This document shows positions 1-64,000 of a stretch of 64,000 nt of DNA, one piece after another. Position 1 is the stretch's first letter. Every line of letters starts with the position of its first letter. The notes under the pieces are model-generated. The model did no database searches, was not told the origin of the DNA, and saw only the letters and a list, made by a program, of their open reading frames with translations. Source of the DNA: Pavona decussata (Eukaryota); contig CDRNST010000196.1 in the NCBI GenBank assembly GCA_977016875.1, positions 2,914,001 to 2,978,000 of the forward strand, given 5' to 3'. The position numbers were made by a program, and so were the translations under genes.

Positions 1-3876
<3,876 letters not shown>

Positions 3877-5067
3877 AAAAAACTGTCCATTGTTACGTAA
3901 AGGATAGAAACCTTGTGAATTGTTTTGCAAAAATTACTGTTCGTTACTTTTGTGTAAGCTTGGTATTCAGTTTAGTTTTTCCCAGCGGTTTCCCTGCTTG
4001 TTATGTCAGTGGAAGTTTGAACTTGTAGAGATTCCTCTGAGTAAAAAGCATTTTCATAAAAATTTCTTAACTTTGTGCAGAGATCTTTTGTGTGTTGGGG
4101 GACCCAAGGGGGGGGGGGGGGGGGAGCAAATCAGGACAAAAGTGTGAACAAGCCTTGTCAGAAATTCAACATTGGCCCTGATCCAACACCTTTAAAAAAA
4201 TTAATGTTCCCCTTAAACTTCACCTCGCTTTTGGAAGAGGCTTGCTATTTTTTTTTTTGTTTTTGTTTTTTTTTTTTTTGTCAGGTTGTACTGACAAGAA
4301 CAAAACAAAAATGTAGGTGGAGGATACAGATCTTCCAAAACAAAATGTGACGTTAACTAGAAATAATATTGGCTTTAGAGGACAACTTTATGGTGTTGGG
4401 CAACTCTTCACAGACAGAAATGCATAGCTGATAGCAAATTTGAGAGTTAGCCAAGGTTCAAGGAAAGTAAAGAGCTATTGACATTTTAAAACTTACAAGT
4501 TTCACTAATAAAGTAGGAGCAACTAAAGTCTAACTACCTACTTCCTACTAAAGTAGGAGCCCCTAGAGAAAGAAGCCAGTTAAGTGTCTAGTTGCTTAGG
4601 AAAATAAACAAGTGATAATGTAGCATGAAATATTCAAGGAAGAGACGAGTGATTGTGTGAAGCTAGAGCATTTTTCTAGGATTGGAGCCAAGTTTGTGCA
4701 TCCAAAAAAGTACCATTTCAAGTTACTCTGGTGCCTTGCCTACACATGTGAAGGTAATCTCGGAAATTATGCACAAACGGCTTTGCTTTTATTGTCATCA
4801 ATCACGTATTTTGGAGTTCTGGGTCCTTTTCTCAAATTGAAAAACGCCTGATGACAACTCTGGAAACTGTGTTCACATTGTTTCTGGTCATCGATATTTC
4901 TTATGATTTGAAGCAACACGTTTGCATGTTTGAACAAAATGTTGAAATCAATCCACAAGACTCAGTTTGGCGAAAATTTTGGGACCCACAAAGTTGATAG
5001 AAACTGACTGCGGGGCCCTTGAAGGACTACGGGTGCTTATTAACGAAAACCAAGATAGGATGCTTAT

Positions 5068-5171
5068 GAGGCTCGATTACCAGCCGCTGCTTAGGAAAAT
5101 GAGCCTGCACTCATCCCCCCCGAAGGAGAGGATCAAAGACCAGACCCGGGAGACGGGGCAAATCGAGCCTA
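5068..5171. mobile_element. Short MITE (~104 bp) whose right end was the target of the large transposon
   Basis: TIR AGGCTCGATT (5069-5078) / AATCGAGCCT(A) (5161-5171). A degenerate 9-bp TSD (gatgcttat vs ggtgattat) appears once the large element is removed. Confidence 0.55.
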
Positions 5172-5175
5172 GGTG

Positions 5176-5476
5176 TATGGCGCGCCTTTCCAGTCAATAT
5201 TCAAACAAGCTTAATATACGATACATCCATTACATTTCTGTGCCATATTTTTTAATTCCTTTCTGTATATTTTTTATTTTGCTTCTATATTTTTAATATC
5301 TCTTCCTATTAATTTATATATACGTGTGTAGCTCATCTATTTTTTATTTTGTTCTCGTTATTTTATATGCGTTCTATATATTTTTTTATTTATTTCGTAT
5401 TTATTTTCGTTCCGAGCGGGATTTTTTATTTTCTTTCTAATTAGTATGCAACATGTGATCACATGACCGCGATGCA
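5176..5476 (+). repeat. Left terminal inverted repeat of the transposon
   Basis: Reverse complement of about 10870-11190. The first 33 bp are identical, with roughly a dozen substitutions further in. Confidence 0.95.
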
Positions 5477-5501
5477 TTTTCCCGCCAATTTCAAAAGCAA
5501 A

Positions 5502-7278
5502 ATGGCGGATGGAACTTTAAGAGATGGCAACGAGAGAGGCCTTTACAACTTCATAGAGTCTCTTCGTACCCTGTTGATTGGTATTCAGAATTTGAGCACA
5601 CAAGATGTCTCCGTTGATTACGTTGAACAAGCTAACTTGCGCCTGGAGGATGCAATTTTAACTTTACAGTTGCTATTGCATAGTGTATGGCAAAGTGAGG
5701 ACTCTGTCCTTCAAGATTTCAAGACAATAACAGAAGCTGTTTTGACAAAAGTACGCTTTGTTTTTCGTGTAATGACAAAGTATGAGGAAAGCAATTCCGT
5801 TGAAGCAACGGTATCAAATTCGTTCGCTTGTCCTACCACTAAACTAACAGGTGCAGGAAGACCAGTCATCGTCATCGAAAGAGAGCAGATCGAATTCTTA
5901 CGCGAACTGCATTTCCCCTGGGTGAAAATCGCTAGCTTGTTAGGTGTCAGTGAAAGTACTTTACGTCGAAGAAGACGGGAATTAAATTTGAATGATGACA
6001 GCGAAAACTGGACTGCATTGTCAGGTGCGTAGTAATTTACAGACTGAGGTTATCTATACTAGTAGCTTATTTGGTTTTAAGCTTATCGGTGTGTTTGGAT
6101 AAGGGTGTCTGCGAAGAAAGGGAGTTCAACATCGGAAACAAGATATAGTCTCCGGCAAAATAAATCTTAGAAGCCATACCCTTGGCCAAAGTATTTTAGG
6201 TTCCCCAAAATCCCATGTCACTCAATGATGTACGATACTTCAAACTTTGCAATTCAAATACAACTTCTTTTCAGATTCTCAGCTTGAAGACGCTGTCAAA
6301 GAAATTAGAAGTATTACTCCAAACATTGGACAACGAAGATTGCTTGGAGCTCTCCGAGCAAGGGGATTTCGAATCCAGCGATGGAGGGTTCGCAACTGTC
6401 TTCGTAGACAAGACCCACTTGGGACAGCACTTCGCTGGAGTACTCCGGTTTACCGTCGAAAGTACTCTGTACCAACGCCAAACGCTTTGTGGCACATAGA
6501 CGGTAACCACAAGCTTACCAGGTACAGGTTTGTTGTGCACTGCTGTGTTGATGGGTATTCGAGGGTTATTGTGTATGCCACCCTAACTGATAACAACCGA
6601 GCAGATACAGTGTTGGAGCTCTTCATCGAGGGAGTACAAGAGTTTGGCTTACCTTCAAGAGTAAGAAGCGATCATGGACTGGAAAATGTTGGAGTGGCAC
6701 AGTACATGTTGGAAAATAGAGGCCTGGACAGAGGAAGTATCATAACGGGAAGCTCTGTCCACAACTGCCGTGTTGAGCGCGCTCATAGAGATGTTTACGC
6801 TGGTGTCCTTTGTCACTTTGCCAATATCTTTAGTGGAATGGAAGACATGGGTCTTCTTGACCCGTTAAACGAAGTACATTTATTTTCATTGCACTTTGTC
6901 TACACACCAAGGATAAATAGGGCATTGCAACACTTTACTGATCAATGGAACAATCACCCCGTCTCCAGTGAACATCAATTATCTCCCCTACAAATTTTCG
7001 CCTCTGGGATTTTGGAGAACATGCACTCTGGATACTCTGGAGTTGAGAGTATTCTACATCCAAATCAAATTCCATTGTATGGGTTTGATCCAGATGGACC
7101 TTTCCCGTTAGACGACGACGATTACCAGGTCTCAATACCAGCAGTTGATGTTCAGCTCACACCACAACAACTGCATATTTTGGAAGTCTCCTGTCACCCT
7201 TTGAATGACGATGGTGAACATGGTAGAACTCAATATCTGAGATGCATAGACATCCTTAGAAATCAGTTCAACATATAA
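5502..7278 (+). CDS. DDE transposase, IS3/IS481-like integrase core; exons 5502-6024 and 6275-7278 (~508 aa)
   Basis: HTH (WVKIASLLGVSESTLRRRR), second HTH-like region (PNIGQRRLLGALRARG), and catalytic triad WHI-D-GNHKL / RS-D-HGLEN / NCRV-E-R. The phase-1 intron GTGCGT...TTTTCAG restores the frame (ALS-D-SQLE). No stops or frameshifts. Alternative upstream ATG at 5463. Confidence 0.92.
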
Positions 7279-8022
7279 GGAACTTTGCTGAGATAAGGCC
7301 GTTTTGGTGGTAACTATGTTTCAAAACAGGTGTTCCCAGCACCCCAGCATCCAACTAACCTGAAATCCGTTGTTTAGAGAGTGAAAAAGGGGCCTAGAGA
7401 ATTAAGATCAATTAACGCCTATCAAACTGGCACCACTAATTGTAAATCGATTAAAAACAAAGTCATGTTTTTTTATGAGCAATGATTGGCTGGGTAGCAT
7501 AATTCATTCTAAGAGTAAGGCATGGAACAAGAGGAAATTCTGATAGAAAGTCGTCAAGATAGTTCTTTTCTCTTGCTTCCCATTTACGGTTAATCGTAGA
7601 CTACCAACTTCGATGACAGATTGAAAACGTAAACAGTGTGAGATTTAATATTTTGCCTTCAAATTGTATCGATCAGAATAGAACACAACGAATGCAACTT
7701 AACCTTTACAACAGTTAGGAAAAAACTACATTAAAATCTCAACAATATAGTTATAAACAGCCACGCTCGCTTGAAAATGTCAACTTTGAACAGATTACAA
7801 GCTTGATACTACAATAAGGCATCAGCTAACGATTTTCCAGTATGTTGTACAGGAATCGATGCACAAATAATTTGTGCATTGTTGTTAAATGTTTTAAAAC
7901 TGTAAATACCCATTAAAGGCAGAAAACACAATTTATATATACATATATATATAAAATGAAATTATCAGTCTCTTCTAAATCAGCTTGCCACCATAATGGT
8001 CTTCATTTCTTCACAAGGCATA

Positions 8023-10834
8023 TTACACAATATCCATTTCCCAATAATCTGATGCAAGTATTGCACTGAACTCCTCTCTAAGTTCAGGAAATGACTGATA
8101 CGTTGAGGATAGCTCCAACACAGTATTACAGGTGTGGGCAATAGGTCGGCGACCTAAACCAGATAAGTTGGTAAAATTTACTTGGATTGCGTCAAAAAGC
8201 ATTAACTCTGAGCCACTGATAAACCTTACAAACTTTGATAATTTCTGAGGTGTGTCAAGGCCCTTAATATACCGTTTGAGAAACTTAAGGCTATCCCTTT
8301 CCCCATCACTCTCAGGGTTTGCCTCTAGGCAACTAAGGATTTTGCTCGTTGATGGTATTAACAATTCATACCTTTTGGAAAGTGCTGCAAAATCAGGAAA
8401 ACTAGGAAGGAGTGTGACAACTATATCCTTCCAGCACTCTGCAATATACTGTGGCTTCTGTAGTAGCTCCTTATGGGCTATTTCTTCAATAACTTGAATG
8501 ACATTATCAGAATTTACCATAATTCGACAGTCATAGTTACTAAGTATTTCTAAAAGCTGGGACATTTCATCTTCATCATCCCACTTCATATCACCAGCAA
8601 GGCACTTGTCAATCAAACATTTTTCATCTACTGAAATGTAATTTCTAAAGGATTGAGTCAGCATAGCGCTAGTTACAGCAGATTCCCCCCAAAAAAGACA
8701 GGCAAGGAACGTTTGAGACAGAAGGACTGGTAGGTATTGACAGGTTAAATATCCTTTCACCAAAATTCTACCTACAGCAACCCATTCCTCCCTTTGATAG
8801 TCATGTCTTACAAATGGTACACGCTCATTTTCTCCAACAAAAAGGGAATCATATGTTTCTTTCCAAAAAAGAGAGAAAACATCTCTAAGCAACCCAACAC
8901 CTCTGCCCATTTCTTCAACTCCCCTAGCATCAATAACGATTATCTCTATGTCTTGACTCATAATTAACGGATCTCGGAATACGTTAATCAAATCCTTCTT
9001 AATATTTAACCTGTGCACTTGGATGATACGTTTTGGTAGCAGTTGAGGTACAGGTACTAATACCGGTATAACATGCTCAGATGATGCATGAACAATATCA
9101 GAGTTACTGTCTAAAACAAGTGCATTTACTGGAACAGGTAGCTCAGATGATGCCAAAACAATATCAGAGTTACTGCCTGTCTCTACATCATTCAACTCTG
9201 TATTTTGATGTGATGTTTCTGCTTCAGTTGGAAATGGTACACAATAAGGTTGTGCAGCATCCTGGCAGGGGTGGGGCACCACAGCTGCATCTGGCCTCCC
9301 ATCACTCTCCCCAAATGAAAGCAACACAGGGCTTCTTTGTGCTCCACTAACACTAAAAGAAATATTAACTTGTCACAAACCATAAAAAAGTGATCTAAGT
9401 GGTAATGATGTGACATACTACGAAGTGTTCATATTTACATAAATATCCACAATCACATGGAGTTGCAATGTACCAAATCAATTTACTGATATCTAAGCAA
9501 ACAAACAAATAAATAAATACACAAATCTGTTTGGAGACAAACCGGATAATATTTCCAACAAAAAGCCATTTTCATGTCTAGTAGCATGAGCTGGGATGCC
9601 AGTCTATCATATACAACGTTATTCCACTGCATTGGGAAGCTACCACATAAAATTCACAAATACCTTTGTAGTAAGGCAAAAAAGCTAAAAGAAATCTATA
9701 CAGGTTTTATCTTGTTCAATGCAAAAATTCACTCGAAAAAGTTCACCTTGGACTGCTATCTAATACTGCATTCTCTAGCTCCTCTTCAGTTTCACCCTCA
9801 TCTTCAGATTCCAAAGGTATCTGTGATCTAACATAAACAGCTCCTTGACCGGCCATCCTGGTCACTCTTTCTGCATCCAGAGTTATGCCATCTGCCAACT
9901 TAGGAGTTATCAGCTTTCCATAGCATGGCTAGGTTGAGAAAAACACATATTACTTGCGGGCTTTTTGCAAAAGTTAAGGGTAATTTTGATGAAAGAGTAA
10001 TTAAGTTAAGCTTATGTCACAAGCAAGGGGAAATTATACAATAAATGAGGAGGTGGGAGCGGGGCAGTACCAGAGTAAGTCTGAATAACCCAACAACTTC
10101 TCCCAAAATTGTAAGTCCATTACGCGGGTCACTGCAGGTATCCTCTTGTGTGGGTAAATTGTTGGCAAAATAGTATAAATGCGTATTTATAAATAGTGCA
10201 GCCACAACAAATGCACAAACTGAACAGCAACGATGATAATATTATTGCGTTAAACGTAGAACAATGTTTAAGCTTATAACACAAGTGGAAAGTTACCCAC
10301 CTTGACATATTCAAATAGCAAAAGCTTTGGAAATCGATTCAGTATAGCAGCTTTAAGGGAATTTGCATCCCAGCTCTTGTCAAAGGGAAACTCGTGGCAG
10401 ACAAGTTCTCTCTCTTCTAACTGAAGTCGGCTTGTATGTGTAGGCACTTTGTTGATCTTGGGGCTGGGAATGAGGACTAGATCCTTGTAAACAAGTGTCT
10501 TGGATGGGCGGCCTTTGTTCGACTTAATGGTCTGCTTTAACCTTGCTGGTCTTCTACTAGTGCTTTTTCTACTAGCTCGGTTCGAGCCAACTGTCGGAAA
10601 GAGAGTGGCAAGACGAGCTTGAATAGAACTGCTTGAGGCTGGCGACGTCGAGGGTTCGTTCGACTGAAGTTCCTTGTTGTTCACCTGACGATCCCCGTTG
10701 TTCGGCTGACTGTCAGAGTTTACCGTTCCATTTATCCGAGGTAAAACATTTCTCGTAAATCCAGGTCTCAAATGACTTAAAATCTCTAAGGCATCCGCGG
10801 CCGCACGACAAGCAGTAGACAGTTCTTCCTCCAT
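8023..10834 (-). CDS. Transposon-encoded HECT-domain E3 ubiquitin ligase (G2E3-like); exons 10834-10301, 9928-9747 and 9352-8023 (~681 aa)
   Basis: C-terminal HECT-like domain: GRGVGLLRDVFSLFW, WVAVGRILVKGY, LSKFVRFISGS, RRPIAHT-C-NTVLELSSTYQSFPELREEF. Both GT-AG introns join in frame (EYVK/PCYG at phase 0; SP-S-VSG at phase 2). Exon 2 encodes MAGQGAVYVRSQ plus an acidic tract. Confidence 0.85.
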
Positions 10835-10869
10835 GTGACCGAAAGCCAAAATGGCGGAATGGAAAAAGT

Positions 10870-11190
10870 GCATCGCGGTCATGTGATCACGTGTTGCATA
10901 CTAATTAGAAAGAAAATAAAAAATCCCGCTCGGAACGAAAAAAAAATGCAGATTAAATATAAAATATATAGAACGCATATCAAATAACGAGAACAAAATA
11001 AAAAAATAGATGAGCTAAACACGTATATCTAAATTAATAGGAAGAGATATAAAAAATATAGAAGCAAAATGAAAAATAAAGAAGCAAAATAAAAAATATA
11101 CAGAAAGGAAATAAAAAATATGGCACAGAAATGTAATGGATGTATGGTATATTAAGGTTGTTTGAATATTGACTGGAAAGGCGCGCCATA
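10870..11190 (-). repeat. Right terminal inverted repeat of the transposon
   Basis: Reverse complement of 5176-5476, with an extra ~20-bp tandem duplication (gaagcaaaat...) at 11061-11100. Confidence 0.95.
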
Positions 11191-12829
11191 TAGGTGATTA
11201 TTAGATATGGTGAGTTAATGGATGGAGGGTACTAAATTGAATCATTACAGTGCTCCTTGTAGCTTTGCAACAGAAAACAGGAACTTGGCTATACTAGTAT
11301 TTCCCAGCTTGTATCAATCTCGTACCCAGATTCCTCAGGCTCTTTGGCCAGCGGTTGGTTGCCTGGAGAGAGACTGAGCTCCTGGATTTTTTCCGCCACA
11401 GAAATCTGCAGTAAAAAGGAAAGCTGTACCTTTGGTGCCAGACACTCTACTTGAGCAGTTTCCAAGTCCAGTTGACAATTAGCCTCTTGCCAATCCTGAG
11501 TCCTAGCGACATGCAAAAAAAAACATGACAGCCAATCAAAAAATTTATATTGTTGCTATTTCCAATGCAGAGTCCTAAGGACATGCTGTCAGGGACCTGT
11601 GAACTCTGGGTACAGGGCTGTGGATTCTACCATGATATTGTAAGATCACAACTCCCATCGCAAGTTTCGCAAAAACAGTGAATCTTGTTGCCAGGGTTCA
11701 CAGACAAAGCAAGACGATGCTCATTAACTAGGCTAGCTGACCCCCTAAAAGGATTGGTCAAAAGTATAGGGTGAGGTGGACTGGGTCAGAGATGGGGTGG
11801 GTTGTCAGTTTTTGAGTCCTTGGTAAGGGGTGGGTTGTTCAATTTTCAGCTACCCATTTGGGGTGGATCATCCTAATTTATAACAGGAATAGGCACACAT
11901 TTACCATAACATGATAAAATGAAAGAGAGAAAGAATGGAGACAACAGAAAGGGAGAGAAACTTGACCTATGAGGATGTGGAATGGGAGAACCTCCTGTGA
12001 GGATTTGCCAAGGAAGCAAAGAGTTTCTGTCCTTAATCTGTGTATCAAACATCTGACAACTGAAAAGAAATTAAGGAAAAAAAACCAAACTTGACTTGGT
12101 GTCAGCGCACACTCAGTTGTCAGCAGCCAAAGGCAGCCAAGTGGCTCTGAATCGAGTGTTGGCAGCTCAGAGGCAAGTGAAGACTGTGTTCTGCAGGAAG
12201 GTCGGAGCCGATACCTCCGATGATGACAAAATCCACCTTCCCAAACTTGCTTCCAACAGTTGGAGTGACAAATTATGATAATGATGTCCCATGAAGCGTA
12301 CTTTGCCAAACTTAATTCCTTATGAAGCAAGGCCAAAGGATGGAGGGTTATGATTTTTTCATACATAAAATGTGGTTTCCTTTTATTATGCAACCCAAAA
12401 ATGTAATTTTCAAACTTCATTTAGGGGTGGATCAGTCAGTTTTGTGCCAAAAGAAGGGGGTTAGGCCATGATTTTTCTTTTCTTTTTTTTTATCCACCAT
12501 ATTCCAAACTGCTCTGTTCCAACCCCTACTTTGATCAGTTCCTTTGCAATTGCGTTCAGTTTTCGTTGGCTAATTCATCCAGAGCCCTGGGGGCTACAAT
12601 TATGTTTTTGTAGGGGGGGGGGGGGGGGGTCATGAATTTTCAGTGGTAGGTTTTACAGAGGGTTATAGAAAAGTTCCCTGAAAGTATAACAAGGTGTAAG
12701 GGGGCCATCAGGAAAGTTAGGGGCCATCAAGAAAGTTTCTGTTAAAAGTGTTACGTTTTCATTATCAGTTAATATGTCACTTGTAATGAGAATAAAAGGT
12801 CTATATCAATAAATAATAAACTCACTTTG

Positions 12830-12985
12830 CAGGGCTGTCAACTCTCCCGGATAATCCGGGAGTCTCCAGATTTTGAACCATATCTCACGGTTTCCAGATT
12901 TATGTCTGTAATCTCCAGATTTCGAGGTGTATCTTCTGGTCTCCAGATTTCTCCAGATTTATGTCTGTAATCTCCCGGATAATCG
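12830..12985 (+). repeat. Repeat-rich segment (reiterated TCTCCAGATTT / TCTCCCGGATAATC), probably the end of a DNA transposon
   Basis: Starts CAGGGCTGTCAACTCTCCCGG, followed by several near-tandem copies of TCTCCAGATTT(ATGTCTGTAA). No matching other end identified. Confidence 0.45.
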
Positions 12986-15318
12986 ACGAAGTTTGCCATT
13001 TGTCGTATGCTCGACTCTCTTACCAGAACATCTGAAATGTTTAGTAGTGTTCTTTTTACTGGTTAATGTATGTTGCCTTCCTTCGTGTGTGGTTGACAGC
13101 CCTGCTTTGACACTCGCTCAATCTCTCAGCACAGTTTTTTTTTATTATTATTCTGTTCTACATGTATTCAAGGGGTGATGAAGGTGCCAGCAGCTGTAAA
13201 GCTTAGGTCAATGATTCACCTGTTGAACATAACACAAAATTTGTGGCATTCTGTCCACTTCTGGTGCTGCACCTTTTCTCTGCTGGTTCAAAGTCCCTAT
13301 CATCACTCTCACTCAGCATTCCTTCACTTTCCCTGTACCATGTTCACCAAGACAGAAATGTCTCCATCACTTTCATCATCTTATAACTGGCCATGCAGTA
13401 TAAGTATAGACCACATTCAAAAATGACCACAAATGATTTTCATCCCCAGAAGAATGATTTTTGAAGAGAATCTTATTATATTATAAGATTACAATCAGTT
13501 TGTGACAAGTATTTAAAAAAAATGGTATGGAACTAGATTTTCAAAGATAGCTAACATTGTGGAAGTATTCTTCAATTGAAAGTATTCCTGGCAAACCAAA
13601 CAGCCATCTTTTAATGTGGTTCATAAGTAAAAAACACTGCTTTCTCTTAAGTCATGTAGTGAAAATCAGCGATATCCTTCAATTTTCTTTTTAGTAAAGT
13701 GTTGTTGAAAATACTCTTAAATTTATTTTTAAATTATTATGCAAATGTTATAAAATACTAAAATGTTGAGAATAAAAAAATGCTTGTTTGAGCCATATTT
13801 ACAGAGGAACTTTTAATGTTAAACAGGAAGGGTGGGGTCATGGTATTTTACCATGGTTTGCAGGATATCTCCAGGGGACAGAAAAAAATTACTTGGAACA
13901 TCGGGGTGGGGGGCTTCCAAAAGATGTAAGAAAAAAAAAATGAAAAACATCATAGACCCCATCTGCATATATTATGAACCCTCCCTTAGGAGACAGTGCA
14001 AACCAACATAAAGTAAAACAGACAACTTTTACATGAAATGCTTTTTATTTCCATATTATTGTTTACATTCATTGCTTTCCCCATTGCTTTCCTAACTTTT
14101 GCCAGGAACTCATGCTTTCTCTAACAACACATGATATAGACTCTGGAGTAAAAAGCTTAAATATTTGCCTGGTAAGCTTACAAGAAAACAAATTCTATTC
14201 CAGTGTTGGTGACATAAGCATAACCAGAAAGAGGCAACCCCTGTGCTGAATTTTCTTAGATCTCCTTTGGTGCATTTTTTTAATAAAATACATAAAAAAA
14301 ACTTCTTGGAAAAAATTGGCAGAGTAATTCAACTAAGTTAAGAGATTAAGTGATCTATAAGCATCTAAATGATCCTAAAAAGACAGTCCAAAACATTTCA
14401 AATAATAGCAAAGTTAAAAAGAATTGCCAAGAAACAAATTCTAGAGCCAATAATAGAAATAACAGAAGAAAAGATGTGCGTCCTTTGTCGCCACTGACAG
14501 CAACTCTTACTAGTTCATGTGGATCACACATAAACAAAACCTGAAGGTAAGAGGGTAAGGTTTACCTTAAAGTTTGTAACTTAAGTTAGCTACTGCACAC
14601 TCAAGAGAGCCAAATCAATTTGTCTTTAATCAATCAGCTGTCTGTTTCAATTTATCCTTGGTTTGAATTTTATCTTTGTATTGTTCTTGGGTATGGACTT
14701 GTATAATAATGAGTTTGAAGCGATGGAAAATATATTTAACCAAGGAATAAATTGAACCAAAACATATCCATATACCAAATTTCTTTAATGTCAACCTCTA
14801 GTACCCATGTTCAAAGAAAGACAAAATCAAAACTTATTTTCTCATTCAAACAATCATAAACAACACTACTACAAGAAGCTAACTTAATAGTTTTGATAAA
14901 TAGCTTGGTAGCTTTGATTACTTTAGTACTTCATCCACATACTCAAATGTTATAATGTAATATGATTTAAAATTTGACACCAGTGTCTTTCCCTATAGAA
15001 GCACAACCCTCCCCCTCCTCCAAAAAAGATCCAGTACACTCTTACCTGAAAGAACAAAAAACCCACACCATACCAATGTTTTTATATGTTTTTATATGTT
15101 TTTATAAAAACATTCTCTATTCTTTCTGACGTTTCTTTACAACAAGACCCTACAGTCCAATATTATGGCCACATAAAAAAATGCTTCACCCTACTCCAGC
15201 AACAACATTTATGTCACTGAGCCTCTAACTTCATACCAAAGCTCATGATTTCAAAGGAGGACAAATTTGACCTTATGAGATGGGTGAGGTGGGTATTTTT
15301 TATGCAACCACAACAAAA

Positions 15319-15701
15319 CCATGTTGGTTACATCTAAGCGTGACACGGGAGGGAAAAACATGTTCTAGTTGGGTGCAAACATGACATGTTTTGGCGTCAA
15401 ACATTCAAAGTTTGGAGTAGGTGGCTATTGTTGACTTGATTTGTTTTTGCTCAACAAAATATTCTTTGCAAGCATTTTTAGATGTTAAGAATACTTTCTG
15501 GAGGCAAGTGTACCAAGAAATATGCCTGCAAGTTGAGAGAAATGAAATAGACTTATGTGTTGAAAATTATGCGCTGATCTGGTGTGACAGTTTGTTTAAC
15601 GGTTGTCAAACTTCAAGTGTTTGGGGACAAAACACGTCATGTCTGGCACCCTATTAGAACATGTTTTTGTCTTGTGTCCACGCTTAGATGAAACCGACGG
15701 T
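15319..15701. mobile_element. Diverged MITE just downstream of the LIMS stop codon (likely in the 3' UTR)
   Basis: Imperfect ~95-bp inverted arms: CATCTAAGCGTG...AAAAACATGTTCTA...GGGTGC...ACATGAC vs GTCATGT...GCACCC...TAGAACATGTTTTT...CACGCTTAGATG. Confidence 0.7.
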
Positions 15702-15771
15702 ATTTAACAATACAGTATTTCTCCCTTGCATGCCCAACACAGCTTGGAAATCTTGATAATTTATTAAATTG

Positions 15772-18700
15772 TTACTTTCTGCTGGCTGCCTGCTCTGCTT
15801 TCTTTAATCTCTTCTTCAGCTCAAGAGGCATCTTCTCATAACATTTCTTGCACAGTGGTTGCATATCAAACTCATGAAATTTACTCCTGCAGGAAAAATG
15901 CCCAAGGTTAAATGGAACATTAATGTTTTCATATAATTATTTTATCAAAGAAGTAATAATTACGTCAGAAATGAGGCTGAGTGCTTCATCACAGGTTCCA
16001 AACACTGAGAAATAGATGAAAGCACAAGGCCGCAGGTCAAAATTAATGTTATTATTGTTTCTAGGTGTTTGGAGCCCCCGATGAAACACTTGCCCTCACA
16101 AACAAATCTCATCATTTTGCTTTAAGCCCTCGTTCAAGAAGCTGCTCTGTATAAATCTTTGTTTTAAGGTGAGCCAATGTAACATTCTTGTGGACATCAT
16201 AAGTGGCCACGAGGAAAAAGAGACCACCTCAATTTTAACGCAAAATTTAAGCTGATTAAATAGTCCTGGAAGGCAGCTTGGAAATAATACGATTGAATGA
16301 GAGCCTGAAATGTATGTTATTCATTTTAGTTTTCAAAACATCAATAAGCACTCCTTTAAGAACTTTCACAGATCTATACATTCAAGTAATATGCTGATAG
16401 TCAAAATCAAGGATACTTCTGTGTGTTTTTGTTAAAAATATTACATTTTAAGAATGTTATTGTAAGAATGCATATTAAAATAATTATAATAATTGTACCC
16501 GTCTGTGTCTGAATAATATTTGTTGCTCATTGAATGCAAGTTTTTGATCTCAGATAAAAAAAAAAGCGTTTTCCATATTTTTAGATCAAAATCCATACAA
16601 TCTTGATCTGGTGTTTCAATGGGTGTCACCAAATAAATGCCTTTTTTTGGCTGCTCAGTTTCCACAAAACACAAATGTCTCAATTCTGGACAGACTGTAC
16701 AAGCTACATGTATGATCCCCCAATAAATATTTATTATGATCATTCCCAGGCAGAAAAATAAAACCTATCTATCAATAAATCATTAACAAACTATTTTGTA
16801 GCCCTAATGACGGGCTGAATACAAGTACTAAGACTATCAATTGAAGTTTTCATTAATTAATGTTTCTGTAATTTTCCGACTACAAAGAATTTAAATAATA
16901 ATAAATGAAATGAAATGCTATTCATATGTAGTTGCTGACCTGAGATTCAAAGAGATACTACATCCAATGCAAGTGAAATGCTGAACACACCAGCACTTAT
17001 GAAGCACAGTTACAACTGCAATAAAAATTCAAAATTTAAATGAAGCTCAATCTGGCAGCCAAATTGTAATTGGGTTAACGATGGACTACAAGTAGTTCCT
17101 AATAGGCACACACAAAACTGCAGGTCTCCTATGGAGAGATGCAACACACTGAGAAAGAGAAAAATACAGCACTAAAAAATTAATCAAAGCCAGAGCATCA
17201 AATCCCCACCCACAACCACGACAGCAAACACCTAAACAAGATTACAGCCACCAAACAGGGTATACATGTCAAGACCACCTACTTATAGTGAAGGTGTTGG
17301 AAGCTTGTGTCTTTTAAAATTTTGTATCCAGAAAAGGTAATGTTTTCTGCCGTGGAGAGAAATTATGTATTGGTACTTTAAATGCCCTAGTAGGTTGGTG
17401 GAAGGAATTAAAATAATATGTTTCCACTTACCATCTCCAACAATGGCTTTGTTGCATTCAAAGCATACATCACCAAACAACTATAAGGGAAATCAATCTA
17501 GTTAACATTTTTCATTTTTTCTGGTCACTATTGCATAACAGCAAAGTAGAATAGTGGAACAGTAATAACTTAATGTGTAATTTATATGGCCCGGAACACT
17601 TGAACCATATGAAGACAAAGTTAATGTTCAGTAACAGCTCCAGGGATAGATTATTTTTGTCAATTCAATCTGGTGGACGTTTACATTATTTTATTGAATG
17701 AAAAGAATATCAATGCCTAAGAGATATTCCAAATTTTGTGATTTCCCTTCATTTTGTGTCAGTCTTGTGACGTCACAAGTTGTCTAATTTGCATAAACCT
17801 AAATCTTGAATAACTCGGCAACCAAGAATGCTATTGCAATAAAATAAATGCCATTCTTCATCATTTTGAAAGCTCTTCCTAATAAGCTAATAAAAGATTT
17901 TGTGTCATATACACTTTAAGGCTGCTGCTATACCCAATTGACCAAGGTTTATGAAAGTGAATATTTACCCAACGTGTGACCATTATACTATGCAAAACAT
18001 CCATAGGTTGGATGATGCTAGAAGATATTGGACTCTAAAACAGTGTTGGGGATTTTTGAATTTCCCTTTTTTTTTTTTTACTTCTTAGCTCAAACGAAAT
18101 AAAATAGCAGACAGAAATCAATTGCCTTTACTTTGTTTTAAAAACTGATATCAAAAGTTTTTTACAAGGTTTTAAATAATTAGAGGCCATCATCTGCTTA
18201 AGATCTACCAGCCACCAGATGTTCCACAGAGTAAAATGGTTGCCCAGGTAATTCAAATTTGAAGGCCTTGGTTAATTTGCACCTTAAGTCCTGTAGTGGA
18301 AACAGTTCTAGCCCATTTTATCCAAGAAAGTTTGATTTCCTATGTTTCTCCATCATTTTTATAAGCTTTAAAATGAAATAGAAGTTTGGGTACTTTGCTC
18401 TGAAACTGAGGCCTTACTGGTCATTACAAGCAATGCAGTCAAGAAGGTTTTAAATCTTAATTTTTGTTAAACTACATAAACTTCCCTTGCTACAAGCTCT
18501 AACTGCAGCAGCTGCTGTAAACCATAACATTGTAATTAAGTACCTTTTGCTCAGAGAGCTTTACCATACCTCATTGTAGTGAGTCTCACAGTAAGCCAGG
18601 CCCTTCCTTTCATAATAGCGATGACCATAAAATGGCTTTTCACACTTTGCACACACAAAATGCTGAAATAAAAATGAAACATTTGCCATATAAATTGCGT

Positions 18701-21700
18701 TGACCATTCTTGTGTCTATGGAATGATTAGAAAGGAAATTAAAATTGATGGGGAATTAAAAGATCACCAAGATTCTATGTCTGCAACACAGCCGCCTGAC
18801 TTCACCCCCAAAATACCCCATCTAGGCAACTTAATAATGAGTTGTCATATTGGGCTTTTAGCCAGAAATTGAAAGTTGGGCATCCAAGGACCATGTTCCC
18901 TGTAAATGTTTTAAAAGACCCCTTTCTGTTAGAAATAGCCAAGTATTAAACCAGCCAAGCAGGATCATGAAAGCTGGTGGCTTGAACAAGAAGGGCGCCC
19001 CACCAATGTCTGGTACTTCAATTCCTCTGCATCTTATATTTCTTGCCCCATTATTTTTCAATACCACAAAAGAAAATTCAAAAGAGAAACAGACTGTAGA
19101 CAGTCTAAATAAATGAAGGATTATCATACACAGTCACCTTATAAATAAATTAAGCATTTGTGAAAACAAAAAGCCTAAAGCCTGGCTTTTGGATACATAA
19201 CTGTAAAGGTCTTGATGTATTAAATCTTTCATCCATAGTCCTCACGCAAAACAAGTACAGTGTATTTCGCTTGCGTATAAAATCGCAAAGTTAAAATGCT
19301 AATGTTATACTTATACAATTTTAGTTTCTCCTATTCTATCCTTTTCTCTTCATTTATAAGTGCAGAACAATAGGAGCCTAATTAACAAGCAATTTCTTCT
19401 GAAACGACAATTTAATTAACAATTGACTCTTGAACTAGCAAACAGGCCAACTGTTTACCTCAACATGCCAAGCCTTTCCAAGGGCATGTACCACACGTTC
19501 TTCAACAGGTCGTCTACAATAACAAAAAAAGAAACAATTATCGATTCAAATAATAATAATTATTATTGTCAGTTGAAATTTTTCTTCATGATAACTTTAA
19601 AAGGAAAAGAAAGTGAACATGAACACCTACCTGCAAGCTCCACAAATAGGTGTCCCCATTTTGTCATGGCATCTCAGGCAATACAATTCTGTGTCCCGCT
19701 TACGGCAAAGATGGTCCAGCTCCTTACTAAGGTGAAAAAGAAAACCTACCTTACTCAAAATCACTCCATGATGCAAATATCTCACAGCTCCTCAATTAGT
19801 TGTTAAGGGCAGGGAGAAAGAATAGTCAGATAAAAAGGGAATGGGTAATGTACCAGAGGAGTTAACAGAGGGAGTGAAAAGGGGAGAAATAGGGGGAAAG
19901 TTTGTACCTGCAATGTATTGTACAATAAATATTATAGAAAGTAAAACACACAGAAGCAGAAGGCATCATAAAATGTTTTGGAACAGTATGTAAAGAGTAT
20001 GGAAAGCATAACTTAGACTTCCTGTTTCCACTGCACTTACTTGCATGAAAAACAGTTGTAATGCCAGGGATGTACTGGTTCACCCATGTACATGAGATGC
20101 TGACCTTCAGGGATGTAAGTACTGTGAAAACAAACAACAAAACAAAAATAGGAAATGATTAAAGGAGAAGGTCACTCCAGAAATCGTGTGTTATCCTTTT
20201 TTAACCCTTTGAGCCCCAATGTCAATAATTCATGTTCATCACTATTGGGATTAAGGGGTTAACTCTTTTATGACTTTTTGTTTCACACAGAAATGCATTC
20301 ATTTGTTAACTCCAAAATGGAACTGTTACAATAGTTACAACCAGTTTGTGAGTATGATTGATTTCCACTGCTTGAGGAGGTACACAGGCAAACAAAACTG
20401 CCAAAAGTTGAAGTAAAAATCACCTCAGTGTGATAAACATAACATTCAAGATTAGTACTTACTGACACTTGCGACAAACATATCGGCCAGTTTCTGAAAA
20501 ACAAAATCACAGTTTGCAAATACATCATCATCATCATTTTATTAAAAAGTTCTCTTTCGTACAGTACAGGCGAAGACTACCCGAATAGAGCAAAAGCTAA
20601 CTGAGACGGGTATAAAAAGGTTAGTTTATGGTGACTGGCTTCACTCAAAACAATGCTTAGAAACTGCATGATTATGCAACCAATCCCAGAATGTACATTA
20701 TTATATATCATTTTATGATAAGAACTGCAATATTTAACATCAATGTTATATATACGGGAACTTGTCTTGCAACATCCGTTATTGAATTGCAAGTTGCAAG
20801 GCAGGTGTAACAGAATCTCAAAACAAAAACAGGTTTATTATTGTACAGTAAGTTACTGCAAAATGATCTTACTTTTTGTCTTCTCATCTGCATTGCACTT
20901 CTTGCACAGTGCTCTGATTAGAAAAAAACAGCACTTTAATACTTTCAATAATTGCAATCACTAACAAGACATTAATTTGCTGTTAGTATTTGTGCAAAAA
21001 TGGAGAAAGTTTGAAGATCATTCATAGGTTACAGGACAGATCACCACAACAAACAGATCAAGACATGAGAAAAGCTTATATTATCACTGTTGAATGTGCA
21101 GGGATTTACAAATTAAAAGACATTTATATTTTCTGACCTGCCAGCATTTTTGACAAACCCAGAGTCTGCCAGTGCTTCATTACAAATCTCACAACGGAAA
21201 CAGTCTGGGTGCCAGTTTGCTTGCATTGCCTTTATCACTCGGCCAACCACAAACTTGCCTACAAAAAACGTAAACATCTCTGTATTATAATAGAAGTGCA
21301 CTGTTACAAAGTATAAACTGATTTGCAACGTAATACTCATTCTGTGAGTGGGATAAAAAGGCCTGTTTGTACGACATTTGACATTCAGCTCCTTGTTTTG
21401 AAGTCCACACTAATATACTTTACACAATGCACTCAAACCAAGAATATAATACCAGGGTAGTCTGGAATTGAAACCATCAACTTTACTTAACATGACACCT
21501 TGAACACTGCTTAGCAAGAAAATGGCACTCAGTGTACCAGGATCTGAACTGTGTAAAATACTATAATGCGCTAAGAATTTACTGACACTAATACAGTCAT
21601 ATTAACAACTTTACCATTTTAACCAGAATAACCTGTCAGTGACTTGCAAATTGAGTTTTAGAAACAAAAGTCAGGTTAAAATTCACTTACCACACTGTTT

Positions 21701-24700
21701 GCAACAAGGAGCAAACAAGGTCTGAAAGTCTTCTTCACAGTATCTTNNNNNNNNNNNNNNNNNNNNNNNNNNNNNNNNNNNNNNNNNNNNNNNNNNNNNN
21801 NNNNNNNNNNNNNNNNNNNNNNNNNNNNNNNNNNNNNNNNNNNNNNNNNNNNNNNNNNNNNNNNNNNNNNNNNNNNNNNNNNNNNNNNNNNNNNAACACC
21901 AGAAAACCCTAACCCTAAACACAGTGGTTAATACTATCAACATAAGTTAGACAATGACACTTTTCCTCAATGAAGCACCCTCCATCAAATAAACATCCTT
22001 TGGTCTCACAAAAAACTGAAGTAAGTCCAACTCCTCACAAATGAATGGAAGTTAAAACCAAATGCATGAGCTAATAATTAATTCTCTTGATTATTACGAG
22101 AAGTTCGAATTTAATCCTTATTTACTGTCAAGGGCAAAAAATTGTCAAAATTTCAACCAGTTTATTGAAGTTTGAAAAGAGACAAAATACAAAATTTGAA
22201 AATATAAGCTTAGAATGTCAACAAGGAAACACAGTTGTATGAATATATTGATCAAATTTTACTGATAGGTTCTTGGATCTATTAAGAATACAACAGATCG
22301 AATTAATAAACTATTTACCTCATAGAACAAGCCATCAGGAAATGGCTGGAAACATTGCACACAGCTGCCAAAACAAAATAATGCAATTAAAATTAGTTCC
22401 CATCGTCTACTCAGTATTGTACAAATAAATAATATAATACAAACAAGTACAAATACTCCATAAGCACGTGTTGGAAATGAGATGTAGATAGCCAATGAGG
22501 CACGCAGCACCGAGTTGGCTGAAAATCATCTTGTATCCAACAAGCACGAGTGCAATAACTGTTTTATTAAAAAGAACCAACGGAACTCCCTAAATCTTGC
22601 TGATTTAGTGATATAATGACCATAATGACTGCAGCTCAACTGATTTCCCGCCCAATGTGGTTTTCTAACCAGAAAGATATGTTGATTACATTGCCGCCAT
22701 GTTGGTGCCAAAACAAAAGAAAATTTGCTCAGTTAACTCCCAGAGAAGAAAAATCTTATTGTTCCTAACCACCAAAATGGCCGCCACCCTAATATATGAA
22801 TGTAAACTTTCCCATCTGTACGCTTTTTTCACTTTTCAGTTTTCCTGGATGTTGCGGAATGTTCCGCTCTCCCAGTGCTGTGATTAAAACACTGTGATGG
22901 CAAAGATACGTTTACTGTCTCTCTCTCTCTTTCAAATTCCGCATCAAGGTGACAAAATTTGTTGATCATAAATCCTGGTTTTAAGTTAGTGGACGTGGCT
23001 GATCCCCAAACTGCTGGAATGCATTTCTATGTGCTTATAAAACGCGCAAGCATCTGCAAATAATAAATCGAGCCTCAAAACCTCAGCTTTATATTTCAGC
23101 ATAGGTTTTTATTTTGCTAGTCGAGAGTTCGATGCACTAAAATTTTGTTGTGAGTTCAATTAAATTCGATTACTGAACTCAATCCATGAACGCAATCAAA
23201 CAATACATGGTTTGAGTTTTAACAGCACGCTGTCTATAGACACATCTCAAAACAACAAAAAGGTACAGTATAGGTTTGACATTTCACATTATACTTAGAG
23301 CAGCACAAAAGGCTATCTACTGAGAAGACCTGGTATTCTCCTCTCACACAAACCAAGCCATTAAAGGGTGAACAAAGCCTTTAGAAATAAGTGTTTTTGA
23401 AGTTGGATAACATAATCATTCATTTATTAGGCAGTGCATTGTGAGCTAACACGGGATATAATTACTCATTAGCTAAAATAAATGATAACCTTTCAGGTTG
23501 TGGGGAAAAGAAGCAAAATACTTAGAAGCCTTGGCTAAATGGAGTCAGAAGTTATTACAAGATGAAAACTTGCAATAACTAGTCACCTTATTCACCCAAC
23601 AATTGTGTGCGCTTGTGCTGACTTGCATTGACTTTGATCAACAATTAAGCTCAAGAGTATACACAAGTTCTTGCTAATTTAGTATTATTTGGGCACCCAA
23701 CACATGCTGATACAAGTTCTTTTCATTATTTGGGCATTTCACAAATTAATGATGTCTAACTTGGATTGCATCAGCTTATATTAGTGTAGCTTGGCCAACC
23801 TGTGTACACAAGTTGGGATTCGTAAACTTGTGAAGACTTGAAACTCAGTTTGCCCAGGGACTGACAGTGACTGAACACATGTTATGATGGCTGGTGTTTC
23901 ATTCATCATTATTTTCAAACCATTCTAATTCATTCCTGGGTGCCCAAAATTGGCATGGTCTAAGTTAAGGGTGACAACATTAAGAGTTTGGTTTTCAGTT
24001 GAACTATGCATCATTCCCATGGCAACATGGTTGGTACAAACCTGTTTGCATTTTGCTCATTTGCTGAATTTTTTTTTATACTTTTTCTTCATTATTAGCT
24101 TTCAATGATCAAAGAACAATTCTCAGATGCTTGTGTGCTTGCATTACCTCACAACCACAATGAAAATATTATATTTGAAAACCATAAAAATTACCATGTT
24201 CAGCCCCCTAAGCAGGACAGTTACACACATTTTATACCCTTGAGTATTACAAACTGATGTCACAATTTAATTTTTTATATGTTACATGTATGTAACATCA
24301 TTTATATATTGTTTTGATTATCCTGCATTCTTATAAAACGACTGTCTTCAAAGCATCCCTCAGAAAGGAAGGGATGACAGTGAAGCCAATGTCATGAATG
24401 ACGGATATCCTGAAATGGGTGGAGTGCATTCCTGTGATTTTTTGAGACAACTCCTCAGAACAATCTCCAAATGAACGCTGATATGCAAAAATGGATGGAT
24501 CATGGAAGAAGAGGTGAACAAATAAACTGACTCGTTTGAAATTCCATGTACAAGCCTGTTACTTGTGTTTAATCAGTCATTATCGTCGGGACACTAAAGC
24601 AAAAATGTTATACTTACACAAAACATCGTTCGTGTAGGATTTGACCATTGGAATTTACCATTCGTTCGTCAACACCAAAACTTTCCTGACAGACCGCGCA

Positions 24701-24757
24701 AATGGCATTGCCAATCCCGTAACCCGACTGCTGCGATATCTCATTTTGAACCGGCAT
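15772..24757 (-). CDS. LIMS1: PINCH / LIM and senescent cell antigen-like domain protein (5 LIM domains), 13 coding exons
   Basis: Exons 24757-24618, 22364-22319, (in gap)-21691, 21258-21138, 20913-20873, 20493-20463, 20121-20041, 19726-19631, 19513-19459, 18662-18570, 17480-17432, 17015-16940, 15886-15772. Translation includes [64 protein letters not shown] and [28 protein letters not shown], all hallmark PINCH segments. A single invertebrate PINCH is co-orthologous to LIMS1/2. Confidence 0.95.
20205..20258. mobile_element. 54-bp piggyBac-like micro-MITE in a LIMS intron
   Basis: TTAA (20201-20204) CCCTTTGAGCCCCAAT ... ATTGGGATTAAGGGG TTAA (20259-20262); imperfect TIR. Confidence 0.55.
21747..21894. 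other. Assembly gap (N run) that removes the 5' part of LIMS coding exon 3
   Basis: Run of N. The few expected codons between LFYE and RYCEEDF are missing. Confidence 0.98.
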
Positions 24758-24998
24758 TGTATACGAATTTGATGTGTTTTTCAGAAAGTTATGACCTTTC
24801 CAATGAGCACAATCGTCAAAGGTAGAGTTATGGTAACAGCTTATTTCACTTCTTCACAACCGTACACTCCACAAGTTTGTCGGCCTCTCCTTTCGACGAG
24901 GAATCTGGGTATAAGGTTTCACACGAAGTACTCTCTGGGGGTCCACTCGGGGTCCTCTCAGGGTAGAGCTAAGGCTGATTGTGCAGGTAAAGAGATCC

Positions 24999-25076
24999 AG
25001 CCTGAGTATCAGGCCTTCGGAGGTGGGAGGGGGGGGGGGGGGGGGCGAAGGGGCGACAGGCCTGATACTAAGGTTA
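24999..25076. mobile_element. Small hairpin MITE upstream of LIMS
   Basis: AGCCTGAGTATCAGGCCT ... AGGCCTGATACTAAGGTT inverted arms around a G-rich loop; TSD not clear. Confidence 0.55.
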
Positions 25077-25985
25077 ACAAAAAGAGAACAAAAAAAGAAT
25101 GAAAACTGACCGATCAAATACTAATTTATTGCTTTCAATCACTTTTAATTTTGCTACAAAAAATTTATTAAACGATCAATTTGATCTCTTATATGTGACC
25201 ATAAATGTCTAACTCAGACTCTTGCTCATCACATTTGTCCTCAAGAATGACAAAACTGAGTAAAAGAAAAAAAGAACGAGCTAACTAGACCTCTGTAAAG
25301 AGTACAATCAAGCCTTCAAGGAGATAAATACAGCATACAGTCTCCCTTCCCTACTTTTTGGCATACTGGCTATGGTGACCTGTGGTAAATTTTATCTTCA
25401 TACCACAGTACGATTCCTGTGGCCTGCGGAATACCACTCGGGAGTCTAGAGTCTGGGACCTTTTTAAGAGATCCCTTTCAAAATTTCCGGTGAGCGACCA
25501 CGTTACCTTTACATGGGAGTCCCCCTCCCCCTCCTCACATCGAATAAGGAGAGGTAGGCGATTGCTGAGTTTTAAAATGTGTGTTGTACAATTTCTTTCT
25601 TCAAAGATTCAGCTTACATTTCCCCATGCATTTCATATGTTCTTAACATGCTGTTATAATTTCCTCCTGCTCTCGAATATCAAGAAAGATCTCGAATATC
25701 GATATAAAGAAAGCCCCTTGTAATATTTCCCGTTTTTGCAATGAAATATCAGTAACCGTCCGGAGAGATAGAAACTGTGAATGGCGGTTCTCAGACATGC
25801 TTAGTTGGCTTACAAATCCCCTTTCCCTTTTCTGGAAGAAGCTCAATCCTACACACTAATCCAGTAACAGCTCGAAACACAAGTTCGAGAGATTTGTAAC
25901 TACCTTATAAGAAGTTTAACTACCGATAAAAAGCCTCTCGCGGCGATTTACATCCCCCTTTCCCCACTTGCCCCCCCCCCCCCCC

Positions 25986-26078
25986 TAACCTCTTTCCCAG
26001 GGCGTTTCTCTTGTAAATTGGGAGGGGAGGCCCTTCTCCCTCCAAATCTACAAGGAAAAAACCCTAGGAACACGGGTA
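25986..26078. mobile_element. Small hairpin MITE (AACCTC.TTCCCAGGG type)
   Basis: Imperfect inverted arms TTCCCAGGG...CTTGTAAATTGGGAGGG / CCCTCCAAATCTACAAG...CCCTAGGAA. Confidence 0.5.
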
Positions 26079-26496
26079 TCCCCTCCCGGTCCCCTTCCTT
26101 GTCCTAAAGATCTGTATCCACCCCTATCATGCTTCACGATCTCATTCTGAGAATTAACTCAGTTACGAGTAAAGGATCGTTAGCTTAGCGTAATACTGAT
26201 TGAACTTAAATTATATGACTATTGCGAGTGCCAATGGTTACAGCTAAATTGCTACTAATTCCTTTAAACAGTAGTTATTTTTTTTTCCAATTTTCAAATC
26301 GTTATTAATCGGAAGCGTTGAACGCCCGCCATGCCACATATTCCCTACACCAATGTTGTTTTCACGGGCTGCGACACGTTTACCACCATTCCACTTTAAT
26401 TTCAGTGAACAAATTGTTCTCCAAAGCATTCAAAATTCTATTTATCCGTCCTGCAACAAGCTAAGTTACTATCCCGTTATATTTAATGTGTACTTG

Positions 26497-28377
26497 TCAG
26501 TATTCAAATGGTGTATCAGGCTCGTTGATCAACTTCTTCCAGAACATGAGTGCAGCTAATCGGCCGCTCTGAGGAAAGCATGTCGGAAACACGGTTAGCA
26601 TTGTACCGAGGTAATTGTACCCAGGCCCTATCTGGTGGTACTCGTTCAGGTATCCACAAGCATCATGTGTGGCAGTATGGTACAACATGGCCTCTATTTC
26701 TTCTTTTTCTCGACCTGTGATTCGGAACTGTTTGTTGTTTGGATTTGCAAGTTCTGTTCTTCCACCTATAAGCAACCAAAAAAAATATCGATTACTTTTG
26801 TAATTCTCAAAAAAACGTTTTCTTCAAAAAGATTTCAGGAAGTTCGGAAGCCAGGTTCAATTTTTCAGTTTGGTGTCCAGATTTTCGTAGTCTGAAATGT
26901 CAGCCGTCTCTTGTCCCTAACCCGTTAGGGGCAGGAGACGGCTGACATTTCAGACTAAGATTTTCGTGGACTATTAAAAAACAGACCCGGATTAACGAAG
27001 GAAGAAGTTCGTTAATCGTTAAGTGCAGTCCGAATAAGAGGGACGCGAAGCTACTGAACCAAACATCGTACTCATAGCTTCGGGGTCAGTGTAAGCAGAT
27101 AATTAAACCTTTAAAAAAGTCTTAAGTTATCCCTCCAATGTTTCTCTGACCTTTCCACAATTCATAATCATCTTCAGTACTGAAAATCATTATTCATTAA
27201 TTTCGTTCACCCCTGTTATTATTTATGTATTTATCAATTCTCCTTTCGTCGTTGACAGTAACACACAAGATCGATCAGTCCCCTAACAAGTGCTTTTGCA
27301 AATATACTCCAAAATGCAAACAGACAAAATAGCTATCGTAAAAATCTTTGCGAAATGAATAGCAGCAAATAGTCAATGTAGTTCACCACGGAACTGTTCT
27401 TGTACAAAGTAAAAGTCGTGGCAGTAAAATACTGAATAAAAAGTCAACTCCCCGAGGTATACGCACAAGACGTTTTGGCGAAAATTTGAAACAATTTATC
27501 ATTGTGAACTCCATTCCATGGCAATTTGATTATTTTAGCCTCCCGTAATAACTGACAAATGGGACATTATAATTAGCAGGTGATCATGATTTTTAGCATT
27601 TGCCATTTAGCAAATGTATTTTTTTTCTGTGCACCGAAATGCACAAAACTGAATGCGACGAAATGGCCCAGATATCCGGCAATTTTCGAAATATATTAAA
27701 TATTGACTCAGTCTTCAAAACTTAGCAGTTTATTTTCGTAACTTAACTATGAAATCAAGCTAACGATCGTCTCAAACCTGCTGAAACTGTTATCATGGAT
27801 AGGTGTCAGTTAAACTTCAGTTACCAGAATTGAAGACGATCTCGTGCGAGGGGGCGTGGCAAAACATGGGTTGTAAACGAAACGCATTATACAGACCTGC
27901 AGGATACAACAGCACTCCAAAGACAGGATCAAGTCCCCCAAGTGTATCTGCAATTATCTCTCCACATCTGAGTTGTTGTTTGGTTCCCCAGAACCAATCG
28001 TCCTCCCTCAAAACTGCTAAGGGTTTTCGCTTGTTGTGAATGCACTGAAAACATTGCTGCTCTTGAATATTTCTTTCCATGTCTTCTCTTTGTCCGCGTA
28101 AAAGTAAAAGTTTCTTGTAGTCCGCCTTCATTTTTGTTTCGTAGAAACCAGGCCTGCCTTTCGTACGGATCTTGATGATTTCCGTCAGAGAGGTTTCTGC
28201 ATCTGAAGACAAACCTTTTCCAATCTCTATTAAGTTGTAAAGCTTCCTCAAATGTTTAGCAAGGCTTTTTACTTCTTCATTTCTCGTAGCCACACTCGCT
28301 CTTCGGTCGCTGAACGAAGAGTAGAACAGTTCCCTGAGATAGCTTTCCCTTTGCTCCTTTGAAAGATAGGAATGCAT
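26497..28377 (-). CDS. Uncharacterised 249-aa protein with an H-x-x-x-HD-x-x-GY ... GPGYNYLG motif (possible PLA2-like fold); exons 28377-27897 and 26765-26497
   Basis: ORFs 27817-28377 and 26497-26775 join in frame across a phase-1 intron (CAG/GTCTGT...TTATAG/GT), giving GGLDPVFGVLLYPAGGRTEL...LYHTATHDACGYLNEYHQIGPGYNYLG. Function not established. Confidence 0.8.
26888..26957. mobile_element. 70-bp hairpin MITE with TAG..CTA ends and a 9-bp TSD
   Basis: TAGTCTGAAATGTCAGCCGTCTC ... GAGACGGCTGACATTTCAGACTA (23-bp perfect arms, extending further with 2 mismatches), flanked by AGATTTTCG at 26879-26887 and 26958-26966. Confidence 0.9.
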
Positions 28378-28999
28378 TTAAGCAGGAATAAACTTCTTCA
28401 ATCTTCCCACTTAGAAGTCGCGCAACTCATATTGCATCACTCCGAATAATGAAAGGGGTGTATTTGGTTAATTAGAATGTTCTTCTCACATTTTTTATCA
28501 AGCAAGGTAGCCAATATTTTGACAGTTGTTTACGTTAGAAGATACCCGTCTTTCTATTTTGGTTCTTTTGCGGGTGGCGTTATAGATTGCGGTTTGTGAA
28601 TGGCTTGTTTTGATACTTTGCCATCTTTCCTCTGCCAAATTCGTTTTAACAACCAGTCGGAAGCTGTCTGAGTAAAAAACACTTTATTAATAATAAATGA
28701 ACCTGTTACGAGTGGTTTTCAGCAAAAGAGCCATACCTTCTTGAACAATACGTGTCTCTCGTCATTTTCTTTGTCAACAAACAAAACATTTCCGAAAAGA
28801 AGATTTCCCCCCGAAAATAAGGTACCCAGAAAACCAGAGGAAAAAAGTCCTGTAGTCCTCAGGGCTGTCCCCTCCACCGCCCGTGCAATTCTCAGGTGCC
28901 AATTTCTTCTGATAACCGAGACATTCGGCCCTCCTGAATGTGTCGGCTTACGGCACCGCCCCGCCTATCGACGAGGAACAAACAAGCTGAAGACAATTA

Positions 29000-29291
29000 G
29001 GGGCTGTTTACATGGGGGGAGGAAGATCCCAGAAGATGGATCATCCTAGCGCCGTATGTTTAATGTATTCAGTTTACATGGAAAAGGTTGCACTTGGTTG
29101 CGCTAGGATCTTCCTAACGATGGGATCTTCTAGTTGAGAGATAGGAAGATAGCACCATGTAAAATTACCTTCGCGCGGAAAAAAGCCGACAATGTTTCTT
29201 ATTTTTCTCCACTAGGGTAACCATTCCGACCGAAATTTTTATATGTAAACCAAACGAAAAGGGATCTTTCTCCCTCCATGTAAACAGGGCC
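29000..29291. mobile_element. PIF/Harbinger-like MITE
   Basis: TTA-GGGGCTGTTTACATGG ... CCATGTAAACAGGGCC-TTA: 3-bp TTA TSD and ~16-bp imperfect TIR. Confidence 0.7.
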
Positions 29292-29489
29292 TTAAAATGC
29301 CAATGAAAGTACAGTGATATCGTTCACAACAACTTCTATTAGGAAAATTTAGCTTTACTGTTAGTTTTGTTTCCATAGTCTTCAGTCGCAATACCATTAT
29401 TAGCTAAACGCAAAATTCCCCTCCACCCCTCCCCACAAAACAGACAAGCGAACAATAAACAAGCAATAAAAGTCCAATAAACATCCTTA

Positions 29490-29574
29490 TAGCCTGCGTA
29501 GCTGGCGGTTTTGTTGGGGTTTGGTGGCCCGAGGCAGAGCCGCGAAAACGAAAAACCGCCAGCTATGCAGGCTA
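29490..29574. mobile_element. 85-bp hairpin MITE with TAG..CTA ends
   Basis: TAGCCTGCGTAGCTGGCGGTTTT ... AAAACCGCCAGCTATGCAGGCTA (1 mismatch); TSD not evident. Confidence 0.75.
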
Positions 29575-30239
29575 CGGTAAGCCCCTTATAAAGATGACCA
29601 CTGAATGGATATACCGTAAATGACGCCGGCCTGTTTATTTCCTTGTTTGTGTTGTTGTTGTTGTTGCCGTTGTTTTTGAGGCGGGCGTCTATTAGATACG
29701 AGGTGTTTTTGTTCCTTTTAGAACAGTTAGAGGGCAGTGCTGTACACGGTACACCAAAGGAAACAGTTACATACTTCAACATGTACATTAAAAAAGGAAA
29801 AAAGACCACGTAAAATGAGAGTGGAAGGCCTTCGCAACTCCTACTCTCATGTTTGCCGAAGGGAAGACTGAGGGCGGTACATGGAATTATAATATCACAA
29901 AAAATGTTTCCTTTTTCTGTTTGGCCGGACATTCCGAGTACATGGGCTGTCACTAAGATTGTTAGGTGGAGTTTGAGTGGATTTGAGTTTGTTTAATTTT
30001 CTTATTTTATTCCCGTTTTAATGTACACGCGGGGCTTGGCACTAATCGGTCCGCGGAGCCCAAGAGTGGGAAACTCCTATTGTTCTCCCCTTCCTGTTTC
30101 ACTGTTTAGACCTGTTAGTGTTTGCGCCTATATTGCGCCAGCCAATATCAGTGATTTTGTTTATTTTCGGTGAGTGTACAACGTTGACGGTGTGATGGAA
30201 ACAGAGGATGACTACGTGAGCCCGCGTTAATGACCAAGA

Positions 30240-30510
30240 GGCTTTAGCCAATCAGAGAGCTTCATTCCAAGCCGTGAAAATCAAAATGGCTGCTCATCAA
30301 TTCAAGTTTGGCTTGTAGGTCCAACCGAAATTCAGCTAAAAAGCGGCACCAAACGCCGGAACAGAACAGTACAGGCGAATATGTTATAGCTCGCTGTAGA
30401 TGCAAACTAGATCACTTGCACACTGAAATGTTTTTTACGCGTTCGCTTTGAGAGTTGCTGTGGCGCCGCAGAGTTGAATGTTCAAGATTATGGCGTGACG
30501 TGCGCAAAGC
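30240..30510 (+). promoter_or_regulatory. Probable proximal promoter of the AGTPBP1-like gene
   Basis: CpG-richer segment upstream of the ATG at 30634, with an NF-Y-type TTAGCCAATCAG (~30245), a YY1-like AAAATGGC (~30283) and a CRE-like TGACGT (~30497). Motif matches only. Confidence 0.4.
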
Positions 30511-30633
30511 GGAACACTTTTTGGTTTTGTGAAGAGTTGAACTGGTATTGTTTCTAATCTGATAGTAATATCGTTAAAATCGGATGAAAGACATCCAGTT
30601 TAAGTCGCTATTCCAGTTCGAGGTGAATAAATC

Positions 30634-33539
30634 ATGAGCAAGTCCAACTCGAAGGGGTAAGTTTACAAAGCAATTTGTTTCCCATATTAGACAGTTGATG
30701 GATCATTGAAGATTTCTGTTGACAGGCTTTCGTCCTTCTGTAATCCAACGTTTCTTATACAGTTTTTTGTATTTTTATTTTTTCATTATAACTTAGGAGT
30801 AGCGCGAGGATAGGCACCCTGCTTGAACAGCTGCAAAAACTGTGTCTCGCTGGTTCCGAAGCCAAATATGAACAAGAGAAGATTGATGTAGAACAGTTAC
30901 GCTACGTTACAAACAAAATCCAGCAACTTCTGTCCTCGCAAGGTAATCATCCTGAATGTATATAAGCTTAAGCTTAATATTGAATAAAACTTTGAAGATT
31001 TAAGAGAAATATTTTCATTTTTTCTTATACCTTACGGCTTGCGTCCATGTAATTTGATTCAAGATGTACAGCTGTAGCAGTTCGTTGAGTTTGAATCAAC
31101 ATTTAATAGTTGTTAATGACCTGGCACCAGTTGTTCAAAGGCCGGATAACTTTATCCTGTGGATAAGTCACTATCCGACAGTTTCAATCTGGGAAAAGAT
31201 TTCAGTATTTCCTCTTGTACAAGCGAATATGCACACTCAAACCACAGTTAAGTTTGGGAGTGTATGAAAACCTTGGACAACGTTGAACGTGAAGTGTATT
31301 TTAGACCCTGAATAGTGCCTTATTCAGCGGATAAAGTTATCCGGCCTTTGAACAACTGGGGCCTGTTCTTTGTTGAAGATTCAATAAGAAATAGAATTTA
31401 GCTAAGTGTGGCTGGCAGACGCTATGGTTGTTACTACCGCATAACAAAAGTCAATCAAACAGATGTGTTAATTTAACACCTTACAATCTCCCAGATTTCT
31501 TCAATTTTTCAGGCCATCCCCCTTTTTTCTCTGTTTAAAAGATGGTCAGTTTTCAAACTTAGGGTTCGTCAGTCGGAGTGAAAAAAGTTGAGAGAAAAGG
31601 GGAAGTGAGTCTGAAACCAGGAGATGCACCAACACAACATCATCTGGATTAATGCAGCTGTGGTCACAAAACCAAGATGGATGGGTGTTGTGGTTTGAGC
31701 TCATCAGAAAGCATCCATACTTGTAATCAAATACTCAATGTCATGACGTTCCCAAGGCACAAGAAATTTGATAGTTGTCAGTAAAAACCTGACTATTAAC
31801 CTTACTTTTGCCAAAACACTACTGTTGAGTATTGTAATCTGTTGAAGACGCTCACTGGCCAAAGGTTGATCTCTTTGAATTTATCGAAGAAAATTCACTT
31901 AATATAATTACCTTTTCAGTAAAAATCATGTGTATGTTTTCACATTTATCATGGTTTTGATAGCCTGAGCCGCAGACTGATGGGGTTTGAAAGACGGTTT
32001 GTTCATGTACATTGTAATTTTTAGGTATCTTAGGGAGGTAAAATTAGCAACCCCTGTGATCTACATCAAAGTGACAGGCAAACAAAGCTATCATTTCAGA
32101 CCACATGGTTAATATAACCACATGTTTCATGGCTATTCACAAAGAGTGAAACATCAGAGACTGCTTCAAGCAGGTTGTGTTAATAGCCGTTTCAAAAGTG
32201 TGCATTGCACCATTGCATGATGGTTTACCATAAGGGAAGGTGCAATTCATTATTCAGTTGGTTGACAGCAGGAATCTTGGAACAGTTACAGAAGTTAGAT
32301 AAAACCCCTATCTAGAAGATAAAATTTATCTGCTTGTGGCTGTGCAACAAATAATTTATGCACCAGTCAGAGTTATATTTCACAAATATTCCACGAGTGT
32401 ACATTGGAAATGAGATGATAGATAGCCAATGAGTTGGCTTTAATCATCTCATATCCAACAAACGTGAGTAGAATAATTATTGTCTTATTAGAAACAGTCA
32501 AGAAATATTGCTAGATCTTGCTGATTTCACTTTGCAAGAACAACCAGAATACAATGTAATGGTTGCTATTTCTCAGGCATGGTATATATACAATGGCTTA
32601 TACACCATGGCGGCTAATTAAGCCAATCAAATCCCTGAAATATTACAATGATCCAGTTTTTAATGATTATAATTAAAATAATATTTCCACAAACAAGTTA
32701 AAAAATTTTGCACTTTAAACAATGAGGGCAAAAACTAAAAGGGAAAGAGCACAACAATTTATACATTCTTATACTTGGTATAACTACTGACAGTGTATTG
32801 TATCGATCTAAGAATATTTAAGTACTTACCGGTTTTTTTGTGGTTTCCATGATTCTTGTGTCAACATTCTGTGTTTTTTTTACTTAGTTTAATAGGTTCA
32901 AGAATCATCTGACCACTTGTTTATGAAATCCTTTGCAGAGAAATGTCGCAAGGATATAACTACAAAGTTTAGTGACGGTCTTTCAACATTGCTTGTTGTG
33001 CTAGAGGTAAAGATCTTGAGCATTTATTCATTTTTAAACCTAGTTTATCACTGTCCAGAGTGAACTGAATAACAAAGGAACCTTTTCCTTTTAGATGTCA
33101 GTGGATACACAGCTTACATTAAACATATTGGGCTGTCTGTGTGAACTGCTTACCACAGGTAAGGCTGTTGTTGTATCAAATAATTAACTGTTACTAAAAA
33201 GAATGCAGAGAAAACAAGAAGTGGCAGTGTTATTGCACCATTCTTTGTGAAGCAGCATTTGTGCTCCCCCTTTCTGGGTGTGAGCTTAGAGTCAGAACTG
33301 CCAGATGTCCAGCGTTATGATATGCTACATCACCAGCTGGGATAGCACTATGTGGCTGGTGTCTTTTTGGAAGCTTTTTGGACATACCAGTGTCCATTAT
33401 CCCTTCCTTTGCTGCCCAATAATGTATGCTTTCGGTGTTGTTTTTAAAATCCAAATGAATCAGCTCAGTTTTGGCATACAGACTGAATTTCATGTGTGAA
33501 CTAAAGTCCCTTATTTATTGTTATTGCTCTTATTATTGC

Positions 33540-33603
<64 letters not shown>

Positions 33604-36260
33604 GTTGTTGATTTTGTTTTTGTTTGTTTTTCACCTTAATGTTTAAATTCAGACAGTTAGCTTATGACTTTTTCCTAAAAAAGGAAGCTTCTTTATATCA
33701 GGCATTAATGGTTTGTGTTGTTCTCTGTTAAAGTAGCAAATTAAAACAGACACCAACCAATCATCGTCTTTTGTTTGAATTGCTTATAAGGCTCTCCAGG
33801 ACTTTGTTTCTAACAAGGCAAAGTAGAGCTAAGTTGGGACAATTTGGATTTCAAGGCCAATTTGAACATTAGTGCCTCTCTTACACCAATCCTTTCATTT
33901 GCTTGGGGCAAAAGAAAGTGGCCACCATAATGAGGCATTCATGGAGCAAGGTTATACGATATAAATACCACTTCATAGTTGAAAGGCTTTTGAAATTGGA
34001 CAGAATGGAGTGTATTACTTTATGTTTATAGTGGTCTTTTGCAGTTCTCCCTCAGCCAGCTGGCCAAAATACAGCTGAAACCTTTTCTGACTCACAAAGA
34101 ATTGTGCTTTTCTTAGTCTGGATGTTAGCTAGCTTCAGAGTGGCAAATTATCATCTGGTGGTTTTCCCTAAACAGGTAAAAGGGCGTCTGTACTGGCTGC
34201 CAAGGGTACTGTGGATATTATTCTGAGAGTTATTGTAAATGCCAGTAAAGAAGCATCTGTTTGTGAGGAGATTCTGTTGCTTAGCCACATCATTTTAACT
34301 AAAGTTGGTCCTAAAGGTAGGAATATTATTACAAATTGTATTGTCTCATGCTTGAACACATAATGTCTTTCTTTTGTACCAGTCAGTCTTACTGGACCTT
34401 CTCCACTGAAGGGATATCTAATGGATACGAGGGGAAAAATTGTTAATTTTATGTTTAAGATAGCCAAATCACAGTTGCTTTTACATTTCACACAATGGGG
34501 TTGAATTTTTTTGTTTTCTTATGTTTTTACTCTTATGCCCCTTCCCTTGATCAAAACTAGTTCCTTCCCTTGTTTTGTAGATGGAAGAATCCATGACCTT
34601 GTTAGCCATCTTGATAGTCACAGTTGTTCAAATAATTTGTATGTATTTCATATATTTCGATCACTTCCACTGGAGCAACAAACTGGAGGCAAGAAAGAAA
34701 CTTACAGAACTTGGATTTCTGTCAGTGGAAAGATGATTATGTAATATGCAGTTAAATGCAATTTAACTAAGTTAACAACAAAGAAAAGCTGGCATTCAAT
34801 GAGCGGTCAGCGGCTTTTGGTGGGTAGCACATGCGCAGAGCACCGCTTTGTGGTGGCGTTTAAGCGTGGCAGTGCGTAGCGGTTTTGTGGAGTTTCTTGT
34901 TGGATTGTCTCGGTTTTCTGCCCCTCCCTCCCTCTCCCCTTGTTTCCCCTTTTCCACTGCTTACGCAGTGTGACGGGTGTCCAGATGACTGGATGTGGGG
35001 GCTCATGGCTGGGTTGCGGGGATTGCCAGCCATGGGAGCGTATTACTGTCTAGGGGCTGGCTGATCACAGTGGAAGCCCCTGGGACTTCCCGGGCACCCT
35101 TCTACCACTCAGCTTAATGCAGTTGTTAATAAGTTGTTAAGCAAAATTCATATTAATTTTATGTCATGTGGGAGATTTGGTGTTCCATCCTAGAGACTAG
35201 GACATTCAGTGCCTAGTCTCTTTGAGTGGTCAGAGTGAATTATCAGTTCATTCATGCTCATTGACAATAATTTTATTGATACTCTCCTTCAGTGAGAGTA
35301 CATTTGGAGCCAGCAAAAAAGCATGCAGTTTTGTAAGTCCATCTGATAGGTCATTATGGACTGTAATACTCAGAAGATTTATATCTGGACTAACAGGCTT
35401 CGTTTGTTTTAATTTATCATTTTCAGATCGTAAGCTGTGTGTTAAAGCTCGATTAACAGGGGCTCTCCAGGTCACAATGAATCTGGTAAAGAATAATACA
35501 GCATTCTTCAAAGTCCTTCAACCTGCTCTGCAAGTCCTTAAACTCTACTCTGCCAATTGTGAGTCAAAGACAGTTCCTTTGCTCAACTTCAATGTTAATG
35601 TATAATATCATTGTTGATTTTAGAGAAACAAGCCATTCTGTTTTTCTTTAACATCAGCAAAGCCATTTTAAGTCCTCTTGATTTAAACTACTTGGCCATG
35701 CTGCTTCCTTCTTGGCCAAATAGTTTTAAAAAAAGTAATTAAAATGAAAAAAAAACAAGATAGCATTATTTGCTGTGATCAGTGAAAAGCTATAAATAGT
35801 ATTTTTGTGGAAAATGGTGTTAGACAAGTATGTTATATAATTTTTCAGAGTGAAAACAAGGCTTTTATGACATGCAATACAACCGTAAAGTTTTTACATT
35901 ACAATACATTACAGTTAACATATTATGATTCAAGAAAATTGTGTTCATAAACCAGAGATACTGATATTATTGAATTGGTTTTTTTTGTAGCTGTAAATTG
36001 CAATGCCTTGGCTAAGTCAGGAGCAGTCAGTGTTTTGTTCAGAGTTGTTACCAGCTGTGGTCACAAGAGAGTTATATGTTTAAAGTGAGAATTTTAATTT
36101 ACTTCTGAAGTATGCACCAGTACATGTAAATAAATAATTTGATGGTGACGAAATTTTGTTTTTACCTTTATTTCTGACTAACATATTTAATAATTATTTA
36201 TGCAGTCTCAAAACTTATGAATATGGAGATCAACATCCAAAATTTAACCTGCAAGCAGGT

Positions 36261-36291
<31 letters not shown>

Positions 36292-39200
36292 GGGGGGGGG
36301 GGGGGGTGGTTTAGAGGAGAGAGAGGGAAAGTTGTAGCCCAATTAAAATAGATGGAACTGTTCATATGAACATTGATGATATCACATAGCAGGAGTCAAT
36401 TGGAATTTATCAACGTTGGCTATTATATTTTCTTAACAAGTGTGCTTGAAAAAAACAAAAGAACATGTCCTGATAAAAAAGTGTCCCTGAAAGCAGGGTA
36501 AGATATTGCTAAAAAAAACTGGTCTTCATTTCGGTTATTTTCAGTTCAATGTAACTTTCAAATTCCTTTTGGGAGAGCTATTTTACAGCTATTCTACCAA
36601 TCGGGAAAACTCTAGAATCCAAGAATTGTACTACTGACAGTACTTGGCTAATTTTAAATTATTTATTTAATTATTTATAAATTATTGAACAAAAATCAAG
36701 GTCTGGAGATTTGTAAAATTAGTTCCAGCAATTAAATTTATTTTAATCACTTATAATCACTCCATGTTTCCACACCATTTCTTGCTTCAGGAGAAAACTT
36801 GCATTCTTGTGTCCCACTTTTTTCATTGTTTTCATGCAGAGTACAGAATAGTCCTGGACTAGTAACTTGGCAAGGTTAACAGCAGCTTGCTTTCTGATTG
36901 GTTGTTCTGTTCTGTACTCTGTGTATGTAATGTTTATACAGCTGTCTAGTTGCCTTATAAATATGTGGTGAGTGTTCTCAACTATTTCATTTTGTAACTG
37001 ATTTTATATTAGGTTGGTACTGGAGATCATTGCCACCCTTGTGAAGTCAAGTAAGGTTTCTTTCTTTCTTTTTACTCTCAAGATATGATAAGTTCTTTAA
37101 TTAGCCTGCACAAATTTGCTGCAATGATGAACATAGTAATTGACTTAATGCAGTTATTTCATCCATATGTAGGGGTGTAAATAAGTTTAACATCAATAAT
37201 ATTGTTGTAGTACAAGAGAAATGAGCTGTTTTCATGAAATAGTATACTATTATTTATTATAGTAAGTACAGAACCTTAAAACTATCTAAATAAAATTTGA
37301 TTCAGGTTGTTTCAGAATGATATTTGATTATCAGCATCTCTTCTGTAATGGCTGTTACTTCTTAGTAATTTATATTTTCCCTGATTTTAATAAGAATCAT
37401 TTTAAATTCATTTATAAACAAAAGTGAGCAAAATGGTGCAGTTTTGTACACTAATACCAAAGGCAATTGCATAATTTCTGTATTCATTTTTATTTTCTGC
37501 TCACCAATGCTTATGCTGTAAAATACTTTTCACATACTTATTTAGTTGTTTTGACACCAATATTGTATCCTTAGCCTTTGATATGTTCCAGTTTCAAAAT
37601 GATGGAGTACTTTAGAATATTTGCTAAGCAGAAGACAGCTTATAAAAAACAGCTGACATGTAGTGACATGAACCTACTTAGGTGTTAAGTTATGACTATA
37701 TCAACTTTGAGGAATGGAATTGTTGGACTAAATAATTTGAGGACAGAGAATTTCATTAACAAAAGAAATTAGCTCAATTCACAGTCAAAACTTGTGAATG
37801 CCTTTTTAGGAGATCAGTAGATTAGTAAGAATAATAATTATTCTTTCTAATCTACTGGTTTCCTAAAAAGGCATTCACAAGTTTCGACTTTAAGTATAAC
37901 ATGTATAGGAAAGTCATTAAAACTATTACAAATTATTTGTAATAGTTTTATGACTTTCCTATACATGTTATACTTAAAATTATGAGCTTTCCCCTAGTAC
38001 TGATTTGGAAAATAATTTCAGTGTTAATAATCATTTATTGTTTTTGCTTAACTAACATAATTATTGGAGGCAGTCAAGTTTGCTCATAGCCTGTACATGT
38101 TGCTAGATGTTGCTGTCAAACAAGTACAATTAAAAAAATTCTTTAATTTTAATTTTTTTTTTTTTAACAGAGAGCTGTGCATCCAAAGCTGTCAGCTTTG
38201 GGACTGTTCCAGTGCTGTTGCAGATGTTTTGTGACTGGCAGAGAACTGATCATCATCACAGACAAGCTAACATCAGGAAAGCTATTCTGAATGTCATCAA
38301 GAACATCACTATGTCAAGTATGTTATCAAAACCTGTAAAACCCGGAGTTTACAAGCTATTATTATAAAATTATAATAAATTATATTTAGGAGCTTCACTT
38401 AGGGCACAATGGCTTAGCCTATGCGAAGACACCTAAAAATTATTATTCAAGGCAGTGTAAACTTCTGGATGCCCAGAACCTTTATCAAACGATGAAAGTA
38501 TGTCGAAATAGTTCTACACAAGTTCAAAATTTGAAATACAGAAGTGAAAACCCAAGACTTCAAGCAACATTGTGGTTTGTCTTTTTCTTTGTGTTTTCAT
38601 TTTCCTGTCCCTCTACGAACTCTTCTACAGATGAATCTAGGCTCTGAAAACGGTTAGTCTGATTTGAAGCCATCTTTCTAAAGAAAAATGCGCCTAACTG
38701 CTCTTAGAAATATGCTATTTGTCAGTCAAGAGGAGCGGCGAGCGAGCGACACGGTTTTTTTCACTAGTGAAAATAATGATATAGCCAATCAGAGCGTCGA
38801 TACGTCGTCTTTCACTAGTGAAAAAACTCGTATGACCAATCAGCTGGCTTCTCTAGCGCGAAGAGACTATTTTTATCTCGATGCTTTTTGGCACGTAAAT
38901 CTCGGTATGTATATAATAAAATAAGTTACATGTATTATTATAATAGTTGATTTGATGTAAGAGATGGAGCTTGGATTTGTCTGGTTTTTGTCTTTGTTTT
39001 AGCAAAATGCCTTTAATTTGTAACTTCTTTTAACTGGCAACATGTACCAGTATTAAACCGATGACATTTTTCAAAACCATAGAGGCCAAACTGGGCAAAA
39101 ATACATATTTGCAACCAGAATTTTAAATGGAAAGACTGGAAAATATTTCTTACATCCACCTGTGATTGGATCCTTGTAGGAACTGGCAAGAAGGCATTTA

Positions 39201-41492
39201 TTCAAGCTGATGGCATTAAGACTCTCTATACTTTGTCTTTGGAAACTTTAGAATGTAAGTCGTCCTTGTGTTGTAACAATAATATTGCATACTGAGTGAA
39301 GGATATAGCTACATGTACATTGACGTACAACATGTTTTTGACATTTCCACTTCAGTCACCACAACAAACTAAGACTTCTTCTTACTCACAGTAAATCTGG
39401 AATTGGTACAGAGAATTTGTTGCAACATCAAACTATTTAATCAGTGACTATTTAAGTGATTTTCCTCTTTAAAGATTTAGCAATGCAGTATACATGTATG
39501 TTTAATGATTTCAGTCTAAGGGAGAGGTAGAAACTGGAACCTGTAAATTAAGGCATCTTGAAAACTCTCTACTCTGAAAAACAATTTTCTTGAAGGTGAA
39601 AAGGATGACATTAAAGGTGAAAGCTTTTAAATTATTGAAAAAAAAAACAGAGAGCTTGTTCACAACATGGATCATGAACAATCCATCTTTCTCCTGTGTT
39701 ATTTGTTCAGATTAAATTTTTAAAGTTTTTTCAAGAAGAGGCTTAGTGTGTACTTTACATGCCACTGCTAAATTTGAGCTAAATTAAGATTTCAGAAACT
39801 ATCTTAGGAAAAGATGTGACCTGAACTATTGTTGGATACTTACTAGTGTTCTTGCCACTTCTTAGGTCTTTGAGATGAACTGCTTAACTAAGAAAGTGAG
39901 AAAGCTCTGAACAAAATTCAGAAATTTATTGTTTTGTTTCTTCCAGGTCGTGAACTTGAGGGAGTGAACAATTTGAGTAGCCAGATATTACGGAGATGTT
40001 TTCCCACCAACAAGCTTCCAGTATCAACACTGTCATCACCTTTAGCTTTTGCTCTGTTGGATTTGGACAGTGCTGGCCACTCAACTGCTGAAGACCTTCT
40101 TGATGATAGTGGGGAAGGTAAGCTTTGAAACTTGACTTCCACACCCCATTGTGGTCCACCTTGTTTTTCTCCCATTAGGCATATTAATGGTCGTAACTTA
40201 GAATGTCAACTACTGTATAATGCTGCAAGGGGAACAGGGATGTGTTACTACTTTTAGATGGATTAGCATGCCCTCCTCAAAAGAGTGCTACAGAAGCTGG
40301 AGATTCCAAATTAAAAGTACTGAGTGACATGATGCTTCAATAATTTATTGGGTCAGCTTTTGTGATGTGCTAGGGGTACAGTACACTAAACATTTAAAAA
40401 CAGATTACAGGTAAGGTTTATCATTAATTATGAGCCTGTATGCAAAAATTTGGCGCTTTTTTAGCACTTTTTTTCTGAGCAAAATCAGCACTGTATTATG
40501 CGTTTTTCCTTGACCAAAACAAAAATCGACAATTACCATTGAATGCTTGTTTCATATATAACACTGGAGAGTCAACACGGGCTTATTTCTCAGCACTCCT
40601 GAAGAGTTTTTGCGCCTGAGAAGTACTTGCTTTTTCGGTAAATTTTCTATAGATTGGTGGTATTTTTCCTGCAAACTAGCCTAATGTGTTTTTTAATCTT
40701 ATTAAGTTTCAATGTTTTGGCTTTCAAAATTGTTAAAAGTCAAATTTTCAGTTTCAGACATTCCATGTTTTGAGGTGTTTTAAGAAATGCCCACCAGTAG
40801 TGATTTTTGTGAAACATTTAGGTGAATCATCAGAGGTTGAATCTGAAGAAGATGATGATGAAGGCAGTAGTACCAGCCAAGATGATAAAGAAGCTGCTGA
40901 TGGTGGAAAGACAGACAAGCCTGACAGTAAACCGGCTAAGCAGAACAAACCCAAACCTAGAGATGATCTGGCCATGTATGAAAAGTTCTTCCCAGAACTG
41001 TTTGAATTTCAGGTGGGTTTGATTAGCTATTGTGTCATGTACAGTAACATTTAGTAATATGTTCTCTATATTACCTTATTACAGAAAACTACCACTTCAT
41101 GAAGTTAATGTGAAATATTCAAAAAATGTGCATAGATTTAAGTCACCAGATGGTATTTTGTGCAATTTTAATTTCAATTTTTTGTTTTGGAGGTGCAGGG
41201 AGGGGGATCTTGAGAAAGAGATCCTTAACTAAGGATCTTTATTTGCAATCCTCAAATCATTCATAATCTTGGATAAAATTGAAGAATTCATGTAGCTCCC
41301 CACCAAATCTGTCAGTGAACTATTGGTCAACAGTTCACCAAAAGATCAGATTACAGACAGTCCACCAACAGATAACTGGCAAGGTACACCTACGGACTGT
41401 TGGTCCGAAATGTAATCAACAACCAGAGAGCTTACAAAGTAACAAGCGAGCAATACTTGTCTTACCAGGTTTCTGTTTTATGCATCCAACAG

Positions 41493-41536
<44 letters not shown>

Positions 41537-44500
41537 ATTATTATTATTATTATTATTCATCCAACTGTTACTGTAATTCCAACCTTTTTTGCTTGCTTTT
41601 CCGTAGAACTCATCTTGTCCTATCTACCTAGGTCACAAAACTACTTCTTTTGCCAATTTTTGAATAGCTTTGGACAAAGTACTTTATTAGTGTTGCAAGA
41701 TTTGGAAATGGTTTATCCTGTAACAGCAAAAAAGGGAAGAATAGTCGGCTACAACTGAATTAAGTTCAATTAAGCAGTCCTAGCTGTTCAAAGAGTTGCA
41801 AACTTTCGTTTTATCCCTGGAATAGTAGCCTATTTGCTGCATTGATATTACAGCGTTAGGTTACTATTCTGGGGATAAAATGAATAACAGTATTATTATT
41901 ATTATTTGCTGGAGTACATTTTATCCACTGGATAGCAATTGATGAAATTTTGACGGTATAACATTTTGCAGTTTTTCAGCTCACTGTTGGTCATTTGTTG
42001 GCCAACAGTCTACCAACAGTTGCTTAACAGGTTAATTGGGGAGCTGTTCTTCAATATTACTTAAATTATCTTGCAAACTTCCCTTGAAGTTCTAGCCAAC
42101 TTCCTGCAGGTCCCTGCAAAGATCTTTTTGGATCTTGAAGAATCTTGAGAAGATCTTGAAGGATCTAACGTAGAATCTACCAAGAACCCTGACAGATTTT
42201 ACAGGATCCTACAAAATGTTTTAACTATCCTCTAGGATTATTGTTATTTAGGATCCTGTCAAAGATCCTTAAAGATCCTACAGGATCCTGTGAATAATTT
42301 TAACAGGGTCCATAGTCAAAAGTAAAATAACTGACACAAGTTTCAGTTAAATTTAATTTTTTTTCCATACATTCTCAAAGGAACAAGCTGCCAGCTTAGA
42401 ATTTTTTTTCCTCAGGTTGAAGTTCCTGAGCCAATGGAAGATGAGATGTTTGTTTCATATCCAATTGTGATTCCAACGGCTGCTGAGGAACCTTTGTCAT
42501 CATCACCAACAGGACCAAGCCAACTGTCAAACCAGCTTGACTCTGTGAATTTTGATAGGTGCATACAATCACTGATCAGTGATCTTTCTGAGAGCTAGTA
42601 TTGTGTTTGTAATTACTGTGACAAGCATTAGAGTATGCATGGATCTGTTTGAGATGGATCCTCATTTAACAAAACTGTTACTTCAGTCCAGGAACAATTT
42701 AGGTTTAGATCAGTGTAGTTGAACTTCCACCTCTCTTGAAATGATTATATCCCTTTGACAAATATATGTCCATGATACCAGCTCTCAAACACTCTATTTG
42801 AGTCTCCAGTGTACATACCTATGTCTTAAGTGTCCCCTAGCATTTTGGAGGGTCGCTTGATTAAGAGCTCATTCATTCTTTTTATCAACAGTATTTACTG
42901 TCTTTATAAATAACATTCCATCCCTGTTCACTAAGCAGCTGTTCAAAAGCTTCATTGTTAAAAATTAAACATCTTCAAACCAGAGACTTCATAACATTAT
43001 TGTGTATTGCAATGCCACAGCCCACCCACTCAATCTGAAACAAGCCAACCAAAGACACAGGCCCCAACAACACAAGAGGAGCTTACAGGGGAAGAAAGAC
43101 CTAGCACTGCTGGGAGCAATGGACACTTGCATAGTGTGCTGCCAATCATCAAAACACCCTCACCTGATATGTATGGTCACTATCCACCAGTGGAGCCAGA
43201 ACCTCTGGGACAAAAAAAAACAGGACTGCAGAGGTATGGCAAATTATTTATACATTAAGGTGGCTGAACAAAGTTTGTGTGCACTTTGAAGAATTAGTGA
43301 GGTTGTACTAAGGCTGTGTGGTGGTGTGGTGGTGTAGTGGTTAACGCATCGCTGGCATCGGACTTTCGATTGGATGGTCGGAAGATCCAGGGGTCGTTGG
43401 TTTGAGGCCAGGTTGGTCTCTGCATTGCTGTGTTGTTTCCTTAGACAAGAAACTCTGCTCCACATTGTCTCTCTTTACCCAGGTGTATATATGGGTACCA
43501 GCGACATACTGCTGGGGGTAACCTTGTGATGGACTAGTATCCCATCCTTGGGGGAGTAGCAATACTCCTAGTTACTTCATGCTACAGAAACCGGGCTAAG
43601 CTCTGGCTGTGTGGGCCACTTAGGCTCTTGTGCGACTTAAGCTACCTTACCTATCTGTAAAGAGACAAAAACAAACAGTTAAAATGGGACAGAATTTCAG
43701 TGCCATCATGGCACAATTGTCAAGTTACATGCACATTCAGTGTTAAGTTGAATCGTCATAAACTTCGATCAAGAAGGAACCTTAACTTGAGCGACAGGTA
43801 TGGATTGACATAAGCACTTTGAGGGCGCATTGTTTTGGAACAATATTGGCTGTTCTTATTCCAGTTTAGGAATAACAGAATACGCAAAATATCAGATCCC
43901 ATAAGAACTCAATTCCGCCCATTCTCATTAACCTGAGCCTTACCAACGAAACACAATTCCTCCTATTCTGAGTAAACCGTGTTCCGTTCACTCTGCCATC
44001 AGGCGCAGAATGAACAAAACGGTATTTCTTACATTCCAAAAACAGAAAAGGTCCCAAATGAAAATTAAAACCTTGTATTCTGGGTGTTCCTATTCCGGAA
44101 TATTATTGTCCCAAATGAACATTAATACCTTATATTCTGGGTGTTCCTTGTCCCAAAAGAACGTGCCCGCGGTTTCTCCCATACAATCTCTAATGTTTCA
44201 AGAACATCACTGCTATTTTCTATTGCTCTTTTTAAAAACAGAAAGAGACTTGATAAGAAAGACATTAACTAGCTAAAGTCTTGTTATGGCTGAGCTGATT
44301 CCTGGGCATTCTGATCGGTGCCTGAGTGCTTTGCAAAAACAAAACCGACGCTACACAGATCCGGGCCGCGATTGTTACTCAGTATATTTACACAATGGTA
44401 TTCTCAGTTCTGCTACTGCAGATGATTCAGAGGCACATTTGAACAACATGCTGCTTGTCCAATTTCAGAACAATGATCTTCAGGGACATTGAGCGGCAGA

Positions 44501-47500
44501 TCCATCCTCAGAAAGTGATAAACAAAGTTGTTTTTGACCTTGACTATTTACTGAAGCAGGAACCTGTTGTGGCTGAGAACTGTTTGCTGTCAGTGGCTAA
44601 AGAACAACTAAAGCTAGGGCATGGACGTAAACCCAGCAACTCCAGGTACATTCAGCTAAAAGTCTGTTTAGATAAGACAAGTTGATGTAGACTGTTCACA
44701 TGCAGTCTTTTTATTGTTGCTAAGAGCACAGTATCCAAAAGAGACAACGAAATAACGCACCTCAGCGGCCTCCACAGTTTTTGGTTTATATTTAACTTAT
44801 CCTGCAATCTTCATTACAAAACAAAGGTTGTCCACAGGCTAAAGCTCTGCTTAAAGCTACATGTATAGTAGCTCTGTTGCCCAAATTTTGAGGCTCATAC
44901 CACAACTGAGCGTCCACATGTAGGATAATTAGTCGTTTTATACAGTTTATTCACGAAGACACATCAAACTCTTTTTCCTTACTGCAGTATGTCTGACGGT
45001 GAGAGATCAACTCCTGAAGAGACAGCCAGGCCACTCAAGTTTGAATCACGGTTTGAAAGTGGAAACCTTCGTAAAGCTATCCAAGTATGAAAACTTTCTT
45101 ATCAAGAAATCACTTACACCTGGTTACCGCCTGTTGGAACTCTTTTTGCGTTCTTATAACGTTTCATTTATGAGCATGATTTAGGCACTAGCTATTTCTT
45201 GATGCATAGCAATGTGCAGAAAAGTGCGCATGGATATTACATGTTGTTGAGGTTCACAAACGATTTGTCGAATCCCAGCATTCATTGCCGTCACAAAAAC
45301 TGAGGGCCATCAGTGTGGATCTTGTGGATTGATGCGGTACAAATGTCTGCAATGCATTTAATTTTAGTTGCTTAGTCACTACGTGTTACTTTTTCCATTG
45401 TGATCTTTACGATCACTGATTGCTATGTTCAGCGATTGTTGACGATGATATGACACCAGCCTTCACGTTAAAAAAAAGACAAACTACCTACATATATACA
45501 GTAAGTAGTGTATGGCTGAGCTGCCATCTTGTTGGAAAGAGCAACATGGAAACTCAGCAGTCACGCGTAAGGTGATTCATTCAGTACATCAAAGATAACA
45601 AGAAACTTTCTTTTGAGCTTTGAGAGTTGCCATCAGTTAGGTGCTAAAACAATTCATTGGGTCAGAGAGGACATGCTCAGTTCGATGATGTTTTTAATTT
45701 TTTTTTTTGTTCTTATCAGGTGCGTGATTACGAGTATGATTTGGTCCTGAATCCAGACATTAACTGCAAACACCATCACCAGTGGTTTTACTTTGAGGTG
45801 CGATAATTTTTTTTTTTTTCGCCTTTTTAAGGTTACCCGATACCTTCAGAGGTGTTTCCCGTTTAAGCGATGTAGCGCGTCCAGTTTAAACTGTAGATAC
45901 CTAAACCCCTATATCAAATTAAAGCTTATAGGGCTGGCTATCAAACTATACCAAGAATTTTGAAATAAAATAAATTGCCGAATTTTTCACGACCTCTAAT
46001 TGCGAGCATCCGAATCACCTTTTTAAAGCTACAAGTCAAAGTGAATTTTGGTTTTTGCTAATTTAATTTGCTCCTCAGTTTCCGGACCCAAAGCGCTAAA
46101 AACGTGTCTGCGTTTTGCCATATTCAATCGCAGTGAAAAGTTATAGAGCATTTTCGAAATAGGATGAAAAAAATGTGGAGTAATCGTACAAAAATCGCTC
46201 TCGGAGAAAAAATATTTCGAAAGAAAAAATTCGCAGACACGTTTTTGTTTTTGTTATATGTTAAACTAGCTACTGTCCAAATTTGAAGGCACACGAACAA
46301 ATTCCTTTTAGCTCTTTGAAGTGGCTCCTCCAAGTGAAAAAAATTTACTCGAGAAACAGCGCTAAAAATTCGGCAATTCATTTTATTTCAAAATTCTTGG
46401 TTTAGTTGGATAGCCAGCTCTATAAGCTTTAATTTGAAATAAGGGTTCAGGTATCTACAGTTTAAACCGGACGCGCTACATCGCTTGGACGCGACCTCTG
46501 AAGATGCCTCTGAAGGTACCGGGTAACCTTAAGTTGTCGTTTTATATATCAATCCAGAATCCCTGTGTCACATAAGAGCTACATGTAAATAACTGACAGG
46601 GCTTCTCTCGTGAACTACTACCGCCATAATCGGCACTGATACAGAAACAATCTGAAATAATGGGACAGAACACGTGACCTTCCATACGCTGATCGGATGC
46701 TACTGAACTGGCAATCCAGGCCATTTACTAATTTCATAATGGCACGTCTCCTGCATACTGCTACTTTTGAAAAGTGACTAGTGTTCATAGTACAGCAATA
46801 GATTTCTCCTCAAGAAATGTTTGGCACCAAGAGCTACCTCGCGTCTAGCTGAGCTTTTACTGCCATCAGCTTTCACAGCTTTTTTATATCTGGCTCTCAT
46901 ATCCCAAGCTAGGGGAGGTGCCGTGACCTTATAAGCCCCCGGCCTCAAATTCAGGCTTCCCCGGCACCAAAGTTATTTTGCATGTGTAGTGTGTAATATT
47001 TAGTTATGTGTGACGACGAAGTAAGTAAACAATCTTTTGACTCTTTTGTCTCTCTTTTGTTAATCCACTGTTGATAATAAATGTCGTGTCCTTAATATTG
47101 TAGTGTACATTACAGCAATTCAACTTGTTTGTTTATTTATTTTTAGGTTAGCAATATGGACGCTGAAATTCCATACAAATTCAACATTGTTAATTGTGAG
47201 AAGATAAACAGTCAATTTAATTTTGGTAAGTAAGTTCTTACAACGAGACGCATTTTGCAATGTACAGTTTCCAGAAAAACGCATTTGATCACTCTAGGCA
47301 GAGAAAACAAGAGCGATATTCAACAGGAGTAATCAGTTTCGGTTACAATCCTTCTCCCCTACCCTCCTGACTGAGTACATGTAAGTAAGTAAAGTAAGTA
47401 AAAACTTTATTAATGTGTCGTAACATATAGCGTACTAGAATGTACGCTAATTGGGGACACCTGTAGTCTCGTGTACTTCGTTAATACTGTTAATATCTTC

Positions 47501-50500
47501 ACTATTAATATCCTAACCATTTGCAGTTGCTAAATCTTATCTGAGTAATGCAAACACGAAATATTGCTTTCATGCCTTTTCCTTTTCTTGGTAGGAATGC
47601 AGCCTGTCATGTATTCCACAACAGAGGCTGAGGAGGGGCGAGCTGGCTGGGTCAGAGCGGGGACTAATGTTTGTTATTACAGAAATTACTTTACACGGAG
47701 TCCTGAAGCAACCGGTGGACAAGGAGGAAAAACCTACTACACATCAACCTTCACTGTGGCATTCCCACATACCAATGATGTGTGTTACTTCGCTTATCAT
47801 TATCCTTACACGTTTACTATGCTCCAGGTGAGCTGCTCCCTATCTCGTGCACCTTTCTCTCTCTTTTCTATTGTCATTGCCCCCTTTTTTTCATATAGTG
47901 GATACACGGGTATTTAGCAGGTTTGACAAACATTTATACTTGCAAGAATTAAAATAGTCGTCTACACTTGCGAAACTCAAATGACTACTACTGTACTGTA
48001 GAATGCTTGTGGACCTGTAATGGCTTGAATTTTCTCCTTGTTCTCGCCTTTTTTCGAGAACTTTTATTCCTCGGGTTCTCCCTTTTTCCTTCCTTGAAAA
48101 AAAAAAACAAAAACGAGGACAAAACTTGGCCATCATATCGCTCTCAAAATCGACTCAAGGGCAACACAGTGCATTACTGTGCCTCATGTTTTTGCAGTCC
48201 TATTTCACTATTTCAGTATTCTTCTGGAACTTAATCTACATTAGTTAGAACTTTGACAAACAAAATAAATCCGAAGAGTTGTGTAGGAGATGTTGAAGGG
48301 GATCAAAAGAAAAAATACAAAGGGGAAACATTTGAAACGTTTCCCCTAAACAACTTGTTGTCAGGGTTTATATGTCAAGTTTGATTTGTGTTTGTATGGT
48401 TCTGTCGCAGAGTCATTTGTCACGGTTAGAGTCGTCTTTAAACACCAGTGATATCTATTACCGACGCATGGCTCTTTGTAACAGTTTGGCGGGAAATCCC
48501 TGTGATGTCATCACAATCACTGCGCAGCCGCGGCGAAGAGATGCCAAGTCTGTTGAGATACTAAGTAAGGCTACTATAGAGATTTTCGCCGTCCGTTTAT
48601 TCGAATCCAATGCTTGCGCTTTATTTACACGTGTTTTTTTTTTTTTTGTTGTAGGGAGTAGGCCTTATATATTCCTCACCAGTCGTGTCCATCCCGGCGA
48701 AAGTAATTCAAGCTGGGTCATGAAAGGTATTATTCTTGTTTCAAAAGGTTATTTCTTTCTCTTCACTGCTCATGCGAGAACCATTGTTAGAGGAAGATTT
48801 TTCCAATTTCTTTCGCTGGCCAAACCGTCACAGATCATAAATATGTATAATCCTCTTGATTGCAGAGTGCATTGCAAAGAGGAAAAACATCTAAAAGTGT
48901 ATATGACAGAATTTTTTTTTTCTCGAGCAAGTCTTCATGTACCTTGGGTGCCAGAGGCTTTTCATGCGCGGTTGACAAAGCTCCTCGTCGTAGTTTTTTC
49001 GCCGCTCGTGTCTTCGGCTGAACAACGCAAGAAAAAAACCTCTGGTACCCAGGGTAGTCTTCATGTTGTTCTTGTATGAAAATCGGGGGAAAAAATTCCC
49101 TATCAATTTTTCTTCCACGGGTTTCAGATGTATAAAAACGTGAAATTTTACTTCCGGTTGGGATACAATACTGCGTAGGACGAAAGACTGGGGATAGTAG
49201 GGCTGTGACGTCAATACGGATCGCTAGTTTCGCGGTTTATCTATTCCTCAGTTGTTTTTCTTGCGCAAAGGAAGCAAATTGTGTGGACGAAGATATACTG
49301 GGAATGTTGACAACTGAGGAATAAAGGAACCGCGAAACTAGCGATCTTTTATTGACGTCACAGCAATACTATCTCCAGTGTCCCATTTTGCCCGGTATTG
49401 TATACTGTTGAGATTAGTGGGGGAGGGGGGAGTAAGAAGGTTTTAATGAGTGCTGTCAACTGCTCACTGATCTCCATTTTATTTTTGTGTTTCTAGGAGT
49501 GTTAGATTTTCTAATGAGTAACTTCTATACCGCCCGTCATCTTCGAGAGACGTTTATTTTCAAGATAGTACCCATGCTTAACATAGATGGTGTCATTAAT
49601 GGATGGTAAGACAGACATTTTACGCTAACGCTGCGATCTTATTGTGTTGTCCCGCAACGTTGAGAAGAGTGTTTTATGACAAACCAAATTAGATTTACAT
49701 TAAAGGTGTAACCAGAGCCAACAGGGCCAGGGCTGAGGGGAGTAGTGCTCTTCCTGAGTTGTATCCCTGTTCCTGTTTGGTTATGAAAACAAAGGTTGTA
49801 GTGATCCTGTATTGACGCGAAAACCCAGAGCAAAAAAACGTCAAGGTTCAGTGTCTTTTCATCGTACAGAATAATCCTAAAGGGACTGCTGAAAATCTGC
49901 AGACCCAAATGCCTTACAACGCAAACGAATTTGCGAATGATTGTCAGATATCTGTTTAATGCTGATTGTATTCAACCTTACATTACAGTCACCGGTGCTC
50001 TCTGTCTGGTGAAGATTTAAACAGGCGATGGATCTATCCCAGCATGCTACTCCATCCCACCATTTATCACGCAAAGGGTTTGCTGTCGTATCTACAGTCG
50101 ATAGAGAAGACGCCTTTGGTGAGTAAATACTCGCTCGTGCCTAGGCTTTGAGAAACATTCACTGAACGTGACCGCGTACTAGAAATGTTCCACACAAGTG
50201 ACGTAGTGTGTTAAGCTCCATCCCCAATGATATCCCCAAAAGACGTGTTGTTGTAATGTTTTTTTTCCTTTGAAAAATTTCTTCAACAAAGGTCCTAATT
50301 GGAAACCCTGTTTAAGTGGGACATCTGGCCAACTGGCATTGGTACACAGCTAGATTTTCTTCAATTTGACCCGGATATCAATCTAACTTTGTATTTCGGA
50401 GCAGTTTTCTGTTTCCCCGGAGGATTGGAGTTGCCGGGAATCAACTGATTGTTTGGATATCTACTGCAGAACTTTATCATTTTGGATAACTAAGCTTGGC

Positions 50501-52810
50501 TAAATACACTCTTCCCGCGCTTGGGAAGTCAAGTGGTGAGCAATACAAACTTACCAATTCCCTCATTATCTTTGATTGCCTTGTAGGTTTTTTGTGATTT
50601 TCATGGCCATTCACGAAAGAAGAACGTGTTTATGTATGGCTGCAGTACCGCTGCCACCATTGCGGCCAGTTCTTCCAGTCAGTCTGGTGACGTGGACAGT
50701 GACTTGGTGGATTCTGTGAGGGAAAGAGTGGCTGAGCTGTCTGGCTCAGACTCGACCAGTAGCATGGACCCGAGTGACTTAGATGAAGATCCCGGATATA
50801 GGGTAACAGAGTTAATTTTGGCGTAGCCCATATGAGTGTCGGCCACAAATAGCAGGCCCGATATGCACTGTTGCACCTGTTACGAAGGCTAGATTATGAC
50901 TGGTTTACACTAGTCAAATAACGACATACCGGCAGGGTCAGGAAAATTCCAAAAAAACACTTAAGGATGGTGCCTACTATTGTTACTGAGCATACGTTCT
51001 GCGCATCTCGAGATACTCGGGTTTCCTATGGGTGGTGCCTACTAATACAGGGATAATTTTGCGCGGTTTAAACCTTTAGGGAGAAAGCAGAACTTAGCAT
51101 TTTGGTATCTCAAAAGAAAATTAGGGGTAACCATGCAATTTTCAGAGATAATTAAGCTTCAATTTAAGAAAAAAATCCCATACATTGCTTTATATTTTGG
51201 CGCTTTTTAGAGATATTATTGCTTAATTATCTCTGAAAAATGCATGGCTACCCCCAGTTTTCTTTTTGGGTTTCAAGAGGCCTTGCTAAGATCTGTTTTT
51301 CCCGCATAGTCATAAGCCGCACAAAAATAGTTCGGTATTAGTAGGCACCGTCCTTAACGTCCACTTTATGTCACCAATGTGTACAAACACGACATAACGA
51401 CATATAAGAGGAACATAATAACATAACATAACGACATAAGGAAAAAACCGGTCCGTTCTCTTTATGTCGTTCTTATGTTGCTTGTGCTGTGAACCAGGCT
51501 TTACTGACTTGAATACACGGAAAAGCAGAGTCCAGAAAACTTGAAGCCGTGCCAAACCAGTCGTTCAGTCACACCTCAATTGATTATATTGTTCATGCAT
51601 TTACAGAAATTGCAATCATTTATTCTTGAGAGCGTTTTTGTCAACGCTCCATACTTTATTTTCTTCAATTGGACAGAAACCAACTGTCGGGAATTGTTGA
51701 AATAGTTTGCCAAGGCATTGGGGGAGGGGGCTGTTTTGAGGGGAATTATGGGAAACACTGTGCGCCCACTTGCTGTGTTGGCACAAAGCAAATCAGTTGT
51801 CTCGTTTAAGTTTCTGAATTGTTATTGTTGCAGACATTGCCACGCGTTCTTCACAACATTGCACCAGCCTTTTCGCTGGGCAGCTGCAGTTTTATTGTAG
51901 AACAGTCCAAGGAATCAACAGCCAGAGTTGTAGTTTGGAGAGAGATTGGAGTGATTAGGAGTTACACAATGGAGAGTACATACAGTGGCTGCGATCAAGG
52001 ACCTTATAAGGTGGGTTCCGACAAACTATGCAAATGCCGGAGTTCTTACTTACAAACTCAAATGAAATAGGCATTATTAAGGTTTCGGTCCATAGTTTGA
52101 ACTTATGTAAATCTTCTCCACAATTTTTTAAAGACATTTCTAAACTGATTTTATTCTTTAATGTAGGGAACAGATCAGGTTGCATGTATAAGCAGGTCGT
52201 AATCAAAGTATTAAACCTTCTTACTTTCCTTGTAATCAAAATATGGAAATTACATTTTTTATATTACAAGCGACATAAGAAAAGTTTAATTTGCTAATGT
52301 ACTAACGGCTAACGTCCAATCGTCTATCTTTCGATCAGCTGAATGATTCAAGTCAATTGCTATAAAAATAATTTAAGGAATTTTTTTTCATGTTTTCGGC
52401 CAGACGCTTAGTTATTCCTTTAAATGAGTACCGCTGCAAACTGAGTGTGGTTTTATTGTAGGGTTATCATGTAGGAACAAGAGAGTTGGAAGAAATGGGT
52501 CGGTTTTTCTGTGCTGGGCTGCTCCGTGTCGGTCGGTCGTACTTCTACCGCAATAATCATAGACAGATGTCATCAAACGACAGCGCTAATGAAATGCCAG
52601 CTGCCGACAGCTCATGGTAAGTACCAAATCAGACTAACCTGGGAGCTGGATGGACTCTTGCTGGAATTTCTTCTTTCCAACGTGTTACGCCTGTATCATC
52701 CGCCTTGTTGTAAATAGCGTTTGTGCGTTTGCCTACAGCAAATATAGCCTATTGGTTGTGAGGAAATCTGCGAGCAAAAAATTATGTGCGGGGGCAATTC
52801 AGTCGGATAT

Positions 52811-52844
<34 letters not shown>

Positions 52845-52940
52845 AAATTATTGTTTTTCGTTATGTATTTCTTTTGTAGGATACGAACCAGTGAGTTGTT
52901 TGTACCATGTGAGCTGGTCAGCAGCGGAGTTGTAATCTAG
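30634..52940 (+). CDS. AGTPBP1: Cytosolic carboxypeptidase 1 (Nna1/CCP1-like tubulin deglutamylase, M14D), about 27 exons; last exon uncertain
   Basis: Exons 30634-30656, 30797-30942, 32939-33006, 33095-33158, 34176-34316, 35427-35558, 35991-36084, 37013-37050, 38171-38317, 39180-39254, 39947-40117, 40822-41012, 42416-42558, 43021-43233, 44469-44645, 44988-45084, 45720-45797, 47147-47225, 47595-47827, 48411-48564, 48655-48726, 49497-49605, 49989-50118, 50587-50801, 51834-52010, 52462-52616, 52880-52940(?). Motifs: N-terminal ARM-like region, [66 protein letters not shown]. Confidence 0.93.
31120..31365. mobile_element. MITE in AGTPBP1 intron 2
   Basis: CCAGTTGTTCAAAGGCCGGATAACTTTATCC / GGATAAAGTTATCCGGCCTTTGAACAACTGG form a perfect 31-bp inverted repeat. 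Confidence 0.85.
33530..33604. repeat. (ATT)n microsatellite
   Basis: About 20 or more ATT units. Confidence 0.95.
37783..37978. repeat. Two abutting near-perfect palindromes (37783-37889 and 37889-37978) in an AGTPBP1 intron
   Basis: First: AGTCAAAACTTGTGAATGCCTTTTTAGGA...TCCTAAAAAGGCATTCACAAGTTTCGACT. Second: TTTAAGTATAACATGTATAGGAAAGTCAT...ATGACTTTCCTATACATGTTATACTTAAA. Confidence 0.9.
41491..41556. repeat. Compound (GTT)n(ATT)n microsatellite
   Basis: Seen directly; it explains the poly-V/poly-I ORF at 41279. Confidence 0.95.
43320..43655 (+). mobile_element. tRNA-derived SINE (Deu/Nin-domain-like)
   Basis: A-box-like TGGTGTAGTGG, degenerate B-box (GGTTTGAGGCC), core TGTGTTGTTTCCTTAGACAAGAAACT...ACCCAGGTGTATATATGGGTACC, 3' region GATGGACTAGTATCCCATCC...TTCATGCTACAGAAACCGG, and a (TACCT)-like tail. 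Family assignment is from memory. Confidence 0.8.
45831..46528. mobile_element. Kolobok-like non-autonomous element with long (~160-bp) inverted arms
   Basis: TTAA (45827-45830) GGTTACCCGATACCTTCAGAGG ... CCTCTGAAGGTACCGGGTAACC TTAA (46529-46532). Inner arms GCGATGTAGCGCGTCCAGTTTAAACTGTAGATACC... are also inverted. GG..CC ends with a TTAA TSD. Confidence 0.8.
49162..49402. mobile_element. Foldback MITE (~240 bp)
   Basis: Arms ATACAATAC...GCTGTGACGTCAATA..GATCGCTAGTTTCGCGGTT...ATTCCTCAGTTG and their reverse complement at 49311-49402. Confidence 0.8.
50965..51353. mobile_element. Kolobok-like MITE
   Basis: TTAA (50961-50964) GGATGGTGCCTACTA ... TAGTAGGCACCGTCC TTAA (51354-51357). A related degenerate fragment lies in opposite orientation at about 54700-54780. 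Confidence 0.8.
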
Positions 52941-53814
52941 TTCAACAGCAGCGTCAAATCCTCTTATTGAAGTAACTGAGGTTTTCAGTTTTAGTCATTA
53001 TATCATTGGGACGAAAAATGTGAAAGGTGCCGGATTAACATTAATTTTTTTTTTCTTAAATCTCAACAGAAGTCAATTTTCATTCAGGCTCGTACAGACT
53101 GAAAGATTAGAAAGATTTAGATTAACGTTTACGACAAACGGCAGAAATAACCACGTGACCAGGTTTATCCTACATTTGCCGCTCGCTGTTTTCAGTTTTG
53201 CGGCCAGAATTATTTTGCACTCTTCTCATCCATGTACTCGTTTTTTCGAGAAAACATAAACGCGAATCTTACGTTTGCCGTAATGCGATTCTAAATCTCT
53301 GTAGTGTGCACTGGTTTTCACATTGCATTGCATTGTGCACCCTACCAGTTTTGAAGTTGAAATAATGAAGTAGAATCGGGTGGACACTCACTGTATCTTT
53401 TATAACACTTAAGTTTTCAAGATTATTCTGAGCTGCTGAGATCACAGTGGAAAAAAATAAACCCGTGAAATTTGACACCATAGCGAGGTCTAGTTCAGCG
53501 GATCTCACCAGCCGTAAAAAGGGTCCTCTGAAGACCGGTGTAGAACCTTAGAGGCAAAGTCATTTTGACGAAGAGAATTGCTGCCAAGGTAGCAAGAATC
53601 GCTGTTTCCTTTTTAATGGTGTCAAGATGGTGGGGAGGGACTGTGGAATAATGCTAAAAAAATAATAATAAATTCCGTGAAAATAAAAGAAACAAGTCTT
53701 AAACAAGCTTTCCGTGAGAGAGCAAAGAATCAAGGGGTTTCGGTCTTAATCTAATGAAGAGGATTAAATAAAGTAATGTACAGGGTTCACTTGAAACAAA
53801 CTATTAATATGGTG

Positions 53815-54110
53815 ATGTAATATATCAAACACGAGAAAGCGTGTTTCATCAGATATCCAAACACTGAGAAGTAGGTTGAAAAAAACGAGGCGCAGCCGAG
53901 TTTTTTTAAACGACTTCGAGGTGTTTGAATATCTGATGAAACACACTTTTGAGTGTTTGATATGGCTTCTCAAATGATCAATAATTCTTGGAGAAATTTA
54001 AGGCTAAAGTTGGCAAAATGTTATGGCAATTAGGAACACATATCCAAACCACGGTCACAATAGTGATTTTCTTTGTTTTCTCTTGATGAATTATTAATGA
54101 GTTTGAGAAA
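53815..54110. repeat. Interspersed repeat (ATATCAAACACGAG / GTGTTTGATAT type); related fragment near 15970-16090
   Basis: Internal inverted motifs GTGTTTCATCAGATATCCAAACAC / GTGTTTGAATATCTGATGAAACAC. Confidence 0.55.
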
Positions 54111-55165
54111 CAGCCTGTCACAATGCATTGACTGAAATGGCTGCTTATTTCAATTCTAAAGTCTTTTTTATCACGCAAGAGTCTACTTGTCCAAAGTGTA
54201 ATCATGGAATTAATATAATTTGTACATTATATATATTATAATGAGATTATAATTGTTATTGATTATTTATAAAGAATAAATAATGGCTTTTGTTACCATG
54301 AGTCCATGAATTAGTTGTAAAGTTATCGTTGAGCGTGACACTTAGGAGGTTCTAATATGACATCGGTACGAACCTTGAAACCAATCACCGGCCGAGGAAT
54401 TTCGTGGGCGAAAGTTTACTATAAGAACCGTTCTTATAGGCTCTCCGAGGATGCATGGCGCCAAGGGATGCGTTAGATCGCGCAGACATGATCAATTAAC
54501 GACGCAAGTGAATTTGGTTTTCTCTTTTCTCGACCATTTCTCACGCAGTTCTCGCCCAGTTATTGTAATCCGTGCTTCTTTCACTGGCTGAACAGTAGTA
54601 CCACCTTACCACTGTTGTGGACATTTGTTATCAAAAATTATTTTTTGTTTTATTTATGAACGCCCTTTCTACTGCAAAGGTATTTTACGTGGTTTGCAAA
54701 GGTATTTTTGCAGGAAAAGTAGATCTTAGCAAGGGCTATTGGAATCAAAAACGAAAATGGGAGTAACCGTTTTAAAATAGACAACAACCCTTTCCACAGA
54801 TTGAAGCTTCATTATCTATGAAAAATTCCTGGCTGCCCCTAATCCAACCGCTCAAAATTGCCTTTGTATCAGGAGGCAACGTCCGAAAAAAATAACCCGC
54901 GTCCTTTCTGTTGATGGGCAGTACGTATGCCGTTTGTTGTCAATTGATGGAAATATATGTAGAGATGCAGTGTTCAAATGGTCTTTCGTGGAAGGCAATG
55001 ACATAAACTTCTGTTTTAGCTCGAAACTGGCCAAACAATTTGGATTACTTGGTTTGGAAAACGCACCTTACCAGTATTTTTTTTAGAAAGCAGTTTTCCT
55101 ATAAATATGTGTACATTATCCCCCGGCTCCCTGTATTAGCATTTCAAAACTCATTAGAGAGATTA

Positions 55166-55610
55166 GAGAGATTTAGCATCGCGTATACGTGAAACGCGAA
55201 CGGCAAAAATGACCACGTGACCACGATTTTCCCGCCATTTTTCGCGTTTGCCGTTTCTACTTGGAAACGGAAACAGGCTATTTCGGCGTTTGCCGTCTGC
55301 GTGAGAACTACTTAAGAATTTCTTCCTTTTCTTCTTATACATATAAGTAGTTAATTGTTGTAAAACAAGTACCCCAATAATTTTCCGGCAAGCACTAGGG
55401 CAAATTAAGTTTTTTGTTTAAAAATCCTGCGTAACTCACTCCATACCTCACTTTTCTTCATGAACTCACCACAGTGAGTCGCAAAACAGCTTCATCGAAA
55501 CTCGCAAAAGCTGAGTACACGCGAATCTAAAGTCAAAAGGTTCACGCTATTTTATATGAAACTTCAGGGTGACGTTTGCCTTTTCACCTTAACGCGATGC
55601 TAAATTTCTC
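55166..55610. mobile_element. MITE with ~20-bp TIRs; related fragments at about 53108-53300 and 55800-55850
   Basis: AGAGAGATTTAGCATCGCGT ... ACGCGATGCTAAATTTCTCT. Confidence 0.7.
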
Positions 55611-57015
55611 TTTGTCGCTCACTGTTTTCAGTTGCCTATTGCAGGCCCCTAGAGAGACGCGCGAAGGAGAGGGCGAGGGAACGAAAACGAGGGGGGAGCC
55701 TGGAACAGGCTATGTTTTCAGTATTTTTGAGTTAGCATTTTTGGCCAAAATGGCACTATTCGCGTCTATGTACTCAATTATTTCAAGAAAACATGAACGC
55801 AATCTAACTTTTACGTTTGCCGTAAATGCGATTCCAAATATTGCTATTCGTTGGACGTTGCACTGCAAACCTGCAAGCGTCTGACGGATTCGGTTGATTG
55901 GTAAAGCTTAAACGAAACAGGATTTCACATTTCATCCTCCGCATAACTTATAGAAATAATAAAAGATTCCTTTTGATTTGAAGCTGGCATTTACATTTAT
56001 CATACAAACACTATAGTTTAAGAATATATTTTGCGATTTATTTCAAATCGAACATACAGAAATGTGTTACTTTTGCATATTTTTATTAGCATACACCATT
56101 GTCCAATATTTCGATATTAGTTTTCCTAATTCTATAACGTGCAAAATTCACAATTGCTGATTTCGAGTTTTGGTTAACCGTCGTCGTGATAATAATTAGT
56201 TTATTAGCGTAAGAACGGTCCAAGGATAGGTTTTAGTAGAAACGTTTGAATTCTTAAATAGTAAAATGTTTCAAGTTTTTTAATTAAAAAGAAGAACTGG
56301 ATCAATGAAAAACATTACAGGTTGTTTCCACTGAGTAAACCAATCGTGACGGGAACCGCCATTTGACATCACTTAGAAAAAGTCATCAATAAAATACCAT
56401 ACCACGGAGATACCATGGCGTACCAGCTGAATGATTGGTTGAATGTTCATAGCACGAGATAAATAATTCAAAATTTGAAATAGCACTTGAGACTTGGTGA
56501 TGCGATGAGTTTCGATAACTGTGATCACAAATTCGCGTACAACTCGATGTACCGTTGCTGCCTCCTTGGGAAAGTAAGCCCAACTTCGCATTTGCATTAT
56601 TTATGTTGGCATTTCCGTGTAACCTCAGAGCCGCTAAACTCAAGTCTGTACACAAGGGCGCATCTACTTTGTATTCGCTGATCGATCTTGTAGGATAAAG
56701 ATTCATTCATTCATTCATTCGTTTTCAAACATGCCAGGCTTTGACTGCAATAAACTCAAGGTTTTTTTTTTCAGCTTTCAAACTAAGATATTAAATTAAA
56801 GGTTAGTAAGCGAACAAAAAGAGAATCACTTAGGTAAATTACAGCTCTACCCACAAATAACAAAGGCTAATCGAGGCGGGTAGGGCTTAAATAAAGTATA
56901 ATAATGATACTTATTCTCGGCCTTACTAAGTCAGGTTTTCTGTACAAAGTAATTACATTTTCCTGAGATTCCGTAACAAAATTGGAAGGAACCTTAGTTT
57001 TAATTCTTCCCATTT

Positions 57016-60000
57016 TCAGACGGGCTTGCTATCAGCTGGCGGAAGAGCTCCGTCAGGCAGTGATTTGTACACGTGGATTTTTATCACACGCACCATTCCT
57101 CTAGACTTAAGAAAGAGATATACAACGAAAGACATGGTTGCAATTACTATGATCAACAAAACCACCCCCAGAATAAAGTATATCGTCTCTAAAACGATGT
57201 TACGGGCGGCATCGACAAACCGTTTGGATCCTTGTTTTAGACCTTCGCGGTACGCTTCTCCGTCGTAGTCTTCAAACAATGTTCCTTCTAGCGTCGGTAT
57301 AACGCAAGTATCTATGTCAAAATTTAGAACTGATGCCGTCAATGCCTGGATTTCGTTCAAGCATCTACTCGCGTCTTCATCCAGAGAACACAGTTGTTGT
57401 CGAAGGCGTTCAATGCGTTCTTGTTGTTCTATGTTGAAGCTCACTATCATTGCGTTGTACTCGGATATGGTTTTATTCACGGTTTCCTTGTACAGTTGCA
57501 TTTCATTGTTGTTGATGAAGTCTACTTGGTCAGCAATGGCAAGGTTAGTGAAATTATAGTCAGTATCGAGTCGAGACGCCATTAAATCATAACCACCAAG
57601 TTCTTCAATAACTGTAACGTTCATTACATTGAACACCAAGACGATCAGCAAGTATACAACAGAAGCTGCAGCAGCGATTATTATACACATAGGAATAATA
57701 TTCGTACGCATTATCTTTTTATGAAGGGTCTTGCAAAATGTCAGAAACATCAAGAACCCTTTGGCAAGGTTGTCGAAGACCTGTCTAACAAGTCTCTCAG
57801 CTCTTTCTTTGGTGGTGGACGGTTTTTCTTGAAATTCGTCCTCATCATGTTCAACAATTTCTTCGGAACCTTGGATTAAGCTTAAAACAAACTGAAATGT
57901 TTTCGATCCTCGATAGATCAAGAGTAGAATATCGATAACGTACACCACGCCCAAAATGGCTTTTTTGACAGCAATAAAAACGTCGGCCTCATACAAACTA
58001 GTGGTATTTTTAATCTTCCCTTCTCTTTGTAGAAATTCTTTCTTCTGTTCGTCGATTTGTTCTTCCATGATGTCTCCCTCTTCAATGTTAAAGAAGGATC
58101 CTCCGCGAGCCGATTCGATCAGTGAAGACTTACTCGCTTGGGACGAGTTTGCAGTTCCGTTGAAACCATCACCTTGCTCAAACATAATTCGTTCAGAGAA
58201 ACCTGCTTTACTAAGGATGTAATCAAATGTAGAGCTATTGGCAGCGAAAAAATCACTGAAATTTCCCGGAATGCACGCGGCCTTACTTTTTGCCAACTCC
58301 TTGCCTTCTTTATTAATCTTTCGTATCCTTGGATTCATTTGTTCCTTTGCAGCTTTTAACATGAATCTCAAAGGACACATGAGTATCATTGTAAATGGGT
58401 GTTCAGGAGATTTGCCTGTCCTAAGGACTTCAGAAAAATCCGCCAAACCGTCCTTGGCGAATTGGACTTTGTGTTTAATATTATTCTCAATTTCGTTCAT
58501 TCTATATTTATCTACAACTCCAAGAAAGTCGAGAAATCCAATGAAGGAATTGTCACCTATACTGCGTTTTCCTCTGGTTGAAGTTGCATGCCAATGAAGT
58601 CCTTGTGAAATCTCATGATCAATGAGGTCTTGCTTTAGTAGTACATTGTGTTTATTCGCTGCTATTTCTCTCTTTTTCCTTCTAGATTTGCCTTCTAACT
58701 GATAGGCCCCTTTTGCTAAGAGAAACCACTTATTGTCGTAGACTCTCCTTCCATATTCAGTCAAATGATCTACAGTGTCTTGTAGTTTTCTTTTTGTGCG
58801 CGCTTCGAACTCTTTTATCCGTTTCTTGGTTGCTATTTTTAACTCTTCCACTTTTTTGGTCACCTTTTCGACAATTTTCTTACTTAACTTATTAAATATT
58901 TTTAATTGATTTTCTTGGATTATACAACTCATGTTGTATCTTAGCCACTGGAGCTGTATTCCTAGAAAAAAATCACAGGACCTTTGGATGTCTTCACTAG
59001 CATCAAGAACACGTTTGACTTCTCTTTCACGATGCTGATCCATTCGAGAAGCGATGGCATTGCTTTCATGGATTTTGCTTTGGACAAAATCTTGATATTC
59101 CTGGATTGTTTTCAGATTAGGTCCGTGAAGAATGGTCAGCATGGCAAACGCCATTGAGAATGTGAACACTAAGCTGTAGACGATTCTAACTACAACAAAA
59201 AATACAACCAATATAAGATGTCTTCTCTTGAGCCTGTTGTCATGTTTGGGTTGATTCTTGGTTTTCCCAGGTTTACATATCTTTGTGCTCTTACGTGTAA
59301 TAAATGTCCACCGTGAAGGTTTATTATTAACTACAGGCTTGTGGGTAACCTGTGCATATATCATAAGTCCAAACAAACACAGTAGCACACACCCAGTCAC
59401 CACAAACACAGGCATCAATGTTATCCACGGATTTGGGTTTTCATCGTCATATTTTTTCACTGGTTCTTTGGATTTTCTTGATCCTTTGTCAACTACAGCC
59501 AGCTGAAACTTCAGTTTTTGATTAGAATCCGATAAAAATACTCTAAACAAAACCTCTTTGGCTAAAAGATTCTTTCGGGGAACGTGTACTTCTACTTTGA
59601 AATTGGTCTCGGGACAAAGTATCACTACGTCTTGTTCGAGGACTATGTGATCGTCAATTTCGTCGATGACTTGAAGAGTGAAGAAACCAGGACAGCTTGT
59701 TAAAGTTCCAGATATCTTTATTTTCCAAGTGCTGTTCGCTTGCGATATACTACTTTGAAATGTTTCATCGTTACGGATGTTCGAGTTGGTTAGGACGTAC
59801 TTGAAAATTGATTCGTCCTTTGAAATACTTACGGTCATCATAGGTAGTTGTCGGGGGTCTTGTATACGATAGGAAATCCCGCCTCCTGCTTGCACGCCAA
59901 GATTTTCTACATTCGCACGCTGTAAATCATGGTAAGTATTCCGAAATGTCTTCGACCAATCAGAGAGCTTCCCACAGTTTTCACCCTTACTCCAAGATCT

Positions 60001-63000
60001 GGTAGTTATCAAAAATGGCGTTTTCGTTTGAATTTTAACCGTTTTTTTCCCAAACGCGTTACCCAATGTTGTGTTTCCTCCCACCAGATTTGATATGCTG
60101 TATTGATACGGGTCTTTGTTCGATATTCTTTGGGCCCGGAGATAAAGAAGAGAGGAGATATTAAAATTTGTTAAATGCACTACTTCAAGAGGCCCTAATC
60201 GAGTTTTTCCTCTTTGTATCTTCGTGAATGGATCGTCATCTTTCTGTGGAGCCCTTAAAGTTTCTGACTTCCATTGCGAGCTAAAGCGCCCAGTCTTATG
60301 CCGTACGTGGTACCTCAGTGTGTATAGCGTCTCTGGAGAATCGTATTTAAGAACACAGTTAAACTTTAATAACAAATTGCTTGATTTATTCATTGCCAAC
60401 GTAAACTGGCTGGTGTCCCCTTTAGCGCAATGCTTTGGTATCTGGGTGCAGTTTGCCAAATTGTAGAAAGGCTTACAATCAACAAGACAGTTTTTATAGC
60501 AGCAGGAACAGGAGCCGCTGATTTTCATATCGTTTGATTTATCACAATATGAACATGTATCCCTGCAAATGCGACACTTTTGATACGCTTCAGTACAGTT
60601 AACTGTCGGGAATGACTGCAACGGGTTGTCCACGAATTCGTACTCTTTTATACCAAATATGTCGGTAACAAAATTCGTGTAATTTGTGCAATAAAGTTTG
60701 CTTGAGTCTAGTTGGAGTTTCACAAAAGTCTTGTTGTTATTCTGAGCTGTTTCCTCCGCTGTGTTGCATTTGTCGTTTAAAGATCTGTAATAGTACGTTT
60801 CCCCTGGTGATACATCTCTTGGACAGAGATCACGTGACTGTTGATAACACGTGGCCGGGTAAACCTTTGTCTGACGATCTTGTTTTAACTCGTGGTTAAT
60901 AGTATAGTGGTTCGGAGCTGGGTATCGACAGTGCTTTCTGGTCACTTCCTGAAACCCGCGCACATGAACAAATTCGTGATTCTCGTTTGAGTTCCTTGCA
61001 TCGTAATCGTTATATTTTGGAACGAAGTTTACTTGTTCGACTTCCACGTCCATGAAAAAGCTTGAGTTTCGGAATAAACGACCGCGCCTTGGCGAATTCC
61101 CTTGCAGCTGAAAGGTTACGTTTGCGCCAGTTAACTGTAACCGATCTTCGAGAAGCACCAGGTCTCTTGCTAGGTTTCGGACGATGATCTTTGAACCTGA
61201 TCGAACTAATAGAAATAAAAGGAGATGAAAGATGGTTAATGACAAGCTTGGTAATCCAAGGAAGGGACTCCTTTTCGTTTAATCCATTAGCTATCCACAC
61301 TCACAAATTATGATGAACATGATTATATCTTAAAATTCCGTGTAAATAAACAACATTTGCTGTATCAAAGTGTTACCAACAACACCCATTGACATTGACA
61401 TTGACAAGGGACTAGCGCTATAGAAATAAATTATTATTTTCCTTGTTATTATTGGCACAGGCCCAGTGGCAAATGCGTTCTTTGCATAACGTCAAAGTTG
61501 AAACACTTAATAACCCTTTTGAGTAACTCATTTGAGATTTTCCCAAAAGTAGGTTAAACTGTGTCAACGCAATTTGAAGCCTTGGCATCTATGATGCACG
61601 ACAAATGGTTGTCATAGCCGATAGCCAGTATCTACCAAAACGTCTTTCATCTTTGAAGATGCACAAAAAATAAGATATAAAGCGTTTTCATTCGCGTGAC
61701 TACCGGCCATATTGGTTTACAGAAACAAAAGAAAGTATCGGCATAAAAATAGAGTTCAATACCCAGAGGTTTAGTTTGGGATACCAACATGGCCGCCATT
61801 TCTTTGTTTTGGGACACCAACATGGCCGCCGTGACGTCATTTGAAAACACTCGACCACTGTGACAATGACAAGACTTTGTTGCGAATCAAAGTTATCATG
61901 ATAGATTGATATTTTTTGTCCACTTTGATTATTATTTTAATTTAACATCGCTTGAACATTAAAATAGTGGCCACCTCTTCGCTAACAGCCACAAAAATCT
62001 ACAAAAATTGAAGAAAACGTTTTCCGTTTCTATAACTTTAAGCCAGATAAAGGTAAGTTTTTCCCACGTATAATTTTTATCTCCAACATGTAATTTGGAA
62101 TGTAAATCCTCCAATTTGTAACTGTCGACTACAGATTCCTCAGTTTCTCCCGAATTCTCTGAAAGACTTACAATCAGCTTGACGCCTCAATGTTTCACCT
62201 TCCTTCGCTTGAAGGTAGGTTTCAAGTCAGATACTTACCCTCAAGAAAATCACTATCATTGGTGTCCTTGCTTAGAGTCAAGGGTTTGGAAATATCTGCA
62301 ATATAAAAGAGTGAAAAGAAGACCGCATGTTTTTCACTTATCTAGCAGAGACGATTCGGGATGAGCAGATACCAGAGAAATACATGAGTAAAACAGCGTT
62401 TTGATTTTAAATCATACGTTGACGGGCTGGGAAAAAAATCTTTCTACTCAGTTGTTTGCCTTGAGAAATCAAGAAGAATGATGACTTTCAAATACTAGGA
62501 GAGAAAGAAGGTGGACAAAAGACAGACGAACTTCTTACCGACGCATTTTCTGTCAAATGTTAATCCGCAACCATGCACTTGGTATGCCATCCCATCACAT
62601 GAAGAACTGCAAGCTGCGAGCAGAGCGAAAGAATACAAGTTTAATTTAGGCTTTAACGGTAAGAATACTACTTAATGTTAGGAAAAAGTTTTTCGCCGCA
62701 CATGCAAATTAAACTCAACCCCTGAACAAACGCCCATTAAACAGCCACCTCTTTAATCGCATGTACTAAGTATAAATGAGTGGAGAGCAGGTCGAACCGA
62801 GTTTGCCACTGGGAAAATGAAACCATTTTCGATTTGCCAAATTCAAGTTCCCGTTTGCCTTGCTGGAAGAATTTGATTTCTAGCAACAAAGGGAATCTTA
62901 TTAACTTAACTCAAACTTCAGTACTTTATGAAGTTTACCAACACGGCCGCACTGTGTTGGTTTGATATGGATGCTGTTCTCAGGATGAAAAATCTCGCAT

Positions 63001-63518
63001 GGCGCTCACATACGAAGGAGACCAACAATGTCCGAGTAAACAAGATTAAGGAGAAACTTCTTGCTCAAGACCTTGCCAAGAAGAACCACAACAAAAAGAT
63101 AATACTTAGTGGTGTGTGACATCAGCCAAGCAGGTGAGGCCATTTGACAATGGTTGCCTTGTTTCCAGAAACGCTGACAAAATTACAAGTAACCTACCTG
63201 TGCAAACACGGTCACGTGTCCGAGTGCATGATTCCGATTGGTAGTATCCTTCTGCGCATGGCTTGGTACTGCAGGCTTAACAGAAAAATGTCAGTTTGCC
63301 TATTATAATGCAAGAATAGAAATTGATGAAACGTAAGGTAAACTAGCACCACATAAAGGGAAACTATTGTAAATGGACAGTTGATTTACACGTACCATGA
63401 CAGGTGATTTGGTCTCCCCAGTAACCATCATTGCAAGTACACTTGAAACCGCCGACAGTGTTGATACATGTGGCATGCACGTGACAGGGATGCTTTAGGC
63501 TGGAACACTCATCCACAT
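57016..63518 (-). CDS. Large five-pass membrane glycoprotein with a Ca-binding EGF domain and TNFR-like Cys repeats; 5' end beyond the window
   Basis: Phase-1 exons 63518-63396 (DVDECSSLKHPCHVHATCINTVGGFKCTCNDGYWGDQITC, cbEGF), 63275-63198 (ACSTKPCAEGYYQSESCTRTRDRVC), 62613-62539 (ACSSSCDGMAYQVHGCGLTFDRKC) and 62295-62239, then a 4181-nt terminal exon 61196-57016 (ORF-track protein from GSKIIVRN onward) with 5 hydrophobic segments. Confidence 0.85.
61676..61852. repeat. Short interspersed repeat/MITE with a duplicated ACCAACATGGCCGCC motif
   Basis: Two copies of CCAACATGGCCGCC and imperfect inverted ends (AGCGTTTTCA / TGAAAACACT). A related fragment lies near 22690-22790. Confidence 0.6.
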
Positions 63519-64000
63519 CTGTAAGAAGTTTAAATTAAACATTGAGAACAGATCAGAAAAAAGCTGTTGACGTTTGCTGCAGTTGGTAATTTTCCTTAAT
63601 AAATACTTCCAACCTCACAGCATTTCTTCAATTGAATGAGAATATGCCTCATGTAACGACTCCTAGAACAAGAACTAGCTCCGTCCCTCGAAGAACCACA
63701 ACTTCAATATTGGGTGTCTTCGGAAGCCAACTCTCTGTTTCTCAAGGAGATATTAATTAAGTACTTTTCCGTTAAGTTTGCCATCGTAAACAATGCAGTT
63801 TTTAGGAATACCCGCTGGCTATCACCAGAATAAATGCTCTCTACTTCTTTATTTTCAGGAAGTTGAAATTTCCAGCAGAAGCTATGATAGTGACGATACT
63901 AACAAATGAAAAACTGTTAAGTTCCTAAACATACCATGACTACAATCCCCTCCTTTCATTTCATATCCTCTAAGACAGACACACTGTTGAGTTTGAACGT

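Follow-up and report, generated by a model that had tools for sequence, protein, structure and literature searches.

A probably autonomous IS3EU/GingerRoot-type transposon of Pavona decussata carries a conserved gene for a predicted HECT-type ubiquitin ligase

The usual picture of a DNA transposon is a transposase gene between two ends, and few superfamilies have received less study than IS3EU. IS3EU entries have been in Repbase since 2012-2013 and cover 17 autonomous families, among them those of zebrafish, Hydra and acorn worm (PMC10045372, PMC11934779). IS3EU/GingerRoot elements are known from hosts such as corals, sea anemones and fish (PMC6839031, PMC10045372) and are recognized by a 6-bp target duplication, inverted ends with TA..TA termini and an integrase-like DDE transposase (PMC10045372, PMC12730594); fungal IS3EU elements have the termini TAYGG..CCRTA (PMC12730594). 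The published descriptions (the 2019 account, PMC6839031; Kojima 2023, PMC10045372) report long inverted ends and a catalytic core that lacks an HHCC finger and is preceded by an N-terminal helix-turn-helix, all as found here, but they describe a transposase only, whereas the element reported below has a conserved second gene encoding a ubiquitin-like-plus-HECT protein. The element spans 6,015 bp (positions 5176-11190) of a 64,000-nucleotide stretch of Pavona decussata DNA, referred to as the window, and is a cut-and-paste DNA transposon of the IS3EU/GingerRoot type. We put the probability at about 80% that it is an intact, recently mobile and autonomous transposon with two convergent genes, one of them a conserved ligase gene. 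Its features are collected in Table 1.

Table 1. Coordinates (window numbering) of the element and of its two genes; the second gene is labelled by its predicted ligase product.
Feature	Coordinates	Strand	Basis
Left target-site duplication, TAGGTG	5170..5175	.	Same hexamer at 11191-11196; other copies have different hexamers
Left terminal inverted repeat, begins TATGGCGCGCC	5176..5480	+	Pairs I1 and I2, 90-91% complementary
Transposase exon 1, N-terminal region with helix-turn-helix	5502..6024	+	Open frame; ATG 5502
Transposase intron, GT..AG, phase 1	6025..6274	+	250-nt-skipping joint 6024/6275 in run X2 contig
Transposase exon 2, rva_4/rve DDE catalytic core	6275..7278	+	Pfam PF24764; stop 7276-7278
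Spacer between the convergent genes, holds both 3' untranslated regions	7279..8022	.	Transcript contigs enter from both sides
Ligase exon 3, disordered acidic linker (first ~100 residues), then HECT domain (8026-9051)	8023..9352	-	Stop 8023-8025
Ligase intron 2	9353..9746	-	Joint 9352/9747, plus-strand CT..AC, runs X1 and X2
Ligase exon 2, second half of ubiquitin-like domain (9821-9928) and start of acidic linker	9747..9928	-	Spliced contigs; alignment to modelled ubiquitin-like domain
Ligase intron 1	9929..10300	-	Joint 9928/10301, plus-strand CT..AC, runs X1 and X2
Ligase exon 1, basic stretch (10499-10570) and first half of ubiquitin-like domain (10301-10501)	10301..10834	-	Open frame; ATG 10834
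Right terminal inverted repeat, ends GGCGCGCCATA	10865..11190	-	Inverted-repeat pairs
Right target-site duplication, TAGGTG	11191..11196	.	Matches 5170-5175

A preliminary description made from the letters alone had proposed a bounded element with a TAGGTG duplication, inverted repeats of about 300 bp and TATGG..CCATA ends, and every one of these structural details matched. The inverted ends, about 305 bp long, pair at 90-91% in two blocks; the left one contains A/T-rich direct subrepeats, and its inner end lies upstream of the transposase gene. The genome-wide copy search proposed in the same description returned four more full-length copies, every one flanked by a perfect 6-bp duplication of its own, so that five are present in the genome at 98-100% identity, differing from one another by 0.4-0.8%. 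Chance is ruled out as the source of these boundaries because the five perfect duplications (TAGGTG, AACTAG, CAAAAC, GGCGCG and AAGTTC) are all different. Three of the five copies (the one in the window, C31 and C157) have both genes intact, and these young copies could serve in excision and integration assays that compare elements having the ligase with elements lacking it. Indels among copies in the spacer between the genes are not multiples of three. Each gene begins just inside one inverted end.

The two gene structures that had been predicted, a transposase of about 508 residues with a complete triad and a spliced convergent gene for a protein of about 681 residues, were both borne out. 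The transposase has 508 amino acids and matches the Pfam profiles rva_4 (PF24764, 1.2e-78) and rve (2e-6). Its triad consists of D250 (codon 6499-6501), D307 (6670-6672) and E342 (6775-6777), in columns that are almost invariant among 37 relatives. In the Pfam search an HHCC zinc finger was absent, and upstream of the core only the helix-turn-helix was detected, through weak matches at residues 146-179 (counted on the open reading frame from 5463). With its 6-bp duplication, its termini and inverted ends and this core, the element agrees with IS3EU in the features tested, and the transposase has relatives among coral, Clytia and acorn-worm proteins, in keeping with the host range reported for IS3EU. 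The second gene encodes 681 amino acids with a catalytic-type cysteine, Cys647, in the sequence PIAHTC (codon 8128-8130). Contigs of runs X1 and X2 contain spliced joints for all three introns of the element, one in the transposase and two in the ligase gene; both runs derive from a single sample, and the contigs are transcriptome-like, their RNA nature being argued from the spliced joints only. One 2.8-kb contig covers the entire spliced ligase mRNA, and ligase transcript contigs extend into the right inverted repeat, one of run X2 as far as 10898. An extra 72-nt exon at 10142-10071 was discarded, as the transcript contigs do not use it. An upstream start codon at 10882 is disfavoured by other copies, in which a +1 insertion breaks the frame and 14 nt are deleted at 10872.

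In the second protein a basic stretch and a ubiquitin-like fold are predicted to be followed by an acidic linker that evolves fast and by a HECT domain. AlphaFold2 modelled residues 101-442 of exon 3 with pLDDT >90, and the best 50 Foldseek matches in the PDB were all HECT domains, led by HUWE1 (E 1.2e-10) and aligned over about 380 columns at 13-17% identity to canonical HECT domains. The C-terminal part of the protein is thus clearly modelled as a two-lobed HECT fold. The match to Pfam HECT (PF00632) is weak: the window protein scores 17.7 bits, below the gathering cut-off of 23.9. Of the 38 relatives, 28 hit the profile at E <= 0.01 (best 8.9e-10), and two paralogous copies reach 26.5 bits (L050) and 28.8 bits (L051). 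Cys647 (Cys408 of exon 3) sits 34 residues before the C-terminus, in agreement with the distance expected for HECT domains (about 32-36 residues), and it is invariant in alignments of 38 and 27 sequences (A1 and A2), in which the P-I-A-H-T-C motif is invariant or nearly so. The fold and the invariant cysteine therefore agree with the preliminary assignment of a HECT-like C-terminal domain with a PxAHTC cysteine, even though the profile score stays below threshold. Searches with exons 1 and 2, and with the N-terminal parts of the relatives, gave no Pfam matches. The N-terminal domain matched ubiquitin-like folds only, with middling Z scores of 5.7-7.0 for a model of a paralogous copy built from 8 sequences only.

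We measured divergence between the element and the related copy L034. Synonymous divergence was about 0.3 in all five exons of both genes, no stops were found and all coding indels were multiples of three. For the transposase the pN/pS ratio came to 0.14-0.25, and for the HECT domain to 0.23 (p = 1.7e-16), so that neutral evolution, a possibility that the preliminary description had left to a dN/dS check, was not seen. By these sequence comparisons both genes are under purifying selection. At equal dS the ligase evolves faster, with 78% identity versus 92% for the transposase.

The pairing of the two genes recurs well beyond this element. A convergent transposase and HECT gene lie within inverted ends and a 6-bp duplication in the octocoral Dendronephthya (GTATTT) and in two further assemblies, at L033 (TTAAAG) and L034 (GGGGTT); L031, L033 and L034 each have their own duplication. 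The genes also lie side by side in the hydrozoan Hydractinia and in the fish Astyanax, where copies of >25 kb are 99% identical and the left end is TACGG. Overall the pair was found in five of six successful context look-ups, and the transposase and ligase trees agree for five of six elements. Within the same genome at least 12 HECT matches, and 15 further matches to the N-terminal domain, lie 2-9 kb from a convergent transposase. Other IS3EU families of this genome bear a homologous second gene, and the ubiquitin-like N-terminal domain is conserved across IS3EU families, including those with a very different HECT domain. In the closest other transposase family (56% identity) the HECT domain is too diverged to align. 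N-terminal add-ons vary between lineages. Since the same convergent pair recurs in elements across taxa, a homologous gene is present in other IS3EU families and the gene is under purifying selection, the ligase is a dedicated gene of the element and not chance cargo, as had been suggested from the window.

The opposite reading, that a host gene was captured once and has no role, has some basis in the habit of DNA transposons of capturing host genes or gene fragments (for GingerRoot, PMC6839031; for the TET genes of fungal elements, PMC12730594). In addition, the relative L054 is an intact solo ligase-type gene with no transposase found within 10 kb, and the protein family can therefore exist outside elements. 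However, the same pair in the same order occurs in Scleractinia, Octocorallia, Hydrozoa and a teleost and recurs in several of this genome's IS3EU families, and this distribution, together with the selection on the ligase and its dS equal to that of the transposase, largely refutes this reading. Among 143 relatives no single-copy host orthologue stood out, and we regard capture without a role as very improbable. It is less far-fetched, though still improbable, that the HECT-like domain is a non-enzymatic scaffold for binding or localization in which the conserved cysteine is structural. The low identity to canonical HECT domains and the Pfam score under the cut-off would fit such a scaffold, as would the G2E3-like proteins that appear among the named Atlas clusters nearest to it, G2E3 reportedly having a HECT domain that is not its catalytic part. 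Against it stand the near-invariance of the cysteine and its motif in 27-38 relatives at the canonical C-terminal distance, the retention of the whole two-lobed fold with high model confidence, and the purifying selection on the domain.

In the most likely reading gene 1, a DDE rva_4 integrase-like transposase, makes the 6-bp staggered target cut. If the HECT domain is active, the second protein, probably directed to the nucleus by its basic stretch, would accept ubiquitin from a host E2 as a thioester on Cys647. The ubiquitin would then be passed to a target bound by the N-terminal part, and this transfer would help the element to spread. As the class of target we prefer, at somewhat less than even odds, a host factor that limits transposition, for example one acting in chromatin silencing or DNA-damage signalling. 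Parallels for such a target would be the E3 ligases encoded by viruses and, in fungal IS3EU elements, the TET dioxygenases, and a host-directed role is suggested by the faster evolution of the ligase, the divergence of the HECT domain in the closest family and the lineage-specific N-terminal additions. We rank it above the alternative that the substrate of the ligase is the transposase or the post-integration complex, with ubiquitination either limiting the dose of transposase or stripping the complex from DNA so that host repair fills the 6-bp gaps, as ClpX acts on MuA. That alternative, which we consider rather unlikely, would account for the strict gene-for-gene linkage, the equal synonymous divergence of both genes and the agreement of their trees; the conserved N-terminal domain beside a variable HECT domain also fits a constant partner such as the transposase. 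The faster evolution of the ligase relative to the transposase and the turnover of the HECT domain between families speak against it.

Returning to the host-directed reading, its widest form is more tentative: an animal-wide IS3EU/GingerRoot branch may have a ubiquitin-like-plus-HECT E3 as a core gene for counter-defence or host manipulation, which would mark silencing or DNA-repair proteins for degradation. If so, this would be the first E3 ligase to be recognized as a regular gene of a DNA transposon, and hundreds to thousands of 'HECT domain-containing' or 'G2E3-like' models in cnidarians, echinoderms and fish would be transposon genes. The HECT profile retrieved 3,667 cluster representatives, many of them multi-copy coral and fish genes now filed as ordinary host proteins. 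The earlier suggestion that such expansions in corals and fish are transposon genes has been demonstrated for Astyanax and cnidarians only, and the window protein is not a G2E3 orthologue. Many viruses manipulate the host ubiquitin system, and a conserved, selected and expressed ligase gene offers a testable route by which a cut-and-paste element might do so. Among the papers that could be searched we found none linking HECT to IS3EU, and those on IS481EU, GingerRoot and the fungal TET genes are silent on a HECT gene. The link may nonetheless already be recorded in the IS3EU entries of Repbase, in which case the biology would stand as described and only its novelty would fall. IS3EU families have long been listed there (PMC10045372, PMC11934779) and curators usually annotate every ORF; no searchable paper holds both terms, and on balance we find a prior record possible but somewhat unlikely.

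Compared with canonical HECT E3s (HUWE1, NEDD4/Rsp5, UBR5 and E6AP), the window protein has the common two-lobed fold and a P-x-A-H-T-C type cysteine about 34 residues from the C-terminus, but it is only 13-17% identical to them and has none of the known modules for substrate binding such as WW, C2 or RLD. It has an N-terminal ubiquitin-like domain in their place, and its gene is multi-copy and transposon-encoded. The HECT domain of G2E3 is among its nearer structural and feature neighbours, and this nearness is probably why annotation pipelines name some relatives 'G2E3-like'. G2E3 clusters carry PHD_G2E3 and zf-HC5HC2H fingers, whereas the window protein has neither and has the ubiquitin-like domain instead, so that only its HECT part resembles G2E3. 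ULP1-like proteases occur in MULE, CACTA and Zisupton transposons and OTU-like proteases in some Helitrons. These elements also carry an enzyme of the host ubiquitin-like systems, but theirs remove the modification while a HECT ligase would attach it. The closest parallel in arrangement is found in fungal IS3EU elements, which belong to the same superfamily, have the same type of termini and carry alpha-kinase and TET/JBP dioxygenase genes (Kojima 2025, PMC12730594). There too the second gene runs against the transposase gene, and its enzyme has been proposed to act against silencing by the host (PMC12730594). The enzymes differ, a kinase and a dioxygenase in the fungal elements and a HECT ligase here, and whereas the fungal TET genes have moved passively between superfamilies (PMC12730594), the HECT gene appears to be stably linked to IS3EU across animal phyla.

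The ends of the element at window 5176-11190 pair as inverted repeats over ~305 bp, with 5176-5319 matching 11047-11190 at 90% and 5340-5480 matching 10865-11005 at 91%. The termini, TATGGCGCGCC...GGCGCGCCATA, are flanked on both sides by the hexamer TAGGTG, and the boundaries, inverted ends and target site duplication proposed in the preliminary description are therefore correct. The element has the 6-bp duplication and the TA..TA or TAYGG..CCRTA ends that define IS3EU. A search of the assembly that contains the window (602 Mb, 1,180 contigs) gave four additional full-length copies at 98-99% identity to the window copy, from which they differ by 25-48 substitutions per 6 kb. The 6-bp duplications of the five full-length elements are all perfect and all different (TAGGTG, AACTAG, CAAAAC, GGCGCG, and AAGTTC). 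Other family members include a copy on contig C189 that is split by a ~4.5-kb insertion, an internally deleted copy on contig C314, and decayed fragments. The family is young and has been mobilised repeatedly. The C314 derivative lacks the HECT exon and the transposase end; it is a candidate non-autonomous copy.

The element was described as carrying two spliced, convergent genes, one for a DDE transposase with a full triad and the other for a protein with a PxAHTC Cys, and both the open reading frames and transcript contigs bear this out (see the table). Exon 2 of the transposase gene matches Pfam rva_4 (integrase core, 1.2e-78), and the end of exon 1 resembles a helix-turn-helix weakly. Contigs of four public runs were aligned to window 5400-10900. 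All three introns (6024|6275, 9352|9747, and 9928|10301) were spliced in contigs of two runs, both made from a single sample of this organism. A 2.8-kb contig spans the entire spliced ligase mRNA, with one end at 10898 in the right inverted repeat and the other at 7673. The labelling of these two runs as RNA is a guess, and the case for RNA is made by the spliced joints. A 72-nt ligase exon at 10142-10071 that was inferred initially was dropped because the transcript contigs splice 10301 straight to 9928. Outer ATGs at 10882 and 5463 lie within the inverted ends and would give both open reading frames a common MTAMHF start. These were rejected as true starts since the frame is disrupted in other copies by a +1 insertion and a 14-nt deletion at 10872; the inner ATGs are the likely start codons. 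The two genes of this family thus have no more than six codons in common through the inverted ends, and these are probably untranslated. Between the two genes (7279-8022), their contigs near or overlap each other at ~7670-7730. Such a 3' overlap, if real, could yield double-stranded RNA, although contigs cannot show true transcript ends.

Features of the window, of related copies in its own assembly (G000) and of related elements in other genomes; coordinates are those of the window unless a contig or locus is named
Feature	Location	Strand	Details
Transposase gene	5502-6024, 6275-7278	+	ATG at 5502; 250-nt GT..AG intron; 508 aa; D250, D307, E342
Ligase gene	10834-10301, 9928-9747, 9352-8023	-	ATG at 10834; 681 aa; Cys647 within PIAHTC
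Acidic linker of ligase	9052-9351	-	imperfect tandem duplication (SNSDIV..) ahead of HECT domain
Hsp70-like long ORF	2356-3876	+	strong match to Pfam HSP70 (2e-184, profile positions 156-599); ~1.3 kb upstream of element
Uninterrupted ORF	57016-61245	-	1,409 aa; no Pfam match; Cys-rich N-terminal part; several hydrophobic, membrane-span-like stretches
Internally deleted derivative (L007/L011)	G000:C314:138943-142424		element positions 1-2075 joined to 4504-5990
C39 family (L050)	G000:C39:1126500-1136499; 494-2140, 3296-5188	+, -	single-exon 548-aa transposase, 56% identical in core
C110-type family (L051)	G000:C110:719500-729499; also C27, C102, C143, C144, C161, C233, C415		8 copies
Dendronephthya gigantea element			6.6 kb; ~280-bp inverted ends; termini TATGACGCGC; duplication GTATTT
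Related element in another assembly (L033)			convergent rva_4 and HECT pair; ends TACGATGG; duplication TTAAAG
Related element in another assembly (L034)	4905-12443 of L034:1-17491		ends identical to those of window element; duplication GGGGTT
Hydractinia symbiolongicarpus locus			unannotated transposase ORF beside HECT gene
Astyanax mexicanus, three loci	L035-L037		99% identical over >25 kb; start TACGGAGCCCC; 753-aa HECT gene

Searches, structure predictions and dN/dS estimates were all made per exon. Exon 3 of the window ligase scored 17.7 bits against Pfam HECT, under the cut-off of 23.9, but 28 of 38 relatives match this family (best 8.9e-10). By sequence, the HECT exon matched no PDB chain, and a profile search gave marginal matches to the C-lobe only. 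In an AlphaFold2 model of exon 3 built with 38 sequences, residues 1-100 were disordered and residues 101-442 had pLDDT values above 90. The best 50 Foldseek matches of this model in the PDB were all HECT domains, with ~380 aligned columns and E values down to 1.2e-10; they included HUWE1, UBR5, Rsp5, NEDD4, Smurf, WWP, AREL1, Tom1, and TRIP12. All sequences of two alignments (38 and 27) have the catalytic-type Cys; the adjacent Pro, Ala, His and Thr are nearly invariant, and the location of the Cys 34 residues before the C-terminus is the canonical HECT position. The predicted fold is clearly of the HECT type despite the subthreshold score of the window copy, in line with the HECT-like domain recognised earlier.

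The N-terminal region of the ligase protein matches no Pfam family, and a search with residues 1-300 of a relative (P0027) returned one further protein only. A structural model was built from the single-exon C110-type paralogue of the same genome, which is about 45-50% identical in this domain. Its core (pLDDT ~90) matched exclusively ubiquitin-like beta-grasp domains (ubiquilin, SUMO, USP7 UBLs, BAG6, UBX, talin F0, and TBK1 ULD), with Foldseek E values of about 0.05-0.17 and VIA-align Z scores of 5.7-7.0 in all 50 rows. The model gives moderate support to a ubiquitin-like fold. The predicted architecture of the ligase is a basic stretch, a ubiquitin-like domain, an acidic disordered linker and the HECT domain. 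The linker is polymorphic among copies and related transcripts, with in-frame indels of 3, 12, and 30 nt.

A convergent rva_4 transposase lies directly downstream of the ligase relative in five of the six relatives with genomic context. Co-occurrence of the two genes within inverted ends and a 6-bp duplication, which the preliminary description had proposed to check, was found in the Dendronephthya element and in the L033 and L034 elements. At two of the three Astyanax mexicanus loci the rva_4 gene is annotated. The Astyanax version exceeds 25 kb and contains internal inverted duplications; its HECT gene is rich in introns and takes up 14 kb, and the right end of the element lies beyond the fetched flank. 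The L034 element is surrounded by Polinton/Maverick-type genes (a Pox_A32-type packaging ATPase, an rve integrase and an Endonuclease_7-like gene), and this locus appears to be one mobile element nested inside another. An intact 717-aa solo gene of the HECT family (L054:10001-12154) has neither a transposase nor inverted ends within 10 kb. Members of its 90% cluster occur on several large contigs, and the gene may have been domesticated or stranded.

Within the same genome, the nearest transposases (52-57% identity) belong to the C39 family and to eight identical C110-type copies. Both are paired with a convergent second gene that bears the N-terminal domain of the window ligase, and the HECT domains of these second genes, at 26.5 and 28.8 bits, score above the Pfam cut-off. 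They are too diverged to be detected by tblastn with the window HECT domain, and therefore a blank result in such a search is not proof of absence. The second protein of the C39 family (630 aa, one exon) retains the ubiquitin-like N-terminal domain and has a strongly divergent HECT domain. The eight C110-type copies are 100% identical over the tested 161-aa N-terminal domain, and this IS3EU-plus-HECT family may be younger than that of the window. At 15 further loci a transposase is found 4-9 kb away from the N-terminal domain, convergent every time, and contigs C8 and C72 carry HECT copies that are 63% identical, each adjoining a decayed transposase. The comparison of transposase and HECT trees suggested earlier gave agreement for five of six elements; the C39 family was discordant. 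Its HECT domain sits on a very long branch, which suggests that the domain was replaced or evolves very fast while the N-terminal domain was retained.

Beyond this genome, a HECT profile run against 1.84 billion sequences matched 3,667 cluster representatives with E <= 0.001, of which 826 had E <= 1e-30. Patiria (starfish), Salminus and Astyanax are among the named members, Astyanax with at least 8 loci that share one 90% cluster. Fish and starfish proteins have the same N-terminal module as the main cnidarian type, and the former have, by eye, an additional apparent SAM domain. Relatives of the transposase numbered 2,083 at E <= 1e-10 and include octocorals, Acropora, Stylophora, Clytia and an acorn worm.

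Selection was assessed by comparing the window element with L034, between which dS is equal across all five exons (0.25-0.33) and no stops occur. The pN/pS values were 0.25 and 0.14 for the transposase exons, 0.37 and 0.31 for ligase exons 1 and 2, and 0.23 for the HECT domain (Fisher p = 1.7e-16); the value of 0.75 for the linker was not significant. The HECT domain is under purifying selection, and the neutral evolution that would have spoken against a dedicated element gene was not seen in this comparison. Coding indels among the copies and related coral transcripts are all multiples of three, whereas non-coding indels are not. The ligase gene has stops in two of the five full-length copies and substitutions among copies are mostly non-synonymous; copies decay neutrally after insertion. 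Because of its context in other genomes, the signature of selection, the other families in this genome and the agreement between trees, the HECT ligase is best regarded as a gene of the element rather than cargo, as had been proposed. The observation of an IS3EU-type transposon with a HECT gene is confirmed, and its interpretation as an intact element with a dedicated ligase gene is supported; enzyme activity and target are putative.

IS3EU entered Repbase in 2012-2013 (PMC10045372, PMC11934779), GingerRoot was described in 2019 (PMC6839031), and a 2025 paper calls the structure and function of IS3EU largely unexplored. No mention of HECT was found in the 62 searched papers naming IS3EU; Repbase entries were outside that search, and earlier curation is possible. 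HECT is likewise absent from the papers on GingerRoot, IS481EU and fungal TET.

As to its role, the ligase would enter the nucleus, receive ubiquitin on Cys647 from a host E2, and modify a target held by its N-terminal part. That target could be the element's own transposase; this reading is a strong competitor, given that the ubiquitin-like domain is what stays constant in the ligase. We favour host silencing or DNA-damage factors as candidate targets, since the ligase is the faster-evolving of the two proteins and since the HECT domain and N-terminal add-ons differ between lineages. The ligase is not G2E3: true G2E3 clusters have PHD_G2E3 and zf-HC5HC2H fingers, both of which it lacks, and Atlas neighbours called 'G2E3-like' have the HECT part alone in common with it. 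Enzymes with host-directed roles of this kind are carried by viruses and, in the form of TET, by fungal IS3EU elements (PMC12730594), a further reason to favour a host target for the window ligase.
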